Shown here: piece by piece, positions 1 through 64,000 of the stretch
How positions within the stretch are numbered: the stretch's first letter is position 1
Layout of the letters: every line of letters starts with the position of its first letter
DNA from: Candidatus Methylomirabilota bacterium
GTDB lineage: Bacteria; Methylomirabilota; Methylomirabilia; Rokubacteriales; CSP1-6
DNA length: 64,000 nt
Direction of reading: 5' to 3'
Assembly: GCA_046723845.1 (NCBI GenBank)
Contig: JBKOVG010000150.1
Coordinates: 5,491-69,490 of the forward strand
The notes under the pieces: model-generated
Database searches by the model: none
The model's input: the letters and a program-made list of their open reading frames with translations, nothing else
Told to the model about the DNA's origin: nothing
Program-made: the position numbers and the translations under genes

Positions 1-2
1 AT

Positions 3-420
3 GGCGCGCCGTCGGCCGCTCCGTCCTACGTCGGCGAGCGGAGCTGGCCCGTCGTCCCCTGGGAGGTCGCGGAGGGCGACCCGCTCCGGCTCACCACGGC
101 CGATCTCGGGGTCGAGCTCACCCGCGATCCCGCGCGGCTCAGCTTCCTCGAGCCGACGGGACAGTGGCTGCTCCGCGAGCCGGAGCACGGCGGCAGGTGG
201 AGCGAGCCCGCGGGTGAGCGCCGTCGCGTGCACGCTGCCTTCGAGTTCTCCGGCGAGCAGCACTTCTACGGCCTGGGCCAGGGCGGGGCCGGCTTCGACC
301 GCTCGGCACGAGCCGCCAGCTCTGGAACTCTCACCTGGGGCACGGCCCCGGCTCGGACATGGGCATCCCCCTCCTCGTCTCCCAGCGCGGCTACGCGCTC
401 TTCTTCTATTCACCAACGCC
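3..420 (+). pseudogene. Glycoside hydrolase family 31 (alpha-glucosidase/alpha-xylosidase) N-terminal fragment. The 5' end lies outside the window. Frameshifted near 290 and truncated where the repeat element begins (~409).
   Basis: Frame 0 translates to ...YVGERSWPVVPWEVAEGDPLRL...EFSGEQHFYGLGQGGAGFDR. After a 1-nt shift it continues LGTSRQLWNSHLGHGPGSDMGIPLLVSQRGYALFFYSP. This matches the GH31 motif series FYGLGE / WNxD / IPF..RGYG (compare E. coli YicI). The remaining ~500 aa of a GH31 enzyme are absent. Confidence 0.45.
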
Positions 421-595
421 GCGAGTGCGACCGGGCGGGTGGCGGTGGAGGGAGGGTGCGCTCAGGCGGAGTGGGACCCCCTCGTCCTGCGCGCAGCCCG
501 CAGGGCTGCGATTCAGGCGAGCGGGTGACGCAGCCTGAGCGCACCCCTCCCCCCGCCGACGGGCCCGCCCGCCTCGCGCTCCGCACGTTCGCGAA
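409..595 (+). repeat. MITE/REP-like intergenic repeat, copy A (forward orientation). It abuts the stop codon of the aminotransferase gene.
   Basis: Aligns over ~185 bp with 29995-30187, including the core ggcggagtgggaccccctcgtcctg...attcaggcgagcgggtgacgcagcc. The terminal cacgaa/ttcgYgaa ends form an imperfect terminal inverted repeat. Confidence 0.7.
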
Positions 596-596
596 G

Positions 597-1817
597 CTAG
601 AGGGATGCCTTGATGGCGATGCGCGCGCCCTCGATCATCTGATCGATCTCGGCCGGCGTCACGTTCAGGGCCGGCATGAAGCGCAGGGTGTCGGGCCGCG
701 GCGCGTTGAGGAGGAGGCCCGTGTTCTCCCAGCCCGGATGCATCTGGAGCTGGTCGCGCGCGTAGGCGACGGCGCGGCCCGCCGCGGGCGCCCCCAGGTC
801 GAGCGCACGCAGGAGCCCGAGGCCGCGCTCCTGCGAGAGGCCCGGCTCCGCCACGAGCGCCTCGAGCTGCTGGCCGAGGTAGGCGCCGGTGGTGGCGACC
901 CCTTCGAGGAAGCCCGGCGCGAGCATCGCCTCCATCACCGCGCAGCCGACTGCGGTCATGAGCGGACTGCCGTTGAAGGTGCCGCCCTGCTCCCCGTGGG
1001 CGAAGACCGACACCTCTTCCTTCGCGCAGAGGGCGGCCAGGGGAACGCCGCCGCCCAGGCCCTTGCCCAGGGTCATGATGTCGGGCGCCTCGTCGTGGCT
1101 CCGCGCGAAGTGCTGGTAGGCGAAGAGCGTGCCCGTGCGCCCCATGCCCGTCTGCACCTCGTCGGCGATGAGCAGGCAGTGGTGACGCCGAGTCAGGGCG
1201 CGGAGCTCGCGGAGGAACGGCAAGCTGGCCGGGAGCACGCCCGCCTCGCCCTGCACGGGCTCGAGCATCACCGCCACCGTCTGGTCGGTGATGAGCGCTT
1301 CCACGGAGGCGATGTCGTTCAGGGTGGCCTTGGGGAAGCCATCCACCTGGGGGGCGAACATGGTGTCCCAGCCCGGCTTGCCGCTCGCCGACATGGTGGC
1401 GAGGGTGCGGCCATGGAAGCCATGATCGAAGGTGATGATCTCGAAGGCGCCATTCTTGACCTTCTGTCCCCACTTGCGGGCGAGCTTGATGGCGCCCTCG
1501 TTGGCCTCGGCGCCTGAGTTGGTGAAGAACACGCGTTGGAAGCTCGAGTGCCGGGTGAGAAGCGAGGCCAGCCGCAGCGACGGCTCGTTGTAGAAAGCAG
1601 GGCTGGGAGTGATGAGCTGTCGCGCCTGCGCGGCGAGCGCTCCCGTGACGGCGGGCGCGCAGTGGCCGAGACACGTGACGGCCCAGCCCTGGACGAAGTC
1701 GAGGTAGCGCTTGCCCGTGTGGTCGGTGAGCCAGGAGCCCTCCCCCTTGACGAAGACGATCTCGGGCCGCTCCGTGATGTCCATGAGGCTGCCGAAGTCG
1801 AACGCGTGCTCAGACAC
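597..1817 (-). CDS. argD: Class-III PLP aminotransferase, most likely acetylornithine aminotransferase
   Basis: Translation contains [39 protein letters not shown]...[20 protein letters not shown]...[10 protein letters not shown], a typical ArgD/class-III aminotransferase. A GTG at 1815-1817 places the start immediately after the upstream GNAT stop. argR lies two genes upstream on the same strand. Confidence 0.7.
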
Positions 1818-2247
1818 GGTAGGGCTCACGATCCACCACCTCCATGAGGCGCTCCGGGTTGGCCGGGGCGCCGAAGCCGAACTGCCGGTAGAGTCCATGG
1901 GCGTCACGGGTGAAGAGCGTCCAGCGGCGCAGCCCCTGCAGCTCGGGGTGCGACATGATGGCGGCCATCAGGGCCTTCCCCACTCCGTGGCCGCGCGCCG
2001 ATTCGAGGGCGAAGACGTCACAGATGTAGGCGAAGGTGGCGTGGTCGCTGATCACGCGGGCGAAGCCGACCTGGCGGCCGTCCTCGAAGGCGCCGAAGCA
2101 CAGCGAGTGCTCCATGGAACGCGCCACCGTCTCACGGGGCACGCCCTTCGCCCAGTACGACGTGGTGAGGAAGCCGTGGATCAGGTCGAGGTCGAGCCGC
2201 GATCGATCGGTGGTGACGACGATCTCCTTGGCGCCGATCTCGCTCAT
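1810..2247 (-). CDS. GNAT family N-acetyltransferase (145 aa), a candidate short N-acetylglutamate synthase given its position between argR and argD
   Basis: GNAT acetyl-CoA motif region ...[23 protein letters not shown]... Start-stop overlap with argR (ATGA at 2244-2247) and with argD. Confidence 0.65.
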
Positions 2248-2741
2248 GCTTCCCGTCCTCCCGCCCGCCCGTCGAGGGCGAGGGCCAAGCGCCGGGCGAG
2301 GGCGCGTGCCGCGCCGTCGCTGGGGGTGGCCACGAACACCGTGTCGTCACCCGCGATGGTGCCCACCACTCCCGCCAGCTCCGCCTCGTCGAGAGCGCGG
2401 GCCACCGGATGCGCGGCGGCGGCCGGCGTCTTCACCACCACCAGCGTCCCCGCCGGTCGCACGGAGAGGGCGGAGCTCCGGAGGGTGCGCCGGAGCTTCT
2501 CCTCGCGGAGGTCGGCGGGAGCGAACCGGGCCACCGGCGCGTCGGGCGCGAGGTAGCCGCGCGGGGTCTTGGCCAGGCCCAGCTCGCGCAGATCGCGAGA
2601 GAGGGTGGGCTGGGCCACCGCGATGCCCCGCTTGCGCAGGAGCTGCTGGAGCTCGCCCTGCGAGCGCACGGCGGACGCCCGCACCAGATCAAGGATGACC
2701 GCCTGTCGCCGCAGGGAGCCGGGGTCGCGGGGTTCATTCAT
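2244..2741 (-). CDS. argR: Arginine repressor ArgR
   Basis: N-terminal winged-helix region QAVILDLVRASAVRSQGELQQLLRKRGIAVAQPTLSRDLRELGL. C-terminal oligomerisation/arginine-binding motif GTIAGDDTVFVATP. Confidence 0.85.
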   Translation of the reverse strand: MNEPRDPGSLRRQAVILDLVRASAVRSQGELQQLLRKRGIAVAQPTLSRDLRELGLAKTPRGYLAPDAPVARFAPADLREEKLRRTLRSSALSVRPAGTLVVVKTPAAAAHPVARALDEAELAGVVGTIAGDDTVFVATPSDGAARALARRLALALDGRAGGREA

Positions 2742-2745
2742 AGTC

Positions 2746-2765
2746 AGTAATAATTATTCATACGG
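2746..2765. promoter_or_regulatory. Putative ARG box (ArgR operator) 5-22 nt upstream of the argR start, in the argR / M20-peptidase divergent region
   Basis: A strongly AT-rich 20-mer in ~70% GC DNA. On the argR sense strand it reads TATGAATAATTATTACTG, matching the TGAAT-wwww-ATTCA ARG-box consensus at 15/18 positions. Confidence 0.4.
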
Positions 2766-2820
2766 GCCATCGTGTCAAGCGGGTTGTGATGGCGCAGGCC
2801 GGGGTGTAGGGTGGGCGCCC

Positions 2821-4254
2821 ATGAGCCCCTCGACCACGAGCCCGCTGCCGCCTCGCGAGACCCTGGCCTTCGTCCAGCGCCGGTGGGAGGAGAACGTCCT
2901 CCCCACCCTCACGCGCTACATCGAGATTCCCGCCAAGTCGCCCTCCTTCGACCGCGAATGGGCAGCCCACGGCCACCTCGATCGCGCGGCCGCCCTCATC
3001 GACGAGTGGGGCCGCCGGCGCCCCATCGAAGGGCTCAAGGTGGAGACGGTGCGCCTGTCCGGACGCACGCCCGTGGTCCTCATGGAGGTGCCCGGCACGG
3101 CGGCGGAGACCATCCTCCTCTACGGCCATTGCGACAAGCAGCCCGAGATGACGGGATGGGCGGAGGGACTGGGCCCGTGGATCCCCGTGCGCCGCGGCGA
3201 CCGCCTCTACGGGCGCGGCGCCCAGGACGATGGCTACGCGGCCTTCTGCGCGCTGACGGCCATCGAGGCGGTGCAGCAGGCGTGGACCCCGCATGCGCGG
3301 CTCGTCGTGCTCATCGAGGCGAGCGAGGAGAGCGGCAGTCCCGACCTGCCCGCCTACATGGAGACATACGCCCGCCGCATCGGTGAGCCGGACCTCGTCA
3401 TCTGCCTCGACTCGGGGTGCGGCAACTACGAGCAGCTCTGGGGTACCACCTCACTGCGCGGGGTGATCAACGGCGTCCTCACCGTGGAGGTGCTGAGCGA
3501 GGGCGTGCACTCGGGGGCGGCCAGCGGCATCGTTCCCTCGAGCTTCCGCATCGCTCGCCAGCTCCTCTCGCGCATCGAGGACGAGCGCACCGGTGTGCTC
3601 GTGCGCGACTTCCACGTCGACGTGCCGCCCGCCCGCGCCGCGGAGGCGCGCGCGGTGGCCAAGGTGCTCATCGGCGAGGCGTCCGAGCGCTTTCCCGTGG
3701 TCCAGGGCATGCGCTATGCGCAGGACGACCCCGCCGCGCTCCTCCTCGCCCAAACCTGGGAGCCCGCGCTCTCCATCACGGGAGCGGCCGGCCTCCCCAC
3801 GCCGGAGGACGGCGGCAACGTGCTCCGGCCCTTCACCTCGCTCAAGCTCTCTCTCCGCATCCCGCCCACCCTGGATGCCGGGCGCGCGGGGCGGCGGCTG
3901 AAGGAGATCCTCGAGAGCGATCCGCCCTACGGGGCCCGCGTGCGCTACGAGACCTCGAGCCCCTCGCCAGGGTGGGACGCGCCGGCGACCGAGCCCTGGC
4001 TCCTCGACGCGATACAGGACGCCTCCGAGCGCCACTTCGGCAAGCCGGCCATGTTCAAGGGCCTCGGCGGCTCGATTCCCTTCATGGCCATGCTGGGCGA
4101 GCGATTCCCGCGGGCGCAGTTCTTCATCACGGGCACGGGGGGGCCGGGCTCCAACGCGCACGGGCCGAACGAGTTCCTGCACGTGCCGTACGCGGAGCGC
4201 CTCACCGCCTGCGTCGCCGACGTGATCGCCGCCCACTACCTGGCGCGACACTAA
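2821..4254 (+). CDS. M20 family metallopeptidase (dipeptidase / ArgE-DapE-CPG2-like)
   Basis: ATG at 2821 (MSPSTTSPL...). Motifs LLYGHCDKQP, GRGAQDDGYA, LIEASEESGS and a C-terminal dimerisation domain. The longer ORF from 2569 is a spurious high-GC extension. Confidence 0.8.
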   Translation: MSPSTTSPLPPRETLAFVQRRWEENVLPTLTRYIEIPAKSPSFDREWAAHGHLDRAAALIDEWGRRRPIEGLKVETVRLSGRTPVVLMEVPGTAAETILLYGHCDKQPEMTGWAEGLGPWIPVRRGDRLYGRGAQDDGYAAFCALTAIEAVQQAWTPHARLVVLIEASEESGSPDLPAYMETYARRIGEPDLVICLDSGCGNYEQLWGTTSLRGVINGVLTVEVLSEGVHSGAASGIVPSSFRIARQLLSRIEDERTGVLVRDFHVDVPPARAAEARAVAKVLIGEASERFPVVQGMRYAQDDPAALLLAQTWEPALSITGAAGLPTPEDGGNVLRPFTSLKLSLRIPPTLDAGRAGRRLKEILESDPPYGARVRYETSSPSPGWDAPATEPWLLDAIQDASERHFGKPAMFKGLGGSIPFMAMLGERFPRAQFFITGTGGPGSNAHGPNEFLHVPYAERLTACVADVIAAHYLARH

Positions 4255-4284
4255 GCGACGGCAGCGAGGCCGGCGCTCGCCTGG

Positions 4285-4458
4285 CCCATTCTCGGAGCGC
4301 GAGGCGGGGCGGGGCCTGTCGTCGGGGGCGGGGGAGCGCTCCAGCTCCGTCACCCGCTCGCCTGACTCGCCGCCCTCCAGGCGGCGCACAGGACGAGGGG
4401 GTCCCACTCCGCCAGAGCGCTCCCCGCCTCCGCCGCCACCCGCCCCGGTCACACGTCC
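4285..4458 (-). repeat. MITE/REP-like repeat, copy B (inverted orientation), sited between the convergent M20-peptidase and DUF1624 genes
   Basis: The reverse complement aligns with copies A and C across the full core (…ggcggagtgggaccccctcgtcctgtgcgccgcc…gcgagcgggtgac…ccccgacgacaggcccc…). It ends 4 nt from the DUF1624 gene stop codon. Confidence 0.7.
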
Positions 4459-4461
4459 GGG

Positions 4462-5496
4462 CTAGGAGAGGCCGACCACAGCGCGGACGCGGGGCTTGAC
4501 GGTGAGCCACGCGCGGCCGATGTAAACGCAGGGGACGACGAGGGCGAGGTTGGCGGTCCAGTAGAGCGTCCAGGAGTGAAGCTGGATCCCCAGCGTGCGG
4601 TGGATCAGCGTCTCCTCGATGAGCTGGTGGATGAAGTAGAGCGGCAAGGCGGTCTGCCCCAGCGTCACCAGCCACGGAAGGTTCCATCCCCGCACCTGCA
4701 TCAGCCAGTAGCAGAGGGCGAGCATGATGGCGACGCCGCCCATGATCAGGAACGTGCTCACCCCCCGCGGCGTCCAGTAGTGATTCAGGCCGAGATCCCG
4801 CCCGAAGCCGAAGCGCGGCGTGGTCGGGATCCACCATTCCCAGGCCGCGTAGGCGAGGAGGAGGACACACCCCGCCGCGGCCACGCCCGTGAAGAACCGC
4901 GCCTCCTCTCGAGCGCCGCGCGCTCGCGCCTCGAGCCACGACCAGCTCGCCACCAGCCCAATGAGGGCGGCGGCGATCCACGGCCACGGTGGGAAGTCGC
5001 CGAAGAGCGACACGCCGAGCCGCGGATGCGCGGCGCACCAGCGCACGAGCGCGTCATGGAGCCACGAGAAGGAGAGATAGAAGAGGACGGCCGCGGCCAG
5101 GAACGCGCCGCGGATCCACCGACGTCGCAGCAGCGGCACGAGCAGCCCCAGCACGATGATGCTGAGCCCGATGGTCTGGAGCACGCCCCCGTGCCACACG
5201 CGCTCCTCGGGGGGCACCGGTCCCCGGGGCAGCATGATCACGTTGAGCGCGTAGCCCGCGGCGATGATGCCGATGCCTCGCCGGCCATACTTGGCGAGCT
5301 CGCCGAGGAAGCCCTCGGTGCGGCCATGCGCGTGGAAGGAGATGGGCAGGCAGAAGCCGACGAGGAAGAGGAACATGGCCGCGGGGAGGAGGAGGCTGCC
5401 GTAGACGAGATGGTAGCGCGTCCAGCCCAGGCTCACGCCGATCCAGTCGCGCGAGGTGTGGTTGATCACCATCAGGATGAGGGCAACGCCGCGCAT
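4462..5496 (-). CDS. DUF1624 / heparan-alpha-glucosaminide N-acetyltransferase-like integral membrane acyltransferase
   Basis: Multi-TM protein beginning ...RLRFIDGMRGVALILMVINH. The first in-frame ATG is at 5494-5496, but conserved family residues (RLRFID) lie upstream of it, so the true start is uncertain. Confidence 0.6.
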   Translation of the reverse strand: MRGVALILMVINHTSRDWIGVSLGWTRYHLVYGSLLLPAAMFLFLVGFCLPISFHAHGRTEGFLGELAKYGRRGIGIIAAGYALNVIMLPRGPVPPEERVWHGGVLQTIGLSIIVLGLLVPLLRRRWIRGAFLAAAVLFYLSFSWLHDALVRWCAAHPRLGVSLFGDFPPWPWIAAALIGLVASWSWLEARARGAREEARFFTGVAAAGCVLLLAYAAWEWWIPTTPRFGFGRDLGLNHYWTPRGVSTFLIMGGVAIMLALCYWLMQVRGWNLPWLVTLGQTALPLYFIHQLIEETLIHRTLGIQLHSWTLYWTANLALVVPCVYIGRAWLTVKPRVRAVVGLS

Positions 5497-5570
5497 GCCG
5501 TCGATGAAGCGGAGCCGTCCCCCGGTGGGCGCCGCTGACGGGAGCGGGCGCGTCGCCGCACTCGCCGTCT

Positions 5571-5984
5571 CTACTGTATGGTTCCCCGTTCCTCGATGAA
5601 GCTGTACGACCACACCGTCACCTTGTAGTGATCGGCGGCGGCCATGCGCACGAACTCGAAGTAGGTCGTGGTGAAGCCGGGCACACCGCCGGGCACGCGC
5701 TGCACCCGCTGATCCACGAGCTTGTCGGCGCTGTCGAGAGCCTGGCCGAGGAGGGTGAAGGGCTCCGCGTACTGCCCCCAGCGGCTGGTGACCCGGCCAT
5801 AGACCACGCGCGAGCCGTCCCCCGCCGCCTGCGCGTTCCACTCGACGGAGAACTTGGACTCCCAGCCCGGCATGAGGGTGGTGAAGGCCGTGTTGGGCGC
5901 GACCTGGTCCACCCCCGCACACGCCGTGACCATCACCGCGACGACTCCGAGGCGGGCCAGGTGGAGGAGCCCGGGCGCGCGCAT
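5571..5984 (-). CDS. Lipoprotein of unknown function
   Basis: Signal peptide with lipobox VAVMVTAC. Non-repetitive sequence, and co-directional with its neighbours. Confidence 0.5.
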   Translation of the reverse strand: MRAPGLLHLARLGVVAVMVTACAGVDQVAPNTAFTTLMPGWESKFSVEWNAQAAGDGSRVVYGRVTSRWGQYAEPFTLLGQALDSADKLVDQRVQRVPGGVPGFTTTYFEFVRMAAADHYKVTVWSYSFIEERGTIQ

Positions 5985-5995
5985 GCGCTGACCGC

Positions 5996-7096
5996 CTACT
6001 GGGAGCGGCCGCGGCCCGCGATGTCCCAGATCGCTTCCACCTGCGGACCGCGCAACACGTAGATGCGATCGTAGAGATTAATGGTGGGATCGCAGTGCGG
6101 CGGGAAGAACTCGATGAGCTGGCCGAGGGCGGGCAGCCGTCCCGCCTCCGACACGGTGAGGCGCCCGTGCTCGTCGCCCGCCCAGGAGTAGGAGACGCCG
6201 GGGCACTCGAGCGGCTCGGGCACGAGCGGCTTGTCCGTGGAGAAGGCCTTGAGGCCGCCGTCGACCATGGCCATCTCCTTGCTCGGCACGCTGATGACGG
6301 TGGTGAGCACGGTGAGGGCCATCTCGAAGTCGTCGTAATCGCCGCCGCCCTTGCCCCCGATCCGACGGTAGTCGAGGTCCATCACGCAGTACGAGCCGCT
6401 CTGGAGCTCGGTGAGGCCCTTGAGCTCGGAGTCGATGTTGAAGGTGCCGGAGGAGCCGCCGCTCACGATCTCCACGGGGAGGCTGTTCTTCTCGAAGAGG
6501 TCCCGCGTCTTCATGAGGCGGTTCATCCACCGGTTCGAGGTGCGGCGCCGGTTGGCGTAGCCCGGCACGTGCGCGCAGTGCCCCGCGTAGCCCTGCAGGC
6601 CGCGCAGGTTGAGCGCACTCTCCAGCATGACCATGCGAGCGAGATGCACGGCAGGCTCGCCGGGCTGAGTCCCCGTGCGGCGCCCGCCCACGTCCACGTC
6701 GACGAGCACGTTGAGCACCTTGCCCGCGGCGGCCATGGCCTGCCCCAGCTCGCGCACGTTGTCCACGTTGTCCACCACTGCGAGGGTCTCCGGGGCCTGC
6801 TCGAGCACGCCGAGGAGACGGTGGATCTTCTCCGGCCCCACCACTTCCGTGGTGATGAGGATGTTGCGGATGCCCGCCGCCGCCATCACCTCGGCCTCCC
6901 CGACCTTGGCGCAGCAGATACCCACTGATCCCGCCGCGATCTGGCGTCGGGCGATCTCCGGGCACTTGTGGGTCTTGGAGTGAGGGCGGAGCTTCTTGCC
7001 GGCCGCCTTCACGTGGGCGGCCATTTTGGCGATGTTGCGCTCGAAGCGCTCGAGGTCGAGGAGGAGCGCGGGGGTGGGAATCTCGTTTCGCGTCAT
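5996..7096 (-). CDS. DSD1 family PLP-dependent enzyme (alanine-racemase-fold D-serine dehydratase / D-threonine aldolase-like)
   Basis: ATG at 7094-7096 (MTRNEIPTPALLLDLERFERNIAKMAAHVKAAGKKLRPHSKTHKCPEIA), with the PLP-lysine motif HSKTHK. The upstream in-frame extension is spurious. Confidence 0.75.
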   Translation of the reverse strand: MTRNEIPTPALLLDLERFERNIAKMAAHVKAAGKKLRPHSKTHKCPEIARRQIAAGSVGICCAKVGEAEVMAAAGIRNILITTEVVGPEKIHRLLGVLEQAPETLAVVDNVDNVRELGQAMAAAGKVLNVLVDVDVGGRRTGTQPGEPAVHLARMVMLESALNLRGLQGYAGHCAHVPGYANRRRTSNRWMNRLMKTRDLFEKNSLPVEIVSGGSSGTFNIDSELKGLTELQSGSYCVMDLDYRRIGGKGGGDYDDFEMALTVLTTVISVPSKEMAMVDGGLKAFSTDKPLVPEPLECPGVSYSWAGDEHGRLTVSEAGRLPALGQLIEFFPPHCDPTINLYDRIYVLRGPQVEAIWDIAGRGRSQ

Positions 7097-7424
7097 GGCG
7101 TGGCGAGCATACCACGGCTCGTTGCATGGGAGTCGCCAGAAGTGAGGCAACGTACTGATTTGACGGTGGTTCATCTCCCCTGGTGTGGCTGGGTGCTACG
7201 GGAATCTGCACGTTTCCGTGCTACGGGCGTGGCGTGTCAAGCGTGGAGCAGGGCGAGCATGTGCGTTTCGGGGCATGGAGATCGGCCCGTCCTGCCCCTG
7301 TGGATCGACTTCTGCCGGCACCTGCCAACTACGTGAGACGCAGGATTTCAGGCGCGGGGCTTGCAGCCCTACCTCTCATATGGGCACGGAGAACCAAAAA
7401 TGGACATCGAGCGTCACTCACGGT

Positions 7425-7801
7425 GGCAAGAACTGGGACACCAAGTCGGGGCACCCTCGCACGGTGCCGCTGACGCAGCGGGTGGGCGGAAGCGCCCCTT
7501 CACCGGGCTGCGCTACCGGGACGTGCGGAAGATCTGGTACCAGGCCTGAGACCACCTTGGCTTCGCCGACGACCCGCAGTGGGTCATCCACATGCTGCGC
7601 CACACCTGCCCCTCGCGCCTCGTACAGGGTGGCGCAGAGATCCAGTACGTCATGAAGTGGCTCGGCCACGCGACCATCAGCATCACGATGCGGTACGCGC
7701 ACCTAGCACCAAAGAGCCTCGACAAGCTCACGGCGATCCTCGACCAGCAGCCCGAGGAGAAGCCGCGCACGCTGGCCGTGGTCAAGGAGCAGAAGGGATG
7801 A
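7425..7801 (+). pseudogene. Tyrosine recombinase (phage integrase) C-terminal remnant with frameshifts and an internal stop. It marks the left end of a degraded integrative element.
   Basis: Three frames together give KSGHPRTVPLTQRV / FTGLRYRDVRKIWYQA* / HMLRHTCPSRLVQGGAEIQYVMKWLGHATISITMRYAHL. These are the catalytic box I, box II (HxLRHT) and LGH..TxxYxH tyrosine motifs of a tyrosine recombinase. No intact N-terminal domain is present. Confidence 0.7.
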
Positions 7802-7883
7802 GCGACACCCGAGTGTGGAAAGCCGCCCCGCCGTGCCCGCCTCTGACATCAGAGCGGGTGCTGGCGTGGCTGAGGAGTAAGTG

Positions 7884-8045
7884 ATGTTCTGGACCCGCAA
7901 GACGAGGGCAGACGGGCACTGCTACGCCTGCGCCGCCGAGGGGACGTGCGACTGCCGTGTCTGCGAGGAGAAGCGCGTCCTCGCCGCTCCGATTGTGGCG
8001 CAGGATGTGGCGCAGGCGCCACCAAGTAGCGCCACCGATCGCTAA
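7884..8045 (+). CDS. Small Cys-rich protein (53 aa), zinc-ribbon-like, in the integrative island
   Basis: ATG preceded by GAGGAG at a 5-nt spacing. Translation MFWTRKTRADGHCYACAAEGTCDCRVCEEKRVLAAPIVAQDVAQAPPSSATDR contains CxxC...CxCxxC. It falls below the 60-aa ORF-track cutoff. Confidence 0.35.
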   Translation: MFWTRKTRADGHCYACAAEGTCDCRVCEEKRVLAAPIVAQDVAQAPPSSATDR

Positions 8046-8196
8046 GATTCAACTACTTGCAGCACCGGAAGTCAGTGGAAGTGAAGTGGCATTCAAGATC
8101 CTCTCGCTGACACGATAGTCTCCCAGAACCGCGCCCTATCTGGTGAATCTGCCGGTGTGGGTGCGGTAGCGAGACCATCGTGTCACGGTATGTCAG

Positions 8197-8637
8197 TTGC
8201 CCCACTGCGCCGACGATCCTCCGTTCTGCTGGCCCGCCGTCCCTTGCGAAGGCCACGAACATCTCCCAGCCCGCCAGCTTCACGTAGCCATGCGTCCGCA
8301 CGATCTCCACCACGACTCCACCACCGATGCTCTTTGGAATCCAGATCAAGGCGGGGCGTTCTGTGGGAAGTGCGCGCTGCCCGCACCGTGGCTCTCGCGT
8401 GACACCCTCATGGACTGGCTCACGCATCAGGTGCAGGCCGACGAGAGCGTGTCCGATGTGAACCGGGTTGAACTCCGGGCGATCTTGGAGCGGCTCAAGG
8501 CGATGGACCCGGAGGACACGAAGGCTGTCTCAGCATGGCAGCGGTTTCAGGTACTCGCGCCGAAGGTGTGGGACGCCACGAAGCCGGTGCGCGATGCGCT
8601 GATCGGTGAAGCGGTGAGGTACGCGCTGGGCCTCTGA
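8197..8637 (+). CDS. Hypothetical protein (island cargo). Alternative start at 8410 (MDWLTHQ...).
   Basis: The C-terminal half (MDWLTHQVQADESVSDVNRVELRAILERLKAMDPEDTKAVSAWQRF...) has very high GC3. The N-terminal half has CPHC...CGKC spacing. An overlapping antisense ORF (8053-8427) cannot be excluded. Confidence 0.35.
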   Translation: MPHCADDPPFCWPAVPCEGHEHLPARQLHVAMRPHDLHHDSTTDALWNPDQGGAFCGKCALPAPWLSRDTLMDWLTHQVQADESVSDVNRVELRAILERLKAMDPEDTKAVSAWQRFQVLAPKVWDATKPVRDALIGEAVRYALGL

Positions 8638-8918
8638 CAGCCCCACTAGATCGACTACACCACTAGACGGAACCGCCCACCCGTCGTCTTGATGGTCACT
8701 ATCGTTCTCCTCTCAGCTTCTCGAAGATGGACTTCATGTGGGACCACCCTACGACCAGACGTCAGACCTCCAGCGATGCGTGCGGTAGCGCGATGATCGT
8801 GCTGGCGAACACGAGCGCATCGGTGGTGACTTGCGAGGGAGATCCTTCCGCGCTATCGGTTCTGCTTTCCTTCTTGACGAGGCAGCACGAAGTTCTCAGG
8901 GTGTGCTAGGCTCTCGCC

Positions 8919-9581
8919 GTGCTGAGGTATTACTGGCGTCTGCTGCGAGCGCTCCCGACGCTCCTCCGCACGTCAACATCTCGCGTCAACGGCACCGTGT
9001 TCCTCGGAGGCGCACTGCTGACCGCTGTTCTGCCCACGCTGACGGCGAGATGGTCGATCACGCAGGGGCCGACTGCCGACCGGGTGAAGGCGTTCGCCGC
9101 GAGCTTCCCGCTGTGGTGGCCGCTCGTACCGATCAGCCTGCTGGTCCTGCTAGGTCTCCTCAAGGCGAACTACGAGCTTCACGCGAAGGTCGAGCGCCAG
9201 CGTAACCGACTGCGGGCGAAGCTGGATGATCGCGTGAAGCGGCATCGGGATGCGGAGGAGCTTGGTCGCCTTCGCAAGACCATGAGGAAGCGGTACTACG
9301 AGTGGCTTGAGGAACAGAAGTCGCACATCCCCGGACCGGACCCAGCGAAAGACCGGGCGCTCGACTTGCAGAACCAGATCGCGGACCTGCTGGAGAGGCG
9401 GTACGGGTTCGACATCAGAGATCGGTTCCTCACTGCTGACGATGCCGACTCTCAGCATCCCTCTGCTTTGGTCACTGTTTTGGTCTTGACCCGTGAGTAC
9501 GCGGGTCGCACCAAGCGTCTGAGGGGGATCATCCGCGACATCCGATCCGGCAAGATCAGGCGCACGGTAGAGTGGGGATGA
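8919..9581 (+). CDS. Hypothetical membrane protein with two TM segments and a charged coiled-coil C-terminal domain (island cargo)
   Basis: GTG start. TM helices VFLGGALLTAVLPTL and LWWPLVPISLLVLLGLL, followed by an Arg/Lys/Glu-rich helical region. No recognisable family. Confidence 0.45.
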   Translation: MLRYYWRLLRALPTLLRTSTSRVNGTVFLGGALLTAVLPTLTARWSITQGPTADRVKAFAASFPLWWPLVPISLLVLLGLLKANYELHAKVERQRNRLRAKLDDRVKRHRDAEELGRLRKTMRKRYYEWLEEQKSHIPGPDPAKDRALDLQNQIADLLERRYGFDIRDRFLTADDADSQHPSALVTVLVLTREYAGRTKRLRGIIRDIRSGKIRRTVEWG

Positions 9582-10228
9582 AGAGAAGTGTCTTGCCCGC
9601 GCTACGAACAGGAGCGGATCGGTGAGGACTTCGAGGGGAGATGGTTCCGCTATCGCGAGGAAGAATCAGGTTGACGTGTTCTGCTGCGTCGGCCCTGTCT
9701 TGGACTCGCATTCCTTCTCCTAGATCTTCCGGTCGAGGGTCGCGCGCACTGCACCGATCTGTTCCTCAATGGCGCGACGCCCGCCTTCAAGATGGAGAAG
9801 GTCCGGTGGGCGAGGAGATGACGGGCATGGCTGAGTTGAGCATCGAGGCGCCCGCGCTCAGCTTCAAGCTCAACGATGATGTGGCGGATGTCGGAGATGG
9901 TGAGCGTGGAGAAGCTGGGGCGGTGGTCCGGGTGATGTGCTGGCGTGGTGCGCTCCTCTCAGGTTGACTGCAGTGGACGGCCAGCGTAGCAGGGAGCGCA
10001 CGGCTGAGACCATCGGGAGAATCGCTCACGTAGTTCTACGCTCGCGGAGGAGGCCGATGGCTCCTAGCGACAGGGACGATCACGCAGGTGAGAAGGCGAT
10101 GGAGGCCCTCATGTCGTATCCCCTTGTGGACTGCTCGGGTCTTCTGCTACCGTCGAGATGCCAGTCGGAGATGAAGCGCAGTCAGATCGGGACGTTGCCA
10201 CACGCGACTCTACTCGCCGTCATGTTGT

Positions 10229-10855
10229 ATGATCGCCGCCATGACCACAACGAGCCTCGTGCATCCAGGTGAAGTCGACTGGTCCGGGGAGAACCCCGGC
10301 ATGTACCTGAAAGAGAAGGCGGACGGCCCCTTCGTCACCCTCGTGTCCTTCTTCCGCGTGGTCGCCTCGCCCTACGGACGCGGTCATGCCCTCGTCCTCC
10401 TCGAAGCGCCCCTCCTCCATCGCAGTCTGCCCGAGGCGCTGAACGTCTGCGTCACCGACAACGACCCCCTCGCCCGCTATCTGGTGAGCAACTTCGTCAC
10501 CTATTTCGGCGCCTTCAAGGGCACCGAGGCCCTGCCGTACATGGACTACATCCCGCTCGAAGGCGTGGCCGCCTCCGGCGACACGCGCGCCAGCTACATG
10601 GAGTGGGTCAAGGGGCCCGCGGTGGAGGTGACGCTGTCCTGGGAGGATCTCGGCGAGCCGTTCATGGTGAACATTCCCAAGGAGCAGTCCGCCACGGGCA
10701 AGCACGCGCTTCACAGCCTTTTCGTCGATGCCCGCCGCGTCATCGCCACCGTGAACGACCGCCCCCTCAAGGGCCAGCCGGTGCCTCGCGAGTTCGCGGG
10801 ACGGCAGAGCAGCACCGCCTTCCTCGCCTACTCGGAGACGTGGATCAAGATGTAG
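10229..10855 (+). CDS. Hypothetical protein (alternative start ATG 10241). GC returns to ~70% at this gene.
   Basis: High-GC3 coding pattern throughout. A TATGAT -10-like hexamer (10228-10233) overlaps the first ATG. Confidence 0.5.
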   Translation: MIAAMTTTSLVHPGEVDWSGENPGMYLKEKADGPFVTLVSFFRVVASPYGRGHALVLLEAPLLHRSLPEALNVCVTDNDPLARYLVSNFVTYFGAFKGTEALPYMDYIPLEGVAASGDTRASYMEWVKGPAVEVTLSWEDLGEPFMVNIPKEQSATGKHALHSLFVDARRVIATVNDRPLKGQPVPREFAGRQSSTAFLAYSETWIKM

Positions 10856-11699
10856 CTGCGGGTTCCTTGATGGACACCCGCCAGTGGATGCGGTCTTCCT
10901 CGGGCGGGTAGTCCCCCGCCGCCTTGTGGTAGGAGCAGCGGTTGTCCCAGATCACGATGTCGCCGCGGCGCCAGCGGTGGCGGTACTCGCCCTCGGGCTG
11001 GATCATCCACTCCGTCAGCTCCTCGATGAGCTCGTCGCTCTCTCGCGCCTCTAGTCCCTCGATGCGGAGGATCTTGCCTGGATCGAAGTAGAGGCCCTTG
11101 CGTCCCGTCTCGGGATGCACGCGGATGATGGGATGGAAGACAGGCGTCCAGTCGCGGTCGGCCTCGTCGAGGAGCGCGGTGGCCTTGCGGCGGCCGCCGT
11201 AGGTGAAGGCGCCCAACCGCCCCTCGAGCCGCGCGCGCAGCGGCGCGGGGAGCGCGTCGTACGCCGCGTACATGCTCGCGAAGAAGGTGTCCCCGCCCCG
11301 GCTCGGCACGGCGAGGGCATAGAGCTGGGTCGCCTTGAAAGGCTCGGCATCGTAGGCGCCGTCGGTGTGCCAGCCCTCCGCGCCGCGCCGGTAGATCGCC
11401 ATGTCGAGCTGGCCGTCCGGCCCGAACTTGTTCACGCCGAGCAGGGTGATCTCGGGATATTCCGGATGCCGCGTGGACTTGGAGGGATGGGGGACGACCA
11501 CGCCGAAGCGGCGGCTGTAGACGAGGAAGTCCTCGATCTCAAGCTGCTGCTCGGGCACCACCAGCACGTTGTGGGCGAGCCACGCGCGGTAGATCTCCGC
11601 GAAGCCCGCGTCGTCGAGGGTTTTCACGTCGACCCCGCGGATCTCCGCGCCGATCTGCGGCCCGAGCTGTCGCACCTCGATCGTGGTTGGCACGGGCAC
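10845..11699 (-). CDS. TauD/TfdA family Fe(II)/2-oxoglutarate-dependent dioxygenase
   Basis: HTDGAYDAEP...WDNRCSYHKA, the His-x-Asp...His facial triad pattern of taurine-dioxygenase-like enzymes. Confidence 0.8.
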   Translation of the reverse strand: MPVPTTIEVRQLGPQIGAEIRGVDVKTLDDAGFAEIYRAWLAHNVLVVPEQQLEIEDFLVYSRRFGVVVPHPSKSTRHPEYPEITLLGVNKFGPDGQLDMAIYRRGAEGWHTDGAYDAEPFKATQLYALAVPSRGGDTFFASMYAAYDALPAPLRARLEGRLGAFTYGGRRKATALLDEADRDWTPVFHPIIRVHPETGRKGLYFDPGKILRIEGLEARESDELIEELTEWMIQPEGEYRHRWRRGDIVIWDNRCSYHKAAGDYPPEEDRIHWRVSIKEPAATS

Positions 11700-11734
11700 A
11701 TCCTAGCCCCGGCTCCCCGCGAGGTAAAGGACCG

Positions 11735-12067
11735 TCAGCGCGGGGCGCGGAAGGGGTCGATCACATTGCGGGGGATGCGGGAGGCGCTGTTGTCGTAGCG
11801 GTTGTGGGAAAGACTGCCGCAGAAGGTGATGGACCCGACCGCGAAGACCGCCCCGCCGCCCGGCAGCTCCGCGTAGGTCATGTCCGCGCGTATCATGCGC
11901 GACGGCCGCTCGCCGGTGGCGGAGGTGAGGTGGCTCAAGAGCTCCTCGAAGACCACCACGAAGCTCGGGCCGTGCCCTTCCGAGCGGGCGATCACGATGG
12001 CGCCGGACGGCGTTTCCAGCGCGGCGTCCGCGCGGTCGAGCGCCGTGTACCCGGTGAGCGGGATCAC
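11735..12067 (-). CDS. Hypothetical protein (110 aa)
   Basis: Co-directional and downstream of the TPM genes. Non-repetitive sequence (…GGGAVFAVGSITFCGSLSHNRYDN…). No family assignment. Confidence 0.35.
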   Translation of the reverse strand: MIPLTGYTALDRADAALETPSGAIVIARSEGHGPSFVVVFEELLSHLTSATGERPSRMIRADMTYAELPGGGAVFAVGSITFCGSLSHNRYDNSASRIPRNVIDPFRAPR

Positions 12068-12113
12068 GCGAGCGCGAGGCCGCCACCTCGTCGCGTGTCG
12101 TCGAGGCAGCCGC

Positions 12114-12569
12114 TCACCGGCCGAGACTCACGTCGTCGGGCAGCTCGTTCACGTCGTCGGGCCGCCGGGGAAAGTGCTGGCCGAGGGCTTCGCCCACCTC
12201 GGCGATGGCGTGCAGCAGGCCCTCCCGCGAGCGCTGCTGACGCAGGTGATCGCCGACGGCGTCAACCAGCCCCCGCCAGTAGGCTTCGCCCACGCGCTCG
12301 TGGATGCCCGCGTCACCGATCACGGCCAGCTTGCGATCCGTGACGGAGATGTAGATGAGCACGCCGTGGCGCTCCACCGTGCGATGCATCCCGAGCCGCT
12401 CGAAGACCTTGATGGCCCGCCGGAGCGCGTCGCCCTCGCAGGCGTGGTCGAGATGCACGCGCACCTCCGCGGAGGTGCGGGTCTCTGCCTGCCTCACCGC
12501 GCGCGCGATGGACGCGAGATCGTCCTCGGAGAGAAAGGCCGTGACCCACCCGGGATGCCGCCCCATCAC
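12114..12569 (-). CDS. TPM-domain protein (cytoplasmic; TLP18.3/Psb32/MOLO-1 phosphatase-like fold)
   Basis: …ETRTSAEVRVHLD…HGVLIYISVTDRKLAVIGDAGIHERVGEAYW… This is the usual third gene of lemA-TPM-TPM triads. ATGA overlap with the upstream TPM gene. Confidence 0.65.
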   Translation of the reverse strand: MMGRHPGWVTAFLSEDDLASIARAVRQAETRTSAEVRVHLDHACEGDALRRAIKVFERLGMHRTVERHGVLIYISVTDRKLAVIGDAGIHERVGEAYWRGLVDAVGDHLRQQRSREGLLHAIAEVGEALGQHFPRRPDDVNELPDDVSLGR

Positions 12570-13351
12570 CAGTCCCCGCTCGCGCCGCCGCCGCCGAAGC
12601 TGCCCCCGCCCCCGCTGAAGTCACCGCCGCCCCCGCCGCCTCCACCGCCGCCGAAGTCTCCGCCCCCAAAGCCGCCCGGGAAGATGATAGGCCCGCCCCA
12701 ACCGCGCGAGCCACCCGTCCAGCCCTGCCGCCGCACGTGTGACTGCCGGAGCGCGGGAATGATGATGGAGAAGAGACCGGCGACGACGATGAGGAGGAGG
12801 ACGCCGGCCATGACGCCGCGGCCGGCGGAACCGCGAGGGGGTGGCGCGGCTTGGGCGTGATAGGTGCCCGCGATCACCTGCTCGATGGCGTCGAGGCCGG
12901 CGGCGATCCCGTCGGCGATCTTGCCCTCGCGGAAGCGCGGGCCGACCACCTGCCGCAGGATCTGGCTGGACAGCGCGTCGGTGAGCTTGGGCTCGAGGCC
13001 GTAGCCGACCTCGAGACGCATCTTCCGGTCGTCCACGAAGACGAGAAAGATGACGCCGTTGTCGAGCCCCTTCTGCCCGATGCGCCAGGCCTGGGCGAGA
13101 CGGATGGAATAGTCCTCGAGATTTTCCCCCTGGAGCGATCGGAAGATGGCGACCACGATCTGGTTGCTGCTCTCCCGCTCCCGCGACCGGAGCTTGTCCT
13201 CCAGCCGCTCGCGCTCGGCGGCCGAGAGCACCCCCGCGTAGTCGTTGATCCGGTGATCGGGAGCGGGGGGAATGGGCAGGGCGGCTGCGGCGGGCGCCCC
13301 GAGGGCGGCGAGGACGAGCAGCGCCGCGAGCCAGTGGTGACGCGGGCGCAC
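12566..13351 (-). CDS. TPM-domain membrane protein (YgcG-like) with a Gly-rich C-terminal tail
   Basis: Signal peptide, TPM domain (…NQIVVAIFRSLQGENLEDYS…GVIFLVFVDDRKMRLEVGYGLE…), a TM helix, then a GGFGGGDFGGGGGGGGGGDFSGGGG tail. Confidence 0.7.
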   Translation of the reverse strand: MRPRHHWLAALLVLAALGAPAAAALPIPPAPDHRINDYAGVLSAAERERLEDKLRSRERESSNQIVVAIFRSLQGENLEDYSIRLAQAWRIGQKGLDNGVIFLVFVDDRKMRLEVGYGLEPKLTDALSSQILRQVVGPRFREGKIADGIAAGLDAIEQVIAGTYHAQAAPPPRGSAGRGVMAGVLLLIVVAGLFSIIIPALRQSHVRRQGWTGGSRGWGGPIIFPGGFGGGDFGGGGGGGGGGDFSGGGGSFGGGGASGDW

Positions 13352-13382
13352 GATGCCGGGCCTCGCCCCCTCGCTGAGCCTC

Positions 13383-13976
13383 CTAGAACTTCACCTTCGG
13401 CGCCGTCTCGGCACCGGGGGTCGACTCGAAGAAGGGCTTCTCCTTGAAGCCGCGCAGGGAGGCGATGAAGCTCGCGGGGAAGACGCGCACGCGGAGGTTA
13501 TAGTCGCGCACCGCCTCGTTGAAGCGCTGGCGCTCCACCGTGATGCGGTTCTCCGTGCCCTCGAGCTGGCTCTGCAGGGCGAGGAAGTTCTGATTGCTCT
13601 TGAGCTCGGGATAGCGCTCCACGGTAACGAGGAGGCGCGAGAGGGCGCCCCCCAGCTGGTTCTGCGCGTCCTGGAACTTCTTGAAGGCGGCGGGATCGTT
13701 GAGGAGCTCGGGGGTGGCTTTGATGCTGCCCGCGCTCGCCCGCGCCTGCGTCACCTCCTCGAGGACGGTGCGCTCCTGGGTCGCGAAGCCCTTGACCGTC
13801 TCCACGAGATTGGGAATGAGGTCGGCGCGGCGCTGATACACGTTCTGCACCTGGGCCCACTTCTCGTTGACGGCCACGTCGGCACCGACGATCTGGTTGT
13901 TGACCCCGATGCCCCATATGAAGGCGATCACCACGATGACAACGAGCACGCCCACCACGATCAGCCCAGTTTTCAT
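13383..13976 (-). CDS. lemA: LemA family protein
   Basis: N-terminal TM helix followed by NEKWAQVQNVYQRRADLIPNLVETVKG…ERYPELKSNQNFLALQSQLEGTENRI…, typical of LemA. It starts 21 bp after the stop of the Ehr large-subunit gene. Confidence 0.8.
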   Translation of the reverse strand: MKTGLIVVGVLVVIVVIAFIWGIGVNNQIVGADVAVNEKWAQVQNVYQRRADLIPNLVETVKGFATQERTVLEEVTQARASAGSIKATPELLNDPAAFKKFQDAQNQLGGALSRLLVTVERYPELKSNQNFLALQSQLEGTENRITVERQRFNEAVRDYNLRVRVFPASFIASLRGFKEKPFFESTPGAETAPKVKF

Positions 13977-13997
13977 GAATGCACCGTGCCTCCCACG

Positions 13998-15563
13998 TTA
14001 GAGGTCGTTGCCGGAATAGGACTGGTTGAAGGACTTGTTGCAGAGCGGAAAGTCCGGAACGATGTTCTTGAGCAGCGCGTAGGAGAGGGGCCGCCAGTTG
14101 AGAAAGGACGGATCCATCACCTTGACCCGGTAGAGGGCTCCCGCCGCGTCGGCCATGAGCCAGTGGATGATGGCCCCACGCCATCCCTCGACCATGCCCC
14201 ACGCAGGCTCGAAGGCTGGCACCGCTCCCAGCCCGGTCTTCACCGGGCCCGCGGGCAAGTTCTCCACGGCCTGACGGATCAGGCGGGCGGACTCTCTCGC
14301 CTCCTCCACGCGCACGAGGGTCCGGGCCTTGACGTCGCCCGAGGTGAAGACGGGAACGCGGAAGGCGAGGTCGCCGTAGGCCGCGAAGGGATGGTCGCGC
14401 CTCACGTCGGCGTCGATCCCCGAGGCGCGCGCCACGTAGCCCGACACTCCGTGATCGCGGGCGATGCGGGTGGCGAGCGTCCCGGTGCCCTCGAGGCGAT
14501 CCAGGACCAGGCTCGTGCCGAGGGCCAGGGCCACGATCTCCTCGAAGTCCGCCAGGGCCTCCTCCACCAGGACGGGCAGGTCCAGATCCGGGGGCAGATC
14601 GTGGCCGACTCCGCCCGGGACGATGCCCCCCCGGAGCAGCCGGCTCCCCGTGAGGCGCTTGTTAAGGCGCAGGAGGCGCTCGCGGATCCGGAAACAATGG
14701 GCGTGGGCCACGGCGAAGCCGGTGTCGTTGGCGATCATGCCGAAGTCCGCCACGTGATTGTAGAGCCGCTCCATCTCGAGCAACACCACGCGCAGGTAGC
14801 GGGCGCGATCCGGCACGACGGCGCCGGTGGCCGCCTCGAGCGCCTGACAGTACGCGAGGGCGTGTCCCACCGTCGTGTCGCCCGACACGCGCTCGGCCAA
14901 CTCGACGCCCGCAGCGGGGGCGCGTCCTTCGAAGAGCTTCTCCGTGCCCTTGTGCGTGTAATAGAGACGCGCCCGCATGTTGATGATCGTCTCGCCCACC
15001 ACCGAGAAGCGGAAATGCCCGGGCTCGATGACACCCGCGTGCACGGGACCGACGGGAATCTCGTAGACCCCCTCTCCGCCCACCTCCACGAACGGAAACG
15101 GCCGCCCGTCGTCGACGAAATCACCCGGCTGCGCGTCTTTCCGGAGGGGAAAGTAGTCGGCGGGCCAGAAGCCGTGGCGCACGAGCGGCCGCGGATCAGG
15201 ATGGCCGGTGGCCGCGATGCCGAGCAGGTCATAGATCTCCTGCTCGAAGAGCGAGGCGGGATGGTGGAAGGTCCCGAGCGAGGTCAGCGAGGGGTCTCCG
15301 GCGGGCAGGACCTTCCACGCGTGGAGGAACCAGTCCTCGCGCGGATGGGCGAAGAGATAGTACACCTCGAAGGCCCCGAGGTCCGCCCGGCGGTCGACAC
15401 CGACCATCAACCGGAGCTCGACGCCGTGCTCGGTCCGGAGGATCTGCGCCAGCTCCTGCATCTCGCCCCGTCCGACCGCGCCATGGATCTCGCGCCCGCG
15501 TACGAGGCGCGCCTCCGCCAGGCGCGGAGCGAGGGCGGCCATGACGGCCTGCAGGTCCCTCAT
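13998..15563 (-). CDS. Fused NuoC-NuoD / HycE-like large subunit of a group-4-hydrogenase-related complex that has lost all NiFe-ligating cysteines (Ehr-type large subunit)
   Basis: ATG at 15561-15563 (MRDLQAVMAAL…). The NuoC-like N-domain is followed by the EPGHFRF…YTHKGTEKL core. Where hydrogenases have ER[IV]CG[IV]C this protein has ERVSGDTTVGH. Where they have DPCxxC it has DPSFLNW. ATGA overlap with the next gene. Confidence 0.8.
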   Translation of the reverse strand: MRDLQAVMAALAPRLAEARLVRGREIHGAVGRGEMQELAQILRTEHGVELRLMVGVDRRADLGAFEVYYLFAHPREDWFLHAWKVLPAGDPSLTSLGTFHHPASLFEQEIYDLLGIAATGHPDPRPLVRHGFWPADYFPLRKDAQPGDFVDDGRPFPFVEVGGEGVYEIPVGPVHAGVIEPGHFRFSVVGETIINMRARLYYTHKGTEKLFEGRAPAAGVELAERVSGDTTVGHALAYCQALEAATGAVVPDRARYLRVVLLEMERLYNHVADFGMIANDTGFAVAHAHCFRIRERLLRLNKRLTGSRLLRGGIVPGGVGHDLPPDLDLPVLVEEALADFEEIVALALGTSLVLDRLEGTGTLATRIARDHGVSGYVARASGIDADVRRDHPFAAYGDLAFRVPVFTSGDVKARTLVRVEEARESARLIRQAVENLPAGPVKTGLGAVPAFEPAWGMVEGWRGAIIHWLMADAAGALYRVKVMDPSFLNWRPLSYALLKNIVPDFPLCNKSFNQSYSGNDL

Positions 15564-17020
15564 CGTCCCGCGATCTCCACGATCCGGTCCAGGAGCGCCG
15601 TCACCGGCGCGGGCACGCTCAGCCCGAGCAGGACGAGGGCGGCCGCGCAGACGCCGAGCGGCACGACGCCCCAGCCGCCGTCCCCGCCCGAGCGCACTCC
15701 GGCCGGGGGGGCGCCATAGAGCATGTGGTTGAGATGGACGAGCAGGGAGACGAAGGCGACCACGAGCAGGGCCAGCACGACCGCCATCAGCCATCCCTGC
15801 TCCGCCACGAAGCCCGCCCGTACCAGCGTGAACTTGGAGAGGAACATGCCGAAGGGCGGCAAGCCGACCAGGGCGATCATGCCGGCGGCGAACAGCCCGC
15901 CCGTCCACGGCATCGCCCGCAGGAGCCCGGATACGCGCGAGATCTCGGGCGTGCCGTAGCGGTCGAGGATGCGTCCCGAGAGGAAGAACATCATGGACTT
16001 CGACAGGGTGTGGTTCACGAGGTGGAGCATGGAGGCGAACACGCCGAGGGGGCCCAGAGCCAGCCCGAGGCAGATGAGGCCGGTGTGCTCGATGCTGGAA
16101 TAGGCGAGGAGGCGCTTGTACTGCCGCTGGCCGAGAAGCGACAAGGCGGCGATGGCGAGTGAGAGGAGGCCGAGGCCGATCAGGAGCCGGTCGGAGAACC
16201 CGTGCCCCACCGAGGCGTCCGCCACGGCCTTCCAGCGGACGATGGCGTACAGCGCGACGGCCAGCAGCACCCCCGACATCATGGCGGACAGTGCCGACGG
16301 CGCCTCCGAATGCGCGTCTGGCAGCCACGTGTGCATGGGCGCGAGACCCGCCTTCGTGCCATAGCCGATCAGGACGAAGACGAAGGCGAGCTCGACCACC
16401 TCGGGGTGCAGCAGCGGCGCGCTCGCCAGGAGCACCGTCCAGTTCAGCGCGTAGTCCCGGCGGCCCGCGAGCGTCACGAAATCGAAGTAGCCGAGGACGG
16501 TGCCCACGAAGGCCAGCGCGATGCCCACCGATCCGATCAGGACGTACTTCCAGGAGGCCTCGACCGAGGCCTTGCTGACGGACAGCGGAATGATGACGGC
16601 CGAGGTGATGGTGGTCGCCTCGATGGCGATCCACATCACGCCCACGTTGTTGGCGGTCACGGCCACCAGCATGGTGAACGCGAAGAGCGGCGCGAAGACG
16701 CGGAAACGCCGGACCTGTTCCGGCGAGTAGTGCTCACGCCCGGCGAGCCCCGGCCCGAGGAGCGCCGCCAGCGCCGCCACGAACGCGACGCAGACGGCGA
16801 GGAGCGCCGAGAGCGCGTCCACGCGGAAGAGCGTGGTGGGACCCCAGGTCGGAGTCCAGCCGCCCAGCACGAGCGCGGCCAGCCGCAGCGCGGCCAGGAG
16901 CGGCACGATCCCCAGCACGCTCCAGAGCGTCCGGGCCGCTCGCCCGCGGGGCGGCAGCACCAGTGCGGCGAGGGCGGCCAGGAGCGGAGGCAGGAAGAGG
17001 GAGAGGAAGGACTCGCTCAC
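15560..17020 (-). CDS. NuoM/NuoN (HyfF/Mrp-antiporter-like) proton-translocating membrane subunit
   Basis: About 14 TM segments and the conserved …GYGTKAGLAPMHTWLPDAHSEAPSALSAMMSG… antiporter motif. Confidence 0.8.
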   Translation of the reverse strand: MSESFLSLFLPPLLAALAALVLPPRGRAARTLWSVLGIVPLLAALRLAALVLGGWTPTWGPTTLFRVDALSALLAVCVAFVAALAALLGPGLAGREHYSPEQVRRFRVFAPLFAFTMLVAVTANNVGVMWIAIEATTITSAVIIPLSVSKASVEASWKYVLIGSVGIALAFVGTVLGYFDFVTLAGRRDYALNWTVLLASAPLLHPEVVELAFVFVLIGYGTKAGLAPMHTWLPDAHSEAPSALSAMMSGVLLAVALYAIVRWKAVADASVGHGFSDRLLIGLGLLSLAIAALSLLGQRQYKRLLAYSSIEHTGLICLGLALGPLGVFASMLHLVNHTLSKSMMFFLSGRILDRYGTPEISRVSGLLRAMPWTGGLFAAGMIALVGLPPFGMFLSKFTLVRAGFVAEQGWLMAVVLALLVVAFVSLLVHLNHMLYGAPPAGVRSGGDGGWGVVPLGVCAAALVLLGLSVPAPVTALLDRIVEIAGR

Positions 17021-17024
17021 GTCG

Positions 17025-17684
17025 TCACCTCCTCAGCCGGTTGAGCTGCTCGACGTCGATGCTCTCGAACGTCTCGTGGATCTGGTACACGAACACCTGC
17101 ATGACGATGAATCCTAGGAGGACGTCGAGGAAGACGCCGATTTCCACGATGAGCGGGATGCCGTGGGCGCCCAGCACGGCCAGGAGGGCGATGCCGTTCT
17201 CGAGCATGAGGAAGCCCACTACCTGCGTCAGGGCCTTCTTCCGGCTCACGATGACGAAGAGGCTGACGAAGACGAGTCCCATGGCCAGCGGCATGCCCGT
17301 GCGTGTCGGCAACTGGCTGACGGAGACGAGCGGCCGCGTGACCACATAGGCCAGGAGCACCAGGAGTCCCCCGATCAGGAGCGAGGTGGCGGTGTTGACG
17401 TAGGGCTCGAGCTCTCGTTCGGTGCCGAACTGCACCGTCATGCGCCGGAGGAGGACGGGGATCCCCACGCCCTTGATCAGGAGCAGCAGGGCGGCCACCG
17501 CCCAGAGCTGCCAGTCGCCCGAGAACCAGCCGACCGTGGCCGTGGTGGCGGCCAGCGTCACGGACTGCATCGTGAATGCTCCGACGTGGGCCGTCACCCC
17601 GCGCCGCCAGAGCATCCCGAACCCACCGAGCAGCACGAGGGCCGAGCCGCCCACCGAGAGATGGGAGACGAGCTGAGGGCTCAT
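17025..17684 (-). CDS. HyfE-like (extended NuoK-like) membrane subunit
   Basis: ATG at 17682-17684 (MSPQLVSHL…). 219 aa, about six TM segments, …FLMLENGIALLAVLG… The longer ORF to 18650 is a spurious extension. Confidence 0.7.
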   Translation of the reverse strand: MSPQLVSHLSVGGSALVLLGGFGMLWRRGVTAHVGAFTMQSVTLAATTATVGWFSGDWQLWAVAALLLLIKGVGIPVLLRRMTVQFGTERELEPYVNTATSLLIGGLLVLLAYVVTRPLVSVSQLPTRTGMPLAMGLVFVSLFVIVSRKKALTQVVGFLMLENGIALLAVLGAHGIPLIVEIGVFLDVLLGFIVMQVFVYQIHETFESIDVEQLNRLRR

Positions 17685-18622
17685 CGCAAGAGGAAAGACG
17701 CGGTGACGGCCAGGAGGGCCAGGATGAAGGAGGCGCTCAGCAGCTCGGGCACGCGGAAGAGGCGGAGCTTCGCGACGTGCGTCTCCACGAGGGCGACCAC
17801 GCCGCCCAGGGCCAGGAGCTTGAGGGTAAGCGTGACGGCGGCCCAGAGGAGCGCTCCCGGTGCGAGAGTCAGGGCCACTCCCCACGGGACGAAGAGGTTG
17901 CCCAGCAGGGTGAAGAAGACGAGCAGCTTGAGGGCGGCGGCCCATTCGATCAGGGCCAGGTAGCGTCCGGAGTACTCGAGGATCATCGCCTCGTGGATCA
18001 TCGTCAGCTCGAGGTGCGTCGCCGGATTGTCCACGGGCAGCCGCCCCGTCTCGGCCAGCGTCACCACGAACACGGCCGCGAAGGCCAGGACGTGCCCCGG
18101 GGCCAGGGCCTCGGCGGGCGTGGTCAGCGTGCGCGAGGCGATCCGGCCGAGATTGGTCGAGCCGGCAGACCACGCCAGCGCGAAGATGGCCAGCGCCATC
18201 GTCGGCTCGGCCAGCGCCGCCACCGTCATCTCGCGACTCGCCCCCATGCCACCGAAGGGCGAGCCCGGGTCGAGGCCGGCCAGGGCGAGGACGAACGTGC
18301 CGAGCAGCAGCAGGTACACGACCACGAGGAGGTCGCCCGCGCCGTCCAAGGGCAGCGGCACGGCCAGGAGCGGCACGAGCAGCGTGACGGTCACCGTGCT
18401 CCCGAAGACGATGAAGGGCGCCGCCCGGAAGAGCCACGAGGCATTGCTCGAGACCACGACCTCCTTGGCGAAGAGCTTGCGGAGCTCGAGGTATGGTTGC
18501 CAGGGCGGCGCGCCCCGGCGGTTCTGGAGGCGAGCCTTCATCCAGCGGATGGCGCCGACCAGCCCGGGGGCCAGCAGCAGCGCCACCGCTGCTTGGGCGA
18601 GCGCGAGCAGCCACAGCCTCAT
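17681..18622 (-). CDS. NuoH / HycD-like membrane subunit
   Basis: ATG at 18620-18622 (MRLWLLALAQ…IRWMKARLQNRRGAPPWQPYLELRKLF), a typical NuoH N-terminus. ATGA overlaps at both ends. Confidence 0.8.
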   Translation of the reverse strand: MRLWLLALAQAAVALLLAPGLVGAIRWMKARLQNRRGAPPWQPYLELRKLFAKEVVVSSNASWLFRAAPFIVFGSTVTVTLLVPLLAVPLPLDGAGDLLVVVYLLLLGTFVLALAGLDPGSPFGGMGASREMTVAALAEPTMALAIFALAWSAGSTNLGRIASRTLTTPAEALAPGHVLAFAAVFVVTLAETGRLPVDNPATHLELTMIHEAMILEYSGRYLALIEWAAALKLLVFFTLLGNLFVPWGVALTLAPGALLWAAVTLTLKLLALGGVVALVETHVAKLRLFRVPELLSASFILALLAVTASFLLR

Positions 18623-20658
18623 TGCGCCCCAGCCACGACGAGCCAGCCAAGGAGGAGCAGGAGAGCGGCCACGAGGTATGTCAGGTAGGCGTGCACCGAG
18701 CCCGACTGGAGCGCAAGCATGCGCTCGGACCACCGTCGCACCCGCGCGAGCACGGGGGCGTAGAGGTAGCGCTCGAACCACGGCACGATTGTGGCCCGGT
18801 AGGAGATCGACTGGATGAAGTAGCGCGAGCCCGGGTGGAAGTCGACGCTCACGTCCTCACGGGGGCGGTACAGGGCGGCGAAGATCCGGCGCAGCGGCTC
18901 AGCGAAGGCGGTGGCGGTGTACTCCATGCGCGGCGTCTGCACCACGCGCCCGCAGCCCCACGTCTCGCCCACGCGCACGGGGCGGCGCGCGGCGAGGGTC
19001 CTCACAGCCAGCCAGGTCACGAGGACGACGAGGCCGAGCCCCGCCCCCACGAGCATCGGCGACATCTGGGCGAAGCCTGCGGGCGTCTGGAGAGCAAGCC
19101 CCGCCGTGAAGGTGGGCGCCACCGCCGCCGGCCCCAGCCCCAGCAGCGGCGCGACCGCCAAGGAGAGCCGCGGCGTGATGGCAAAGGCGCCGGCGCTCAA
19201 GGCGAGGCAGGCGACGGCGAGCACGGCCATGCCGGTGCGCATGGGCCAGGCCGCCTCTCGCGCGCCTCCGGCCTCGGGTGAGCGCGGAATGGCGAGGAAA
19301 GTGATGCCGAAGGCCTTGACGAAGCAGGCGGCACAGAGTCCCGCGGTCAGCGCCAGCATCCCCAGGGCCAGCACCATGAGCACCGCCACGAGAGGCGAGG
19401 GTGCGCCGATGCCCGGCAGGAGCGCCTGGATCAGCAGCCACTCGGAGACGAAGCCGTTCAGGGGCGGCAGCCCCGAGATGGCGGCCGCGCCCACGAGGAA
19501 GAGCGCGGCGGTCCACGGCATGCCCCGGATGAGCCCACCCAGGTGATTCATGTCCCGCGTGCCCGTGGCCTGGAGCACGGCGCCCGCGCCGAGGAAGAGG
19601 AGCCCCTTGAAGACGGCGTGGTTGACCGTGTGATAGAGCGCCGCCACGAGGGCCAGCGCGGCGGCCGCCGGCATCTGGAGGCTCCCGAAGAGCAGGCCGG
19701 CGCCCACGCCCATCGTGATCAGCCCCACGTTCTCGACGGAGTGGTAGGCAAGGAGACGCTTAAGGTCGTGCTCCATCAGGGCGTAGAGCACGCCGAGCAG
19801 GGCCGACACGGCTCCGATCGAGAGGACGAGACCACCCCACCAGGCCGGACCGCCACCGAGGAGATCCACGCCGACACGCAGCAGGCCGTAGATGCCCATC
19901 TTGATCATCGCACCCGACATGAGCGCCGACACGTGGCTGGGGGCCGCGGGGTGCGCGCGCGGCAGCCAGACGTGCAGGGGAATCAGCCCGGCCTTCGATC
20001 CGAAGCCGAGCAGCGCGAGCACGAAGACTGCACCGCGCGTCCGCGCGGGCAGGGCGGCCGCGGCGGCGCGGAGATCTGCGAATCCCCCGGAGCCGCCCGG
20101 CTGGAGCAGGAAGAAGGCGCCGAGCAGGCACACGAGGCCGAGCTGGGTCATGCCGAGATACCACTGGCCGGCGCGCACCACCTCCGGCTCATCCGCCTCG
20201 GTGATCACGAGGAAGTAGGAGCTGACGGACATGCCTTCCCACAGGAAAAGGAAGGTGAGCGTGGCATCGGCGAGGGGGACGAGGCTCATAGTCAGCAGGA
20301 AGACGTTCAGCATCACGCCGACCTGGCGGAGGGCGGCGTGTCCGTCCCACGCGCGCGAGTACGCGGCGCCGTAGAGCGCCGCCGGCGCGGCGACGAGGGA
20401 CGTGAGGGCGAGGAACACGGCGCCGAGTGCGTCGAGGCGGAAGGCCAGTCCGCCCAGCGGGCCAAGGAGCTCCGGCACCGCGAGGGCGATGCTCCCTCCC
20501 CCCACGCATGCCACCATGGCCAGCGCGAGCCCTGAGATGGCGCCGACGACGGTGCCCGCAGCGGAGGCCCAGCGGGCGAGCGCGCCCGCGCCGAGGGCGA
20601 GGGCCGCCGCGGCGCCCGCAGCGTAGGCGCCGACCATGAGAAGGAGGAGAGCGCGCAC
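18619..20658 (-). CDS. NuoL / HycC-HyfB-like antiporter-type membrane subunit
   Basis: Starts at GTG 20656-20658 (alternative ATG at 20637), directly after the small-subunit stop. …HSVENVGLITMGVGAG…HAVFKGLLFLGAGAV… The upstream in-frame extension to 20862 is spurious. Confidence 0.8.
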   Translation of the reverse strand: MRALLLLMVGAYAAGAAAALALGAGALARWASAAGTVVGAISGLALAMVACVGGGSIALAVPELLGPLGGLAFRLDALGAVFLALTSLVAAPAALYGAAYSRAWDGHAALRQVGVMLNVFLLTMSLVPLADATLTFLFLWEGMSVSSYFLVITEADEPEVVRAGQWYLGMTQLGLVCLLGAFFLLQPGGSGGFADLRAAAAALPARTRGAVFVLALLGFGSKAGLIPLHVWLPRAHPAAPSHVSALMSGAMIKMGIYGLLRVGVDLLGGGPAWWGGLVLSIGAVSALLGVLYALMEHDLKRLLAYHSVENVGLITMGVGAGLLFGSLQMPAAAALALVAALYHTVNHAVFKGLLFLGAGAVLQATGTRDMNHLGGLIRGMPWTAALFLVGAAAISGLPPLNGFVSEWLLIQALLPGIGAPSPLVAVLMVLALGMLALTAGLCAACFVKAFGITFLAIPRSPEAGGAREAAWPMRTGMAVLAVACLALSAGAFAITPRLSLAVAPLLGLGPAAVAPTFTAGLALQTPAGFAQMSPMLVGAGLGLVVLVTWLAVRTLAARRPVRVGETWGCGRVVQTPRMEYTATAFAEPLRRIFAALYRPREDVSVDFHPGSRYFIQSISYRATIVPWFERYLYAPVLARVRRWSERMLALQSGSVHAYLTYLVAALLLLLGWLVVAGAQ

Positions 20659-20660
20659 GG

Positions 20661-21173
20661 CTAGGAGCGACCTTGCCTGAGCGCGGCGAGGATGCCCTGG
20701 AGGATCTGCGCGGGCTCGGGAGGGCAACCGTCCACGAAGACGTTGACGGGGATCACCTTCTCCACGCTTCCGACCACCGCGTAGCTGCCCGCGAACACGC
20801 CGCACGTCCGCGCGCAGTCGCCGACCGCCACCACCAGCTTCGGCTCGGGAGTCGCCTCCCACGTCTTCCGCAACGGCACTTCCATGTTGCGCGTGACGGG
20901 CCCGGTGACGAGGAGCAGGTCGGCGTGACGGGGAGAAGCCACGAAGTGGAAGCCGAAGCGCTCGCTGTCGTAAACGGGGCTCGTGAGGCCGGTGATCTCG
21001 ACCTCGCAGCCGTTGCAGGAGCCCGCGTCCACCTCGCGAATGCCAAGGGCGCGACCGAAGAGACGCCGCGCTTCTCCATCGACCTCATGAACCAGATGCA
21101 CGACTTCGGAGTCACCGGCGGGAAGTGCCTCGGTGACGATCCCGGTTCGAAGGATCTTGGAGAGAAGACCCAT
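20661..21173 (-). CDS. NuoB / HycG-like small subunit that retains its 4Fe-4S cluster cysteines
   Basis: GSCNGCE…GDCARTCG…DGCPPEP: all four cluster-N2-type cysteines are present. It is the first gene of the cluster. Confidence 0.85.
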   Translation of the reverse strand: MGLLSKILRTGIVTEALPAGDSEVVHLVHEVDGEARRLFGRALGIREVDAGSCNGCEVEITGLTSPVYDSERFGFHFVASPRHADLLLVTGPVTRNMEVPLRKTWEATPEPKLVVAVGDCARTCGVFAGSYAVVGSVEKVIPVNVFVDGCPPEPAQILQGILAALRQGRS

Positions 21174-21282
21174 CTAGCGGAGCCGATACCTCCACCATCC
21201 GATCATCACGATGCCTACTATACGCTACGCGTCCTCGTGCTCCGTCAGCGAACTCCATCGACAGCCGGGCGGGGCCGATCGG

Positions 21283-22893
21283 TCAGCGGGCGCGTCGTCC
21301 CTCGTAGCCCAGGCGGCGGTCGCGGAGGCGCAGGGCGCGGTCGCGCGCGCGGGCGGGGCCGTAGCCGCCACCCCCCGGCGTGCTCACGAGGACGCGGTCG
21401 CCGCGCTCCAGCACGTGCTGGCGCCGATGGTCGACCTTCTTGCCGTTGATGCGCACGTCGCCCAGACCGCCCGCGGCGCCGCCCGCGAAGCCGGGGGCGG
21501 CGAAACGCGTCCGCTCCGCCATGAAGCTCACCACGATGGGCCGAACGGAGCCGCTCTCGAAGAGCACGTCCTGGCCGAGGCCGCCCCGCCGGCGCCCATC
21601 GCCGCCCGAGCCGGGACGCAGGCGCTTGTAGTGGAAGAAGAGCGGGCTGTTGCGCTCTGCCACTTCCACGGGCGTGCTGGAGATGTTGCTCGGCCAGGAG
21701 AGCACGTGCTCGCCGTCCTTGGCCGAGGTGGCGCCCATGCCGCCGTTGAAGAAGAGCACGTTGGTGTAGGGGCGGCCGTCGTCGCGCGTCCCCGTCTGGG
21801 CCACCGCCCACAGGGGCGAGCCCGCGCCTGCCATCACCTTGTCGGGGATGACCTGATGCAGCGCCCCCAGGACAAGGAGCGGCACATAGTGGCCGGTCTG
21901 GGCCCGGCTCACCACCGCCGCGGGGAACTTCGGGTTGAGGAGACATCCCTCGGGCGCCTCCACCTTGACTGGGCGATACATGCCCTCGTTGTTGGGCAGC
22001 CCGGGCAGGAGGGCGCAGCGCACGGCGTACGCGGTCATGGCGTAGGTGTAGGCGAGCACGCAGTTGATGGCGCGGGGCTGGGCGGGCGAGGAGCCGGTGA
22101 AGTCCGCGGTGATCTCGTCGCCCTCCACGCGCAGGGCGATCTTGAAAGTGTACGGCCGCTCGAAGCCGTCGGTGTCGAAGCCGTAGCGATAGACGCCGTC
22201 GGGCACGGCGCGGATCGCCTCGCGCATGGCGCGCTCGGAGCGCGCGAAGAGCTCGTCGGCTAAGCCCTCGAGCGAGTCGAGGCGGTACTCCTCCAGGAGC
22301 CGGCGTACGCGGTTCTCCATCAGCTCGTTCGCGCTCACCTGGGCCCAGATGTCGCCCATGGTCTGGTCGGGCGTGCGCACGTTGGCGCGGATGAGGCTGA
22401 TGAGGGTCTGGTCGCGCTGCCCGTCACGGATGATGCGGCTCAACGGGATGTGGATGCCTTCCTCGAAGAGCTCGCGCGCCTCGATGGCGCGCACGCGCCC
22501 GCCGATGTCCGGCATGTGCGAGGTGGTGGCGGAGAAGGCCACCAGGCGCCCCCCGTGGAAGATCGGCTTCACCAGGCACACGTCGCTCATGTGCCCCGTC
22601 CCCTCCCAGGGATCGTTGGTGATGAGCACGTCGCCGGGGCGCAGGTCGCTCCCGAACTCGCGCAGGAAGTGCCGCACGGTGGCGGGAAGGGTGCCGATGA
22701 AGGAAGGAATGCTCCCGGAGTTCTGGGCCAGCGCGAAGCCGCGGGCGTCGGTGAGGACGCAAGCGAAGTCATTGGCCTCGTTCGACAGCGTGGAGAAGGA
22801 GGTGCGCACGATGGCCTTGGCCGCCTCGTCCACCACGGAGATGATGCGCGTCCACAGAACCTCGAGGGTGATGGGATCGAAGGTCGCGCTCAC
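21283..22893 (-). CDS. Hydantoinase B / oxoprolinase family protein (HyuB-like)
   Basis: MSATFDPITLEVLWTRIISVVDEAAKAIVRTSFSTLSNEANDFACVL…, matching N-methylhydantoinase B. Confidence 0.8.
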   Translation of the reverse strand: MSATFDPITLEVLWTRIISVVDEAAKAIVRTSFSTLSNEANDFACVLTDARGFALAQNSGSIPSFIGTLPATVRHFLREFGSDLRPGDVLITNDPWEGTGHMSDVCLVKPIFHGGRLVAFSATTSHMPDIGGRVRAIEARELFEEGIHIPLSRIIRDGQRDQTLISLIRANVRTPDQTMGDIWAQVSANELMENRVRRLLEEYRLDSLEGLADELFARSERAMREAIRAVPDGVYRYGFDTDGFERPYTFKIALRVEGDEITADFTGSSPAQPRAINCVLAYTYAMTAYAVRCALLPGLPNNEGMYRPVKVEAPEGCLLNPKFPAAVVSRAQTGHYVPLLVLGALHQVIPDKVMAGAGSPLWAVAQTGTRDDGRPYTNVLFFNGGMGATSAKDGEHVLSWPSNISSTPVEVAERNSPLFFHYKRLRPGSGGDGRRRGGLGQDVLFESGSVRPIVVSFMAERTRFAAPGFAGGAAGGLGDVRINGKKVDHRRQHVLERGDRVLVSTPGGGGYGPARARDRALRLRDRRLGYEGRRAR

Positions 22894-22924
22894 GGCGACG
22901 TCTCCTCGGGAAGGGCGGCCGGCG

Positions 22925-25027
22925 TCACGGCGTCCCCCGCGTCAGCACGAGGTTGCCGCTGGAGGCGACGCGGGCGTGCCCACCGGGGCCGATGACGAGC
23001 GTGGAGCCCTCTTCCTCGACCACGGCGGGGCCGTCGAGCTCATCGCCCACGCCCAGGCGCTGGCGATCGTAGACCGCGGTGGGGACGAAGCCTTCCGTCT
23101 CCGCGAAGTACGCGGGCCGCGTGCCCTTGCGCGCGCTCGCCGCTCCCGCCCCGCGCCGGCCCTGCAGGACGACGTCGCTGCCCGAGACGGGCGCGCGCAC
23201 CGCCACGCGAATGTTCAGGAACTCCACGGGCACCCCGGGCGGGGTGAGGGCGAACTTGTCGCGATAGGCGGTCTCGAAGGCCGCGGTGAGCCGACGGCGG
23301 CTCGCCTCGCTCTCGTCATAGGGGCCGTCGGGCAGCGAGACGACGAGATCGAAGCCCTGCCCGATGAAGCGGCCGTCGGCGAGCCGGCGCACGCTGGCGT
23401 TCTCGAGCTTGAGGCCGGTGTCGGCCATGACCGCTCTGGCCTCGTCCTCCAGGCGCTGGAAGGCCGCCTCCAGCTCCGCCACACTGCCCTGGTCGAGCCG
23501 GATCCCCACCGTGGCGACGCGGTCCACGCGCGCCGGCGCCACGAGGAGGCCGAGGGCGGAGGCGACGCCCGCCGAGGGCGGACAGACGATGCGGGGGACG
23601 CCGAGCTTCTTCGCCACCGACCAGGCGTGCACCGGCCCCGCCCCGCCCGTGCAGAGCAACGCGTAGTCGCGCGGATCGCGCCCGCGCTCGGCGATGTGCA
23701 CGCGGGCGGCGCTCGCCATGTTCTCGTTGACGATGTCGTGGATGCCCCAGGCGACCTTGACCGGCTCGAGGCCGAGGCGGCCCGCAAGGCGGTCCACGGC
23801 GGCGCGGGCTGCGCCGAGGTCGACGCGGACCTCGCCCCCTGCGAAGTACGCCGGGTTGAGATAGCCGAGGAGGAAGTCGGCGTCGGTGACGGTGGGCTCC
23901 GCGCCGCCCAGACCGTACGACGCGGGGCCGGGATGCGAGCCGGCGCTGCGCGGGCCGACCTTGAGCAGCCCGATCTCGTCCACGTCGGCGATGCTCCCGC
24001 CGCCCGCCCCGATCTCGATCAGCTCGATGGTCGAGATGCGGATGGGGAGGCCGCTGCCCTCGATGAAGCGACGCTGCCGCGCCGCCTCGAAGCTGTAGGC
24101 AGTGAGCGGCTCGCCGTCGTCGACCAGAGAGAGCTTGGCGGTGGTACCGCCCATGTCGAAGGCGAGGATGCCGGGCGCGCGGCCTTCGCTCTCGTCGCGG
24201 CCGAAGAAGGCGGCGGCGATGGCGCCCGCGGCCGGGCCCGACTCGAGCATCTGCACGGGCGCGCGCTGCGCCTCCGCCACGTGGGTGAGGCCGCCGCTCG
24301 AGAGCATGAGCAGGAGGGGCGCGGGGATGCCCTGCTCCGCCACGCGCTCCGCCATCAGCGCCAGGTAGCGATGGGCGAGCGGCTTGATGTAGGCATTGGC
24401 CACCGCGGTGGAGGCGCGCTCGAACTCGCGCACCTCGGGCGCCACCTCGTGCGAGGTGGTGACAGCGACGCCCCGATGACGGCGGGCGATTGCCCGTGCC
24501 GCCTGCTCTTCGTGGCGCGAATTGGCGTAGGCGTGGAGGAACACCACGGCGATGGAGGTCACCCCCGCCTTGACGAGGGCGCGCGCCTTCGCCTCCACCG
24601 CCTGCGTGTCGAGGCGGCGGCGCACGCGGCCGTCGGCCTGCATGCGCTCGGGCACCTCGAGGCGGAGGTGGCGCGGCACGAGGGGCTCGGGCCGGGTGAT
24701 GGCCAGGTCGTACAGCTCGTACTTCCGCTCGCGGCCGATCTCGAGGGTGTCCGCGAAGCCCTCGGTGGTGATGAGCCCGGTGATCGCGCCCTTCCGCTCG
24801 ATGAGGGCGTTGGTGAACAGCGTGGTGGCGTGCACCACGCGGGTGAACTCCCGCGGCTCGAAGCGTCCCTCGCGGAGCAGGGCGGCCACCCCGGCCGCCA
24901 CCGCGCGGGCCGGATCGTCGTGGGTGGTGAGCACCTTGCGATTCACCTGGCGGCCGGTGTCGTGGTCGTAGATCACGAGGTCCGTGAAGGTGCCGCCGAT
25001 GTCGATGCCGAGCGAGTAGTGGGCCAC
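22925..25027 (-). CDS. Hydantoinase A / oxoprolinase family protein (HyuA-like)
   Basis: MAHYSLGIDIGGTFTDLVIYDHDTGRQV…, matching N-methylhydantoinase A. It is directly upstream of the HyuB-like gene. Confidence 0.8.
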   Translation of the reverse strand: MAHYSLGIDIGGTFTDLVIYDHDTGRQVNRKVLTTHDDPARAVAAGVAALLREGRFEPREFTRVVHATTLFTNALIERKGAITGLITTEGFADTLEIGRERKYELYDLAITRPEPLVPRHLRLEVPERMQADGRVRRRLDTQAVEAKARALVKAGVTSIAVVFLHAYANSRHEEQAARAIARRHRGVAVTTSHEVAPEVREFERASTAVANAYIKPLAHRYLALMAERVAEQGIPAPLLLMLSSGGLTHVAEAQRAPVQMLESGPAAGAIAAAFFGRDESEGRAPGILAFDMGGTTAKLSLVDDGEPLTAYSFEAARQRRFIEGSGLPIRISTIELIEIGAGGGSIADVDEIGLLKVGPRSAGSHPGPASYGLGGAEPTVTDADFLLGYLNPAYFAGGEVRVDLGAARAAVDRLAGRLGLEPVKVAWGIHDIVNENMASAARVHIAERGRDPRDYALLCTGGAGPVHAWSVAKKLGVPRIVCPPSAGVASALGLLVAPARVDRVATVGIRLDQGSVAELEAAFQRLEDEARAVMADTGLKLENASVRRLADGRFIGQGFDLVVSLPDGPYDESEASRRRLTAAFETAYRDKFALTPPGVPVEFLNIRVAVRAPVSGSDVVLQGRRGAGAASARKGTRPAYFAETEGFVPTAVYDRQRLGVGDELDGPAVVEEEGSTLVIGPGGHARVASSGNLVLTRGTP

Positions 25028-25200
25028 GCGTCGCCTACTTGAGCCGCAGGTCTTCGAAAGGCGCGGGGTACGAGAAGCCGGGAATGAGCCCTGCCCCGCC
25101 CTCGGCCACCCGCGGGCCCAGCGCGACGCGAGGAGTGAGCGAGCGGTCTCGGATCATGGCGGACACCCTAGGGCCGCTGATAGGAAAGGTCAAGCGCAGG

Positions 25201-25491
25201 CTAGGCGAGCTGCTCGGTGCGCACGACGTCGAGGGCGTGATCGAGGAGCGGCGGCAATCGCTCGACGAAGCGGACGGTGTGGGGCAGCCCCGCGTGCGCC
25301 TCGAAGGCCGCCTCGTCCTTCCAGCGCGAGTGGATGTAGAAGAGCCGCGAATCGCGCGTGGAGCGGAAGGCATGAATGTCGAGGCAGCCTGGCTCGCCGC
25401 GCGACGGCGGCACCACGTCGCGGAGGGCGTCGGCCACCGCTTGCTCCTGACCGGGCCGGGCGTGAAATCTCGCGAAGATGTACAGCTCCAT
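25201..25491 (-). CDS. Antibiotic-biosynthesis-monooxygenase (ABM) domain protein (96 aa)
   Basis: ATG at 25489-25491 (MELYIFARFHARPGQEQAV…FYIHSRWKDEAAFEAH) with a GGAGAGG Shine-Dalgarno. Divergent from the acyl-CoA dehydrogenase operon. Confidence 0.6.
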   Translation of the reverse strand: MELYIFARFHARPGQEQAVADALRDVVPPSRGEPGCLDIHAFRSTRDSRLFYIHSRWKDEAAFEAHAGLPHTVRFVERLPPLLDHALDVVRTEQLA

Positions 25492-25636
25492 GCCACCTCT
25501 CCTCTCGAGCCGTCGTGTCAGGTTGACCCGCTCCGGGCCCCGTGCTAGAACCGGGAGCATTCGAGCGGAACGCACGCCGCAGACGTCGTGCCGCGCGGCT
25601 CGGCGTCGAGCCAATTCTGGCACAGGAGCCCAGCGC

Positions 25637-26851
25637 ATGGACCTCAACTACACGCCCGAAGACCTCGCCTTCCGCAAGCAGGTGCGCACGTGGCTCGAGC
25701 AGAACCTGCCCAAGGACGTCAGCACCCTCGAGGAGCGCCGCGCGTGGCATCGCAAGCTCTACGACGCGGGCTATCTCGGCATGGGCTGGCCCAAGGAGTA
25801 CGGAGGCGGCGGCGCCCGTCCCATGGAGCAGGCCATCGTGGCCGACGAGATGGCGAGGGCCAACGCGCCCGCGCCCACCAACGGGCTCGGCCTCGGCATC
25901 GTGGGGCCCACCATCGTGGTGCACGGCACCGAGGCGCAGAAGACGCGCTATCTGAGAAAGATCCTCTCTGCGGAGGAGCTGTGGTGCCAGCTCTACTCCG
26001 AGCCCAACGCGGGCTCCGACCTCGCCGCGCTCAAGACTTCCGCGGTGGACGCGGGCGATCACTTCGTGGTCAACGGGCAGAAGATCTGGACAAGCGGCGG
26101 CGCCATCGCGGACTGGGGCCTCCTCCTCGCGCGCACCGACACCAAGGTCCCCAAGCACAAGGGCATCTCCTGCTTCCTCATGAACATGCGCCAGCCCGGG
26201 GTGGACGTGCGCCCCCTCAAGCAGATCACGGGTTCCTCCGAGTTCTGCGAGGTCTTCATGACGAACGCGCGCGTGGAGAAGAGCGATCAGATCGGCAAGC
26301 TCGGCGAGGGCTGGGCCATCGCCCAGACCACGCTCGGCTACGAGCGGGGCGGCCGCGCCCTCGCGCGCGTCACCACGTACTCCTCGCAATTCAACCGTCT
26401 GATGGAGGCGGCCCGGCGCCTGCGCCGGCACGGCCAGCCCCTGCTCGAGAATCCCGTGGTGCGCCAGAAGCTCGGGCGCATCTGGTCGGAGATCGAGGTG
26501 GAGCGCTACCAGGCCCTCCGCACCCTGACCCAGCTCGAGCGTGGCGAGCACCCGGGGGCGGGCGGCTCCATCACCAAGCTCTCGTACTCGGAGTTCGAGA
26601 AGCGCTTCATGGAGCTGGCCCTGGAGATCCTCGGGCCCTACGGGCAGCTGACCAAGGGGGCGCCGCAGGACTTCGCCCTCGACATCGACACGGCCATCGG
26701 CGAGCGCGGGAGCTGGGCCTACGCCTATCTATGGTCGCGTGCCGGCACCATCTACGCCGGCTCCTCGGAGATCCAGAAGAACGTGATCGGTGAGCGCATC
26801 CTCGGCCTGCCGAAGGAGACCCGCGCGGACCGGGTGGGAGGGAAGGCGTGA
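25637..26851 (+). CDS. Acyl-CoA dehydrogenase
   Basis: ATG at 25637 with an AGGAG Shine-Dalgarno. MDLNYTPEDLAFRKQVRTWLE…GYLGMGWPKEYGG…YSEPNAGSDLAALKTSA…. Confidence 0.8.
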   Translation: MDLNYTPEDLAFRKQVRTWLEQNLPKDVSTLEERRAWHRKLYDAGYLGMGWPKEYGGGGARPMEQAIVADEMARANAPAPTNGLGLGIVGPTIVVHGTEAQKTRYLRKILSAEELWCQLYSEPNAGSDLAALKTSAVDAGDHFVVNGQKIWTSGGAIADWGLLLARTDTKVPKHKGISCFLMNMRQPGVDVRPLKQITGSSEFCEVFMTNARVEKSDQIGKLGEGWAIAQTTLGYERGGRALARVTTYSSQFNRLMEAARRLRRHGQPLLENPVVRQKLGRIWSEIEVERYQALRTLTQLERGEHPGAGGSITKLSYSEFEKRFMELALEILGPYGQLTKGAPQDFALDIDTAIGERGSWAYAYLWSRAGTIYAGSSEIQKNVIGERILGLPKETRADRVGGKA

Positions 26852-27975
26852 ACTTCTCGTTCAGCGACGACCAGGTCCTCCTGAGGAACTCCGTGCGCTC
26901 GGCTCTCGACGAGCAGTGCAAGCCCGAGCACGTGCGCGCCATGTTCGATGATCCGCGCGGCTACGGCGAGGCGCTCTGGGGCGAGATGGCCAAGCTCGGC
27001 TGGCTCGGCCTCCCCTTCACCGAGGAGCAGGGCGGGGCTGGCCTCGGCCTCGTCGAGCTCGCCATCGTGCTCGAGGAGATGGGCCGCGCCGCCTATCCCG
27101 GGCCCTTCTTCGCCACGGTGGCGCTGGCCGGCCTCGGCATCCAGCTCGCGGGCAACGCCGCCCAGAAGGACCGCTGGCTCTCCGCCATCTCCGCGGGGAA
27201 GGCGCGGGCGACGGCGGCGCTCCTCGAGGAGCATCTCGACTGGGATCCCGCCTCCACCACCACCACGGCCACGCGCGACGGCGCGGGCTGGACGCTCTCC
27301 GGCGTCAAGCGCTTCGTGCCGTGGGCGCACGTGGCCGACGTGGTCCTCGTGCCTGCGCGCGCGCCGGAAGGCCTCTCGCTCTTCCTGGTGGATCCGAAGT
27401 CGCGCGGTGTCGCGCTGTCGCCCATGGTCGGCATCGATCTCGCCAACCGCTGGTCGGAGATGCGCCTCGACAAGGTCGGGGTCGGCGCTGACACCGTGCT
27501 GGGCGCGCCGGGAGCGGCGGGGCCGGTTCTCGACTCCCTCCTCCGTCGCGGCGCCGTCATGGCCTCCGCGGAGATGCTGGGGGCGGCGCGCCGCTGTCTC
27601 GACATGAGCGTGTCGTACGTGAAGGTGCGCGAGCAGTTCGGCCAGCCCGTGGGCTCCTTCCAGGCCATCCGCCACCGCTGCTCGGAGATGCTGCTCGAGG
27701 CGGAGAACGCGCATGCCGCCGTCTACTACGCGGCGTGGGCGCTGGCCGCGGGAGCGGAGGACGCGGGCCAAGCCGCCTCCATCTGCAAGGCCTACGTGAG
27801 CGACGCCGCGCGCAAGGTGTGTAGCGACAGCATCCAGGTCCACGGGGGCATCGGCTTCACCTGGGAGTACGACCTCCATCTCTACATGAAGCGCGCGAAG
27901 GCTCTTGAGCCGCTCTTCGGCGACGCCGAGTTCCACCGCGAGCTGATCGTCCGCTACCTCACCGCCGTCCGCTGA
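26848..27975 (+). CDS. Acyl-CoA dehydrogenase (second, paired subunit)
   Basis: GTG start overlapping the upstream stop. …LGLPFTEEQGGAGLGLVELAIVLEEMGRAAYPGPFFAT…VHGGIGFTWEYDLHLYMKRAKALE. Confidence 0.75.
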   Translation: MNFSFSDDQVLLRNSVRSALDEQCKPEHVRAMFDDPRGYGEALWGEMAKLGWLGLPFTEEQGGAGLGLVELAIVLEEMGRAAYPGPFFATVALAGLGIQLAGNAAQKDRWLSAISAGKARATAALLEEHLDWDPASTTTTATRDGAGWTLSGVKRFVPWAHVADVVLVPARAPEGLSLFLVDPKSRGVALSPMVGIDLANRWSEMRLDKVGVGADTVLGAPGAAGPVLDSLLRRGAVMASAEMLGAARRCLDMSVSYVKVREQFGQPVGSFQAIRHRCSEMLLEAENAHAAVYYAAWALAAGAEDAGQAASICKAYVSDAARKVCSDSIQVHGGIGFTWEYDLHLYMKRAKALEPLFGDAEFHRELIVRYLTAVR

Positions 27976-29135
27976 TGTTCGACCTGCGCGGCGCGCTCGA
28001 CGGCATCACGGTGCTGGACTGCACCTCGTACCTCGCCGGGCCCTACGGGGCCATGATGCTCGCCGACATGGGAGCGAGCGTGCTCAAGGTCGAGTCGCTG
28101 GAGGGCGACTCGTTCCGCGAGCTGCCCGGCTTCTACGGCTGGAATCGCGGCAAGCGCTCCATCGCCGTGAACCTGAAGGACCGCGCGGGGCAGGAGGTGC
28201 TCCACCGTCTCGTGAAGTCGGCGGACGTGCTCATGCAGAACATGCGCCCGGGCGTGGACGAGCGGCTCGGCATGGACGCGGCGACCCTGCGCAAGCTGAA
28301 CCCGCGCCTGATCTACTGCGCCATGACCGCCTTCGGGCCCGACGGGCCCTATCGCGATCGCCCCGGCTACGACCCCGTGTTCCAGGCGCTCGGCGGCGTC
28401 CAGCATCTTCAGGGCTTCGGCGGGCCGCCCCAGTTCGTGCGGGTAGCGGTGACCGACTACTACACAGCGGCCCTGGGCGCCCAGGCCGTGCTCGCCGCGC
28501 TCTTCGTGCGCGAGCGCACGGGGCGCGGCCAGGTCGTGGAGACCTCGCTGCTCCAGGGTGTGCTCGCACTGCAGTCCGGCAGCGTAGTGGACTATCCCAA
28601 CAAGCCGACCTTCCTGCGCGAGACCCCGACCTACCGGCTCTACCAGGCGGGCGACGGCCAGTGGTTCTTCCTCGCCTGCGGCAACCAGGTGTTCTGGGCC
28701 AAGCTCTGCAAGGCCATCGGGCGGACGGAGATGATTGACGACCCGCGCTTCGGCTCCTGGCTCCTTCGCGGCGACAATCGCGACTCGCTGATGCCGATCC
28801 TGGAGGCGACCTTCGCCACCAGGCCGCGCGAGGAGTGGCTGGCGATCCTGAGCGACCACGACATCCCCTGTGCGCCCGTGCAGTCGCTCCAGGAGTTCAT
28901 GCGCGATCCCGGCGTGCAACACATGAAGATGACCGTGCAGTACGAGCATCCCGAGGTCGGTCCTCTCACCCTCATGGGCCAGCCCATCCGCTTCTCCGAC
29001 ACGCCGGCGCCCGACGCGGGGCCGCCGCCCCTCCTCGGCCAGCACACGCGCGCGGTACTGCGCGAAGCGGGCTACGGCGACGAAGACATCGCCGATCTCC
29101 ATCGCCGCGGCGTTATCGCGGGCAAGGATCTTTGA
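27975..29135 (+). CDS. CaiB/BaiF family (class III) CoA-transferase
   Basis: GITVLDCTSYLAGPYGAMMLADMGASVLKVESLEGD… Start overlaps the upstream stop (TGATG). Confidence 0.8.
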   Translation: MFDLRGALDGITVLDCTSYLAGPYGAMMLADMGASVLKVESLEGDSFRELPGFYGWNRGKRSIAVNLKDRAGQEVLHRLVKSADVLMQNMRPGVDERLGMDAATLRKLNPRLIYCAMTAFGPDGPYRDRPGYDPVFQALGGVQHLQGFGGPPQFVRVAVTDYYTAALGAQAVLAALFVRERTGRGQVVETSLLQGVLALQSGSVVDYPNKPTFLRETPTYRLYQAGDGQWFFLACGNQVFWAKLCKAIGRTEMIDDPRFGSWLLRGDNRDSLMPILEATFATRPREEWLAILSDHDIPCAPVQSLQEFMRDPGVQHMKMTVQYEHPEVGPLTLMGQPIRFSDTPAPDAGPPPLLGQHTRAVLREAGYGDEDIADLHRRGVIAGKDL

Positions 29136-29196
29136 TGTTCGAGCCGAGACACTGCCGGGTTGCCGCAGGCACGAGAGTGGCGCGGCGAGGGCTGAG

Positions 29197-29988
29197 ATGA
29201 ATGCAATGGCCGACGAGCCCGTTCGCTCCGAGTCGAAGGACGGCATCCTCACTCTCACCCTCGACCGTCCCGACGTGCTCAACGCCATGAACAACGCCAT
29301 GCGCGCCAAGCTCCTCGAGATCTTCACTCGCCTCCGCACGGACGACACGGTGAAGGTGGTGGTGATCGCGGGAGCGGGCGAGCGGGCCTTCTGCGCGGGT
29401 GCGGACATCCGCGAGTTCCTCGAGCCGCCCACTCCGACCCACTTCCGCGAGTCGCGCAAGCGGCTCGATTTCCGCGCGGAGATGGAGCGCTGCTCGCAGC
29501 CCATCATCGCAGCCATCCGCGGCTTCGCGCTGGGCGGCGGGCTCGAGCTGGCCCTGGCCTGCGACATCCGGATCGCCGCCCAGGACGCGCAGCTCGGCCT
29601 GACCGAGATCAACCTCGCCATCATTCCGGGGGGTGGCGGCACCCAGCGCCTGCCGCGCCTGGTGGGGCGCGGCAAGGCCCTCGAGATGATCCTGACCGGC
29701 ATGCGCGTGCCTGCCGCGGAGGCGCTCCGCATCGGTCTCGTGGAGCGCGTGGTCCCGGTGGCGGAGCTCATGACCGCCGCCCAGGGTCTCGCGCGCCAGA
29801 TCGCGGACAAGGCGCCCATCGCGCTCCGCTACGCCAAGGAAGCGGTGGTGGGCGGGCTCGGGCTGCCCCTGGCCGACGGCATCCGCCTCGAGAACGACCT
29901 GTCCACGCTTCTACGCACCACGGAAGACCGCGTGGAGGGCGCCAAAGCCTTCGTGGAGAAGCGCAAGCCGAACTGGACCGGGCGCTAG
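29197..29988 (+). CDS. Enoyl-CoA hydratase/isomerase (crotonase family)
   Basis: …VVVIAGAGERAFCAGADIREF…AAIRGFALGGGLELALACDIRIAA…. Confidence 0.8.
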   Translation: MNAMADEPVRSESKDGILTLTLDRPDVLNAMNNAMRAKLLEIFTRLRTDDTVKVVVIAGAGERAFCAGADIREFLEPPTPTHFRESRKRLDFRAEMERCSQPIIAAIRGFALGGGLELALACDIRIAAQDAQLGLTEINLAIIPGGGGTQRLPRLVGRGKALEMILTGMRVPAAEALRIGLVERVVPVAELMTAAQGLARQIADKAPIALRYAKEAVVGGLGLPLADGIRLENDLSTLLRTTEDRVEGAKAFVEKRKPNWTGR

Positions 29989-29994
29989 CCGGGA

Positions 29995-30187
29995 CTATTC
30001 ACGAATGCCGCACGTACGACCGGGGGGGGTGGCATCGGGGGCGGGGGAGCGCTCCGGCGGAGTGGGACCCCCTCGTCCTGTGCGCCGCCCGCAGGGCGGC
30101 CATTCAGGCGAGCGGGTGACGCAGCCGGAGCGCTTCCCCGTCCCCGACGACAGGCCCCGACCCGTCTCGCGCTTTGCGTGTTCGTGA
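29995..30187 (+). repeat. MITE/REP-like repeat, copy C (forward orientation), starting 7 nt after the enoyl-CoA hydratase stop
   Basis: Full-length copy with ttcacgaa…ttcgtgaa termini. Near-identical core to copy A, and to copy B in reverse complement. Confidence 0.7.
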
Positions 30188-30212
30188 ATAGTCCAGGCTC
30201 GGCAACGCTCGA

Positions 30213-30602
30213 GTGAAGGCCGGCTCCCGTCGCATATCCTGCCTCCTGGTGACAACGGGATTGCTCGGCGTATGGCCCGCACCGGTGGCCGGCGGAGCTG
30301 CGCAGGGATGGCACCTCCTGGAGCCCCCGGTCGACGAGACCGTCGAGCATGGCCGAGTTCTCGACGACGCCCGCCTCGCGCGATGGACTCGCACCGGCAC
30401 CTTTGCCACCGAGGCCGCGTGCGAGGCAAAGCGACGCGAAGCTCTTGAAGCAACCAGGGCCGAGATGATGCGCTTGTCTCGGACATCTCCGCTGCCATCG
30501 GTCAGCAACTGGCGCAACGCCGATCGCGACCGCCAACTCGTGCAGGCGAGCGATTGCGTCTCTGCTGGCGACGCCCGGCTGACGCCGACATCAAGGCAAT
30601 AG
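30213..30602 (+). CDS. Small secreted hypothetical protein (129 aa)
   Basis: Signal peptide (ISCLLVTTGLLGVWPAPVAG). No family assignment. Confidence 0.4.
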   Translation: MKAGSRRISCLLVTTGLLGVWPAPVAGGAAQGWHLLEPPVDETVEHGRVLDDARLARWTRTGTFATEAACEAKRREALEATRAEMMRLSRTSPLPSVSNWRNADRDRQLVQASDCVSAGDARLTPTSRQ

Positions 30603-30641
30603 GTTGACCGTCCCGAGAGGCGGCGGTAGCATCCGAGCCGC

Positions 30642-31616
30642 ATGCCCTTCGCCTACTTCGAGCGGCTCTCGCGTCGCCAGCAGGGTATCTATCTCAAGAG
30701 CGACAAGATCAGCGCTGTACCCCTCCCGCACGCGCCCGCCCTGCGCCCGCTCGTGGTCGAGCTGGGAGAGGCCCTCGAGAGCGGCGATCGCGCCCTCACG
30801 GAGTCGGCCTCCCAGCGGCTTGCCTCTGCCCTCTCACGCGAGCTCGGCCTGCCCTCGGTGCGGGTCACGGTGCTGGCCGCGCGGCCCCACGCGAAGTGGG
30901 GCGAGCTCCACGGCCTGTACGAGTCGACGGGAAAGCCGGGGAATCCGCCCACCATCACCCTCTGGATGCGCACGGCGCGGCAGAAGCGCGTGGTCGCCTT
31001 CCGGACGTTCCTCCGCACGCTGCTACACGAGATGGGGCATCACCTCGACTACACGCTGCTGAAGCTCGAGGACTCGCTGCACACGCAGGGCTTCTATCAG
31101 CGCGAATCGCACCTCTTCCATCAACTCGTCACCGACGGGGGACCCGGCATGGCCACGCTGGACGAGCAGCTCGCGCGCATGGAACGGACGGTCGACGACT
31201 ACGCGGCCGCCATCAAGGGCGTCCCGGATGCCAAGCTCTCGAAGCGGCCCGACGACAAGAACTGGTCGGCCAAGGAGGCGCTCTGCCACGTGCGCGACAT
31301 CGAGGAGGCCTTCATGATGCGCTTCCAGAGCGTGCTCGCCATGGACGAGCCCAAGTTCCTGCCCGTGGAGCCCGACCGCTGGGCGGTGGAGCGCCAGTAC
31401 CAGCGCAACGACGCCCAGGAAGCGCTCGCCGCCTTCAAGGCGCGGCGCGACGAGACGCTACGCTTCCTGCGCGGGCTCAAGCCCGAGCAGTGGGACCGCG
31501 GCGGGATCCACGCCACGCGCGGGAAGATGACCATCAAGGACTTCGTCGAGCTGCTCGCCTGGCACGACGACAATCACCTCGACCAGCTCAAGCGCGCCCT
31601 CGACGGCAAGGCCTGA
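30642..31616 (+). CDS. Two-domain protein: an N-terminal HExxH (putative zinc metallopeptidase-like) domain fused to a C-terminal DinB_2-like domain
   Basis: LLHEMGHHLDY motif in the N-terminal half. The C-terminal half has DinB/YfiT-like metal-ligand spacing (…CHVRDIEE…WHDDNHLDQ…). Confidence 0.55.
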   Translation: MPFAYFERLSRRQQGIYLKSDKISAVPLPHAPALRPLVVELGEALESGDRALTESASQRLASALSRELGLPSVRVTVLAARPHAKWGELHGLYESTGKPGNPPTITLWMRTARQKRVVAFRTFLRTLLHEMGHHLDYTLLKLEDSLHTQGFYQRESHLFHQLVTDGGPGMATLDEQLARMERTVDDYAAAIKGVPDAKLSKRPDDKNWSAKEALCHVRDIEEAFMMRFQSVLAMDEPKFLPVEPDRWAVERQYQRNDAQEALAAFKARRDETLRFLRGLKPEQWDRGGIHATRGKMTIKDFVELLAWHDDNHLDQLKRALDGKA

Positions 31617-31793
31617 GCAGGTCGTGGGCAGGCCTGCCCGCGCTGCCGTCGAAATGAGCACGCCGGCGCCCCCCTCGGGGGCCGTCTCCGCACAACCCGC
31701 TGAATCTGCGCTAGAATCCCGCCGGTCCCGATCTCCGGTGTCCGGGCACGGTGTTTGTAACCGTCCGAGCCGCTCACACCAAAGGAGACCTAT

Positions 31794-32927
31794 ATGACCG
31801 CGAAGCTCCGCACCCGCAAGACCCTGCTCACGGCCGTGGCCGCCCTGGGCCTGCTCCTGGGCGCCGGCCTCTACGCCGTGGCCCAGCAGGCGATGGACGA
31901 GTCCAAGCGCGAGCGCGCTGTCGCCGTCCCGGGCGGCACCTACTACGTGCTGCCGGCCACCCTCGAGACCACGCAGTGGGGCTGGCTCGATCCGAAGGAG
32001 CCGCCCAAGCTCACGGTGAAGTCGGGCGACACCGCGGCCGTGGAGACAATGATGCACTCGCACAACAAGATCGTCCCCGGCACCACCATGGACGAGATCA
32101 TCGCGCTCCGGAAGGCGAACCCCGGGGGCGGGCCGCACTCCGTCACTGGCCCCATCTACGTGGAGGGCGCCGAGCCCGGCGACGTGATGGAGATCCGCAT
32201 CATCAAGATCACCCCCAAGGCCTTCGGCGCCAACTTCAACCTGCCCGGCAAGGAGTTCCCCACCATCGGCGCGCTCGCCTCCGAGATGCCCGACGGCTTC
32301 CTCAAGTACTTCTATCTCGACCTCGACAAGCGCCAGGCCGAGTTCAAGTCCGGCATCGTGATCGAGCTGCAGCCCTTCCCGGGCGTCCTCGCGGTGGGCA
32401 TCGATCCCAAGGACCCGTCGCCGCGCAAGGGCGGGGCTACCGATCCCATGGCGCCCGTCTCCACGCTCCGGCCGTGGAAGAACGGCTCCAACATGGACAT
32501 CAACGAGATCCAGGAGGGGACGACGCTGTTCATCCCCATCTTCCTCAAGGGCGGGCTCGTGTGGACGGGCGACTCGCACTGCCGTCAGGGCAATGGCGAG
32601 GTCAACCTCACCGCGCTCGAGTGCTCGTACCGCGAGATGGTCATGCAGCTCATCGTGCGCAAGGACATGAAGCTCGAGTGGCCGCGCATCGAGAGCAAGA
32701 CGCACTGGATCACCACGGGCATGGACGAGGATCTCAACAAGGCCATGGTCAACGCCGTGCGCGAGGCGGTGGACATGCTCGCGGCCCAGAAGGCGGTGTC
32801 CCTCAGCCGCTACGAGGCCTACTCGCTCGTGTCCATGGTCGGCGACTGCCGGGTGAGCCAGGTGGTGGACGTGCGGAAGGGCGTGCACTGCATGATCCCG
32901 AAGTCGATCTTCACCGCCAAGAAGTAG
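31794..32927 (+). CDS. Acetamidase/formamidase (FmdA_AmdA) family protein with an N-terminal signal peptide
   Basis: AAGGAG Shine-Dalgarno. Signal peptide LLTAVAALGLLLGAGLYAVAQQA, then …ITPKAFGANFNLPG…TGDSHCRQGNGEVNLTALECS…. Confidence 0.75.
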   Translation: MTAKLRTRKTLLTAVAALGLLLGAGLYAVAQQAMDESKRERAVAVPGGTYYVLPATLETTQWGWLDPKEPPKLTVKSGDTAAVETMMHSHNKIVPGTTMDEIIALRKANPGGGPHSVTGPIYVEGAEPGDVMEIRIIKITPKAFGANFNLPGKEFPTIGALASEMPDGFLKYFYLDLDKRQAEFKSGIVIELQPFPGVLAVGIDPKDPSPRKGGATDPMAPVSTLRPWKNGSNMDINEIQEGTTLFIPIFLKGGLVWTGDSHCRQGNGEVNLTALECSYREMVMQLIVRKDMKLEWPRIESKTHWITTGMDEDLNKAMVNAVREAVDMLAAQKAVSLSRYEAYSLVSMVGDCRVSQVVDVRKGVHCMIPKSIFTAKK

Positions 32928-32933
32928 GGCCCG

Positions 32934-33857
32934 GTGCGGCGGGCGCTCCCGGCCGGCGCGCTCGTCGCGGCCGTGGCGGTGGCGGGGATGGCCGCCGCTG
33001 CCGCATGGGGCGGCGCTCCCCTCTCTGTGGTCGCCACCACCACGGATCTCCGGTCGCTCGTGGAGGCGGTGGGCGGCGATCGCGTGGCGGTGGACGCGCT
33101 CGTGTCGCCCGGGCAGGATCCCCACGCGGTCGACATCAAGCCCGGCCAGCTCGTCGCGCTCAAGCGCGCCGTCCTCCTCGTGCGCGTGGGCCTCGACCAC
33201 GAGCCGTGGCTCCCGCGGGCGCTCCGAACCGCGCGGGGGCCGGACTCCCTGCCCGCCGATCTCGACTGCTCCCGGGGCATCGCGCTCCTCCAGGCGGAGA
33301 CCTCGCGCGTGCGGTCGGAGCGCGGCGTGCACGTGCACGGATTCGGCAACCCGCACTACTGGCTCGATCCCGAGAATGCCCGGCCCATCACCGCGGGCAT
33401 CCTGGACGCGCTCGCGCGTCTGGCGCCGGCCGACCGGGGCTACTTCGAGCGGCGACGCGCGGACTTCCTCGCCCACCTCGACGTGGGGCTCGTCCGCTGG
33501 CAGGCCGCGCTGGCCCCTGCCAAGGGCGCCCGCATCGTGGTGGTGCACGAGAGCTGGCCATACTTCGCCCGCCGCTTCGGCCTCGAGATCGTGGCCGCGG
33601 TGGAGCCGACGCCGGGCGTGCCTCCCTCGCCTGCCTCGCTCGCCTCGCTCACGCGGCAGATGAAGGACGCCAAGGTGCGCGTGATCATCGCCGAGCCGTA
33701 CTCCGACGCGGCCCTGGTGCGACGGGTCGCCGCGCTCGGGGGCGCGCGCGAGGTAGAGCTCGCCGCCTCCGTGGGGGCGCTGCCCGAGGCGCGCGACTAC
33801 CTCGCGCTCTTCGACGTCGACGTGGCGCGCCTCGCCGAGGCTCTCCGGTCGCGCTGA
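32934..33857 (+). CDS. Metal ABC transporter substrate-binding protein (ZnuA/TroA family)
   Basis: GTG start and a signal peptide. …HVHGFGNPHYWLDPENARP…IVVVHESWPYFARRFGLE…. Confidence 0.7.
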   Translation: MRRALPAGALVAAVAVAGMAAAAAWGGAPLSVVATTTDLRSLVEAVGGDRVAVDALVSPGQDPHAVDIKPGQLVALKRAVLLVRVGLDHEPWLPRALRTARGPDSLPADLDCSRGIALLQAETSRVRSERGVHVHGFGNPHYWLDPENARPITAGILDALARLAPADRGYFERRRADFLAHLDVGLVRWQAALAPAKGARIVVVHESWPYFARRFGLEIVAAVEPTPGVPPSPASLASLTRQMKDAKVRVIIAEPYSDAALVRRVAALGGAREVELAASVGALPEARDYLALFDVDVARLAEALRSR

Positions 33858-35140
33858 TGCTCGAGCTGCTGTGGGTCCCCTTCCTGGCCTGTCTCGTCCT
33901 CACCGCCATCCACGTCTATCTCGGCCTCCACGTGCTCGCCCGGGGCGTCATCTTCGTGGACCTGGCTCTCGCCCAGGTCGCGGGCCTCGGCGTCACCGTG
34001 GCCTTCCTCGCCGGCCACCCGATCCAGAGCGAGGCGGCCTACTGGTACGCGCTCGCCTTCGCGGTGGGCGGCGCTGCCCTCTTCTCACTCACGCGCGCGG
34101 AGCGGGGCCGTCTGCCCCAGGAGGCGATCATCGGCATCGTCTACGCGGTGTCCGCCGCGCTCGCCGTACTGGTGGTGGATCGCGCGCCCCAGGGCGCGGA
34201 GCACATCAAGCAGCTCCTCGTGGGCGACGTCCTCACCGTCTCGCCCAGCGAGGTCGGTCGCCTCGCCCTCCTCTACGCGGTGATCGGTCTCCTCCACGTG
34301 CTCATGCGGCGACCGCTCCTCGAGATCTCCTTCGATGCCGAGGGCGCGGTGAGCCGGCGGCGCGCCGTGCGCTGGTGGGATTTCGCCTTCTACGTCACCT
34401 TCGGCGTGGTGGTGACGAGCTCGGTGCGGATCGCTGGCGTTCTCCTCGTATTCTCGTACCTGATCGTGCCAGCCGCCGTGGGGGCGCTGGCCACTCGCTC
34501 AGTGAGCCATCGTCTGCTCCTCGGCTGGGCGCTGGGAGCGCTCGTAAGCGCGGGCGGCCTCTGGGCGTCTTTCGCCTGGGATCTGCCGACGGGCGCCGCC
34601 ATCGTGGCGACCTTCGGAGCCCTCATGGCCGTGGTGGGCATGGCGTGCGGGGTGCGCGCCCTCGTGCGCGGCGGGTGGGCGTCCCTGGTCACGCTGGGGG
34701 TTGCCGCGTGCGCGGCGGTCGCGCTGGCCGGGCTCCTCCTCGCGCTGTTTCCCCGCATGGATCATCACTGGCTCGACTGGCTCGAGTCCGGGGTCCCCGC
34801 GGTGGAGCTCGCCTTCCTCTCTCCCGCCGAGCGTCAGGCGTGGCGGGACAGCCGCGAGGGCCTCGCGCGCGGAGCGAGCGAGCTGCGCCGTCTCCGCACC
34901 CTCCAGGAGGACGTCCAATGGGGCCGGGCCACGCTCTCCCCGGAGCAGCAGGAGCGGCTCCGGCAATTCCTCGCCGCGCGCGGTGAGATCACCGCGGGGG
35001 ATCGCTTCGTGCTCGCCACCCTTCGTGGGCGTGCGCGCGAACGGGAGCGCTACTGGCTCGGGGTGCCGTTGCTGCTGGCGGGCGCGGCGGGAGGGCTGGC
35101 CCTCGCCGCGCGCGAGCGCGGTGCGACGGTGACTAGCTGA
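33857..35140 (+). CDS. Metal ABC transporter permease (ZnuB/TroC-like) with a ~150-aa C-terminal extension. No adjacent ATPase gene.
   Basis: ATG overlaps the upstream stop. ABC-3 type permease core, then a charged helical extension ending in an extra TM helix (YWLGVPLLLAGAAGGLALAA). The 1129-aa ORF from 31751 is spurious. Confidence 0.65.
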   Translation: MLELLWVPFLACLVLTAIHVYLGLHVLARGVIFVDLALAQVAGLGVTVAFLAGHPIQSEAAYWYALAFAVGGAALFSLTRAERGRLPQEAIIGIVYAVSAALAVLVVDRAPQGAEHIKQLLVGDVLTVSPSEVGRLALLYAVIGLLHVLMRRPLLEISFDAEGAVSRRRAVRWWDFAFYVTFGVVVTSSVRIAGVLLVFSYLIVPAAVGALATRSVSHRLLLGWALGALVSAGGLWASFAWDLPTGAAIVATFGALMAVVGMACGVRALVRGGWASLVTLGVAACAAVALAGLLLALFPRMDHHWLDWLESGVPAVELAFLSPAERQAWRDSREGLARGASELRRLRTLQEDVQWGRATLSPEQQERLRQFLAARGEITAGDRFVLATLRGRARERERYWLGVPLLLAGAAGGLALAARERGATVTS

Positions 35141-36200
35141 GCGAGGCGCCGGGCACCGCGGGAGCCGGCACGTCCACCACTGTCTGATAGTTCGGATCGC
35201 GCCGGAGCTTCCAGATGAAGGCGTCGACCACGAAGTGGTGGATGTTGATGATGGCCGTCACGAGGAGCCCGCTCTGCACGATGGGGAAGCCGAGCAGCCA
35301 GTAGGCCTGCGGCCAGCGGAAGAAGAGCACCCAGCCGAGGATGAGGCAGGTCACGTAGAACGTCGCGGTGTGGAAGAACCAGCCGTGCGCGTTCGTGCTC
35401 CGCCGTGCCTGATCCTTGACGTGGAAGATGCTCACGATGGCCAGGTACTGGAGCCCGTGGAACACCGTGGCCCACACGAAGGCGTTGAAGTAGTTGAAGA
35501 GCGTCCACCAGACGGCATTGGACACGATCACCACGAGGCTGATCAGGGGTAAGGCCTGCTCGCGCCGCGAGCGTCCCCACAGCCAGAGAGCCGCGGGCGC
35601 GGCGAGGGAGAGCACGGCGAGCGCCTGCATCACCTGTTGGCGGAACGGAAACGCGGCGTAGAACGTGCGCGGGAGGATGAGGGCCATGCCGCCGTCGGGA
35701 TGCAGGAGCGTCCAGAAGAACGGCAGGAGGCACACCCAGAGGATGAGCCGCTTGCCCAGGCCCTCCAGCGCGCCCCCGGAGCGGTACGCGTACATCACGC
35801 TGAGGCCGTAGGCCTGGCGCGAGTAGTGATAGGGCGACCAGACGAGATAGAGCGCGAAGAGGTACCGGCCGAAGGGATCGCCCACCACGAGGGCGGCTGT
35901 CACCACCGCCACCGCGATCACCGGGAAGGCAAGGGTGAGGATGGGCCAGCTCTTCACGGCGTCCGGCCTCGTGTAGAGCCGCACGGTGGAGGCCGCGAAG
36001 TGCGCCCAGTTCGACACGAGGATCGCCCACCACAGGAAGGGGTCGTCGTCGGGAAAGTTGTAGCCGCCGAAGTAGAGGAAGGCGCCCGCGGCCCAGCTCA
36101 GGAGCCCGCCGATGAGCAGGTAGTCGAAGACCGGCCCCACGAACATCGTGCCGAGGGAGATCGTGCGCGGCGGAGCGGTGTCGGCGACGGCGCCATCCAT
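35133..36200 (-). CDS. Hypothetical polytopic membrane protein
   Basis: About ten predicted TM helices. Aromatic-rich, with no family assignment. Confidence 0.5.
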   Translation of the reverse strand: MDGAVADTAPPRTISLGTMFVGPVFDYLLIGGLLSWAAGAFLYFGGYNFPDDDPFLWWAILVSNWAHFAASTVRLYTRPDAVKSWPILTLAFPVIAVAVVTAALVVGDPFGRYLFALYLVWSPYHYSRQAYGLSVMYAYRSGGALEGLGKRLILWVCLLPFFWTLLHPDGGMALILPRTFYAAFPFRQQVMQALAVLSLAAPAALWLWGRSRREQALPLISLVVIVSNAVWWTLFNYFNAFVWATVFHGLQYLAIVSIFHVKDQARRSTNAHGWFFHTATFYVTCLILGWVLFFRWPQAYWLLGFPIVQSGLLVTAIINIHHFVVDAFIWKLRRDPNYQTVVDVPAPAVPGASLS

Positions 36201-36222
36201 ACTTCCACCCTAGCACGCCGGG

Positions 36223-37185
36223 TCAGAAAGCCGAGCCGGCCTCGAGAGTGGGGAGGTAGTGTGGCGCGTCGGGAAATGCGATGGGGCGAATGGCGGGCAG
36301 GGTGACGCCGGTCTCGCGATACGCGGCGACCAGCCGGCCGAGGACGGCCGCATCGCCCACCGCGCCCAGGGCGTCCGCGAGGCGGTCGGGCACGGCGGCG
36401 GGCGTCGACGCGCGGTCCCAGGCAGCGATCTCGGCGCCGAAGCCGCTCTTCTCGAGCATGGCGCGATAGAAGGGCAGCGTGAGATAGCGGGTCAGCTCGA
36501 TCTTGAACGCCTCGCGCCCCGCCGCGCGATCGGTGGTGACGGCGGCGGGCACGGACACCACGATCTCGAACCCCTCGAGCCGCTTGCCCGCCCGCTCCCG
36601 GCCGCGGCGGATGGCGGGCAGCGCGTGCCCGCGGATGTAGGCGGGCGCGCAGAGCCACAGCACGGCGCCGTCGGCGATCTCGCCCGCGAGCTCGAGCATG
36701 CTCGTGCCGAGGCCGGCGAGATAGATGGGCGGCGGGGAAGGCAGACGGGGCACTCCCATCTGCCACGTCACGTGATAGCGCGTGCCCGTGTGCTGCACGC
36801 GCCCGCTGAGGGCCTGCCGGAGCACGGCCACGTACTCGCGCGCGACCTCCAGCGGCTTGCCCATGTCGAGACCGAGCGCGCCTTCCATCACCGGGCGATG
36901 GCTCACCCCGATGCCGAGGCGGAGCCGGCCCCCGCTCACCTCCTGCAGGGTCAGCGCTTCCTGGGCGAGGAGAATGGGGTGACGCGGGTAAAGCGGCAGC
37001 ACCCCGGTGCCGAGACCGACGCGCGGCGCGGCGTGGGCATAGGCGGAGAGTACGTGCAGGCCGTCGCGCCCGATGCCGTGGGTGACCCACACGCTCTCGT
37101 ATCCCGCGGCATCCGCCCGGCGCGCGAGATCCACGGCGGCCGCGAGGTCGGCGCCCGGCGAGAGGAAGATCGCGGTGCGGGCCAT
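36223..37185 (-). CDS. LLM-class (luciferase-like) flavin/F420-dependent oxidoreductase
   Basis: MARTAIFLSPGADLAAAVDLARRADAAGYESVWVTHGIGRDGL…LGIGVSHRPVMEGALG…. Confidence 0.75.
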   Translation of the reverse strand: MARTAIFLSPGADLAAAVDLARRADAAGYESVWVTHGIGRDGLHVLSAYAHAAPRVGLGTGVLPLYPRHPILLAQEALTLQEVSGGRLRLGIGVSHRPVMEGALGLDMGKPLEVAREYVAVLRQALSGRVQHTGTRYHVTWQMGVPRLPSPPPIYLAGLGTSMLELAGEIADGAVLWLCAPAYIRGHALPAIRRGRERAGKRLEGFEIVVSVPAAVTTDRAAGREAFKIELTRYLTLPFYRAMLEKSGFGAEIAAWDRASTPAAVPDRLADALGAVGDAAVLGRLVAAYRETGVTLPAIRPIAFPDAPHYLPTLEAGSAF

Positions 37186-37188
37186 GGC

Positions 37189-37916
37189 TCAGCGGGCGGG
37201 CACGACGCCGAGCGCCGCGAGCTGGCACCGGAGATCGTCGCCCTTGTCGACGCGGAAGAGCACGCCCTGCATTCCCACCTGGCGCGCCGCCTCCACGTTG
37301 GTGTCGAGATCGTCCACGAACACGCACTCATGGGGCGACAGGCCCAGACGCTGCGCGGCCAGGATGAAGATGCCCGCCTCGGGCTTGGCCATCCCCACCT
37401 CCGCCGAGCAGACGATGTCGTCGAAGAGGTGATGGAGAGCGAGCTCGCCCTCGAGCCGGTCACGCAGGGAGAGGTCGGCGTTGCTCAGGATGGCGAGCTT
37501 GTAGGGCGGGCGAAGCTCACGCACCAGGGCGAGGTTCGGCGTGATGGCGCACTGCGAGGCGCGCCACTCCTCGTGGAGCGGAGGGAGCGGACGGCCCGCG
37601 CGCTCCTCGAGGGACCGGTGGGCGGCCTTCTGCCAGGCCAGCCGGTCGCCGCGGCCGCGCTCGATGTCTCTCCAGGTGTCCGTGCGGTACAGGGTCTCGA
37701 AGACGGAGAGCCGAGGCAGACCATGCGTGCGGTCGAGCTCGCGCGCGACGTCCCAGCGCATGTCCCAGAGCACCCCGCCGAAGTCGAAGATGACGCCGCG
37801 CAGACTAGCCTCTTGCCGGAGGGGGCTAGTGTGTTGACTATCCTCGGTTACGTGGCGGGTTGGAGAGCACTTGCCCCTCAGCTCAGGAACTCGTCGCGAC
37901 CAAAACCTGCAGCACA
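37189..37916 (-). CDS. HAD family hydrolase. The start is uncertain: there is an unusually long N-terminal region before motif I.
   Basis: Motif I IFDFGGVLWD and C-terminal motifs …ILSNAD…VFVDDLDTNVEAARQVGMQG. The only ATG upstream of motif I (37914-37916) leaves ~40 aa before it. The 5' end sits at the edge of the low-GC insertion. Confidence 0.55.
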
Positions 37917-38003
37917 TGGGAAGCCGCGCACGCTCTCCAACAATTCCCCCGATAAAACCGTGGCAGCCGATGAACCGCTCTCTCAAGTCTCATAACGGCT
38001 TCT

Positions 38004-39131
38004 CTATCGTGCGAGTTGTTTACGAATAACCGGACCTATTTTGTTAGCTAAAGCAACGGGCATCCACCGTGTCCACATATTCGAGAATTGCGACATCATT
38101 GACGAGGACGAATCAAATGTGCGCAGTGCGTCCTGCTGCTTCGACATCAGGTAATAATGAGAATGGGGAATGAACGTACATCCCCATTTTCTTTTGAAGT
38201 GCTCCTGACCGTCGTACCGTACGGAGCCGAAATCAAAGAAGGAATAACCATTCTCGGCTGCAAATCGGATAAATTCCCAATGGATCAGATCATTCGGTCT
38301 CAAATTCCAATATGCGGGATCTGAAACGATGTTGATGATGCTGATCCTGCGGCCACACGCAAAACCCAGCAGACCCGCCACCTTGATGGAATCCTTCATG
38401 GCCCAGAAAATCTTCATCTTATCGCCGAATGCTTTATAGCAGTCCAGGTAGTACCGCAGATTATGCGGAGGCACGCCGAGGCGCTTCATCGATTCGCAAT
38501 ACAGCGAGAAGAAAGGCCCGCGTAGCGTCGCCTCGTTGCATTCTTCTTTTACGGCTAGACCGGAGTTTCTTGCCTTGTTGACGGCCTTCCGGGCTTCATA
38601 ACTGATTTTTCGCCGCCAGATCTCATCAACGTTTGAAGCCAACTCCAGGTAAGCTAGTAAATGCGGATGTCGGCCAGCGAATAGCTCTTCGTTGAGACTC
38701 GACGGGATTCCGTGGTTGCCATTGATCTCCAGCGTCACGTCTTTAAATTTCTTTGCGATGTGCGCGCGCAGAGAGCCCACGATTTCTCTGATTTCATCGA
38801 GATCCAACTCGGCCGCGACCAGCAGTCCGCCATACTCAGAAAATGGCTGGCTGATCAATTTGCGGCCGAACAAAAGGCTCCGGGTGAGTGCCATCGGAAC
38901 CACCGCAACGATCTCGCTGCCTTTGACGAAACAAATGCGTTGCGAGCGGAAGCCATAACACTCCGTCGCCATCCCGTAGTTGTACAGGTGCGCAAACCTG
39001 CCCTCGACGTTGCTCTCGACGAACGCGTCCCAGGTTCCTTGATCCTGCCAATCGTCTCTTATCCGAGGCAACTCCCTCTGCGAAGAGTGGACCCTCCCAG
39101 CACCGTTAGGTGACGTTGCTTCCATAAACAA
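38004..39131 (-). CDS. FemAB-family / CelD-like GNAT-fold acyltransferase (similar to PEP-CTERM/exosortase-associated FemAB proteins) on a low-GC insertion
   Basis: 375 aa at roughly 48-50% GC in a ~70% GC context. The FemAB-like two-lobed acyltransferase signature is spread along its length (…YNYGMATECYGF…FEYGGLL…LRYYLDCYKAFGDKMKIFWA…FDFGSVRYDGQEHFKRKWG…). Confidence 0.6.
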   Translation of the reverse strand: MFMEATSPNGAGRVHSSQRELPRIRDDWQDQGTWDAFVESNVEGRFAHLYNYGMATECYGFRSQRICFVKGSEIVAVVPMALTRSLLFGRKLISQPFSEYGGLLVAAELDLDEIREIVGSLRAHIAKKFKDVTLEINGNHGIPSSLNEELFAGRHPHLLAYLELASNVDEIWRRKISYEARKAVNKARNSGLAVKEECNEATLRGPFFSLYCESMKRLGVPPHNLRYYLDCYKAFGDKMKIFWAMKDSIKVAGLLGFACGRRISIINIVSDPAYWNLRPNDLIHWEFIRFAAENGYSFFDFGSVRYDGQEHFKRKWGCTFIPHSHYYLMSKQQDALRTFDSSSSMMSQFSNMWTRWMPVALANKIGPVIRKQLAR

Positions 39132-39135
39132 ATTC

Positions 39136-39420
39136 CTAGTACTTGCCCTTGGTCTTTCCCGCCGTGGACGGATCGGGCGCCTTCACCGGCGGCCCGATGT
39201 CTCCGCCGAGGGCAACCCACCCGCGGTCCTTCATGCAGTCTTCGTCGAGGACCTTGGTCTTCTTGTCGGTACAGGCGGTGCGATCACGCTCGAAGTCGGC
39301 GGTGGTGTAGTTCACGTTGGGCTTGTACCACTGCCTGTCGGGCGGCCCTTCCGAGCAGCCGGTGGCGAGGACGAGGAGTCCGATGGGGAGGAGCGCAATC
39401 AGTCCCTTCATGAAGCGCAT
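39136..39420 (-). CDS. Small lipoprotein (94 aa)
   Basis: MRFMKGLIALLPIGLLVLATGCSEGPP: a canonical signal peptide with lipobox LATGC. Confidence 0.7.
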   Translation of the reverse strand: MRFMKGLIALLPIGLLVLATGCSEGPPDRQWYKPNVNYTTADFERDRTACTDKKTKVLDEDCMKDRGWVALGGDIGPPVKAPDPSTAGKTKGKY

Positions 39421-39437
39421 GGTACCATGCCGCCGAC

Positions 39438-40460
39438 ATGCTCGACACCACCATCGCCGGCAGCTTGCCGAAACCCGCGTGGCTCGCCGCTCCGAACATG
39501 CTGTGGGCGCCCTGGCGGCTCGCGGGCGGCGCGCTCGAGGAGGGCAAGCGCGACGCCGTGCGGCTCGCCTTGCAGGATCAGGCGGAGGCGGGCATCGACA
39601 TCGTCACCGACGGCGAGCAGACGCGCCGGCACTTCGTATGGGGCTTCGTGGAGCGGCTGGAGGGCGTGGACTTCTCGAAGATGGTACGGATCGGGATCCG
39701 CGCCGATCGCTACCAGGCCGACGTGCCCACGGTGACGGCGCCCCTGCGACGCCAGGGGCCGATTCACAGTGACGAGGCGCGTTATCTTCGCGGCCGGACC
39801 CGGCAGCGCATCAAGTTCACCATGCCCGGCCCCATGACCATCGCGGACACCATTCACGACGCGCACTACGGCCGCCGGGCGGACCTGGCCATGGCCCTCG
39901 CCGCCCTCCTCAACGAGGAGGCGCGCGAGCTCGCTGCCCTCGGGGTGGACGTGATCCAACTCGACGAGCCCGCCTTCAACGTCTACATGGACGAGGTGCG
40001 CGAGTGGGGCATCGCCGCCCTCGACCGCGCGGTGGACGGCCTGCCCTGCCGCACCGTGGTCCACATCTGCTACGGCTACGGCATCAAGGCCAACACGGAC
40101 TGGAAGAAAACGCTCGGCGCGGAGTGGCGACAGTACGAGCGGACCTTCCCGCTGCTCGCGGCGAGCCGCATTGGCGGCGTCTCCCTCGAGTGCGCCAACT
40201 CGCACGTGCCCATGTCGCTCATCGGCCTCCTCGGCGACAAGGACGTGCTGGTCGGCGCCATCGACGTGGCGAGCGATCGCGTGGAGACCCCCGAGGAGGT
40301 GGCCGCGGTCATCCGCGAGGCTATGCGTCACGTCAAGCCCTCGCAGATCTTCCCCTGCACCAACTGCGGCATGGTTCCCCTCGGCCGCGATCTCGCCCGC
40401 GCCAAGCTCCACGCTCTCGGCGCCGGCGCCGCCCTCGTCCGCCGCGAACTCCCCGTCTAG
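39438..40460 (+). CDS. Cobalamin-independent methionine synthase (MetE) C-terminal-domain-like methyltransferase, the short ~340-aa form
   Basis: MLDTTIAGSLPKPAWL…IVTDGEQTRRHF…HICYGY…FPCTNCGMVPL, the UROD/MetE_C fold with its Zn ligands. Confidence 0.75.
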   Translation: MLDTTIAGSLPKPAWLAAPNMLWAPWRLAGGALEEGKRDAVRLALQDQAEAGIDIVTDGEQTRRHFVWGFVERLEGVDFSKMVRIGIRADRYQADVPTVTAPLRRQGPIHSDEARYLRGRTRQRIKFTMPGPMTIADTIHDAHYGRRADLAMALAALLNEEARELAALGVDVIQLDEPAFNVYMDEVREWGIAALDRAVDGLPCRTVVHICYGYGIKANTDWKKTLGAEWRQYERTFPLLAASRIGGVSLECANSHVPMSLIGLLGDKDVLVGAIDVASDRVETPEEVAAVIREAMRHVKPSQIFPCTNCGMVPLGRDLARAKLHALGAGAALVRRELPV

Positions 40461-40514
40461 ATCCACTTCCCCGGCCGCGTTGGCACTAACGCGAGGCGGG
40501 GCGGGTCCTGTCAC

Positions 40515-40597
40515 CGAGGGCGGGGGTGCGCTCCCCCTGCCCGCGGCGTCAGGCCCCGCCCGCCTCGCGCTCCGGAGAACGTGCGAACGAGGCCGAG
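40515..40597 (+). repeat. MITE/REP-like repeat, copy D (internally deleted derivative), between the convergent MetE-like and ABC substrate-binding-protein genes
   Basis: Retains the left segment gggcgggggtgcgctcc and the right segment ccccgcccgcctcgcgctccg…gtgcgaacga of the family. It lacks the ~80-bp core. It ends 10 nt from the substrate-binding-protein gene stop. Confidence 0.5.
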
Positions 40598-40606
40598 CGC
40601 CGGAGG

Positions 40607-41671
40607 CTACTTGAGCTTGTAGCCCTTGGCCTCCGCGGCAATCTTCGCCGCGTCGAACTTGTTGATGTCGTCGATTAGCTCGTTGGTGATGAGGTCGCGC
40701 CAGTCGACCTTCTCCTTGATGACGCCCCACTTCAGCATGAAGTCCGTGTAGGCCGCGTAGTTCGCCTCCGAGTTCTCGCCCCACTTCTTGACGCCGGACT
40801 TGTCGAGCTTCCAGTTCGCCACGCGCGCCTGCAGCACCTTCACGTCGTCGCGGATGGCCGTGGCCTCGCCCTTGCCCGTGGGCTTGGTCGCCGGATAGAC
40901 GTCGTAGAGGATGCGGATGGCCGCCTCGGGGTTGGCGATGGCGAACACCGTGCCCATGGCGTAGCCGCGGGCGAGGGCGACCATCTCCTTCCGCTTGTTC
41001 TTGAGCGTCTCCTCGAGGGCGAGGAAGCCGTTCGAGGGATAGCGGTCGATGTCCTTGGTGTCGAGCACGCGCAGCTTCACCCCCGCGTTCTCCACCAGCG
41101 CGTACTGGGTGTCATACTGGGAGAGCGCGTCCACCTGCTTGGTCCTGAGGAGGGCCGCCGTCTGCGCCCCTTCCCCCGCCACCACGATGTTGATGTCCTT
41201 GTCGGGGTTCATGCCATTGGTTGAGGCGAGGGCCCGCGCGATCAGCACGCCCGCCGAGCCCATGGCGATGACGCCGATGTTCTTGCCCTTGAGGTCGGTG
41301 AACTTCTGCACGGAGCTGTCCGCGGGCACCGCGATGCCGTAGATGTTCCCCTGGTACGCGGTGTAGAAGATCTTGGCCTTGATCCCCTGCGGCCGGCCCA
41401 CGGCGAGCGGCTCCACGCTGGGCAGGGCGGCCACCACCTCGCGCGTGGCCACATTCTTCACGCAGTCGCCGGAGCCGGGCAGCGGCACCAGCTCCACCTC
41501 GATGCCTTCTGCCTTGTACCACCCCATCTTGGTGGCGATGGCGAAGGGCGAGGTGGCGCTCGAGATGGTACGCGAGCACCAGCCCACCGCGAGCTTGGTC
41601 TGGGCCACGGCGGGGACGGCGGCGCCGAGGGCGAGGGTGAGCAGGGTGACGGCGGCGGTGAGATGCCTCAT
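40607..41671 (-). CDS. ABC transporter substrate-binding protein, NitT/TauT (SsuA-like aliphatic sulfonate / nitrate) family
   Basis: ATG at 41669-41671 (MRHLTAAVTLLTLALGAAVPAVAQ signal peptide). The longer ORF to 42385 is spurious. Confidence 0.75.
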   Translation of the reverse strand: MRHLTAAVTLLTLALGAAVPAVAQTKLAVGWCSRTISSATSPFAIATKMGWYKAEGIEVELVPLPGSGDCVKNVATREVVAALPSVEPLAVGRPQGIKAKIFYTAYQGNIYGIAVPADSSVQKFTDLKGKNIGVIAMGSAGVLIARALASTNGMNPDKDINIVVAGEGAQTAALLRTKQVDALSQYDTQYALVENAGVKLRVLDTKDIDRYPSNGFLALEETLKNKRKEMVALARGYAMGTVFAIANPEAAIRILYDVYPATKPTGKGEATAIRDDVKVLQARVANWKLDKSGVKKWGENSEANYAAYTDFMLKWGVIKEKVDWRDLITNELIDDINKFDAAKIAAEAKGYKLK

Positions 41672-42444
41672 GCTTCGACCTTCTCTTTCTCGGATGGGTC
41701 CCAGAAGAGGACGCGCTTCCGGATGAGCGAGATACCGCGGTTCAGGAGCAGCCCCACCACGGACAGGATGAGGAGCACGGAGAACTGGCCGGACACGTCC
41801 ATGGTGAAGTTCATGCTCTGGATGAGCATGCCGAGCCCATGCTTGGCCCCCACGAACTCGCCCACGATGGCGCCGATGAGGGCGAAGATCATGGCCACGT
41901 CGAGCCCCGCCATCACGAAGGGGAGGGCGTTGGGCAGGCGGAGCATCCAGAAGATCTGCTTCTCGCTCGCCGCGAGCGAGCGCATGAGGCTCACGCGCTC
42001 CTCGTCGGTGGACTTGAGTCCCACGATGGTGTTGACGAGGAGAGGGAAGAAGGCCACGAGGGCGGCGTTGACCACCTTGGAGGAGAGTCCCAGCCCGAAC
42101 CAGATTACGATGAGGGGAGCCAGGGCGATCTTGGGCAGGGACTGGAACATCACGATGTAGGGGTAGAGGAAGAACTCGAATCGCCGCGAGAGCGCCACCG
42201 CCGTGCCCAGGCCGAAGCCGAGGGCAGAACCCAACAGGAAGCCCAGCACGGTGGAGACCAGGGTGTAGTAGAGATGCTCGACGTACACGCCGCTCGCCAG
42301 ACCCCGCCAGAGCGCCTCCGCCACCTTGGAGGGCGCAGGCAGGATGAACTGCGGGATCTGGAAGAGGCGCACCACCGCTTCCCACACGCTCACGAGCACG
42401 ATGAAGAGGATCACGGAAATGCCGATGTTGCGCGCCCGGCTCAT
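41668..42444 (-). CDS. ABC transporter permease, NitT/TauT (SsuC/TauC-like) family
   Basis: Six TM segments and the EAA-like motif region …LMRSLAASEKQIFWMLRLPNALPFVMAGL…. Confidence 0.8.
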   Translation of the reverse strand: MSRARNIGISVILFIVLVSVWEAVVRLFQIPQFILPAPSKVAEALWRGLASGVYVEHLYYTLVSTVLGFLLGSALGFGLGTAVALSRRFEFFLYPYIVMFQSLPKIALAPLIVIWFGLGLSSKVVNAALVAFFPLLVNTIVGLKSTDEERVSLMRSLAASEKQIFWMLRLPNALPFVMAGLDVAMIFALIGAIVGEFVGAKHGLGMLIQSMNFTMDVSGQFSVLLILSVVGLLLNRGISLIRKRVLFWDPSEKEKVEA

Positions 42445-43217
42445 GCGTCGATCCCTCCCTTCACGTTGAAGTGGCCGCGGATGCGCCGCACGTGCTCGCC
42501 GAACTCGGGCGTGTTCATGATGTCGAGGCTCCGCGGCCGCGCGCTCGTCACCCGCACGTCTTCCAGGATCTTGCCGGGGCGCGGGGTCATCACGAGCACG
42601 CGATCGGCGAGGAACACCGCCTCGGGAATGGAGTGGGTGATGAAGAGCACCGTCTTCTTCTTCTCCATCCAGATGCGCTGGAGCTCCACGTTCATCAGCT
42701 CACGCGTCATGGCGTCGAGGGCCCCGAAGGGCTCGTCCATGAGGAGGAGGGCGGGGTCGTGCACGAGGGCGCGCGTGATGGCCACGCGCTGCTGCATGCC
42801 GCCCGAGAGCTCCCAGGGATAGCGCTCCTCGAAGCCCTGCAGCCCCACGAGGGAGAGGAGGTCCAGGGCGTCGCGCCGATGTCCATCGCGCCCGAGGCCC
42901 TGCACGTCGATGGGCAACAGCACGTTGTCGAGCACACTCCGCCAGGGGAAGAGCACGGGAGACTGGAAGACCACGCCGATGTCCTTGCGCGGGCCGGCGA
43001 TGGCGGTGCCGCGCAGCCGGGCCTCCCCCGCGGTGGCGGGAAGGATGCCCGCGAGGATCTTGAGCAGGGTGGACTTGCCGCAGCCCGAGGGACCGACCAC
43101 GGCCACGAACTCCCCTTCCCCGACGGAAAAGGAGATCTCCTCGAGCGCCGACACCGTCCCGGTGCGGGCGGCATAGCGCTTGGTGAGGGCGTTGACGGCA
43201 ATGACGGGAGCGCTCAC
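42441..43217 (-). CDS. ABC transporter ATP-binding protein, NitT/TauT (SsuB/TauB-like) family
   Basis: Walker A GPSGCGKST, signature LSGGMQQRVAITRAL, Walker B LLMDEPFGALD. Confidence 0.85.
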   Translation of the reverse strand: MSAPVIAVNALTKRYAARTGTVSALEEISFSVGEGEFVAVVGPSGCGKSTLLKILAGILPATAGEARLRGTAIAGPRKDIGVVFQSPVLFPWRSVLDNVLLPIDVQGLGRDGHRRDALDLLSLVGLQGFEERYPWELSGGMQQRVAITRALVHDPALLLMDEPFGALDAMTRELMNVELQRIWMEKKKTVLFITHSIPEAVFLADRVLVMTPRPGKILEDVRVTSARPRSLDIMNTPEFGEHVRRIRGHFNVKGGIDA

Positions 43218-43303
43218 GGCGGGCTTCTATTGCTAGCACATTTCACGGCGACGGCACAAGCGCACGTTGACAGGCGGGAAGCGATTCGCTACCGTGCCCC
43301 CGC

Positions 43304-43936
43304 GTGGACTTCCTCGTCTCCATCCTCACCGGCCACTACTCGCTCGACGCGCTCATTCAGTGGGGCGGCTATCTGCTCCTCGTGGCCATCGTGTTCGCGG
43401 AGACGGGGCTGCTCATCGGCTGCTTCCTTCCCGGGGACTCCCTCCTCATCACCGCGGGCCTCCTCGCCGCCGCGGGCCATCTCAACATCTGGTGGATCAA
43501 CGCGCTCCTCATCGCGGCGGCCATCATCGGGGACAGCGTGGGCTACGCCATCGGAACGCGGCTGGGCCCACGCATCTTCACCCGCGAGAAGTCGCTCCTC
43601 TTCAATCCCCAGCACGTGCTGCGCACGCGGCGCTTCTACGAGAAGTACGGGCCCAAGACCATCGTCATCGCCCGCTTCGTGCCCATCATCCGCACCTTCG
43701 CGCCCGTGCTCGCAGGGGTGGGCGTGATGGAGTACCGCCGCTTCCTCACCTACAACGTTCTCGGCGGCATCGGCTGGGTCGCCTCCATGAGCTGGGCGGG
43801 CTATCTCCTCGGCCAGACCGTGCCCAACATCTCCAAGCACATGCACGTCCTGGTGATCGTGATCATCGTGCTCTCCTGCGTGCCCATCGCGGTGGAGATC
43901 TACCGCGAGCGCCGCAAGACGGCTACGCGATCTTGA
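43304..43936 (+). CDS. DedA family (VTT/SNARE-associated domain) membrane protein
   Basis: GTG start. …FAETGLLIGCFLPGDSLLITAGLLAA…IARFVPIIRTFAPVLAGVG… A TTGACA-17-TACCGT candidate promoter lies at 43268-43296. Confidence 0.75.
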   Translation: MDFLVSILTGHYSLDALIQWGGYLLLVAIVFAETGLLIGCFLPGDSLLITAGLLAAAGHLNIWWINALLIAAAIIGDSVGYAIGTRLGPRIFTREKSLLFNPQHVLRTRRFYEKYGPKTIVIARFVPIIRTFAPVLAGVGVMEYRRFLTYNVLGGIGWVASMSWAGYLLGQTVPNISKHMHVLVIVIIVLSCVPIAVEIYRERRKTATRS

Positions 43937-44705
43937 TGATCCCCGGCTCCACCTGATCGAAGCGCGTGGCCACCTCGGGGTCGTGGCCCACCACCACGCG
44001 CTCCTTGGACCCCGCGAGGGCGTCGATGGTCTCGAAGCCCGCGAGCATCTGGGGCAGGTTGGTGATGATCTGCACGGGATCGCGCCGCTCGATGTTGCGG
44101 TAGAAGTGCGAAGCATCCGAGGTGAGCACCACCGTGCCCTTGGCCGTGGGCACCGAGACCACCTGCAGCCCCGCGGTATGTCCCCCCACCCAGTGCACCT
44201 TGATGCCGGGAGCGATCGCGGCCTCGCCGCTGACGAGCTTCACCCGGCCGCCGTAGTTGAGACGGACGAGCTGGGCGAGCGACTCGGGTAGGGCGAAGGA
44301 TCGATAGTTCTCGTGCTGGCCGGCGATGCCCGTCCAGAACTCGAGCTCCTCCCGCTGCATCCAAAAGGTGCTGCCGGGGAAGTAGGGATAGCCGCCCCAG
44401 TGGTCCCAGTGCAGGTGCGAGACGAGCGTCACCGGCACCTCGGCCGCCTTCACCCCCACACGCGCGAGCATGTCCGCGGGGCTCACGAAGGCGCGGAGCT
44501 CCTTGAGCCGGGCGTCGGGCTCCGTGCACCCCGTGTCCACCACAATGGGATGAGGTCCGCCCAGGATGACCCAGATGAAGAAGTGCAGGGTGAGCGGCTT
44601 CTGCGAGGCCTCGCGGAAGAAGAACTGGCCTTCCTTGGTCTCCCGCTCACCGTACTTGAGGGCGTAGATCTGGTAGGTCGCGGTCATGACAATCTCCTCA
44701 TTCAC
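43923..44705 (-). CDS. MBL-fold metallo-hydrolase (N-acyl-homoserine-lactonase-like)
   Basis: HxHxDH motif HLHWDHWGG and downstream His/Asp ligands. Confidence 0.7.
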   Translation of the reverse strand: MNEEIVMTATYQIYALKYGERETKEGQFFFREASQKPLTLHFFIWVILGGPHPIVVDTGCTEPDARLKELRAFVSPADMLARVGVKAAEVPVTLVSHLHWDHWGGYPYFPGSTFWMQREELEFWTGIAGQHENYRSFALPESLAQLVRLNYGGRVKLVSGEAAIAPGIKVHWVGGHTAGLQVVSVPTAKGTVVLTSDASHFYRNIERRDPVQIITNLPQMLAGFETIDALAGSKERVVVGHDPEVATRFDQVEPGIIKIA

Positions 44706-44757
44706 TCAGCCCTCGCCTCCTCGCTCGAAGCGAGCGCCTCAGCTCGAAGGGCAATGA

Positions 44758-46368
44758 TCAGTAGCCGAGGGCGGCGCCGTCGCTGCGTGGGTCCGAGCCC
44801 CCGATCCGGGCGCCCGTGGCCGGATCGATGGTGATGCCGTGCGCGTGGCCTGCCCGCTCTTCCCACGCCGGCCAGCGATGCACGAGATGACCGCGGCGCT
44901 CGAGCTCGGCGAGGGTGGCCGCGGGGAAGCGGGCCTCGATGTTGAGGAGGTCGCGCGGGTCGCCGAGGGCGAAGCGGCCGGCGAGCCAGCGCGGAGCGGC
45001 CACCGCCTCCTGCACGTCGAGGCCGTGATCGATCATCGCGGTGTAGGCCTGGAGGTGAATCTGCGGCTGGCCGTCCGCCCCCATGCAGCCGAAGACCTGC
45101 CAGAGGGCGTCGTGCTTGAAGGCGAGCGAGGCGATCAGGGTGTGGAGGGGAATCTTCCCGGGCTCGAGCCGGTTCGGATGCGCGGGATCGAGGGTGAAGT
45201 ACGCGCTCCGATTCTGAAGCACCACCCCGGTGCGGCCCGCCACCACCCCCGCGCCGTACACGCCGTACACGCTGTGGATGAGCGAAGCGGCGTTGCCTTC
45301 GGCGTCCACCGCACAGACGGCAACGGTGTCGCCCGCCAGGCTGCCGACCGGCGGCACGCGATCCCAGGGCAGCGCGCGCACGGGATCGAGTACGGCCCGT
45401 CGCTCGCTCGCGTACGCCTTGGACAGCAGCCTCGCCACCGGCACCTTGACGAAATCGGGATCGGCCAGGAGCTGATCGCGGTCGTGGAAGGCGATCTGCT
45501 TGGCCTGCACGAGGAGGTGCACGGCCTCCGGTCCCAGGCGATCGAGCCTGCTCAGCTCGTAGGGCTCGAGGAGGTTCAGCATCTGGAGCACGGAGAGGCC
45601 CTGCGTCGGCGGCGGCGTCTCGTAGATGGTGACGCCGTGATACGTCGTGGAGACCGGCTCGCCCCAGCGCGCGCGCTGCTCGCCCAGGTCCTGCTCGGTG
45701 AAGAAGCCGCCGTGCGCGCGGGAGTAGCGCGCCATCTCTCGCGCTGTCTCGCCCTCGTAGAAGCCGGCGCGGCCGAGGGCGCCGATGCCTTCGAGGGTGC
45801 GGGCGAGATCCGGGTTGCGCAGGTGCTGGCCGGACCGCGGGGCTTCGCCGCCGGGCAGGAAAATGGCCGCCGCCTCGGGGCACTCCGCGAGGACGCTCAG
45901 CGCCTCGCCCGTCCACCTCGCCAGGCGGTCCGTCACTGCGAAGCCGTCCCGCGCGCAGGCCACCGCGGGCGCGAGATCGCGAGCGAGGGAGAGCCGGCCG
46001 AGGGCCGCGTGCGCCTCGCACCAGCCATCGACGGCGCCGGGCGTGGTGAGGGTAGCGGGGATGATGCCGCGGCGGGGGATCTCCTGGAGGCCGCGGCGGC
46101 GGAACCACTCGAGCGTGCCCGAGGCGGCGGCGCGACCGCCCGCGTTCAAGAAGCGCACGACACGACGGCGCGCGTCCCAGATCACCCAGAACTGGTCGCC
46201 ACCGACGCTCGTCATATGCGGGTAGACGACGGAGAGGACGGCGCTTACCGCGATGGCGGCGTCCACCGCGGAGCCGCCCACCCCGAGCGCGTCGACTCCG
46301 GCCGCGGAGGCGAGAGCGTGGGGGGAGACGACCATGCCGTGCGCTGCCGTGGTCGCCGGCCGAACCAT
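44758..46368 (-). CDS. Gamma-glutamyltransferase (GGT) family protein with no signal peptide
   Basis: ATG at 46366-46368 (MVRPATTAAHGMVVSPHALAS…). The catalytic region contains …GDTVAVCAVDAEGNAASLIHSVYGVYGAG… The upstream in-frame extension is spurious. Confidence 0.75.
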   Translation of the reverse strand: MVRPATTAAHGMVVSPHALASAAGVDALGVGGSAVDAAIAVSAVLSVVYPHMTSVGGDQFWVIWDARRRVVRFLNAGGRAAASGTLEWFRRRGLQEIPRRGIIPATLTTPGAVDGWCEAHAALGRLSLARDLAPAVACARDGFAVTDRLARWTGEALSVLAECPEAAAIFLPGGEAPRSGQHLRNPDLARTLEGIGALGRAGFYEGETAREMARYSRAHGGFFTEQDLGEQRARWGEPVSTTYHGVTIYETPPPTQGLSVLQMLNLLEPYELSRLDRLGPEAVHLLVQAKQIAFHDRDQLLADPDFVKVPVARLLSKAYASERRAVLDPVRALPWDRVPPVGSLAGDTVAVCAVDAEGNAASLIHSVYGVYGAGVVAGRTGVVLQNRSAYFTLDPAHPNRLEPGKIPLHTLIASLAFKHDALWQVFGCMGADGQPQIHLQAYTAMIDHGLDVQEAVAAPRWLAGRFALGDPRDLLNIEARFPAATLAELERRGHLVHRWPAWEERAGHAHGITIDPATGARIGGSDPRSDGAALGY

Positions 46369-46459
46369 CTCCACGTCCGCCTCCTTGCGCGAGCGGCGTC
46401 GCGCGGGATCAAAGCCGGGGAAGTGTAGCACGCTGAGCCGCGGCCCCGATCGGACGAGG

Positions 46460-47233
46460 CTACCGGAGGCCGCGCACGACCAGCCAGAGGCCGAGGAGGC
46501 CCAGCACCACGAGGATGACGCGGTTGAACGTGCGCTGCTCGAGGCGTTCCTGCACGACGAGCCCGAGCCCGAAGCCCAGCAGCGCGACCAGGGCCAGCCC
46601 GAGAGAGACGCCGACGAGGGAGGGGGAGAGGAGGCCGTAGTAGAACACCGCGCCGAGCTGAACCAGCTTGTAGGCGACGAACGTGAAGGCGACGGACGCG
46701 ACGAACTCGTGCTTGCCGAGCCCCAGGGCGTGGAAGTAGATGACGAGGGGCGTTCCCGGCACGTTGGTGATCCCGCCCACGACTCCGGCCAGCAGGCCGG
46801 CCACCGGGGACAGCCACGGCTCCCAGCGCTTCGACACGTGCAGCGTAAGGCCGGTGGCATTCAGGGCCACGAAGCCGACGATGAAGAGGCCGAGGATCAG
46901 GGTCGCGGTGCGGGACGACAGGCCGACCAGGAGTCGAGTCCCGATGACGGTTCCCACCGCGCCGAACAGCAGCAGCACGGAGAATCGCCGGACGATGGCC
47001 ATGGGGGCGCCGCGCCGGACGAACTGGATGCTGTCCATCACGATGTTGGGCAGGATGAGGACGACCACGGCCGCCTTCACGTCCATCACGAGGCTCAGGA
47101 GCGGGGTGCCGAGGGTGGGGAAGCCGAAGCCGATGGCGCCCTTGAGGAGGGCCGCCAGCAGGACGATGCCGCCCGCGAGGATCGCGCTCAGGACAGGAGC
47201 CGTCAGCGCGTCAAGCGCCGAAGAACCGCCCAC
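46460..47233 (-). CDS. TauE/SafE family sulfite-exporter-like membrane protein
   Basis: Eight TM segments with the duplicated …GAIGFGFPTLGTPLL… / …GVVGGITNVPGTPLVIYF… halves. Confidence 0.7.
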   Translation of the reverse strand: MGGSSALDALTAPVLSAILAGGIVLLAALLKGAIGFGFPTLGTPLLSLVMDVKAAVVVLILPNIVMDSIQFVRRGAPMAIVRRFSVLLLFGAVGTVIGTRLLVGLSSRTATLILGLFIVGFVALNATGLTLHVSKRWEPWLSPVAGLLAGVVGGITNVPGTPLVIYFHALGLGKHEFVASVAFTFVAYKLVQLGAVFYYGLLSPSLVGVSLGLALVALLGFGLGLVVQERLEQRTFNRVILVVLGLLGLWLVVRGLR

Positions 47234-47385
47234 ATCTTGCGGTTGGCATCCACGAGGATGGTGCCCGGGCTACGAGCGAACGCGGTCATCGTGGGAAAGC
47301 GCGATCTCGTGATTGCCCGGGTCGAGGGCGGCCCACGCCGCCGGCGCGTGAAGCAGCGCCAGGACGAGGGCGACGGTCGGAAGCC

Positions 47386-47895
47386 TCAGAGGGTGCGCTC
47401 CATCCAGATGTCGGCGCGGCGGTTGTCGTTGTAGGGCGCGATCTCGCGGAAGCCGTTGGCGCGATAGAGACGCACGGCGGCGGCCAGCTTGGTCTGGCTA
47501 TCGAGACGGAGGGCGCGGCAGCCGAGACTCCGTGCCTCGGCGAGGCTCGCGTCGAGCAGACGGCGGCCGAGCCCCTGGCCCTGACAGACGGGACGGAGCC
47601 ACATCCGCTTGAGCTCGCCTACCCCGGCCTCGAGCACGCGCACGGCGGCCGTGCCCACGACCTCTCCCGCCGCATCCAGCACGAGGAGCAGCACGCCGCT
47701 CCGTCCGTCGTACTCCGCCCGCCAGTGGGCGATGTCGTGATCGAGCCCGTCAGGCTCGAGGCTGTCGCCGATGTAGGCCAGGTACTCCGCGAGCTCCCGC
47801 GCCACGGCGGGATGATCCTCCGGCCGCGCGCGCCTGATGGTAAAGCCGCCCGTCAGGCCCTCTTGCGGGCGTGCGAGGCGAGGCCGCGCTCCCAC
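47386..47895 (-). CDS. GNAT family N-acetyltransferase. The start is uncertain (GTG 47893-47895 proposed); it overlaps the adenosyltransferase gene.
   Basis: …TIRRARPEDHPAVARELAEYL…LKRMWLRPVCQGQGLGRRLLDASLAEAR…. Confidence 0.55.
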   Translation of the reverse strand: MGARPRLARPQEGLTGGFTIRRARPEDHPAVARELAEYLAYIGDSLEPDGLDHDIAHWRAEYDGRSGVLLLVLDAAGEVVGTAAVRVLEAGVGELKRMWLRPVCQGQGLGRRLLDASLAEARSLGCRALRLDSQTKLAAAVRLYRANGFREIAPYNDNRRADIWMERTL

Positions 47896-48464
47896 AGGTA
47901 CTCCGTCTCCCGGCCCTTCTTGGCGACCCAGCGCGAGAGCACGAAGAGCAGGTCGCTCAGGCGATTGACGTAGGTCAGCGGCCAAGGGCTCACTGTCTCC
48001 GCGCGCGAGAGGGCGAGGATGCGGCGCTCCGCGCGGCGGCACACCGTGCGTGCCTGGTGCAGGTAGCCGGCCACGCGTCCGCCCCCCGGCAGCACGAAGG
48101 ACTTGAGCGGCGCCAGGTCCTTCTGGCACTGATCCATGAGCGCCTCGAGCGCCTTGACCTCGCTCTCCCCGATCCGGTGCATGCCCTCGTACACCGCGTC
48201 CTCCGGCGTGGCCAGCTCGGAGCCCAGATCGAAGAGCTCGTTCTGGAGCTGACGGAACACGCCGTCCAGCCAGCGGGACGCCTTGCCCTTGCTGAGGCGC
48301 TCCGCGTTGAAGACGCGGGCGAGGCCGATGATCGAGTTGAGCTCGTCGATGGTCCCGTAGGCCTCGATGCGCGGGGAGTCCTTGGGGACACGGCGGCCTC
48401 CCACCAGCGCGGTCTCGCCCCCGTCACCGGTGCGCGTGTAGATGCGGGTGAGACGAATGGGCAT
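47853..48464 (-). CDS. PduO-type ATP:cob(I)alamin adenosyltransferase
   Basis: ATG at 48462-48464 with an AGGAGG Shine-Dalgarno. MPIRLTRIYTRTGDGGETAL…. Confidence 0.8.
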   Translation of the reverse strand: MPIRLTRIYTRTGDGGETALVGGRRVPKDSPRIEAYGTIDELNSIIGLARVFNAERLSKGKASRWLDGVFRQLQNELFDLGSELATPEDAVYEGMHRIGESEVKALEALMDQCQKDLAPLKSFVLPGGGRVAGYLHQARTVCRRAERRILALSRAETVSPWPLTYVNRLSDLLFVLSRWVAKKGRETEYLWERGLASHARKRA

Positions 48465-48511
48465 GGAGAGCTCCTCCTGCGACGAGGCTAGCACACTGGT
48501 ACACTCGAGGC

Positions 48512-48922
48512 ATGAGCGACTGGCAGGCCAACCTGATCGACGACGACGCGGGGCTCGCCGCCATCCTCCAGGAGACGAAGCGCATCGCCGTCCTCGGCAT
48601 GAAGACCGAGGCGCAGGCCGGACAGCCCGCCTTCTACGTGCCGCGTTACATGGCAGACGCGGGCTACGAGATCGTGCCCGTCCCCGTCTACTATCCCGAA
48701 GTCTACGAGATCCTGGGCGAGCCCGTCTACCGCAAGCTCGCCGAGATCCCGGATCCCGTGGACATGGTCAACGTGTTCCGCCGGGCGCATCACATCCCCC
48801 CGCATCTGCCCGACATCCTCGCCGTCCAGCCGCGCGTGGTCTGGATGCAGCTCGGCATCGGCCACGACGAGGTCGCCGAAGCGCTCGCCCGCGCCGGGAT
48901 CAAGGTGGTGCAGGACCGCTGA
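48512..48922 (+). CDS. CoA-binding domain protein (YccU-like)
   Basis: …RIAVLGMKTEAQAGQPAFYVPRYM…VDMVNVFRR…. Confidence 0.7.
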   Translation: MSDWQANLIDDDAGLAAILQETKRIAVLGMKTEAQAGQPAFYVPRYMADAGYEIVPVPVYYPEVYEILGEPVYRKLAEIPDPVDMVNVFRRAHHIPPHLPDILAVQPRVVWMQLGIGHDEVAEALARAGIKVVQDR

Positions 48923-49195
48923 CTCATGGTCGACCACCGCCGGCTCCGGCGGTCAGGGGGAAGATAAGGGCCCATCTGCTTCGTTGGCGCCCTCGGCTGC
49001 GCGCTCAACGATGACGACGCCGTGCGCACGCTCGGGCTCGCTCATCGGGAGATCGCAGAACGCCCCGCTCGACCCAATAGAAGCGGCTACCCGGCTCCTG
49101 ATCGCAGGCGAGATCCGCGTCCGCAGGCTGCGCGACCGTCAGCGGCCCGAGCGACACCAGGCCGGCCAGCAGAGCGAGCGCGATGCCGCGACGGC

Positions 49196-50086
49196 TCAAG
49201 AGAGGTGCGGCAACACCTTGGTGGCGAAGAGCTGAGTGCCGTCCGGGCGGGGCGCGTCCGCGAAGTTGACCGTGAGGCGACGGGCACCGCGTGTGAGGAT
49301 GGCGCGAAGGCCGTCCGTGACCTGCGCCGGCGTGCCCGCGAGGCGAATGTCGCTCATGGGCCGGATGCCCGGCTGGTCCTTCATCCGCTCTACTTCGGCC
49401 TCGGTCTCCGCGACCAGAATACCCACGCGGACGACCTGGACGATCTGGTCGTAGTCGCGCCCAACGTCCTTGCAGTGCCCCTTGAGCACCTCCTGCTTGT
49501 GGGCGTAGGTGGCAAGATCGCGGAAGCTGTAGTTCCACCAGTCAGCGTGCTTCGCGACGGCGCGCAGCAGGTACTTCTCGCCGTGACCGCCCACCACCAC
49601 GGGCGGGATGGGATTGGGTCGCGGCTCGCAGTAGGCGCCGGTGATCTGGTAGTGCTCGCCCTTGTAGGTCGCGGGTGCGCTCGTCCACATGAGGCGGATC
49701 AGCTCGATGGCCTCGCTCATCTGCGCGATGCGCACGGGAGTGGGCGGGAACGGCCAGCCGTAGGCGCGATACTCCTCCTCGTTCCAGCCCGCCCCGATGC
49801 CGAGGATGACGCGTCCGCCCGACAGCGCCTGCGCGGTGGCCACCATCTTGGCCAGGTGCGCGGGGTTGCGGAAGCTGTTGCAGAGCACCTCGTGGGTGCC
49901 GAGCTTGTCGGGATAGCGCGAGAGCGCGAAGGCGAGGAGGGTCCACCCCTCGGCGACCTTGTTCGCGCCATACTGCACGTGATCGGGGAACCAGAGCGAC
50001 TCGAAGGGCGCCACCGTCTGGTCGAGATATGGAAACAGCTCCTCGACGAGCCGGGACCACACGTTGAGACCGACGGGCACGGGCAT
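49196..50086 (-). CDS. LLM-class flavin/F420-dependent oxidoreductase
   Basis: …RVILGIGAGWNEEEYRAYGWPF…. Confidence 0.7.
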   Translation of the reverse strand: MPVPVGLNVWSRLVEELFPYLDQTVAPFESLWFPDHVQYGANKVAEGWTLLAFALSRYPDKLGTHEVLCNSFRNPAHLAKMVATAQALSGGRVILGIGAGWNEEEYRAYGWPFPPTPVRIAQMSEAIELIRLMWTSAPATYKGEHYQITGAYCEPRPNPIPPVVVGGHGEKYLLRAVAKHADWWNYSFRDLATYAHKQEVLKGHCKDVGRDYDQIVQVVRVGILVAETEAEVERMKDQPGIRPMSDIRLAGTPAQVTDGLRAILTRGARRLTVNFADAPRPDGTQLFATKVLPHLS

Positions 50087-50095
50087 GGCCGCTCC

Positions 50096-51061
50096 TCAGA
50101 ACCAGCGGGGCTTGTCGACGACGTTGCGCAGGGGCTGCCCACCCAGGAAGCGGCGGCTGTTCTCGAGGAGGATCTCGTAGCGGCGATCGTCGAGATAGGG
50201 GCCGAAGCCCGCGGTGTGCGGGGTGATGAGGACGCCGGGCATGGTCCACAGCGGATGGTCGGCGGAGAGCGGCTCGCGCTCGAAGACGTCGAGGCCGGCC
50301 CCCGCGATCTCGCCGGCCTGGATGGCGGCGGCGAGGTCGTCGAGCCGGGTGGTCATGCCACGGCCGATGTTGATGAAGAACGCCGTGCGCTTCATCCGCT
50401 GGAAGCGGGCGCGATGCATGAAGCCCTCGGTCTCCGGCGTGTGCGGCACGGTGAGAATCACGAAGTCGGCGCGCGGCAGGAGGGCGTCGAGCGCGTCGGG
50501 GCGATGCAGCTCGGCTACCCCGGGCGGCGCCTCCGCGCGCCGGGCGTCCACGCCGATCACGCGCATCCCGAAGGCGGCGGCGAGACGGGCCGCCTCCGCG
50601 CCGATGCCGCCCACGCCCACGATGAGGGCGGTTGCCTCGGGTAGGTGGATCACGCCCGTGTCGAGGGGATCGGGCCGCCACTCGCGCCGGAGTTGCCGCG
50701 CCAGGTAGTGATGCAGGCCGCGCGCGAAGGCGAGGACGAAGGCCATGATGTGCGCGCCGATGTGGTCGTTGTAGATCTCGCGGAAGTTGGTCACGACCAC
50801 CGGATGCTCGATGAGCTCGCGGTAGTACCAGCCGGCGGGCGGGGCGGCCTGGGGGGCCTGGAGCCAGCGAAGCCGAGCGGCGCGGGCGAGCACGGCGCGC
50901 GACGGCGTCCCGTAGGCGGCCTCGGCGTCGGCGATGACCCGCTCGGCCTCCCCATCGTTCTCGGCCACGATGACGGACAGCTCGGGCTCCGCGGTGGCGA
51001 GGCGCTTCGCCCACTGGCGAGTGGTCGGCGTCTGCGGCGGCAACATGACGAGGGTGGGCAT
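50096..51061 (-). CDS. D-isomer-specific 2-hydroxyacid dehydrogenase (NAD-binding)
   Basis: ATG at 51059-51061 (MPTLVMLPPQ…). Rossmann motif GVGGIGAEAARLAAAFGMRV and …INIGRG…HPLW…ITPH. The upstream in-frame extension is spurious. Confidence 0.75.
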   Translation of the reverse strand: MPTLVMLPPQTPTTRQWAKRLATAEPELSVIVAENDGEAERVIADAEAAYGTPSRAVLARAARLRWLQAPQAAPPAGWYYRELIEHPVVVTNFREIYNDHIGAHIMAFVLAFARGLHHYLARQLRREWRPDPLDTGVIHLPEATALIVGVGGIGAEAARLAAAFGMRVIGVDARRAEAPPGVAELHRPDALDALLPRADFVILTVPHTPETEGFMHRARFQRMKRTAFFINIGRGMTTRLDDLAAAIQAGEIAGAGLDVFEREPLSADHPLWTMPGVLITPHTAGFGPYLDDRRYEILLENSRRFLGGQPLRNVVDKPRWF

Positions 51062-51269
51062 GGCCCTCGACATTACGCGATCGCCTGTGGTTCGGCAACG
51101 CCGTGTTGCCGTCGCGACCGGGAGCCACTGGTCGGTTGCCGGCAGCAGTACAATCCGGCTCACTACGATACGTCGCTGTAACGGAGTCAGGCGTTGCGCA
51201 TCTCAAGCGAAAGGGCCTCCGATGCCGAGGCTGCCCACTCCCATGGTGCTCTAACGGAAGGAGGGCGCA

Positions 51270-53015
51270 GTGACCACGGTTGCCGAGCAGCTCATCCACG
51301 TCCTCCGCCAGGCCGGCGTCACCCGTGTGTACGGCGTGGTCGGCGACAGCCTGAACCCGTTCGTCGACGCGATACGCCGCACCGAGGGGATCGTCTGGAT
51401 CCACGTCCGCAACGAGGAGGCGGGCGCCTTCGCCGCCGCCGCCGAGGCGCAGCTCACGGGCCGGCTCGCCGTATGCGCAGGCAGCTGCGGGCCAGGGAAT
51501 ACTCATCTCATCCAAGGGCTGTACGACGCGCACCGAAGCGGCGCCCCGGTCCTCGCCATCGCCTCGCACATCCCCACCGCGCAGATCGGTACCTCGTTCT
51601 TCCAGGAGACGCACCCCGAGCGGCTGTTCGTCGAGTGCAGCCACTACTGCGAGCTCGTGAGCCAGGCGTCCCAGATGCCTCGGCTCGCCCGCGTGGCGAT
51701 CCAGCACGCGATCGGACGTGGCGGGGTCGCCGTGCTCGTCACGCCGGGCGACATCCTCAACCGGTCCGCGGAGCACCCGACGGGCGAGCACGCGCCGGTG
51801 ACCGAGCGAGGGACGATGATGCCGCCGGATCAGCAGGTGCACGAGCTGGCCGACCGGCTCAACGCCGCCCGCACCGTGACGCTCTTCTGCGGCGCCGGTG
51901 TCCGCGGCGCCCACGACGAGGTGATGGCACTCGCCGGCAAGCTGGCGAGCCCCGTCGGGCACACCCTGCGGGGCAAGGAGTGGATCCAGTACGACAACCC
52001 CTACGACGTCGGGATGAGCGGGCTGCTGGGCTACGGCGCCTGCTACGACGCGACCCACGAGGCCGAACTGCTGGTCCTGCTCGGCACCGACTTCCCCTAC
52101 GACGCGTTTCTGCCCCAGTGCCACACCGTGCAGGTCGATCACGATCTCGCCCGCCTCGGACGGCGGACGCCGCTGGATCTCGCCGTGCACGGCGACGTCG
52201 CCGCGACGCTGCGCGCCGTACTGCCGCGACTCGAGCAGAAGCAGGACCGGTCGTTCCTCGACGAGATGCTGCGCAAGCATGCGCGGGCGCTCGAGAACGT
52301 CGTCGACGCCTATACCCGACAGATCGAGGATCACGTCCCCAGTCATCCCGAGTACGCGGCGACCCTCCTCGACGAGGCGGCTGCCGATGACGCCGTCTTC
52401 ACCGTCGACACCGGGATGTGCAACGTGTGGGCGGCGCGCTACATCACCCCGAACGGCCGGCGCCGCGTCATCGGGTCGTTCCTTCACGGGACGATGGCCA
52501 ACGCGCTGCCGCACGCCATCGGGGCCCAGCTCGCGTACCCGGGGCGCCAGGTGATCTCGATGTCGGGCGACGGCGGCCTCGGGATGCTGCTCGGTGAACT
52601 GCTCACGGTCGCCCTCCACCGGCTGCCCGTGAAGATCGTCACCTTCAACAACTCGTCGCTCGGCATGGTGAAGCTGGAGATGCTCGTCTCGGGGTTCCCG
52701 GACTTCGAGACCGATCATGAGAGCGTGGACTACGCCGCGATCGCCAAGGCCGCCGGCATCCACGCCGTTCGCATCGAGCACCCGAGGGACATCCGGGCTG
52801 GACTCGAGGAGGCGCTCACCCATCCGGGGCCGGCCCTCGTCGATCTCGTCACCGACCCGAACGCGCTCTCCCTCCCCCCGCACATCAGCGCCACCGAGAT
52901 GGCGGGCTTCGCGCTGGCGGCGACGAAGGTCGTGCTGAGCGGCGGGGTGGGCCGGATGCTCCAGATGGCACGGTCGAACCTGCGCAACATCCCGGGCGCG
53001 GCACGGCTGCGCTGA
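51270..53015 (+). CDS. Thiamine-diphosphate-dependent enzyme, pyruvate oxidase/dehydrogenase (PoxB)-like
   Basis: GTG start. N-terminal TPP pyrimidine-binding domain (…VYGVVGDSLNPF…) and C-terminal TPP-binding motif GDGGLGMLLGEL…. Confidence 0.75.
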   Translation: MTTVAEQLIHVLRQAGVTRVYGVVGDSLNPFVDAIRRTEGIVWIHVRNEEAGAFAAAAEAQLTGRLAVCAGSCGPGNTHLIQGLYDAHRSGAPVLAIASHIPTAQIGTSFFQETHPERLFVECSHYCELVSQASQMPRLARVAIQHAIGRGGVAVLVTPGDILNRSAEHPTGEHAPVTERGTMMPPDQQVHELADRLNAARTVTLFCGAGVRGAHDEVMALAGKLASPVGHTLRGKEWIQYDNPYDVGMSGLLGYGACYDATHEAELLVLLGTDFPYDAFLPQCHTVQVDHDLARLGRRTPLDLAVHGDVAATLRAVLPRLEQKQDRSFLDEMLRKHARALENVVDAYTRQIEDHVPSHPEYAATLLDEAAADDAVFTVDTGMCNVWAARYITPNGRRRVIGSFLHGTMANALPHAIGAQLAYPGRQVISMSGDGGLGMLLGELLTVALHRLPVKIVTFNNSSLGMVKLEMLVSGFPDFETDHESVDYAAIAKAAGIHAVRIEHPRDIRAGLEEALTHPGPALVDLVTDPNALSLPPHISATEMAGFALAATKVVLSGGVGRMLQMARSNLRNIPGAARLR

Positions 53016-53030
53016 GAAAGGACTACGACC

Positions 53031-53285
53031 ATGACAGCACACGGCGACCTCCCGCGCGGCATGGACCTGCTCACCCGCCAGGGTCTGAACAAGGGCACGG
53101 CCTTCACGGACGCGGAACGGACGGCGCTCGGCCTGCACGGACTGCTGCCGCCTCACGTCGAGACACTCGATCAGCAAGCGGTGCGCGCGTACGAAGCGTA
53201 CCAGCGGAAGAACGATGACCTCGAGCGCCACATCTATCTGCGCGCGCCGCGCCTACGAGTGGCATGGCGCGGTAGCCGGCTGTAG
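53031..53285 (+). pseudogene. Malic enzyme N-terminal remnant (~65 aa of homology, then divergence and a stop). The body of the gene is absent.
   Basis: GMDLLTRQGLNKGTAFTDAERTALGLHGLLPPHVETLDQQAVRAYEAYQ…HIYLR matches the conserved malic-enzyme N-terminus through the HIYLR motif. After HIYLR comes APRLRVAWRGSRL and a stop. A malic enzyme would need roughly 500 more residues. Confidence 0.6.
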
Positions 53286-53450
53286 CAGCGCACCCTTTGC
53301 CATGGTGTGTTGGCCCTGCCCGACTGCTGGCTTGGGTGGTGTACGGCGCAGCTGTCAAGATCCCAGACGGCTTGACTCGCCGCCGCGGCCACCCTAGGCT
53401 CTGGGATCGAGGCCGCCCGTCACGCGGCCCGCCCCAGGGAGGACGCGTCC

Positions 53451-54344
53451 ATGGCGCTCACATTCCGCAAGCTGCATCCGCTGTTCGTCGGCGAGGTCAG
53501 CCCTGTCGATCTCCGGCGGGTGCACGACGAGGACACCCTCGCCCGCATCCGCGCCGGCATGGACGAGTTCGCCGTCCTCGTCTTCCGCGATCAGCCCTTC
53601 GACGACCACGAGCATCTCGAGTTCGCCCAGCGCCTCGACGGCGTCCTCCACACCAAGCTCGGCATCAGCGCGCTCCAGAAGAACCGGCTCGGCAACGAGG
53701 CCCTCGGCGACATCTCGAACCTCGACGAGAACGGCGAGATCATGAAGTCCGACCATCGCCGCCGCATGTATTCCCTCGGCAACCGGCTCTGGCATACCGA
53801 CGCGTCCTTCCAGGACCCCGCGGGGCGCTACTCCATGCTCTCCGCCAAGGTGGTGCCGCCCGTGCCCGCGGACACCGAGTACGCCGACATGCGCGCGGCG
53901 TACGACGCCCTCCCCGCGGAGATGAAGGCGCGCTGCGAGGGGCTGCGCGTGCACCACTCCATCGCTTACTCCCGGCAGACCCTGGGCTTCGACTTCTCGG
54001 AGAGCGAGCAGGACGCCCTCAAGGGCGCCATCCATCCGTTGATTCGCACCATTCCGCGCTCGAAGCGGCGCTCGCTCTATGTCGCCTCCCACGCCTCCCG
54101 CATCATCGACTGGCCGGTGCCGGAAGGCCGGCTCTTCCTGCGCGAGCTGATCGAGCACGCGACGCAGCGCCAGTTCGTCTATCGGCACGAGTGGCGGGTC
54201 GGCGACCTGGTGATCTGGGACAACCGCGCCACCATGCATCGCGCACTGCCTTTCGACGACACGCGGTACAAGCGCGAGCTCCGGCGGGTCACCACCCTCG
54301 ACGTCCCCGAGCCCGCCGCCGTCGCGGTCTCCGGCAGGTCCTGA
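53451..54344 (+). CDS. TauD/TfdA family Fe(II)/2-oxoglutarate dioxygenase (the second in this window)
   Basis: AGGGAGG Shine-Dalgarno. …WHTDASFQDPAGRYS…WDNRATMHRALPF…. Confidence 0.8.
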   Translation: MALTFRKLHPLFVGEVSPVDLRRVHDEDTLARIRAGMDEFAVLVFRDQPFDDHEHLEFAQRLDGVLHTKLGISALQKNRLGNEALGDISNLDENGEIMKSDHRRRMYSLGNRLWHTDASFQDPAGRYSMLSAKVVPPVPADTEYADMRAAYDALPAEMKARCEGLRVHHSIAYSRQTLGFDFSESEQDALKGAIHPLIRTIPRSKRRSLYVASHASRIIDWPVPEGRLFLRELIEHATQRQFVYRHEWRVGDLVIWDNRATMHRALPFDDTRYKRELRRVTTLDVPEPAAVAVSGRS

Positions 54345-54353
54345 GACGGGCGC

Positions 54354-55844
54354 TCAGTCTCCGGAGGCGTACACCAGCGCGGCGCTCGCGCGCAGCAGGT
54401 CGGCGCGGCTCTGGATGTCGGTGAAGCGCGCCCGCGCCAGATCGCGCTGGGCCGCGAGCAGGTCCAGCACGGTGGCGAGCCCCGCCGACCGGTAGGACTC
54501 GAGGGTGGCCGAGTAGGCCTCCTCGGAGGCGGCGAGGAGGGCGAGGGCGAAGTCTCGCTTCCCCAGCGCCGTCTTCACGTCCGTGTAGGCCTGCCACACC
54601 TGGCGGATGACGCGCAGCTCGAGCTCAGCCACCTCCGCCTCGGCCGCCCCGCGCTGCGCCGTCGCCTCCCTCACGCGATTCTCGCGATCGAAACCGTCGA
54701 ACAACGTCCAGTTCAGGGTGAGAAAGGCGCCGTACGTCTGCTGCTGGAAATTGAACGGACCGGTATTGCCGAAGGTGTAATGACTGAAGTCTCCCCCGAT
54801 CGAGCTCGACACTCCTATCTGGGGCATGAACTGGGCCCGGGCCTGCTTCATCTCCGCCTCTCTCGCGCGCAACGCGGAGAGCCGCGCCGCCAGGTCGGGC
54901 CGGCGCACCAGGGACCGGTCCATCACCTGGTCGACCGTGGCCGGCAGATCGGTCGGCAAGGGGACCGCGCCGAGGTCGGCCACCTTGAGCGGTACGGTGG
55001 GCGGGATGCCGATGCTCTCCGCCAGACGGGCCCGCGCATCGGAGACCTGTCCCGCGGCGTCCTGCACGTCGAAGGCGGCGCGGGCGCGCTCCTGTACGGC
55101 AAGGAGAAGATCGGGACGCGTGGCCAGCCCCTGCTCGGCTCTGGCCTGCACGGCGTCCGCAACTACGCTGGCCTGTTCCAGGGTCACCTGCGCCGAGGTG
55201 AGACGGGCCCGACTCGCGTCGAGAGCGAAGAAGCTTTCGGACACGCGGAAGGCGACCTCCTGGTGCTTGCGGTTGAAATGGAGATTGGCCGCCATGACTT
55301 CCCAGCCCGCCCGCTCCACGGCGGCGCTACGCCGGCCGAAGTCGAGCAGGATCCACGAGAGCTGGAGGCTGGGGGTGGCCTCCGGACCCGTGACCGGCAC
55401 GCCACCATTGTCACGGGGGCCGGCCTTCTCGATCACTCGCGAGGTGCCGGCCGCGGCCACGGCGGCCAACGTCGGGAACCAGGCACTCTCCGACCGCCCC
55501 AGCCGCGCGGCGGCCGCGCGCGCCTCCTCCCAAGTACGCCAGGTCTCGGGATTGAGCCGCTGGGCGAGGTCGATGAGATCGGCGAGGCCGTGCTCCTTGT
55601 CCGGATCGATCTGCACTTCCTTGTTGAGACGATCGATGAGCACGGCGAGGCGGGGCTGCTTGTTGCCGTCGGTGGCGCGCCAGGGCGCGACGGGCGTGGG
55701 CGGCGCGGCCGCGAAGGGATCCCAGGCCGCCGAGAAGGGCATGTGGCTGCAGCCGGTGGCGCCGAGGACACTGCCGAGGGCCAGCGCGGCGAGGATGCCG
55801 CGAGCCGGGCGACGGGCGGCCCGAACGGCGAGCCGCCGGGGCAA
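54354..55844 (-). CDS. Efflux outer-membrane factor lipoprotein, NodT/TolC family
   Basis: Lipobox LGATGCS, and two OEP repeats with the characteristic …SQLDVLDA…/…LELRVIRQVWQAYTDV… helices. Confidence 0.8.
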   Translation of the reverse strand: MPRRLAVRAARRPARGILAALALGSVLGATGCSHMPFSAAWDPFAAAPPTPVAPWRATDGNKQPRLAVLIDRLNKEVQIDPDKEHGLADLIDLAQRLNPETWRTWEEARAAAARLGRSESAWFPTLAAVAAAGTSRVIEKAGPRDNGGVPVTGPEATPSLQLSWILLDFGRRSAAVERAGWEVMAANLHFNRKHQEVAFRVSESFFALDASRARLTSAQVTLEQASVVADAVQARAEQGLATRPDLLLAVQERARAAFDVQDAAGQVSDARARLAESIGIPPTVPLKVADLGAVPLPTDLPATVDQVMDRSLVRRPDLAARLSALRAREAEMKQARAQFMPQIGVSSSIGGDFSHYTFGNTGPFNFQQQTYGAFLTLNWTLFDGFDRENRVREATAQRGAAEAEVAELELRVIRQVWQAYTDVKTALGKRDFALALLAASEEAYSATLESYRSAGLATVLDLLAAQRDLARARFTDIQSRADLLRASAALVYASGD

Positions 55845-55910
55845 CGTGTCATGTCCGATCGACGTGGTTAGGTCTCCGCTCTCGTCGAGCGCAGTATAGC
55901 CTATCGCCTA

Positions 55911-56246
55911 TTGACGGCGGAGCTTGCGGCGCGCGTGCGCCCGGCGCTATGCTCGCTCATCGTGATCGCGACACTGATCGCGCGCAAGGACTGGTGGTTG
56001 CGCTGCTCGCTCGTCGCCGTCGCGTGCATCCCCGCCGCTGGCTGTGATCCCATCATCAGCATCCAGGGATCGTTCTTTCCGGCGTGGATCATCTGCATGA
56101 CGGTGGGCGTCGTCCTCACCGTGCTGTGTCGCCAGCTCCTCGCCACGACCGGGCTCGAGCCGCACCTTGGCCCGCTCCCCCTCATCTACCCGAGCCTCTG
56201 GCTCTTCGTGACGCTCCTCACCTGGCTCCTCTTTTACCGGACCTGA
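55911..56246 (+). CDS. DUF1656 (AaeX-like) small membrane protein. The start is uncertain (TTG at 55911 or 55998).
   Basis: …PIISIQGSFFPAWIICMTVGVVLTVLCRQLL…PLIYPSLWLFVTLLTWLLFY. It sits immediately upstream of the HlyD/FUSC pair, as in aaeXAB operons. Confidence 0.5.
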   Translation: MTAELAARVRPALCSLIVIATLIARKDWWLRCSLVAVACIPAAGCDPIISIQGSFFPAWIICMTVGVVLTVLCRQLLATTGLEPHLGPLPLIYPSLWLFVTLLTWLLFYRT

Positions 56247-56247
56247 G

Positions 56248-57546
56248 GTGAGCGAGCCCGCGCCCGCCGAGGCCCCCGAGTCCACCTCGCGCAGGCTCCC
56301 CCTGCCCGTCCTTGGCCGCATCGTGGGCATCGTCATCGTGGTGGGCGCCCTCGTGGTGTCGGCGCTGGCCTGGCGGCTCAGCGACGTGCACCCCAGGACC
56401 GACGATGCCGCGGTGCGCGCCAACGTGGTGGGGATCGCTCCCCACGTGAGCGGCCCCATCGTGGAGCTCCACGTGGTCGACAATCAGCGGGTGCAGGCGG
56501 GAGACCTCCTCTTCGTCGTCGATCCGCGTCCCTACGAGGCACGGCTCACCCGCGTGCGGGCGGAGTTCGCCCTGACCCGGAAGGAGGTCGAGGCCCAGGA
56601 GCGGGCGATAGGCTCGGCGGCGGCGGAGGTGACGCGCCGCGAGGCGGGGCTCAAGGCGGCGGAGGCCGACCTGGTGGGGAAGGAGACCATGCCCCCCGCC
56701 GTCGATGCCGAGATCGCGCGCCTCGAGGCGGAGCGCGCGGCCGTCGAGGCTTCGGTAGTCCGTCTCGAGGCGGAGCGCGACTACGCGGAGGACTACCTCA
56801 AGCGCGTGGAGCCGCTCCTCGCCAAGCAGTTCGTCACCGCGGACCGGGTGAGCGAGGCCCGCAGCAAGCGCGACGCGGCGGTGGCCGCAGTGCGCGAGGC
56901 GCAGCGCAAGCGGGTGGCGGCGGAGGCGGCGGTGGTCGAGGCGCAGAAGCGGAGGCAGGCGGCGGTGGCCGGCGTCAGCCAGGCTCGCGCGGCCCGCGGG
57001 AGCGCCGCGGTCGGCATCGACCAGGCGCGGGAAGATCGCTCGCGGGCCCAGGCCCTGCTCGCCCAGTACGCTGACCGCAACGCGCGGCTCGCCGCGGCCG
57101 AGGCGGCGGTGGAGAGCGCCGAGCTCGACGTGGGCTACTGCCGGGTGCGCGCGCCCTTCGACGCCTACGTGACGAATCTCAACATCACGGTGGGCGAGTA
57201 CGCGCGACAGAGCCAGCAGGTGTTCGCCCTCGTCGACGATCGCGCCTGGTACGTGATGGCGAACTTCCGGGAGACCTACGTGGGGGTGATCAAGCCGGGG
57301 ATGGCCGCCGAGGTGTTCCTGATGAGCTATCCGAACCGGCGTTTCCGCGGCGTGGTCCAGGGTATCGGCTGGGCCAACTATCCCGAGGAGGGCCCCACGG
57401 TGGGCGTGCTGCCCAACGTGCCGCGCACCCTCAACTGGGTGCGCCTGGCCAGCCGCTTCCCCGTGCGGATCCTCCTTGAGGAGCGCGACCCCGAGCGGCC
57501 GTTCCGCATGGGCGCCACCGCCGTGGTCACCATCAAGGGACGGTGA
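56248..57546 (+). CDS. HlyD-family membrane fusion protein (AaeA-like efflux periplasmic adaptor)
   Basis: GTG start. An N-terminal TM helix, a long coiled coil, then a beta-barrel region. Confidence 0.8.
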   Translation: MSEPAPAEAPESTSRRLPLPVLGRIVGIVIVVGALVVSALAWRLSDVHPRTDDAAVRANVVGIAPHVSGPIVELHVVDNQRVQAGDLLFVVDPRPYEARLTRVRAEFALTRKEVEAQERAIGSAAAEVTRREAGLKAAEADLVGKETMPPAVDAEIARLEAERAAVEASVVRLEAERDYAEDYLKRVEPLLAKQFVTADRVSEARSKRDAAVAAVREAQRKRVAAEAAVVEAQKRRQAAVAGVSQARAARGSAAVGIDQAREDRSRAQALLAQYADRNARLAAAEAAVESAELDVGYCRVRAPFDAYVTNLNITVGEYARQSQQVFALVDDRAWYVMANFRETYVGVIKPGMAAEVFLMSYPNRRFRGVVQGIGWANYPEEGPTVGVLPNVPRTLNWVRLASRFPVRILLEERDPERPFRMGATAVVTIKGR

Positions 57547-59711
57547 CGCTCCTCTCCTTCCTTCAGCGCGAGCTGGCGCCGACGCCCGGTCGCCTGCGCG
57601 CCACCCTCCGCATCGTGGTGGGCGCCCTCGCCGCCGTCCTCGCCACCGTCGCCATCGGCGCGGACGAGTTCCCTCACGGCCACTGGGCCATCACCACCAT
57701 CTTCACGGTCAGCCAGGCGGACGCGGGCGCCTCCGTGCGCAAGTCGCTCCAGCGCATGGTCGGCACGCTCGTGGGGGGCGGCCTCGGCATCCTCGTGGTC
57801 GCCGCCTTCGCGGATCTGCCGTACGTGTACGTGCCCGTTCTCTGCGTCGTGGTCGGCATCGGCATCTTCGCCTCGCTGACCACGACCTCGCCCTACGTGA
57901 TGCTCCTGGGCTCGTTCACCTTCGTCCTCGTGACCTTCTTCCCCCCCGGCGCCAACGCGAGCGCGGCCATCGAGACTGGACTCTGGCGCGTGGTCGGCAT
58001 CGCTCTCGGCGTGATCTGCGGCACGGGGGCCCAGCTCTTCCTGTGGCCCGACGATCCTGAGGCCAAGCTGAGGCAAGCCCTCGCCGCGCGGCTGCGCTCG
58101 GTAGCCACCGTGATGGGCGCGCTGGCCGTGCGGGAGGACCGCGGCGACGACGCGCCTCCCCTCCCCGTCCTCGCCAACGAAGATCTCACCGTGGAGCTCG
58201 ATCTCCTCGCTAACGCCGAGGCCTTGCATCCCTCCCTGCGCCAGCGTCACACCGAGCAGCTCAGCCTCATCGTGGAGGCGGACCGCCTCCTGACCACGGC
58301 GGTGTGGCTCGGGGCCGCCTCGCGCGATTGGCCCGCCACCCCCAACGAGAAGCGTCGCCGCAGCCTCGACGAGCTGAGCGCCGAGTGCACCCGGCTGGCG
58401 GATGCTCTGGACGCGGGACGGCCGCCGGCCCCGCTGCCGCCGCCGGAGCTGCACGTCGCCGAGGAGGGCGGAGACGTCGCCGGCCTGCGCCCGTTCCTCG
58501 AGGACACGCGGCTGTCGCTGTCCCGCGTGCGGGAGGCGCTGGGGTTTCTCGATCCCGCTCGCCCGGTCACCGTCGCCGCGCTGGACGCCCCGGCCGCCAC
58601 GCCCTTGCTGACCCCGGCCTTCTCGCTCAAGAACACGGCGGCCATCGCGCTCGCCTTCAAGGCGGCCGGCGGCCTCCTCCTCTGCTACGTGCTCATGCAC
58701 GCCCTGGCCTGGGCGGCCATGGTCACCGCCGGCGTCACCGTGGTCCTCCTGAGCCAGACCAGCTTCGGGGCAACGCTGCAGAAGTCGACGCTTCGTCTGG
58801 GAGGCGCGATCCTGGGCGGCGCCCTGGGCATCCTCACCATCGTCGTGGCCATGCCGAACATGACCACCATCGGCTCGCTCCTGATCGTGGCCGGCGTGGG
58901 CTTCGCCATCGCGGCCTGGATCACCGTGGGGAGCTCCCGCATCTCGTACATGGGCTTGCAGACCGGCATGGCCTTCGCCATGTGCGTCACCGATCCCTCG
59001 GGGCCGACCACGAATCTCACCACGGGCCGCGATCGCGTCCTGGGCATCCTCGTCGGAGTGATGGCCATGCTGCTCGTGAACGTCGTACTGGGAGTCGTCC
59101 GGGCGCGCTTCGCCATGTGGGCTCCGCTGGGCCGGGCCCTGCGAGCGCTGGCCGAACTGGCCCGCCTCGCTCCGGAGACGCGCGCGTACCGCGCCCAGCT
59201 CGACCACGCGGTGCGCACCCGCTCCTCGGTCTACACCGAGCTCGCGGCCACCCTCCGCACGGCCAACGAGTCGTCGCTCGAGCTCGACGAGCACGAGAGT
59301 CGCGCCGAGCGCGAGTGGGTGAAGCGGCTCACCGTCCGTGCCCAGACGGTGTTCCTCGCCCTCCTCGCGCTCATTCGCCACCGCCTGGCCCCCGGCTTCC
59401 CCATCCTGCCCGCACCCGTGCAGGAGGCCATGCGAGACCTCGACCGCGGTGTGGGCGAGGCGCTGGACGCCCTCGCCGAGCGGATCGACCGGCGGCCGGC
59501 CCGCCCCCTTCCCGATCTGGCACGACGGCTGGACGCGCTCGAAGCCCTCACGCCGTCCGCCGACGAGAGCTTCGCGGCCGACGACGGCGCCACGGTCGTG
59601 CGACGGGCCCAACGCGACCACGTCGTGATGGCCCGCGGCGTGGTGCGCGAGGTGAGTCTGCTCGAGGCCGACGTCGACGCCGCCCTTGCCATCCGCCCGC
59701 CCGGACCGTAG
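57543..59711 (+). CDS. FUSC-family (fusaric-acid-resistance / AaeB-like) aromatic acid efflux membrane protein
   Basis: GTG start overlapping the upstream stop. Duplicated FUSC membrane domains separated by a cytoplasmic helical region. Confidence 0.8.
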   Translation: MTLLSFLQRELAPTPGRLRATLRIVVGALAAVLATVAIGADEFPHGHWAITTIFTVSQADAGASVRKSLQRMVGTLVGGGLGILVVAAFADLPYVYVPVLCVVVGIGIFASLTTTSPYVMLLGSFTFVLVTFFPPGANASAAIETGLWRVVGIALGVICGTGAQLFLWPDDPEAKLRQALAARLRSVATVMGALAVREDRGDDAPPLPVLANEDLTVELDLLANAEALHPSLRQRHTEQLSLIVEADRLLTTAVWLGAASRDWPATPNEKRRRSLDELSAECTRLADALDAGRPPAPLPPPELHVAEEGGDVAGLRPFLEDTRLSLSRVREALGFLDPARPVTVAALDAPAATPLLTPAFSLKNTAAIALAFKAAGGLLLCYVLMHALAWAAMVTAGVTVVLLSQTSFGATLQKSTLRLGGAILGGALGILTIVVAMPNMTTIGSLLIVAGVGFAIAAWITVGSSRISYMGLQTGMAFAMCVTDPSGPTTNLTTGRDRVLGILVGVMAMLLVNVVLGVVRARFAMWAPLGRALRALAELARLAPETRAYRAQLDHAVRTRSSVYTELAATLRTANESSLELDEHESRAEREWVKRLTVRAQTVFLALLALIRHRLAPGFPILPAPVQEAMRDLDRGVGEALDALAERIDRRPARPLPDLARRLDALEALTPSADESFAADDGATVVRRAQRDHVVMARGVVREVSLLEADVDAALAIRPPGP

Positions 59712-59804
59712 TCGAACCGCAACACCGCCTTCGCAACCCTGTCACGCGCGGCTGGTAGAAGGGAACGCGCACAGGACCATCCCTCACCACACGCGGAGGA
59801 ACTC

Positions 59805-60367
59805 GTGAGCTTTCGACTCGTGGCCGCCATCGTCGCCCTCGTCCTCGGCGGGAGCATCCCAGCCCTCGCCGGTCCCGCCTTCGTGAACGGCATCACCGTA
59901 CCCGCCGACACCCTCGATCTGTCCGGCGATCCCATCGCCCTCAACCAGCGCCTCGGCATGTTCTCCGATCTCTACTACGATCCCAATCGCAACCAGTGGT
60001 GGGGGCTCAGTGATCGCGGGGCGGGCGGCGGCACTCTGCCCTACGACACCCGCGTGCAGCAGTTCACCATCGACATCAACCCGAGCACGGGCGCCATCTC
60101 CAACTTCCACGTGGTCCAGACCGTGGAGTCCAGTGCGACCTCGGTACCTTCAACAACTGGTTCTCGATCAACGCCGACGGCTCCGTGGGCAGCGCCTTCC
60201 TCGGATCCACGAGCGGCTTCGCCCTCATCCCCGGGGTCCTCTACGCCTTCAAGAGCGTGGGGACGGATCTGGCCGACTACGTGGGCCCCGTCCCCCTGCC
60301 CGCGACGTGGTCATTCCTCCTCGCGGGCCGCGGCATGATCGTCTTGCAGGGCCGGCGGCGCTCCTGA
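59805..60367 (+). pseudogene. Secreted PEP-CTERM-like protein interrupted by a frameshift near 60110-60130
   Basis: Frame 1 gives a signal peptide plus …FVNGITVPADTLDLSGDPIALNQRLGMFSDLYYDPNRNQWWGLSDRG…HVVQTVE. A second frame continues …FNNWFSINADGSVGSAFLGSTSGFALIPGVLYAF…VGPVPLPATWSFLLAGRGMIVLQGRRRS. The ending is a VP(E/L)P-ATW-hydrophobic-RRR sorting-signal-like tail. Confidence 0.5.
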
Positions 60368-60431
60368 GCGGCCTCGCGCGGCTCTCACTGGACCACCTCG
60401 TTCGCGCGCGGGAGCGCCGACGGCGGGACGG

Positions 60432-61487
60432 TCAGGTCGAGAGGGCGAGATCCTTCAGGAACACCTCCTTCCCCGTCCGCGACGACTCGTAGATGGCCAT
60501 GTTGATGGCCAGCGACACGCGCGCGTCCTCACCGGTGAGGACGGGGTCGCGGTCCTCGCGGATCGCGTCGACCATGTCCTGGAGCTGGATGCGGTGGCGC
60601 ACCTGCGGGTACGACCAGGGATCGTCGATGTCGCCGATGGCGAACTGCTTCTCCACATCCGGCACCGTCTGTCCCCCCACGTTCCAGAACAGGATCTGGT
60701 CGTACTGCGCGTTGGCCACGATGGTGCCGTGATCGCCGTGGAGCTCGAGCCGCGACTTGAGAGCGGGCTTGATCGAGGAGGTGCTCTCGATGACGCCCAT
60801 GGCGCCATTCTCGAAGGACACGAGGGCGGTGGCGGTGTCCTCCACCTCGACGGCGTGCTGGTTGGTGGCGACGCGTCCGATCACCGACCGCACCGGTCCC
60901 ACCACGTACTGGAGCAGGTCCACGATGTGGATGGACTGCGTCATGAGGCAGCCGCCGCCCTCCAGGGCCTTGGTCCCCCGCCACTCCGCGGAGTCGTAGT
61001 ACGCCTGCGTACGGCTCGACTTGTCCACGGCATCCGCGAGGAAGACGCGGCCGAGGGCGCCCGACTGCACCGCCTCCTTGAGCCGCGCCGCCACGGTGCC
61101 GAAGCGCATCTGGAAGATCACCCCGAGCTTGATCCGGTGGGCGCGGCAGAGGCGGATCATCTCGTCCGCGCGCGCGAGATTGACGTCGAGCGGCTTCTCC
61201 ACGAGGAGGTGCTTGCCCGCCGCCACCGCCGCCCGCACCACCTCGAGGTGCGTGCCCGTGGGAGTGAGCACGCAGACCACGTCCACCGCGGGATCGCGGC
61301 AGAGTTCGCTGAAATGCGTGTAGACGCGCGGGACGGACCACTCACGGGCGAAGGCCTGGAGTCGCCCGGGATCGCGCGAGCAGGCGGCGACCAGCCGGCC
61401 CCCGAGCACGTGACGCAGCTCCTTGGCGTGAAAGCCCCCCGCCATGCCCGTGCCCACCAGCCCGAATCCGATCTCGCCGTTCGTCAC
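60432..61487 (-). CDS. Gfo/Idh/MocA family NAD(P)-dependent oxidoreductase
   Basis: GFGLVGTGMAGGFHAKEL…VLTPTGTHLEVVRAAVAAGKHLLVEKPL…. Confidence 0.8.
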   Translation of the reverse strand: MTNGEIGFGLVGTGMAGGFHAKELRHVLGGRLVAACSRDPGRLQAFAREWSVPRVYTHFSELCRDPAVDVVCVLTPTGTHLEVVRAAVAAGKHLLVEKPLDVNLARADEMIRLCRAHRIKLGVIFQMRFGTVAARLKEAVQSGALGRVFLADAVDKSSRTQAYYDSAEWRGTKALEGGGCLMTQSIHIVDLLQYVVGPVRSVIGRVATNQHAVEVEDTATALVSFENGAMGVIESTSSIKPALKSRLELHGDHGTIVANAQYDQILFWNVGGQTVPDVEKQFAIGDIDDPWSYPQVRHRIQLQDMVDAIREDRDPVLTGEDARVSLAINMAIYESSRTGKEVFLKDLALST

Positions 61488-61500
61488 CGTGGAAGCTCCT

Positions 61501-62274
61501 TCAGTGGAGGATCTTGTCGAGGAAGGCGCGCCCGCGTTCCGTGCGGGGCCGGCTGAAGAACTCCGCGGGAGGGGCGTCTTCCACCACGCGGCCCTCGTCC
61601 ACGAAGACCACGCGGTTGGCCACCGCCCGCGCGAAGCCCATCTCGTGGGTGACCACGAGCATGGTCATGCCCTGCCGGGAGAGCGCCGTCATCACGTCCA
61701 GCACCTCGCTGATCATCTCGGGATCGAGGGCCGAGGTCGGCTCGTCGAAGAGCATGACCTCGGGCCGCATGGCCAGCGCGCGGGCGATGGCCACGCGCTG
61801 CTGCTGCCCGCCCGAGAGCTGGGCGGGATAGGCCTGGGCCTTCTCGGGGAGGCCGACGAGGGCGAGGAGACGCCGTGCCTCCTCCGCGGCGCGCTCGCGC
61901 GGCTCGCCGAGGACGTGCACGGGCCCCGCCGTGATGTTGCCCTCGGCCGTGAGATGCGGGAAGAGATTGAACTGCTGAAAGACCATGCCGATGCGTCGGC
62001 GATGTCGCGCCACCTCGGCGTCGCGCAGCTCCACGAGCCCCCGCGAGGTCTCGCGATAGCCGATGAGCTCCCCGCACACCCGCACGGTGCCGCGCTGGAC
62101 CGCCTCGAGGTGATTGAGGCAGCGGAGCAGCGTGCTCTTCCCGGAGCCGCTCGGCCCCACCACCACCACGACCTGGCCGCGGCGGACGTCCAGGTCGATC
62201 CCGCGCAGCACGTGCAGGGAACCGTAGAACTTGTGGACGCCCACGGCCTGGACGGCGAGGTCGGTCGACGCCAT
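61501..62274 (-). CDS. Polar amino-acid ABC transporter ATP-binding protein
   Basis: Walker A GPSGSGKST, signature LSGGQQQRVAIARAL, Walker B LFDEPTSALD. Confidence 0.85.
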   Translation of the reverse strand: MASTDLAVQAVGVHKFYGSLHVLRGIDLDVRRGQVVVVVGPSGSGKSTLLRCLNHLEAVQRGTVRVCGELIGYRETSRGLVELRDAEVARHRRRIGMVFQQFNLFPHLTAEGNITAGPVHVLGEPRERAAEEARRLLALVGLPEKAQAYPAQLSGGQQQRVAIARALAMRPEVMLFDEPTSALDPEMISEVLDVMTALSRQGMTMLVVTHEMGFARAVANRVVFVDEGRVVEDAPPAEFFSRPRTERGRAFLDKILH

Positions 62275-63002
62275 CAGCGCGCGTCCTGCTCGAGGAGCGT
62301 CCCCTCAATGGCGCGGGACGGCCGGCCCGGGGCGGCGCCGTACGGACGACCGAAGTGCGCCTCGAGGCGCCGCTGCACGAGCCCCCACAGCGTAGTCATG
62401 GCGAGGTAGTAGCAAGCGGCCACGATGAAGATCTCCAACACCTTGAACTCGAGCTGGATCAGCATCTGCGAGCGGCGCAGGAGCTCTTCCAGCGAGATCA
62501 CGGAGGCGAGCGAGGTGGTCTTGAGGAGCCCGTTGAAGTTGTTGCCGAGCGGGGGCATGATCACCCGCGCTGCCTGGGGCAGGATGACCACGCGGAGCAT
62601 GGTCCAGTACGGCATCCCCACGCCGCGGGCGGCGTCGAACTGCCCGCGCGGCACGGAGAGGATGCCCGCGCGGATGATCTCCGCCAGGTACGCGCCTTCG
62701 TTGAGGCCGAGCCCGATGAGGGCGGACTGGATCACGGTGAGGCGGAGGCCAAGCTGAGGCAGCCCCGTGTAGATGATGATGAGCTGGACGAGGAGCGGCG
62801 TGCCGCGCATGAGCCAGATGTAGAAGCGGGCGACGTCGCGCGGCACGCGATACCGCGAGAGGCGCATGAGGGCGGCGCCGAGCCCCAGGCCGAGCCCGAT
62901 GGTCATCACGGCCACGGAAAGCCATACCGTGGTCCACGCGCCCTCGAGCAGATACGGATTGAGTAGGTACTTCTGGAACGCCGCCCAATCCCAGCCGGCC
63001 AT
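62274..63002 (-). CDS. Polar amino-acid ABC transporter permease (HisM/GlnP family)
   Basis: …LNEGAYLAEIIRAGILSVPRGQFDAARGVGM…. Confidence 0.8.
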   Translation of the reverse strand: MAGWDWAAFQKYLLNPYLLEGAWTTVWLSVAVMTIGLGLGLGAALMRLSRYRVPRDVARFYIWLMRGTPLLVQLIIIYTGLPQLGLRLTVIQSALIGLGLNEGAYLAEIIRAGILSVPRGQFDAARGVGMPYWTMLRVVILPQAARVIMPPLGNNFNGLLKTTSLASVISLEELLRRSQMLIQLEFKVLEIFIVAACYYLAMTTLWGLVQRRLEAHFGRPYGAAPGRPSRAIEGTLLEQDAR

Positions 63003-63018
63003 CGCGCGCGGGCTCCGC

Positions 63019-63876
63019 CTACGGCAGATCGGGGCCCTTCAGCTCCAGCGTCTTGCCCGCCACCTTGGCCACTCCGTAGCGGTCGAAGAGCGCGTCGTAG
63101 GTGCCGTCAGCCTTCATGTCGTTCATCACCTTGAGCACGGCCTGGGCGAGATCCTTCGACTTGGCGGCCACGGTGGCGGGCGAGCCCGCGATGCCGGACA
63201 GGGCGCGCTCGAACTCGCCCTTGTCCTGATAGAACTTCGCCACCGCGTCCACGCTCACCACCGCCTCCACCTGCCCCGCGCGCAGGGCCTGGTAGGACTC
63301 CGCGAAGGTGTTGAAGGTCTTGATGTCCATGGGCTTGGCGCCGGCCTTGACCTGCTCGTCGTTGATGCGCCGGATCTGCCGCTCCTCGTAGCCGCCGATC
63401 TCCACGGCCACCGGACGCCCGGCGAGGTCCGTGAGCTGCGTGATCTTCTTGGGATTGCCTTTGGGCACGGAGACGCTGATGGCCTGCAGCTCATAGGGAA
63501 TGAGGTACATGATCTTGGCACGCTCGGGTGTGAAAAAGAGCCCGGTCACGATGAGGTCCCAGCGGCCGCCCTGCAGCCCGGGAATCTGCGCGTCGAACTG
63601 GATGTTGACCCAGTTCATCTCGAGCCCGAGCCGCTTGGCGATCTCGTTGCCGAGCTCGATGCGCATGCCCTGGAGATTGCCCTTCTCGTCGATGTACTGC
63701 ACGGGCGGCAGGGTGGCGTTGGTGGCGACCACGAGCTTGCCGGGTCGCACCACCGCGGGCGGCGTCACCACGGGCAAGGTCGGATACTTGGCGGCCTGCG
63801 TCCCCGCCGCGGCGGGCAGGGCGAGCAGGGCCAGAGCCATCAGCAACGACGTGAGACGCGTGCCTCGACTCTGCAT
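63019..63876 (-). CDS. Polar amino-acid ABC transporter substrate-binding protein (family 3)
   Basis: Signal peptide, then …KLVVATNATLPPVQYIDEKGNLQGMRIELGNEIAKRLG…. Confidence 0.8.
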   Translation of the reverse strand: MQSRGTRLTSLLMALALLALPAAAGTQAAKYPTLPVVTPPAVVRPGKLVVATNATLPPVQYIDEKGNLQGMRIELGNEIAKRLGLEMNWVNIQFDAQIPGLQGGRWDLIVTGLFFTPERAKIMYLIPYELQAISVSVPKGNPKKITQLTDLAGRPVAVEIGGYEERQIRRINDEQVKAGAKPMDIKTFNTFAESYQALRAGQVEAVVSVDAVAKFYQDKGEFERALSGIAGSPATVAAKSKDLAQAVLKVMNDMKADGTYDALFDRYGVAKVAGKTLELKGPDLP

Positions 63877-64000
63877 CGCGCTTCCTCCTCTGGGCTCACG
63901 GGGCGTGGACGTCGCGGGGTCAGCCGGCTGGTCGACGACAGCGCTGACGGGCCAGAAGGCTCCCCCTATCTACCACGAATCGAGCGGCGCGCGCGACGAT

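Follow-up and report, generated by a model that had tools for sequence, protein, structure and literature searches.

The window analysed here, a stretch of 64,000 nucleotides from a Candidatus Methylomirabilota bacterium whose genome has 69% G+C, contains several similar repeats that adjoin the stop codons of unrelated genes, which raises the questions of what these repeats are, how they came to occupy such positions and why part of their sequence has been preserved. Three long copies (406-600; 4276-4465, inverted; 29985-30201; hereinafter copies A, B and C, respectively) and one rearranged short copy (40461-40606; copy D) are present, and an nhmmer search of the window returned these four copies and no other. 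The 25-mer GGCGGAGTGGGACCCCCTCGTCCTG is found exactly at 465 (plus strand), 4389 (minus strand) and 30056 (plus strand), compared to 0.00 occurrences expected from 100 shuffles of the window, and pairwise identity among the copies is 83-92% over 130-147 nt. The four-copy family with a near-identical core reported in a preliminary description of this DNA is thus borne out at about the same coordinates, the 25-nt core being identical in the three long copies; the length of ~185 bp given there was an underestimate, the element being about 210 bp long.

A repeat family of Rokubacteria

The complete element spans 209 bp and is bounded by 17-nt terminal inverted repeats (TIRs), CCNGGAYTATTCACGAG and CTCGTGAATARTCCNGG. 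The inverted termini recognized previously (ttcacSaa and ttcgYgaa) are real but comprise the inner part of this terminal repeat rather than all of it. The element is non-coding: the open reading frames that run across the copies are spurious read-throughs in differing frames, and the pattern of conservation fits paired helices, not codons. The copies are not segments of a single duplicated gene, a possibility that had been raised at the outset along with that of a family confined to these few copies, and many more copies exist in related genomes. A scan for a 20-mer from the core, with one genome per species, yielded 73 loci, nearly all of them in metagenome-assembled genomes (MAGs) of Rokubacteria/Methylomirabilota; nhmmer detects 86 copies in total and the covariance model 78 on the top strand. 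The family accordingly includes at least 78 copies at 73 loci in about 15 MAGs, with unrelated neighbor genes, and because most of these copies were gathered by the core 20-mer, the apparent conservation of the core is inflated.

At gathering scores, the window produced no Rfam matches, and with relaxed scores copy C retrieved just two miRNA-precursor models at ~21 bits, compared to gathering scores of 137-142. No description of repeats in Rokubacteria turned up in a search of the literature. When the proteins encoded next to the copies were clustered, the recurrent families were luciferase-like monooxygenases, ABC ATPases, short-chain dehydrogenases and enoyl-CoA hydratases, all of which recur only as abundant paralogs, and a recurrent partner enzyme was rejected on these grounds. 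The gene located between two copies in one of the loci (L056) encodes a secreted protein to which no function could be assigned and not a transposase. Taken together, the terminal repeats, the target-site duplication, the empty sites, the dispersed copies and the full-length relative of the IS1380 family described below support the earlier suggestion of a MITE-like mobile repeat family. We conclude, with a probability of about 0.85, that the repeats are a MITE of Candidatus Rokubacteria/Methylomirabilota that appears to be new to the literature.

Termini, target-site duplication and empty sites

Copy C (29985-30201, plus strand) is the best preserved copy and consists of a CTAG tetranucleotide (29985-29988), the 209-bp element (29989-30197) and a degenerate duplicate of the tetranucleotide, CTCG (30198-30201). 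Its left (CCGGGACTATTCACGAA) and right (TTCGTGAATAGTCCAGG) repeats are perfectly complementary over 14 bases. A position matrix built for the family shows CTAG-CCNGGAYTATTCACGA at both ends, and the signal drops at once outside the CTAG. The left CTAG of copy C includes the TAG stop codon (29986-29988) of an enoyl-CoA hydratase gene (29197-29988, plus strand; PF00378, E 1e-69), orthologs of which, with 96-97% identity, carry the empty site. The exact enoyl-CoA hydratase protein of the window is not on record, and the empty sites were reached through these close homologs. In the first of these loci (L085; 96% protein identity), the sequence reads GGGCG-CTAG-GCGACGCTCGAGTG, with a single CTAG, compared to GGGCG-CTAG-[209 bp]-CTCG-GCAACGCTCGAGTG in the filled allele of the window; the flanks align and the indel is exactly 213 nt. 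A second empty allele (L074) likewise lacks exactly positions 29989-30201, and in a separate case, locus L015 represents the empty site for the copy in L061. The target-site duplication that was looked for is therefore found, as a 4-bp CTAG, by comparison of filled and empty sites.

Elements with the same ends are flanked by 4-bp direct repeats with the consensus YTAR, some of them non-palindromic: CTAA/CTAA in five cases, TTAA in three, CTAG in three, TTAG/TTAG in two, GTAG/GTAG in two, and also CTAC/CTAC. Within the family itself, the L072 copy is flanked by CCAG/CCAG. Identical flanking tetranucleotides are found in only 5 of the 14 copies with two recognizable ends, which fits old insertions but is a weak indication on its own, and the left and right tetranucleotides decay symmetrically among the copies. 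Recognizable IS1380-type ends were detected on the left in 19 and on the right in 17 of 72 copies, that is, in about a quarter of them, mostly in the lineage of the window; many copies from other lineages have other ends (...GAAAAG immediately before CTAG). Calling hairpin boundaries by minimum free energy proved too noisy in G+C-rich flanks for the ends to be defined in this manner.

The putative mobilizing transposase

A 1432-bp full-length element that matches the window element in its 17-nt ends and in the CTAG duplication was identified in a metagenomic sequence (L148, positions 205-1636), where it is bounded as CTAG-CCCGGATTATTCACGAG...CTTCGTGAATAATCCGGG-CTAG. It contains a single open reading frame of 442 amino acids that matches the IS1380 family transposase model NF033539 with 375 bits (cut-off 180) and PF13701 with an E-value of 1.7e-139; the family assignment was thus made on this relative and not on the window. 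A search for homologs of its transposase returned thousands of relatives but did not place the parent element in Rokubacteria. Neither isolated terminal repeats nor a parent element was detected in the window and the 73 loci, and about 0.6 Mb of Rokubacterial DNA that was searched contains no transposase with these ends, so that the link to a parent is drawn entirely from the identity of the ends and of the duplication. Judging from these sequence features, the element would be moved by a DDE transposase of the IS1380 family acting in trans. IS1380-family ends begin with CC and the direct repeats of the family are 4-5 bp long (ISfinder); the ends of the window element similarly start with CC and its direct repeats are 4 bp long. 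Other MITE families that share these TIRs, in other phyla, carry other interiors. The metagenomes contain a broad set of MITE families from unrelated organisms with the same ends and the same 4-bp YTAR duplication, comparable in target behavior to piggyBac at TTAA, and the present family is tied to such IS1380-type ends.

Two other identities of the mobile element have to be weighed against this assignment. A MITE of the IS630/Tc1-mariner group, with duplication of the TA inside CTAG, or of the IS5 family, with a 4-bp YTAR duplication, is suggested by the preference of IS630 for the TA of CTAG (Tenzen and Ohtsubo, 1991, as cited in PMC2170065) and by MITEPsy1, which is related to an IS5-family element and duplicates CTAG or YTAA (PMC3189936). 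Furthermore, given that CTAG is palindromic, the window alone cannot distinguish between duplications of 2, 3 and 4 bp. However, the CTAA/CTAA, TTAG/TTAG and GTAG/GTAG pairs fit a 4-bp duplication rather than TA, the one full-length element in which these ends were found belongs to the IS1380 family, and the ends start with CC, as do those of that family, so this origin appears improbable. We give still less credence to a REPIN-like hairpin that would be moved as single-stranded DNA by a HUH tyrosine transposase (RAYT, IS200/IS605 type) and inserted 3' of CTAG without duplication, the right CTAG being part of the element. The whole element does form a hairpin whose two feet each carry a tetranucleotide, the fold is strand-specific, and compensatory changes as well as long persistence at orthologous sites are among the properties of REPINs described in PMC3116915. 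Yet non-palindromic 4-bp direct repeats on both sides, including the CCAG/CCAG pair in L072, constitute a true duplication, the left and right tetranucleotides decay in parallel, the same ends belong to a DDE element, and conservation peaks at the apex rather than at the ends as in REPINs. A regular-expression search of 0.57 Mb of neighboring DNA detected no HUH-Y (RAYT/IS200-like) motif, although a single-copy gene could easily lie outside this DNA.

The copies in the window and the stop codons of their neighbors

The other three copies of the window are damaged to varying degrees. Copy A (406-600, plus strand; 127.5 bits with the covariance model R1) is damaged at both tips: the similarity begins within the left repeat (CTATTCACCAA, 406-416), the left tip and its duplication are absent, and the right repeat is ~8 nt short. 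The right CTAG (597-600) holds the TAG stop (597-599) of a class-III aminotransferase gene (597-1907, minus strand; PF00202, E 9e-100). On the other side lies a remnant of a GH31 glycosidase gene (3-405, plus strand) with the N-terminal mutarotase-like domain, which was recovered by reading frame 3 and then frame 2 (frame-corrected PF13802, E 4.5e-13, 50 bits compared to a cut-off of 27). The six-frame translation and the GC3 profile place a frameshift near 300-320, and the remnant ends in GYALFF where copy A starts. The disruption of a GH31 gene by this copy was correctly perceived to the extent that the gene remnant is real; the junction, however, lacks the left tip and the duplication and appears to reflect a subsequent deletion that ended inside the element rather than a plain insertion.

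Copy B (4276-4465, inverted, minus strand) retains a CTAG at 4462-4465 and has CGAG (4276-4279) at its far end; compared to its ortholog in L069, it has lost ~35 nt from the region of the left repeat. It occupies most of the 207-nt gap between two convergent genes, an acyltransferase-family gene (4462-5922, minus strand; PF07786 and PF01757), whose TAG stop lies within the CTAG at 4462-4465, and an M20 peptidase gene (2569-4254, plus strand; PF01546), whose TAA stop is 21 nt from the far end of the copy. Copy D (40461-40606) is a symmetrized palindrome devoid of the core, in which the reverse-complemented 3' arm is followed by the 3' arm (hairpin at 40491-40573). Its left half scores 31 against the reverse complement of the 3' arm, compared to 18 against the 5' arm, so that this copy is not the simple internal deletion derivative it had been taken for. 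The flanking CTAG (40457-40460) and CTAC (40607-40610) provide the stop codons of both convergent genes, namely the TAG of a Meth_synt_2-family gene (39438-40460, plus strand; PF01717) and the stop, CTA on the plus strand (40607-40609), of a gene for an NMT1-like substrate-binding protein (40607-41650, start approximate, minus strand; PF09084, E 7e-31). Convergent genes had been suggested for all four copies; copies B and D are located between intact convergent genes, whereas copy A is flanked by a gene remnant and a convergent gene, and copy C by a co-directional gene that starts 440 nt downstream.

Across the family, the genes that abut copies end with TAG in 40 cases, TAA in 17 and TGA in 15, against a background of 226 TGA, 144 TAG and 32 TAA; the sides flanking the copies are 72 gene 3' ends and 18 gene starts; and of the gaps that hold copies, 18 are convergent and none is divergent. 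Orientation with respect to the flanking genes shows no significant bias (13 left-only compared to 23 right-only). CTAG is six-fold depleted in the window (31 occurrences compared to 181 expected), and the copies abut stop codons because this tetranucleotide is rare and contains TAG on both strands. In the proposed mechanism, the element would insert at CTAG, or more broadly at YTAR, and duplicate the target; the CTAG targets at which insertion is tolerated would mostly be TAG stops, where one of the duplicates would still serve as the stop codon of the gene, and insertions within genes or promoter gaps would presumably be purged. Target choice combined with purging would explain why the copies adjoin stops and fill convergent gaps.

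Of the two explanations for this placement offered in the preliminary description, insertion accompanied by purifying selection elsewhere came close, but without foreseeing the principal cause, CTAG targeting, whereas a selected terminator-like function finds no direct support. No U-tract or T-run follows the hairpins, the flanks of the four copies lack a T-run, no terminator-like site was detected around copy C, and the copies occur in either orientation; an intrinsic (Rho-independent) terminator was rejected as the hairpin is present but the U-tract is not. Around copy C, the single promoter-like site precedes the next gene and does not fall within the element. The placement can be explained without a terminator role. 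Target choice alone can put a transposon on stop codons and in convergent gaps, an arrangement easily mistaken for function. For annotation of this uncultured soil phylum, the ensuing rule is that a ~210-bp hairpin following a TAG stop represents a mobile element rather than a terminator or a gene, and that spurious open reading frames that read through it can be discarded.

Hairpin structure and the persistence of the core

Each copy forms one long imperfect hairpin (-124 to -148 kcal/mol, z-scores of -4 to -8; copy C, -148.5 kcal/mol, z -8.3). The central structured module of copy C (30022-30161, plus strand; 126 bits with the covariance model R1) includes a mid-stem internal loop (GGGTGGC/GACAGGCCC), a variable helix and an invariant apical core (about 30054-30130). 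Across the family, the hairpin combines a ~75-nt apical core that is invariant in sequence with a hypervariable stem that stays paired: 98.4% of the cells are paired, compared to 80.4% after shuffling and 34-52% after sliding, changes on both sides of a pair are seen in 475 cells compared to 115 in shuffles, and covariation is present in each of the 15 pairs that make up the variable helix. All 78 copies, including those from distant lineages, retain the same asymmetric internal loops together with a bulged U, a C.Y mismatch and a U.G pair. The fold is strand-asymmetric, with covariance scores of 100-140 bits on the top strand compared to 35-47 on the other strand and with 77 G.U compared to 17 A.C on the top strand. 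This asymmetry is unchanged whichever flanking gene reads into the element, and the G.U excess was therefore dropped as a sign of RNA made from the mRNA strand.

Orthologous copies persist across species in which the flanks are just 77-88% identical. They are themselves 90-92% identical, compared to 73-80% at flanking third codon positions (the L069 ortholog of copy B, for example, has 90% identity in the element compared to 73-80% at these positions), and the identity of their cores reaches 100% over about 110 nt; they differ by 2-8 compensatory pair changes compared to 0-3 breaks. Divergence of the variable helix is roughly as fast as that of the flanks. MITEs are typically best conserved at their ends; here the best conserved part is the interior core, for which MITE biology provides no explanation.

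Our best guess, tentative and held at less than even odds, is that selection preserves the module in the form of a folded single strand recognized by some partner. Similar weight, not far short of an even chance, goes to neutral upkeep, in which quasi-palindrome template switching between the arms would be combined with gene conversion among identical cores. Copy D is exactly the product expected from arm-to-arm templating, as the complement of the 3' arm stands in place of the 5' arm and the apex is gone; identity among the cores extends over at least 75 nt, sufficient for homologous conversion; and both the flank-like divergence of the variable helix and the independence of the strand asymmetry from host transcription agree with this explanation. 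However, templated correction should erase bulges and mismatches, which are kept in all 78 copies, and conversion within a genome offers no reason for the same core across different genomes.

A further possibility, which we regard as doubtful, is that the repeats, in addition to being mobile elements, are host-selected structured RNA modules in 3' untranslated regions, co-transcribed with the upstream gene and acting as a tail-less terminator, a barrier to 3'-exonucleases, or a site for RNase III or protein binding; comparable roles have been proposed for REP, ERIC and Correia elements. The location of copies right after stops and never in divergent gaps, the persistence at orthologous sites in spite of diverged flanks, conservation of the element beyond that of synonymous sites, the in-place compensatory changes with strong covariation, and the invariance of particular internal loops and of a single U.G pair are all compatible with such a role. 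Nevertheless, the placement is already accounted for by the CTAG target, the copies have no U-tract and take either orientation to the gene reading in (13 compared to 23), Rfam offers no match, and function in host mRNA predicts a strand asymmetry that depends on the reading gene, contrary to what is observed. A number of known structured elements, namely integron attC sites, single-strand origins, Y RNA, 6S RNA, SRP RNA and retron RNA, were considered and set aside as misfits in copy number, spacing, position of the conserved part or duplication.

A more far-reaching proposition, which we consider rather unlikely, is that the MITE is the vehicle for a functional module whose core is read on one strand only by a putative specific partner, be it a protein or a factor that binds RNA or single-stranded DNA. 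If true, it would imply that the module is kept in place by selection at the ends of dozens to hundreds of genes across Rokubacteria and that the repeats are a new class of dispersed hairpins, with a regulatory or genome-structuring role, spread by an IS1380-type transposase. An invariant core on a covarying stem at orthologous sites is a good test case for structure selection as opposed to neutral correction of palindromes.

Comparison with known mobile elements and repeats

The IS1380 family (for example, IS1380, IS1247 and ISEcp1) resembles the window element in its CC ends, 4-bp duplication and TA-centered palindromic target, and the tip of the element, CCNGGATT, resembles the ISEcp1 repeat. 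IS1247, a member of this family, makes a 5-bp duplication. Eukaryotic relatives of the family are the piggyBac transposons. The IS1380 transposases are the outgroup of piggyBac, which targets TTAA, with rare CTAA and TTAG variants (PMC10813416). The window element differs in its size of 209 bp and the lack of a transposase gene; it has only the 17-nt ends in common with the L148 element, and its interior is an unrelated, highly structured hairpin.

Among the short non-coding repeats, ERIC/IRU, Correia (NEMIS) and YPAL of enterobacteria and Neisseria are 100-170-bp imperfect palindromes over their whole length, TA-centered and scattered in either orientation through transcribed gaps close to the ends of genes; the long RNA hairpins into which they fold can affect mRNA processing. 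No cognate transposase is known for these repeats. They come from other phyla and are unrelated in sequence, and the element described here differs in its putative IS1380-type parent, its full CTAG target and a more extreme contrast between the invariant apex and the hypervariable paired stem. MITEPsy1 of Pseudomonas syringae (PMC3189936) is likewise a short non-coding MITE with a CTAG/YTAA target and a 4-nt duplication; unlike the present element, it is 100 nt long, and has ends like those of ISPsy2 (IS5-type by our reading) rather than IS1380-type ends, and neither a structured core that is conserved nor a link to stop codons has been reported for it. REPINs, finally, are hairpin extragenic repeats for which similar compensatory changes and persistence at orthologous sites are described (PMC3116915). 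They are most conserved at the ends, produce no target duplication and require a HUH tyrosine transposase, whereas the Rokubacterial element is most conserved at the apex, is flanked by a 4-bp duplication and has a matching full-length element with a DDE transposase.

Dispersed copies of a hairpin element

The four repeats reported in the preliminary description are all present in the window, with limits at 406-600 (copy A), 4276-4465 (copy B, inverted), 29985-30201 (copy C) and 40461-40606 (copy D); a profile search of the 64 kb found no further copies. The window contains three exact instances of the 25-mer GGCGGAGTGGGACCCCCTCGTCCTG, at 465 (+), 4389 (-) and 30056 (+), and 100 shuffles contain none, and the long copies show 83-92% pairwise identity over 130-147 nt. 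In this DNA of 69% G+C, copies A-C each fold into one imperfect hairpin of about 190-210 nt (-124 to -148 kcal/mol; z -4 to -8 relative to shuffles), and copy D is an 80-nt hairpin.

A scan of one genome per species with a 20-mer of the core, the invariant apical part of the hairpin, yielded 73 loci, nearly all from Candidatus Rokubacteria/Methylomirabilota MAGs. The number of 20-mer matches reaches at least ~35 in one MAG and at least 13 in a long-read MAG, both lower bounds given the exact match required. A profile search of the collected loci and the window brought the total to 86 copies, some without the exact 20-mer, and so confirmed the proposed repeat family as dispersed in related genomes. 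No matching family was found in Rfam, and a full-text literature search returned nothing on repeats in Rokubacteria. The sole Nocardiopsis match to the 20-mer (L021:7807-7826) is a chance or unrelated hit, with no element around it and negative results from both the profile and the covariance model. Two good copies (L045:1930-2071 and L071:2585-2689; covariance model scores of 126 and 116 bits) come from a MAG labelled Candidatus Binatia and reflect either mis-binning or the presence of the family outside Rokubacteria.

Several loci contain paired copies. Head-to-head pairs (minus then plus) separated by a gene-free spacer of 130-210 nt occur at L043:2068-2632, L024:4506-4921 and L058:1918-2365 and recall clustered REP/BIME arrays. 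At L056:884-2630, two inverted copies flank a single gene, a layout that resembles a composite transposon; the product is a predicted secreted protein for which no Pfam match was found.

Insertion and target duplication

When copies are anchored on the conserved TTCACGA/TCGTGAA motifs, the consensus of the ends is CTAG-CCNGGAYTATTCACGAG ... CTCGTGAATARTCCNGG-CTAG, and the signal vanishes immediately beyond CTAG on both sides. Empty sites were reached by tracing close homologs (96-97% identical) of the enoyl-CoA hydratase next to copy C to their contigs. The empty site of one relative, L085, reads ...GGGCG CTAG GCGACGCTCGAGTGAA..., and the filled site in the window ...GGGCG CTAG [209 bp] CTCG GCAACGCTCGAGTGAA...; the alignment of the two contains one clean 213-nt gap, and past it the downstream flanks keep ~93% identity over more than 100 nt. 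A second relative, L074, carries another empty allele of this site, with TGA as the stop, and locus L015 is the empty counterpart of the copy in L061. The filled and empty sites together thus demonstrate that the element is an insertion accompanied by target duplication. The same site past the hydratase stop has been independently occupied by another palindromic element, since the TAG or TAA stop of this gene is directly followed, in some relatives of the organism (L075:2293-2360, L077:2284-2350 and L078:2284-2356), by an unrelated hairpin of ~70-80 nt (GGGGTCAGGTCTTGAA...TTCAAGACCTGACCCC) that is absent from the window and the other loci.

Because CTAG is its own reverse complement, duplications of 2, 3 or 4 bases are not separable from the window alone. 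A metagenome scan with the terminal-repeat pattern gave at least 120 loci, and the Rokubacterial element accounts for 2 of the 125 matches listed. Flanking direct repeats among the rest include CTAA/CTAA (five cases), TTAA (three), CTAG (three), TTAG/TTAG (two), GTAG/GTAG (two) and CTAC/CTAC (one); as some of these tetranucleotides are not palindromic, the duplication must be of 4 bp (consensus YTAR). In the Rokubacterial family itself, both flanks of the L072 copy read CCAG.

Relationship to IS1380 elements

One metagenome locus contains a full-length element of 1432 bp (L148:205-1636), CTAG|CCCGGATTATTCACGAG...CTTCGTGAATAATCCGGG|CTAG, with a single ORF of 442 residues that matches the IS1380 family transposase model NF033539 of NCBIfam (375 bits; cut-off 180) and Pfam PF13701 (E 1.7e-139). 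The ends, CTAG duplication and transposase of this element mark the window repeats as MITEs with IS1380-type ends. Members of the IS1380 family in ISfinder have ends that start with CC and generate 4-5-bp duplications, and IS1247 has a 5-bp repeat. IS1380 transposases serve as an outgroup of piggyBac, which targets TTAA and occasionally CTAA or TTAG (PMC10813416). Among the collected loci, no transposase was found adjoining any copy of the element.

The remaining matches listed from the metagenome scan (L087-L206) belong to many other MITE-like families of 37-330 nt, in unrelated and often A+T-rich organisms, that share the CCNGGAYTATTCACGAG ends and 4-bp YTAR repeats and differ in their interiors (for example L090:5400-5660, L094, L097, L100 and L107); the commonest other type among them is ~250 nt long and begins TCGAGGTTGCCGCAGATGCGAGGCG. 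The minimal forms, of 37-49 nt, are scarcely more than two back-to-back terminal repeats flanked by TTAG, CTAG or similar (L096:1690-1735, L099:160-205 and L174:1945-1995). Taken together, these elements look like a broad IS1380-linked MITE superfamily.

Recognisable IS1380-type ends are retained by only about a quarter of the Rokubacterial copies. Many copies of the AR and MFD lineages lack this terminal repeat and have the right end ...GAAAAG|CTAG (L010:3144-3330, L013:2700-2880, L019:5880-6029 and L050:1480-1660), which suggests either that this core module also occurs with a second type of end or that the ends have decayed strongly while the core was preserved.

Placement at stop codons

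Copies B and D lie between convergent genes, as the preliminary description noted: B between those for an M20 peptidase and an acyltransferase, D between those for a Meth_synt_2-family protein and an NMT1-like binding protein. Its wider statement that all four copies abut the stop codons of convergent genes does not hold for copy C, which directly follows the enoyl-CoA hydratase gene and precedes, by 440 nt, a DinB-family gene on the same strand; copy A has a gene remnant on one side and, convergent with it, the class-III aminotransferase gene on the other. This remnant (window 3-405) is a decayed GH31 pseudogene, with the remainder of the gene missing: it encodes the N-terminal domain of the glycosidase, with an internal frameshift near 300-320 (GC3 of 0.9-1.0 in frame 3 to ~300 and in frame 2 thereafter), and its joined translation matches PF13802 (E 4.5e-13). 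The suggestion that copy A disrupted this gene holds only in part: the GH31 remnant is real, but the left tip of copy A is absent, similarity to the other copies starting within the left terminal repeat, and the right repeat is shortened, so the junction is most readily explained by a later deletion that has a breakpoint inside the element, rather than by insertion alone.

Across the 78 copies defined by the covariance model, with gene calls that are GC3-based approximations, the adjoining gene turns its 3′ end to the element on 72 sides and its start on 18; convergent gaps hold 18 of the copies and divergent gaps none. The abutting genes stop with TAG (40), TAA (17) or TGA (15), against a background of 226 TGA, 144 TAG and 32 TAA from the full set of gene calls on this DNA. 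On about 22 of about 45 such sides of full-length copies, the commonest case, the stop is the TAG of the terminal CTAG, and so it is in all four window copies, in D on both sides. CTAG, which reads TAG on both strands, is about six-fold under-represented in the window, with 31 occurrences where base composition predicts 181; many of these sites seem to be intergenic or at the ends of genes. The hydratase gene of the empty L085 allele ends in CTAG too, so the stop was there before the insertion and was not created by it. Target choice and the removal of harmful insertions are enough to explain the placement, an ordinary but instructive explanation. It comes close to the earlier alternative of insertion with purifying selection, which did not foresee the CTAG target, and the terminator function offered beside it is not needed, no T-run having been found after the hairpins.

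Conservation of the structured interior

The central 142 positions of 73 copies served to build a covariance model, with which 78 top-strand copies were then aligned. In this alignment, which is fitted to the structure and thus favours pairing, 98.4% of cells are in standard pairs, a share that falls to 80.4% in shuffles and to 34-52% if partners are offset by 1-3 columns; both sides have changed in 475 cells (115 in shuffles), and no shuffle attains any observed measure. An alignment made with MAFFT only gives the same picture, with double changes in 25 of 41 pairs. No pair of the 15-pair middle helix is constant: a position can have as many as four pair types, and even copies within one genome differ widely. 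The apical helix covaries. The 13-pair core helix with its internal loops, a bulged U, a C.Y mismatch and a U.G pair are nearly invariant, which is partly built in because most copies were gathered via the core 20-mer; about 10 copies found without it differ from it at only 1-4 positions.

The fold has strand polarity, one strand scoring 100-140 bits with the covariance model and the other 35-47 bits, and on the higher-scoring strand G.U pairs outnumber A.C mismatches by 77 to 17 (78 to 23 in the MAFFT alignment). The G.U excess does not depend on which of the two adjoining genes is read into the element, nor are the copies significantly biased in their orientation to genes, which argues against selection on the host-mRNA strand. 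A single-stranded form intrinsic to the element would fit this polarity, as would features simply inherited from founder copies.

Copies have been kept at orthologous sites in different species. Copy B and its counterpart in L069 are 90% identical over the element and 92% over the core, whereas third codon positions in the genes on either side reach 73-80%; L059 and L025 agree fully over ~110 nt of core and at 77-88% of positions in the flanks. Compensatory pair changes between orthologous copies number 2-8 and broken pairs 0-3, though shifts of alignment register within G-runs may account for some of the flips from G-C to C-G. Pairing is therefore maintained in place and not only by inheritance from a master copy. 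Such upkeep could be neutral, with template-switch correction and gene conversion among identical cores keeping both pairing and core without any function. Neutral processes do act on these hairpins, as copy D shows: it has lost the apex, and its left arm is a reverse-complemented 3′ arm (alignment score 31; 18 with the 5′ arm), as template switching within a quasi-palindrome would produce. However, the same asymmetric loops in every copy, across genomes, are not easily preserved in this way; functional and neutral readings are thus left at roughly equal weight.

Comparison with known elements

The terminal repeats, target duplication, empty sites and dispersed copies bear out the original MITE reading, and, apart from a resident transposase, which was looked for in about 0.6 Mb of Rokubacterial DNA and not found there, the element has every testable MITE feature. 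It does not have the defining traits of a REPIN/RAYT system (the target is duplicated, and conservation does not centre on the ends), of an intrinsic terminator (the U-tract is absent) or of an IS630-type MITE (4 bp are duplicated instead of TA). In shape and location, the nearest analogues are the ERIC and Correia elements. The known MITE MITEPsy1 has the same 4-nt duplication (CTAG/YTAA) as the Rokubacterial element but different ends, which resemble those of ISPsy2 (PMC3189936).

Follow-up and report, generated by a model that had tools for sequence, protein, structure and literature searches.

Tyrosine recombinases have overlap regions of 6–8 bp. Elements that carry such enzymes and end in imperfect terminal inverted repeats (TIRs) are documented, with repeats of 13–19 bp in SEs and 34 bp in RITs and also in Tn554, and SE, RIT and Tn554 elements hold two or three tandem recombinase genes plus conserved partner genes (PMC10214605). 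The locus described here, an insert of ~3.1 kb at positions 7129–10223 of a 64-kb stretch of Candidatus Methylomirabilota DNA (the window), resembles integrase islets and the SE, RIT, GInt and Tn554 elements (PMC10214605) in its tyrosine-recombinase gene near one end, imperfect TIRs, short junction repeat or footprint and accessory cargo. Unlike SE, RIT and Tn554, it has no tandem recombinase and partner genes between its inverted repeats but a single recombinase gene, 5'-truncated and mutated; unlike integrase islets, it has no tRNA target, and its truncated recombinase is found elsewhere too, in surroundings that lack these ends. The insert is also comparable to transposon derivatives that are bounded by TIRs but not autonomous (IS-derived elements with cargo, or MITE-like ones mobilised in trans), with which it shares imperfect TIRs, an 8-bp direct repeat, the lack of a transposase of its own and an intergenic position. 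Unlike these, it has yielded no parent element, second copy or transposase remnant and is unassignable to an IS/Tn family, its right repeat is set back by 13 nt and a tyrosine-recombinase fragment is aboard. The reading that we prefer, and to which we give about an even chance, is that a small transposon-like mobile element, non-autonomous and now dead, left the insert as its remnant. An earlier note on this DNA had seen the remnant of an integrative element; the decayed mobile insertion and its integrase pseudogene are there, but the ends are transposon-like and the recombinase fragment is more likely passenger debris.

The same site is empty, with the flanking genes directly adjacent, in nine related Rokubacteria (Methylomirabilota) contigs (L001, L002, L003, L005, L020, L022, L023, L024 and L030), and therefore 7129–10223 is a true insertion, present in one lineage and absent from its relatives. 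The target was an intergenic region of 43 bp from which two genes diverge, a D-serine-dehydratase-like gene on the minus strand (ATG at 7099) and a conserved gene of 204 aa (ATG at 10241). The insertion landed inside this divergent promoter region and both flanking genes were retained; promoter DNA upstream of both must presumably have been replaced by the insertion, and scanning the insert for promoters and terminators yielded nothing. The insert is compositionally foreign. GC content is 62.9% at 7200–10240 vs 69.6% in the rest of the window, and in tetranucleotide use the 3-kb windows across 7–10.5 kb lie farthest from the window average (z=3.6–4.0), the 7200–10240 region being the top outlier among 3-kb stretches of the window (z=4.0). 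The drop in GC between 7.2 and 10.2 kb that the earlier note had seen by eye is thus borne out by computation, and the checks that it had proposed (sliding GC and tetranucleotide profiles, comparison with syntenic genomes lacking the insertion) single out the same segment. It had also seen no tRNA at the edges, and indeed no tRNA or tmRNA occurs in the 64-kb window and the insert has no Rfam match. An independent JGI metagenome contig (L081, sample 3300078327) is 99.8% identical to the window, gap-free, over 5591 bp, and reproduces its junctions, frameshifts and stop.

In blastn alignments to L001, the two flanks of the insert share 7 bp of the empty site, and a three-way junction alignment places an 8-bp direct repeat at the borders, with the left copy GTTGCATG at 7121–7128 and the right copy GTTGTATG at 10224–10231. 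The two are identical at 7 of 8 positions (core GTTGYATG); the fifth position is T in the right copy and in the relatives, and the left copy differs. Read as a candidate target-site duplication, the repeat has one mismatch and a single insertion available for comparison; read as the flanking direct repeat of an island, it would be an att core, and the two cannot be told apart. An inverted-repeat search and gapped local alignment identified imperfect TIRs of ~50 nt near both insert ends, at 7130–7183 (plus strand) and 10161–10210 (minus strand). The longest inverted repeat of the region pairs 7142–7178 with 10167–10203 (37 nt, 81% complementary), and the TIR alignment scored 24, where the null gave 10.0 ± 2.1 (z ~6.6). 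The earlier note, which reported no direct-repeat att site at the edges, had missed both kinds of repeat. The right TIR is followed by 13 more bases (10211–10223) before the direct repeat. No second TIR copy was found elsewhere in the window, in 93 loci (~1.27 Mb, mostly Rokubacteria) except for L081, which is the same insertion, or in pattern scans of IMG/VR viral contigs (0 matches) and of the JGI metagenome collection (0 matches, a weak negative because the collection is without the window's own population). In these collections the pattern occurs only at this locus, in the window and L081; repeated mobility is therefore conjectural, and the transposon cannot be given a family name. The missing second copy counts against a transposon origin, as do the set-back of the right repeat relative to the left, the mismatch in the direct repeat and the fact that a repeat of 8 bp would suit the crossover core of a site-specific recombinase just as well.

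The insert encodes no intact recombinase, and no transposase domain, gene or remnant was found in its scanned frames and ORFs (Pfam, NCBIfam). What it holds is a 5'-truncated tyrosine-recombinase pseudogene (7326–7801, plus strand) comprising the C-terminal ~146 codons. On frame-corrected concatenation this fragment scores above the curated threshold of Pfam PF00589 (E=5e-13, 49.5 bits vs a cut-off of 27.1, profile positions 106–170 of 172); it also matches the PHROG integrase phrog_1 (E=3e-20), and its XerC/XerD-like NCBIfam matches are far under the cut-offs (23 bits vs 265). Alignment with contig L083, whose uninterrupted 146-aa protein P0020 is 84% identical, locates two frameshifts that compensate each other, by an insertion (+1) at ~7392 and a deletion (-1) between 7498 and 7499, and a stop at 7547–7549 where CGA has become TGA. 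The boxes RTVPL, HMLRHT and LGH..Y are legible, and they and the internal stop had been correctly described in the earlier note, although the frame is broken across two frames and not three. Since L081 is 99.8% identical without gaps, these lesions are real and not sequencing errors. XerC/XerD-like small tyrosine recombinases (~295 aa) include WP_328717301.1 of an Ensifer adhaerens plasmid, and the intact relative P0021 is 45–48% identical over the catalytic domain. Like these enzymes, the window fragment has the box II HxLRH, LGH and the tyrosine; unlike them, it keeps only the C-terminal half, with the box I arginine region absent and the frame broken, and no single ORF contains the complete catalytic set (Arg I, Lys, His-x-x-Arg, His/Trp, Tyr).

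It is possible, if clearly less probable than the transposon-like reading, that the insert is a classical small integrase-mediated islet, in which a ~295-aa tyrosine recombinase at the left end integrated a circle at the 8-bp core GTTGYATG (attL/attR) and was later destroyed by internal deletion and point lesions, the inverted repeats being binding sites of the recombinase or of accessory proteins, as in Tn916, Tn554, SE and RIT. The recombinase remnant points into the insert from a position ~200 bp inside its left end, the 8-bp repeat fits the overlap regions of these enzymes, imperfect TIRs have their documented parallels (PMC10214605) and the closest annotated relatives of the recombinase are stand-alone 294-aa recombinases beside accessory genes. 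However, homology to L083 begins sharply at 7326 and the upstream DNA of L083 is unrelated. This shared truncation point in another context suggests that the recombinase gene had been inactivated before the copies diverged, and therefore the fragment is likelier passenger debris than the inserting enzyme. By eye, the sequences that adjoin the two repeat copies, GGAGTCGCC and (as reverse complement) ATGACGGCG, do not form inverted copies of each other, as core-type binding sites should, and the insert edges offer neither a tRNA or tmRNA target nor an intact integrase, with one fragment in place of the tandem genes of SE, RIT and Tn554.

Comparison with other loci shows that the insert is a patchwork of modules, each found separately in other soil-metagenome contexts. 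L083 shares only 7326–8133 with it, L086, L087 and L088 share only 8783–9568, in other contexts, and L082 and L085 share only the C-terminal part of a DUF2321 homologue. Such a patchwork of broken genes, together with ends that recur in none of the searched collections, could also be a decayed foreign fragment captured once at GTTGYATG by microhomology-mediated illegitimate recombination, with TIRs that are coincidental or internal to the donor. The imperfect repeat and the partial similarity to the target that extends beyond it (GAGTCGCC vs GATCGCC, by eye) agree with a capture, but a repeat at both insert ends is unexpected for a random fragment and an inverted repeat of such quality is rare, being equalled in 2 of 4974 random segment pairs, and we regard this explanation as rather improbable. 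In the transposon-like reading, the whole patchwork would have moved once as a single unit, an enzyme supplied in trans would have bound its inverted ends and cut the target with an 8-bp stagger, and the recombinase fragment would have been truncated beforehand and carried along as passenger debris. After insertion the element may have evolved near-neutrally, and only the 220-aa membrane-anchored helical protein described below, perhaps with the C-terminal DUF2321 domain, could still be functional.

The earlier note held that none of the cargo matches a known family, a claim contradicted by the homologues of two products. The ORF of 146 aa (8197–8637, plus strand) is a degenerate DUF2321-family member, as shown by its homologues, their alignment and the PF10083 matches of its relatives, and therefore the cargo is not all family-less. 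It has 19 homologues, mostly of 146–169 aa, with E down to 8e-41 when the near-identical L081 copy is set aside. PF10083 is matched by 7 of 10 family members (28.8 bits vs a cut-off of 24 for P0003); the window ORF itself falls below the Pfam gathering score, with no match at E<=1. Its conserved part is only the C-terminal ~100 aa, a helical domain at 8341–8637, which is 49–77% identical to proteins above the Pfam threshold, has a dN/dS of ~0.2 and shares with DUF2321 proteins the motifs FCxxC...PWLxR...PKVW..TKPVR. The difference from those proteins lies in the N-terminal half: their zinc ribbon (CPxxGH...C..HG...C..C) is either absent from the window ORF or degenerate beyond recognition, most conserved Cys are lost, and the CPHC N-terminus precedes everything found in the family. 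A minus-strand candidate at 8053–8427 has slightly favourable codon-position GC but no family or homologue, and is probably not a gene; the alignment suggests that the plus strand there is the degenerate DUF2321 N-terminus. In L082, the gene next downstream of a DUF2321 gene shows no relationship to the 220-aa protein, and a literature search on DUF2321 returned nothing relevant. The 53-aa Cys-rich ORF (7884–8045, plus strand), with GAGGAG as Shine-Dalgarno at 7872–7877, is present as the earlier note described it. Codon-position GC favours its frame, alignment with L083 (2523–2816) shows it to derive from a 97-aa ORF by in-frame deletion of 38 codons, and Pfam, NCBIfam, PHROG and PADLOC searches gave no family match.

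The sole intact gene of the insert lies in a module at 8783–9581 (plus strand) that consists of the ORF 8919–9581 and 136 bp of conserved upstream DNA. Its 220-aa product has hydrophobic segments at residues 25–43 and 60–82 and a charged helical tail, in agreement with the two-TM coiled-coil protein of the earlier note, and has 38 representative relatives, the full-length ones 29–78% identical. Its dN/dS values of 0.34 and 0.21 show purifying selection on the gene, whose family is small and uncharacterised. AF2 gave confident models for this protein (all-helical, pLDDT 83.9) and for a full-length DUF2321 relative (Zn-ribbon plus helical bundle, pLDDT 87.2), yet Foldseek against the PDB returned nothing under E=0.6 for either, and profile searches of PDB sequences were negative. 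The defence or toxin modules that, by the earlier note, are common in such islands left no signature in the PADLOC, Foldseek or PDB searches, the best PADLOC match (E 0.07) being non-significant coiled-coil noise. A phage origin was considered and rejected; IMG/VR contains no relative of the DUF2321 family or of the 220-aa protein. A Tn3-family derivative was likewise rejected. The left end seemed to resemble Tn3-type inverted repeats, and an NCBIfam Tn3-transposase match (E=0.069) is accounted for by the DUF2321 homology of the ORF; no fitting 5-bp duplication and no TnpA remnant were found.

The inverted ends and the 8-bp duplication could, as a long shot, mark an undescribed family of cargo transposons in Rokubacteria/Methylomirabilota, perhaps moved by a single small XerC/D-like tyrosine recombinase in a SE/RIT/Tn554-like manner, with the widely scattered 220-aa membrane-protein family as a recurrent selectable passenger whose function could then be, for instance, phage exclusion. 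Very unlikely is an integron-like cassette array or CALIN, with the small ORFs as cassettes placed by an integron integrase. Several short co-oriented ORFs do lie downstream of a tyrosine recombinase, the modules occur separately elsewhere and there is a weak NCBIfam integron integrase match (E=3.5e-5), but XerC/XerD models outscore it and all stay far below their cut-offs. A short-range inverted-repeat search found no attC-like imperfect palindromes after the DUF2321 or the 220-aa ORF, and the one imperfect hairpin, at 8085–8200 (z=-2.9), ends in no RYYYAAC/GTTRRRY motif, and L083 does not conserve it. A chimera of assembly or binning, or sequencing errors in an intact element, is hardly credible as an explanation, for although the genome is of an uncultured lineage whose closest relatives are all metagenome-assembled genomes (MAGs), the gap-free L081, with the same junctions, frameshifts and stop, effectively refutes it.

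The insert is an ordinary genomic scar, with surprising transposon-like ends. Its exact junctions, the empty site and the second assembly make it a clean, delimited example of mobile DNA gain followed by erosion in soil Rokubacteria genomes, and it draws attention to two uncharacterised families of mobile accessory genes, DUF2321 and that of the 220-aa two-TM helical protein. It opens no new mechanism unless more TIR-bounded copies emerge.

The remaining parts of the insert are non-coding. The left-end segment with the TIR (7129–7325) has no codon-position GC signal and no homologue in the 93 loci; it holds two exact GTGCTACGGG copies (7193–7202 and 7218–7227), a motif whose window-wide count is not above chance. 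The stretch at 9582–10160 is non-coding or decayed by frame plot and six-frame segments, and the ~650 bp at 9.6–10.2 kb in which the earlier note saw no convincing ORF are ~640 bp of non-coding debris, with no Pfam match in any frame and no Rfam match. Weak minus-strand codon periodicity and coiled-coil-like fragments in two frames occur at 9650–9900; the minus-strand coiled-coil fragments at 9650–9960 were dismissed as low-complexity Pfam noise. The window and L081 differ at 11 positions, 9 of them within the insert.

The low-GC segment is a single insertion, a mosaic of separately circulating modules with inverted ends and a short duplication, whose own enzyme is absent. The earlier note had read it as the decayed remnant of an integrated element that includes an integrase pseudogene, and in this core interpretation it was right. 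The gene on the left flank (5996-7099, minus strand) carries Ala_racemase_N and D-ser_dehydrat domains and identifies the organism as belonging to the Rokubacteria / Candidatus Methylomirabilota lineage; the right flanking gene lies at 10241-10855. In the synteny comparison which that note proposed, homologues of both genes were directly adjacent, head to head, in nine related contigs (L001, L002, L003, L005, L020, L022, L023, L024 and L030; 70-89% protein identity), all lacking the segment. Blastn placed window 6000-7127 at 6620-5493 of L001 and window 10224-10849 at 5499-4874, 7 bp of L001 being covered by both alignments; therefore, the window holds about 3.1 kb more than L001. A three-way junction alignment resolved the empty site as a divergent intergenic region of 43 bp and the limits of the insert as 7129-10223, bordered by the direct-repeat copies GTTGCATG (7121-7128) and GTTGTATG (10224-10231), of which the relatives carry the T version. 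Flanking repeats, which had escaped inspection by eye, do exist, together with transposon-like ends. P0001, which is 99% identical to the DUF2321 ORF described below, pointed to a contig from JGI sample 3300078327 (L081), which matches window 6210-11800 at 99.8% identity (11 mismatches, no gaps) and shares its junctions and broken recombinase; the insertion and its lesions are no artefact. Nine of the 11 mismatches fall inside the insert, which fits relaxed constraint and is not statistically significant (Fisher p=0.13).

The claimed dip in GC was confirmed on computation, with 62.9% at 7200-10240 versus 69.6% in the remaining window, and in strand-symmetric tetranucleotide frequencies the 3-kb windows over 7.0-10.5 kb are the most deviant of all 64 kb (z 3.6-4.0). 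The drop arises in part because the ORFs of the insert have a lower GC3 (0.78-0.89, versus 0.89-0.93 in the host genes on both sides) and because about 40% of the insert is devoid of codon periodicity, each of the three codon positions having a GC content of about 60%; the dip is thus partly lost coding structure. No tRNA or tmRNA was found, and no Rfam match was obtained even at E<=1.

The left segment (7129-7325) is non-coding and holds the left terminal inverted repeat (TIR) and two exact copies of GTGCTACGGG, whose count across the whole window shows no excess over chance. It is followed at 7326-7801 by a tyrosine-recombinase fragment comprising the C-terminal ~146 codons (PF00589, E=5e-13; phrog_1, E=3e-20), for which the nearest NCBIfam models are XerC/XerD, far under their cut-offs. 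The closest annotated relatives of an intact cousin (P0021) are stand-alone recombinases of 294 aa on rhizobial replicons, and therefore about half of the gene is missing from the window. The recombinase occurs in the same truncated form, but uninterrupted, in L083, a 3.3-kb soil contig (P0020, 146 aa, 84% identical). Compared with L083, the window copy carries one extra base (+1) at ~7392, lacks one (-1) between 7498 and 7499 and reads TGA for CGA at 7547-7549, so that the internal stop reported earlier stands while the three frames reduce to two. Homology with L083 starts sharply at 7326, and the DNA of L083 upstream of the shared module is unrelated, encoding a coiled-coil protein and another recombinase, which is full length (327 aa); therefore, the truncated fragment travels as such. 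In L083 the full-length gene (20-1003) and the open but truncated fragment (2009-2449) lie 1 kb apart, an accumulation of recombinase genes. The first ~290 nt of the module (window 7326-7610, L083 1974-2258) are ~98% identical and the remainder ~80%, a contrast that points to recombination or conversion in the recent past or to constraint at the nucleotide level; this stretch contains a GGGGCTTGCAGCCC hairpin.

The next ORF (7884-8045) encodes a Cys-rich protein of 53 aa behind a GAGGAG ribosome-binding site; family searches with it gave no match. Its homologue in L083 has 97 aa, and 38 codons are missing in frame from the window copy. Between this ORF and the following one lies an imperfect hairpin of ~100 nt (8085-8200; -23 kcal/mol as ssDNA, z=-2.9, with 1 of 200 shuffles as good), which spans the end of the L083 homology (~8133) and whose L083 counterpart has no significant fold. 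The ORF at 8197-8637 departs from the earlier view that the cargo matches no known family. From about 'GGAFCGKC' onward its product shares 49-77% identity with 18 metagenomic proteins, which are mostly 146-169 aa long; of ten members aligned, seven gave a match to Pfam DUF2321. Those relatives begin with a CPxxGH...C..HG...C..C zinc-ribbon half, which the alignment indicates to be degenerate or replaced in the window, and the 'CPHC' of the window ORF lies upstream of anything present in the family. Modelled with AF2 (pLDDT 87.2), a full-length relative comprises a zinc ribbon and a helical bundle, and the model has no neighbour in the PDB. The relatives sit in variable regions beside integrases, DUF3800, ThiF/Multi_ubiq, ImmA-type peptidase and response-regulator genes. 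DUF2321 genes recurrently adjoin stand-alone response-regulator genes and integrase genes or fragments (L082 6001-7099, L085 4824-6441, L095 684-2022), and in L082 the DUF2321 gene is followed, 8 bp on, by that of a three-TM protein of 205 aa whose sequence is not related to that of the window's 220-aa protein; the pairing of a zinc-ribbon protein and a membrane protein may recur.

The sole intact gene lies in a module at 8783-9581 and encodes a 220-aa protein that contains a pair of hydrophobic segments and has a helical C-terminal part rich in charged residues. A set of 1.8 billion proteins yielded 38 representative relatives, of which several are full length; these relatives occur in unrelated contexts with nucleotide homology ending at the module edges; dN/dS against two relatives was 0.34 and 0.21. 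Family, structure and defence searches with this protein were all without match, and no sign was found of a defence or toxin module, of the kind that the earlier note describes as frequent in decayed islands. The right segment (9582-10223), which holds the right TIR, has no substantial ORF, as the earlier reading of 9.6-10.2 kb held, and no domain in any frame; it shows faint codon periodicity on the minus strand and coiled-coil-like fragments.

Within 6900-10500 the longest inverted repeat has its arms at 7142-7178 and 10167-10203 (37 nt, 81%), just inside both junctions, and with one 5-nt gap it reaches 7130-7183 versus 10161-10210, the left arm beginning 1 nt inside the insert and the right arm ending 13 nt before the junction. 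Its local-alignment score is 24; pairs of 100-nt segments drawn at random from the window gave 10.0 +/- 2.1, and 2 of 4974 such pairs scored as high. The shared core has no other occurrence in the 64-kb window, is absent from 93 fetched loci (~1.27 Mb, mostly Rokubacteria) except L081, which is the same insertion, and has no match in the JGI metagenome collection or IMG/VR. We give about an even chance to a unit mobilised in trans, in which a transposase or recombinase supplied from elsewhere would have recognised the inverted ends and cut with an 8-bp stagger, the recombinase fragment being debris. The main alternative, a tentative one, is that the resident recombinase, in a copy that was formerly intact, integrated the element site-specifically, with the 8 bp as att core: imperfect inverted ends are known in tyrosine-recombinase elements such as SEs, RITs and Tn554 (PMC10214605), but the truncation point is common to the window and L083, inverted core sites are missing directly at the 8-bp repeat, and there is one recombinase gene only. 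A one-off illegitimate capture would account for the lack of other copies, although it leaves the terminal position of so rare an inverted repeat unexplained, and we consider it rather improbable. An integron-like array is unlikely, since no attC-like palindromes lie behind the ORFs, the lone hairpin at 8085-8200 lacks attC motifs and is not conserved, and the recombinase is Xer-like, not IntI-like. The insert is a genomic scar of an ordinary sort and adds a new case to a known kind.

The insertion appears to have split the 43-bp divergent control region, leaving 28 bp upstream of the ATG of the left gene and 17 bp upstream of that of the right gene, so that the ends of the element must hold part of what now drives both. 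A scan of the insert gave no sigma-70-like sites, although the promoters of Rokubacteria are uncharacterised. The left end also provides, within the left TIR, an ATG (7174) in frame with the left ORF, which it extends by 25 codons past the conserved start (7099); in ORF calls the D-serine-dehydratase-like gene will have a chimeric N-terminus (392 aa versus ~367). The right-hand neighbourhood (10845-12067) varies among L001, L002 and L030, and therefore the insertion lies within a plasticity zone: in L002 and L030 the TauD dioxygenase gene and the next, 110-aa gene are missing and the o208 homologue adjoins a TPM-phosphatase-like gene, and in L001 about 4 kb of other DNA separates o208 and TauD. 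A second, deeper low-GC spot at 37900-39200 (48-55% versus ~70%) corresponds to one 375-aa FemAB / Acetyltransf_6 (GNAT) gene (38004-39131, minus strand; PF13480, E=1.6e-15; PF02388, E=1e-12) and looks like a single-gene foreign islet.

Follow-up and report, generated by a model that had tools for sequence, protein, structure and literature searches.

Six genes on the minus strand of the window (the whole 64 kb stretch of DNA analysed here), spanning exactly 13998-21173, constitute a genuine Ehr-type operon, and sequence comparisons support that they encode an energy-converting hydrogenase-related (Ehr) complex whose large subunit has lost all of its NiFe-ligating cysteines. In series, g1 to g6 specify a small [4Fe-4S] subunit, HyfB/HycC-like, HycD/NuoH-like, HyfE-like and HyfF-like membrane subunits, and a fused NuoC-NuoD/HycE-like large subunit, a cluster and subunit sequence proposed in the first-pass annotation and upheld here by domain content. 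The cluster ligands of the small subunit, the coupling loop of the large subunit and the charge network of the membrane arm are all retained. The Ehr identity, likewise suggested at first pass, stands because every sequence-level feature of published Ehr complexes is present, i.e. a group 4 hydrogenase-type large subunit without NiFe cysteines, a [4Fe-4S] small subunit, HycD-like, HyfE-like and two antiporter-like subunits, and neither a NuoI-like subunit nor NuoEFG.

Operon arrangement and genomic surroundings

Three of the five gene junctions are true ATGA overlaps (g2/g3, g3/g4 and g5/g6), rather than all five being ATGA or 4-nt junctions as initially described; g1 and g2 are separated by a 2-nt gap (TAG CC GTG), and g4 and g5 by a gap of 4 nt (TGA CGAC GTG). 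The six-gene arrangement is preserved in all loci with sufficient flank, from Methylomirabilota, Acidobacteriota, Binatia, Chloroflexota, KSB1, Verrucomicrobia and a cyanobacterium; at least eight phyla are represented, and no locus departs from this gene order or has a broken reading frame. Comparison with the closest locus yields dN/dS values of 0.09-0.21 for each of g1 to g6, and purifying selection acts on all six genes.

Upstream of the operon, where hydantoinase genes are located in the window lineage, 109 nt (21174..21282, minus strand) lie between the stop codon of hydantoinase B and the start of g1. Within it are a hexamer resembling TATAGT and the ribosome-binding motif GGTGGAGG, and a consensus promoter scan returned nothing. 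The only widely conserved neighbour of related clusters is an ArsR-type regulator, encoded directly upstream of the small-subunit gene in 35 of 50 related loci and absent from the 64 kb window. Downstream on the minus strand (12114..13976), and 21 nt beyond the g6 stop with GGGAGG at the junction, Pfam matches identify LemA (13383-13976) and two TPM genes (12566-13351 and 12114-12569). This trio follows the cluster only in approximately 22 Methylomirabilota-type loci; it is a lineage-specific addition, possibly co-transcribed with the operon. The window itself probably derives from a metagenome-assembled Methylomirabilota/Rokubacteria genome. No linked electron donor or acceptor gene occurs amongst the neighbours, no NuoI-type CxxCxxCxxxCP motif is found in the six reading frames of the whole 64 kb window, and its scanned genes include no hyp, hyc, fdh or NuoEFG genes, in agreement with the earlier statement that a NuoI-like subunit and a NuoEFG module are missing.

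The subunits and the altered metal site

The small subunit, g1 (20661..21173, minus strand, 170 aa; PF01058, 4e-31), is NuoB/HycG/MbhJ-like and of the EhrS type. It possesses one [4Fe-4S] site, formed by C53, C56, C120 and C150, and these columns align with the cysteines of HycG (7z0s_G, 3e-39) and MbhJ (2e-37), so that the four ligands reported at first pass are corroborated; the protein carries a CxxC, as hydrogenases do, where NuoB has a tandem CC. A fifth cysteine, C124, lies within GDCARTCG and is invariant in the close subfamily, with all five present in 54 of 54 orthologues.

The large subunit, g6 (13998..15563, minus strand, 521 aa; PF00329 and PF00346, with a weak PF00374), is of the EhrL type, and its best match by both sequence and fold is E. 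coli HycE (7z0s_E, 1e-72). An AF2 model (pLDDT 95.4) aligns to the latter in Foldseek with TM scores of 0.95/0.93 and an rmsd of 2.1 Å. When the L1 and L2 cysteine positions are scored against HycE, all four cysteines prove to be replaced. The former L1 motif, RxCGxC, corresponds to codons 224-234 (14862..14894, minus strand) and reads ERVSGDTTVGH, as previously noted, with RVSGDTTVGH opposite RVCGICGFAH of HycE, and Ser227 and Thr230 in place of the cysteines; all 80 orthologues compared share E224, R225, S227, G228, D229, G233 and H234. The former L2 motif occupies codons 508-521 (14001..14042, minus strand; CNKSFNQSYSGNDL), where NQSYSG-NDL-stop, the final residues of the protein, lies opposite DPCYSC of HycE, leaving Ser515 and Gly518 at the cysteine positions. 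The loss of both L2 cysteines had thus been recognised correctly, but not their location, as the DPSFLNW sequence then taken as the DPCxxC counterpart aligns with AATYANW of HycE and is rejected as the L2 site. The protein terminates 3 residues past L2, and the C-terminal maturation extension is absent.

The L2 replacement is similarly invariant (80/80), and as cysteine-less motifs recur without exception in these orthologues, from at least eight phyla, a sequencing error, whose correction might restore the CxxC pairs, is excluded. Judged by its residues, the complex is incapable of binding a canonical NiFe(CN)2CO centre, and so can be classed neither as a canonical hydrogenase nor as complex I. 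Other elements of the site are maintained, including the hydrogenase-type loop GPVHAGVIEPGHFRF; strict conservation extends to E180 and H183 of the hydrogenase-type proton-transfer loop, to D280, the counterpart of Nqo4 D139, and to the polar pocket residues. The canonical quinone ligands known from complex I are absent, with Nqo4 Tyr87 opposite Gly228 and no histidine aligned at the His38 position.

Amongst the membrane subunits, g2 (18619..20658, minus strand, 679 aa; PF00361), which starts with GTG 2 nt past the g1 stop, is a HyfB/HycC-like antiporter-type protein (EhrA-type) that scores 670.5 bits against NCBIfam NF005086, 'hydrogenase 4 subunit B' (cutoff 667), and matches HycC (7z0s_C) over residues 13-602 at 4e-66. 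Conservation is complete or almost complete at E141, K222, K253, H343, H347, K351 and E406. The HycD/NuoH-like, EhrB-type g3 (17681..18622, minus strand, 313 aa; PF00146, 1.7e-41) matches HycD (7z0s_D) at 2e-47 and has conserved acidic residues at E139, E191, D198, E205, E211, E216 and E226. The small HyfE-like, EhrC-type g4 (17025..17684, minus strand, 219 aa) matches NF008556 (HyfE) at 1.2e-24, its 87 bits being below the cutoff of 136, and shows a weak NuoK-like match in Pfam; a PDB search found no relative for it, and E162 and E181 are conserved. A charge network is conserved across g2, g3 and g4. Finally, g5 (15560..17020, minus strand, 486 aa; PF00361), with a GGAGG motif preceding its GTG start 4 nt past the g4 stop, is a HyfF/NuoM-N-like antiporter-type subunit (EhrD-type) that reaches 419 bits against NF005044 (HyfF), under the cutoff of 610, and has MbsH, MbhH and MrpD as its top PDB matches. 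It conserves E134, K223, H333, H337 and K341, and lacks the TM8 lysine, with Ala254 in its place.

Relationship to described complexes

Ehr complexes were named for Geobacter sulfurreducens GSU0739-0745 (Coppi 2005), were surveyed by Marreiros et al. (2013), and are routinely reported in metagenome-assembled genomes; in the literature searched, neither biochemistry nor a structure was found for any member. By published description the Geobacter subunit set matches that of the window, comprising NuoL-like EhrA, HycD-like EhrB, HyfE-like EhrC, HyfF-like EhrD, a large subunit EhrL devoid of the NiFe cysteines and a small, [4Fe-4S]-bearing EhrS. Whilst Geobacter has both ehrA-1 and ehrA-2, the window holds the six-gene form with a single EhrA; a second HyfB-like gene, as in Geobacter, occurs in eight loci related to the window cluster. 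The downstream LemA and TPM genes and the upstream hydantoinase genes are additions of the window lineage.

Sequences without the cysteines group into a single large clade, which takes in 82 of the 115 closest representatives of 50%-identity clusters and adjoins relatives that keep all four cysteines. The latter (ER[IV]CG[VA]C..SH and NKSFELCY[SA]C.DR), with 38-45% identity, are the closest neighbours that are true hydrogenases, and share with the window an NKSF...Y..DR/DL C-terminus without extension and a GPxHAGxIEPGHFRF loop; where they have cysteines, the window clade has Ser, Thr/Ser, Ser and Gly. They probably represent HydDB group 4f ('Ehf'), and the literature places Ehr adjacent to group 4f.

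The best solved relatives of g1, g2, g3 and g6 are HycG, HycC, HycD and HycE of E. coli formate hydrogenlyase FHL-1 (7z0s), and models for HyfB, HyfE and HyfF of hydrogenase-4 (Hyf) are the top NCBIfam matches of the window membrane subunits; both enzymes are group 4a [NiFe]-hydrogenases. Unlike them, the window cluster lacks the NiFe cysteines, the maturation extension and the HycF/HyfH and HycB/HyfA ferredoxin subunits, and neither formate dehydrogenase nor hyp or hycI genes lie near it. Pyrococcus furiosus MBS/Mbx (PDB 6u8y), the source of the MbsH match to g5, is larger, with 13 subunits, including NuoI-like and Mrp-type components, against six, and its large subunit is no more than a remote relative of g6 (3.5e-33).

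The 'hyc' operon of Mycobacterium tuberculosis (Rv0081-Rv0087), likened here by literature description, has been termed an EHR complex and is considered non-hydrogenase. It consists of the regulator Rv0081 followed by hyc-like genes Rv0082-87, and is stress-regulated via Rv0081 as a transcriptional hub; this regulator-first layout resembles the related loci with an upstream ArsR-type gene, which the window itself lacks. Rv0081 is an ArsR-type regulator, and the operon has the same gene order and lies within the hypoxia (DosR) regulon.

Possible function of the complex

The reading that we favour, and consider fairly probable, is that the Ehr complex acts as a single-cluster, redox-coupled ion translocator with a rebuilt NiFe pocket on a Hyf-type membrane arm. 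Its peripheral module combines the single-[4Fe-4S] small subunit with the HycE-fold large subunit, in which Ser227-Gly-Asp229-Thr230 and Ser515-Tyr-Ser-Gly518 stand in place of the two cysteine pairs. The arm comprises a HycD-like and a HyfE-like subunit, a fully equipped HyfB/HycC-like subunit and a HyfF-like subunit that is partly degenerate. As there is only one cluster and nothing resembling NuoI, the electron path must be assumed, and the donor, acceptor, direction and ion given here are those that we infer. A soluble low-potential donor (e.g. ferredoxin) may dock at the site of the missing NuoI/HycF and reduce the cluster, from which the electron would pass to an acceptor, with membrane quinone the leading candidate, in the remodelled pocket where the large, small and HycD-like subunits meet. 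Protonation chemistry at the pocket could then drive H+ or Na+ along the conserved chain of Glu and Lys residues, and the translocator might also operate in reverse. The lack of a linked donor or acceptor gene, the missing complex I quinone ligands and the absent TM8 lysine of g5 speak against such a mechanism.

These same absences of electron input and quinone ligands would suit a non-redox role as an Mrp-like cation/proton antiporter or pmf-driven machine, with the peripheral module and its Fe-S cluster providing no more than a structural cap or a sensor of redox, O2 or NO. Such a role would also accommodate the charged residues of the antiporter-like and HycD-like subunits, the ArsR-type regulator paired with the cluster in most relatives, and the stress regulation of the M. 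tuberculosis operon through Rv0081. It is nevertheless unlikely, as the strict conservation of the cluster cysteines, the E180/H183 loop, D280 and the polar pocket exceeds the needs of a cap, and known Mrp antiporters function without such a module.

Less likely still is a nickel-cysteine-free H2:quinone oxidoreductase that would oxidise or evolve H2 at a non-canonical site, the 'endo-hydrogenase' claimed for HyqBCEFGI of Azorhizobium caulinodans. Hyq (hyqRBCEFGI) is the one family member with genetic data: deletion of the whole operon abolishes endogenous H2 recycling and microaerobic H2 evolution. It shares with the window the six-subunit core, a four-cysteine small subunit and a fused NuoC-NuoD large subunit (HyqG) without both CxxC motifs, and a Hyq-type cluster of Falsiroseomonas stagni contains a one-to-one homologue for each of the six window subunits (36-60% identity). 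However, the evidence from Hyq is genetic and physiological only, and in its authors' words a NiFe site is 'uncertain, if not unlikely'. The window, moreover, retains just one of three conserved HyqG cysteines, with C508 matching Hyq C491, Gln514 replacing C497 and most likely Ala278 at the C258 position. Hyq is under NifA control with its small subunit last, whereas that of the window is first, and no hyp genes lie within the 64 kb. No H2-activating site is known that dispenses with a NiFe, FeFe or Fe-GP cofactor.

That the operon is a decaying hydrogenase relic, as the loss of the catalytic metal site and the term 'nonfunctional' in one Geobacter paper on Ehr might imply, is highly improbable given the contradicting selection data, the intact frames, gene order and invariant replacement motifs, the very large size of the cysteine-less clade, and Geobacter proteomes reported to be rich in Ehr subunits. 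The idea that these genes are one part of a nuo (complex I) operon that has been split, with g6 as a true NuoCD, which the Pfam names Complex1_30kDa and Complex1_49kDa and the NCBI label 'NADH-quinone oxidoreductase subunit C' for relatives might suggest, can be dismissed, as g6 falls far under the NuoD equivalog cutoffs (224.5 versus 360 and 194 versus 459 bits) and matches HycE better than Nqo4 (1e-72 versus 1e-47) without the quinone-ligand tyrosine, whilst g1 has its hydrogenase-type CxxC and g2, g3 and g4 match HycC, HycD and HyfE.

The Ehr/Hyq family is already described and widespread, and the operon is a further member of it. Purifying selection, together with the retained membrane-arm charge network and coupling loop, argues that its complex is functional rather than a relic, and that function would probably be redox-coupled ion translocation.

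Organization of the cluster and its genomic setting

The window has a G+C content of ~70 %, and the six genes are tightly packed on its minus strand from position 21173 down to 13998. The small-subunit gene, g1 (20661–21173, 170 aa, Pfam Oxidored_q6), comes first and is followed by the membrane-subunit genes g2 (18619–20658, 679 aa, Proton_antipo_M), g3 (17681–18622, 313 aa, NADHdh), g4 (17025–17684, 219 aa, with a weak NuoK-like Pfam match) and g5 (15560–17020, 486 aa, Proton_antipo_M). Last is the large-subunit gene, g6 (13998–15563, 521 aa), which contains Complex1_30kDa and Complex1_49kDa domains as well as a short NiFeSe_Hases stretch. ATGA overlaps occur only at the g2/g3, g3/g4 and g5/g6 junctions; the five ATGA or 4 nt overlaps reported in the first-pass annotation are therefore an overstatement, because g1/g2 and g4/g5 are separated by 2 and 4 nt, respectively, although the packing is still operon-like. 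This is one of two small sequence-level errors in an annotation that had otherwise recognized a real six-gene cluster of the energy-converting hydrogenase-related (Ehr) type and assigned it to the right class, the other being the placement of a DPSFLNW motif in g6. For the membrane subunits, the top-ranked NCBIfam models are those of hydrogenase-4: g2 scores 670.5 bits against HyfB (cutoff 667), and HyfE and HyfF are the best models for g4 and g5, with scores under their cutoffs. The membrane arm, with NuoH/HycD-like, HyfE-like and NuoL/M/N-like subunits, is contained in one cluster, and its order is conserved in all related loci.

Alignment of g1 to HycG and MbhJ reveals C53, C56, C120 and C150 in the hydrogenase-type C-x-x-C arrangement. 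All four are invariant in 54/54 g1 orthologues, in agreement with the earlier proposal that this subunit keeps its four [4Fe-4S] cysteines. A fifth cysteine, C124, lies four residues past the third cluster ligand (GDCARTCG, window 20802–20816); it is invariant in 54/54 close orthologues and missing from HycG, MbhJ and the small subunit of the type found in Hyq, the Azorhizobium caulinodans ‘endo-hydrogenase’. Within the membrane arm, HyfB-like g2 possesses the complete set of TM5 Glu, TM7 Lys, TM8 Lys, TM11 His/Lys and TM12 Glu, and the acidic residues are kept in HycD-like g3 and HyfE-like g4. Residue 254 of g5 (~16259–16261) is Ala where MbhH, MbsH, MrpD and NdhD have the TM8 Lys, and the same position is also non-Lys in the Hyq-type homologue; therefore this second antiporter-like subunit may be an incomplete proton channel.

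With regard to the surroundings of the cluster, genes for hydantoinase A and B lie upstream of g1 on the same strand, and LemA and two TPM-domain genes are found downstream, 21 nt past g6. These were rejected as general functional partners, since they are found beside the six genes in close Methylomirabilota relatives only. Only one neighbour, an ArsR-type regulator, is conserved more broadly: of 50 loci, 35 have it immediately upstream of the small-subunit gene and a further 7 at another place in the locus. This helix–turn–helix gene of ~117 aa (loci L010–L080) does not occur in the window or in its three closest relatives (L069, L006 and L003), where hydantoinase B takes its place (window 21174–21282). 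Its position upstream of the cluster presumably mirrors the arrangement of Rv0081–Rv0087 in Mycobacterium tuberculosis. In eight loci (L010, L011, L014, L017, L019, L034, L045 and L056) an additional HyfB-like gene (~673 aa) stands in tandem between the g2 and g3 homologues, generating a seven-gene variant similar to the Geobacter Ehr cluster with its ehrA-1 and ehrA-2, whereas the window is single-copy.

Genes for Hyp/Hyc maturation, formate dehydrogenase, NuoEFG or a NuoI-type ferredoxin were not found within the 64 kb window, and the NuoI-type CxxCxxCxxxCP motif is absent from every frame of it. The gene and motif scans thereby uphold the earlier statement that a NuoI-like subunit and a NuoEFG module are lacking, and the clusters of Hyq-type and Rokubacteria relatives likewise contain no NuoI/HycF-type 2×[4Fe-4S] subunit. 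Rfam, tRNA and sigma-70 promoter scans returned no matches, and a terminator scan gave three sites, which is not above chance expectation. Elsewhere in the window, a FemAB/GNAT-like gene (38004–39131, minus strand), which may have been horizontally acquired, sits in the stretch of lowest G+C (0.59 versus ~0.70). The region 7800–10200 falls to a G+C of 0.62, and third-position GC does not convincingly indicate an ORF there; two ORFs examined within it (8197–8637 and 8919–9581) gave no Pfam match.

The former NiFe site of the large subunit

The closest solved relative of g6 is Escherichia coli HycE (7z0s_E, E=1e-72), which aligns across residues 36–520. At the first NiFe-ligating cysteine pair (L1), HycE RVCGICGFAH is matched by RVSGDTTVGH, such that the cysteines are replaced by Ser227 and Thr230, just as had been noted for the ERVSGDTTVGH motif in the first-pass annotation. 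At the second pair (L2), HycE DPCYSC is matched by NQSYSG, with Ser515 and Gly518 in place of cysteine. The DPSFLNW motif to which this replacement was originally assigned is an upstream element that aligns with HycE AATYANW; the cysteine loss stands, but its position does not. Accordingly, both group 4 pairs, L1 RxCGxC and L2 [DE][PL]CxxC, are missing from g6, which ends three residues past NQSYSG without a C-terminal maturation extension. The hydrogenase-type loop (E180 and H183) and D280 are retained. A first AlphaFold2 run on a shallow alignment (74–87 % identity) was discarded, as its pLDDT was under 50 at precisely the former active site. The model that was kept used 105 diverse sequences and reached a pLDDT of 95.4; in Foldseek it matches HycE with TM scores of 0.95/0.93 and an rmsd of 2.1 Å, the runner-up being E. 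coli NuoCD (TM 0.89/0.80).

When one genome per species was scanned, 80 loci were recovered whose large subunits are 64–84 % identical to g6. The closest belong to Methylomirabilota/Rokubacteria, which makes this phylum the probable source of the window, and the rest to Acidobacteriota, Binatia, Chloroflexota, KSB1, Verrucomicrobia and one cyanobacterium. Wherever the flanks reach far enough, all six genes recur in an identical order, small subunit first. Around the former L1 site E224, R225, S227, G228, D229, G233 and H234 are invariant in 80/80 large subunits, as are C508, N509, K510, S511, S515, Y516, G518, D520 and L521 towards the C-terminus. Cysteine is found at none of the four NiFe positions in any of the 80 orthologues. 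Judged by these comparisons, the loss of the ligands is real, and neither a sequence error nor a relic. Six loci (L014, L017, L023, L025, L035 and L040) are 73–77 % identical to the Rokubacteria type and share its flanks, and are labelled as Nitrosotalea (an archaeon), Vicinamibacterales, Limnocylindria, Acidoferrum, Deferrimicrobiaceae and Verrucomicrobiia; such a mixture of labels suggests that contigs were mis-binned or that horizontal transfer occurred recently.

The wider large-subunit family

Of 1.84 billion cluster representatives searched exhaustively, 1218 matched with E<=1e-30, and the 115 nearest full-length ones (50 % identity clusters) were examined. All four NiFe cysteines are present in 20, one to three in 13 and none in 82. 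Most of the four-cysteine representatives display ER[IV]CG[VA]C..SH together with NKSFELCY[SA]C.DR, and it is clearly from the latter that the Ehr motif NKSFN[LQ]SY[SA]G.DL derives; classical HycE types, with DPCYSC and a tail of ~30 residues, appear only at 34–35 % identity. Representatives with partial sets such as CSAG, CCCA and CESG (P0145, P0184, P0197, P0198, P0221, P0225, P0243, P0245 and others) may represent intermediate stages or separate events of partial loss. In a crude neighbour-joining tree drawn from this set, the cysteine-less sequences form one clade beside a four-cysteine grade, and g6 falls inside this large clade. Such a topology fits one ancient loss of the cysteines followed by a large radiation, and is in keeping with the position beside group 4f that has been published for Ehr.

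Three further cysteines of g6, C239, C290 and C508, lie outside the old NiFe motifs; they are invariant in 80/80 close orthologues but vary across the clade at large. A cysteine-based metal site formed by these residues and C124 of g1 was considered and rejected as a family feature, as none of them is conserved across the wider cysteine-less clade. Among cysteine-less representatives C290 and C508 co-occur above expectation (14/19 versus 27/89), with a Fisher p=6e-4 that ignores kinship.

Possible function and its meaning for the family

Large-subunit homology to group 4 [NiFe]-hydrogenases, loss of the four NiFe cysteines, retention of the small-subunit cluster cysteines and the membrane arm described above are features shared with Ehr, and the identity of the complex, taken alone, can be stated with great confidence. 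Ehr was named for Geobacter sulfurreducens, was described in a later survey as a ‘missing link’ between group 4 hydrogenases and complex I, and is regularly reported in metagenome-assembled genomes with its function stated as unknown. The literature searched yielded no structure or biochemistry of an Ehr complex. The present analysis demonstrates a HycE-fold large subunit without NiFe ligands, one [4Fe-4S] cluster and an intact HyfB/HycD/HyfE charge network. That the complex is both an Ehr member and a redox-coupled translocator is reasonably probable, whilst the naming of a specific donor and acceptor would be decidedly speculative. Because a NuoI-like subunit is absent, a soluble low-potential carrier would probably reduce the cluster directly. 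The cluster would then hand electrons to an acceptor in a polar pocket at the membrane interface, and this transfer would be coupled to H+ or Na+ translocation. Quinone would be the obvious candidate acceptor; however, the complex I ligands (Thermus thermophilus numbering) are not conserved, with Tyr87 replaced by G228 and the His38 region by I179/E180/P181, and only D139 kept, as D280.

A non-redox antiporter or sensor would fit the retained membrane charge network, but seems unlikely given the invariant g1 cluster ligands. With low probability, the pocket formed by S227-G-D229-T230...H234 and S515-Y-S-G518, which is invariant in 80/80 orthologues and adjoins both the retained [4Fe-4S] cluster and the retained proton-transfer loop, is a new catalytic or ion-binding site. 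It could possibly correspond to the nickel-cysteine-free H2-activating site claimed for Hyq, or to a site for an unknown substrate; if so, Ehr would be a new class of energy-converting enzyme and more than a stripped-down complex I relative.

The only member with genetic data is Hyq itself, a cysteine-less complex of six subunits claimed to be a reversible H2:quinone ‘endo-hydrogenase’, in which a NiFe site is, by its authors’ own account, unlikely. A cluster of Falsiroseomonas, which we infer to be Hyq-type from its gene order, a 504 aa large subunit and cysteines at 491 and 497, has a counterpart for each of the six window subunits (HyqB, C, E, F, G and I, 36–60 % identity). Of the conserved HyqG cysteines C258, C491 and C497, however, g6 keeps only the counterpart of C491, as C508; the C497 position is Q514 and that of C258 most likely A278. 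The order also differs, Hyq being arranged B-C-E-F-G-I with a regulator, hyqR, and the window, like all 80 close loci, having its small subunit first. A Hyq-like non-canonical hydrogenase with putative H2 activity is thus improbable here. A relic would accommodate the missing ligands and is scarcely credible, as all six genes are under purifying selection (dN/dS 0.09–0.21 for each versus the closest locus). A split nuo operon, for which the Complex1_30kDa and Complex1_49kDa domain names might speak, can be virtually dismissed: g6 scores 224.5 and 194 against complex I NuoD equivalogs with cutoffs of 360 and 459, g1 reaches 81–97 bits against NuoB equivalogs (cutoffs >=255), passes only the broad subfamily model NF005012 (126.5 versus 116) and has C-N-G-C rather than the tandem CC motif of NuoB, and complex I comprises at least 11 subunits, including NuoA, I, J and K, as opposed to six genes between those for hydantoinase and LemA.

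The window adds to the evidence for a functional family: selection is strongly purifying, the replacement motifs are invariant, and both the coupling loop and the charge network of the membrane arm are retained. Ehr complexes are common, with the cysteine-less type predominating among the nearest full-length representatives (82/115), close relatives in abundant soil phyla, and the M. tuberculosis operon Rv0081–Rv0087 counted as an EHR complex in the literature. Cysteine-less large subunits (P0296–P0327) bear public names such as ‘Ni,Fe-hydrogenase III large subunit’, ‘NADH-quinone oxidoreductase subunit C’ and ‘hydrogenase expression protein HypE’, which mislead metagenome-based inference of H2 metabolism. 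The cluster adds a member from an uncultured lineage to a known, widespread and functionally unsolved family, positioned in evolution between group 4 hydrogenases and complex I.
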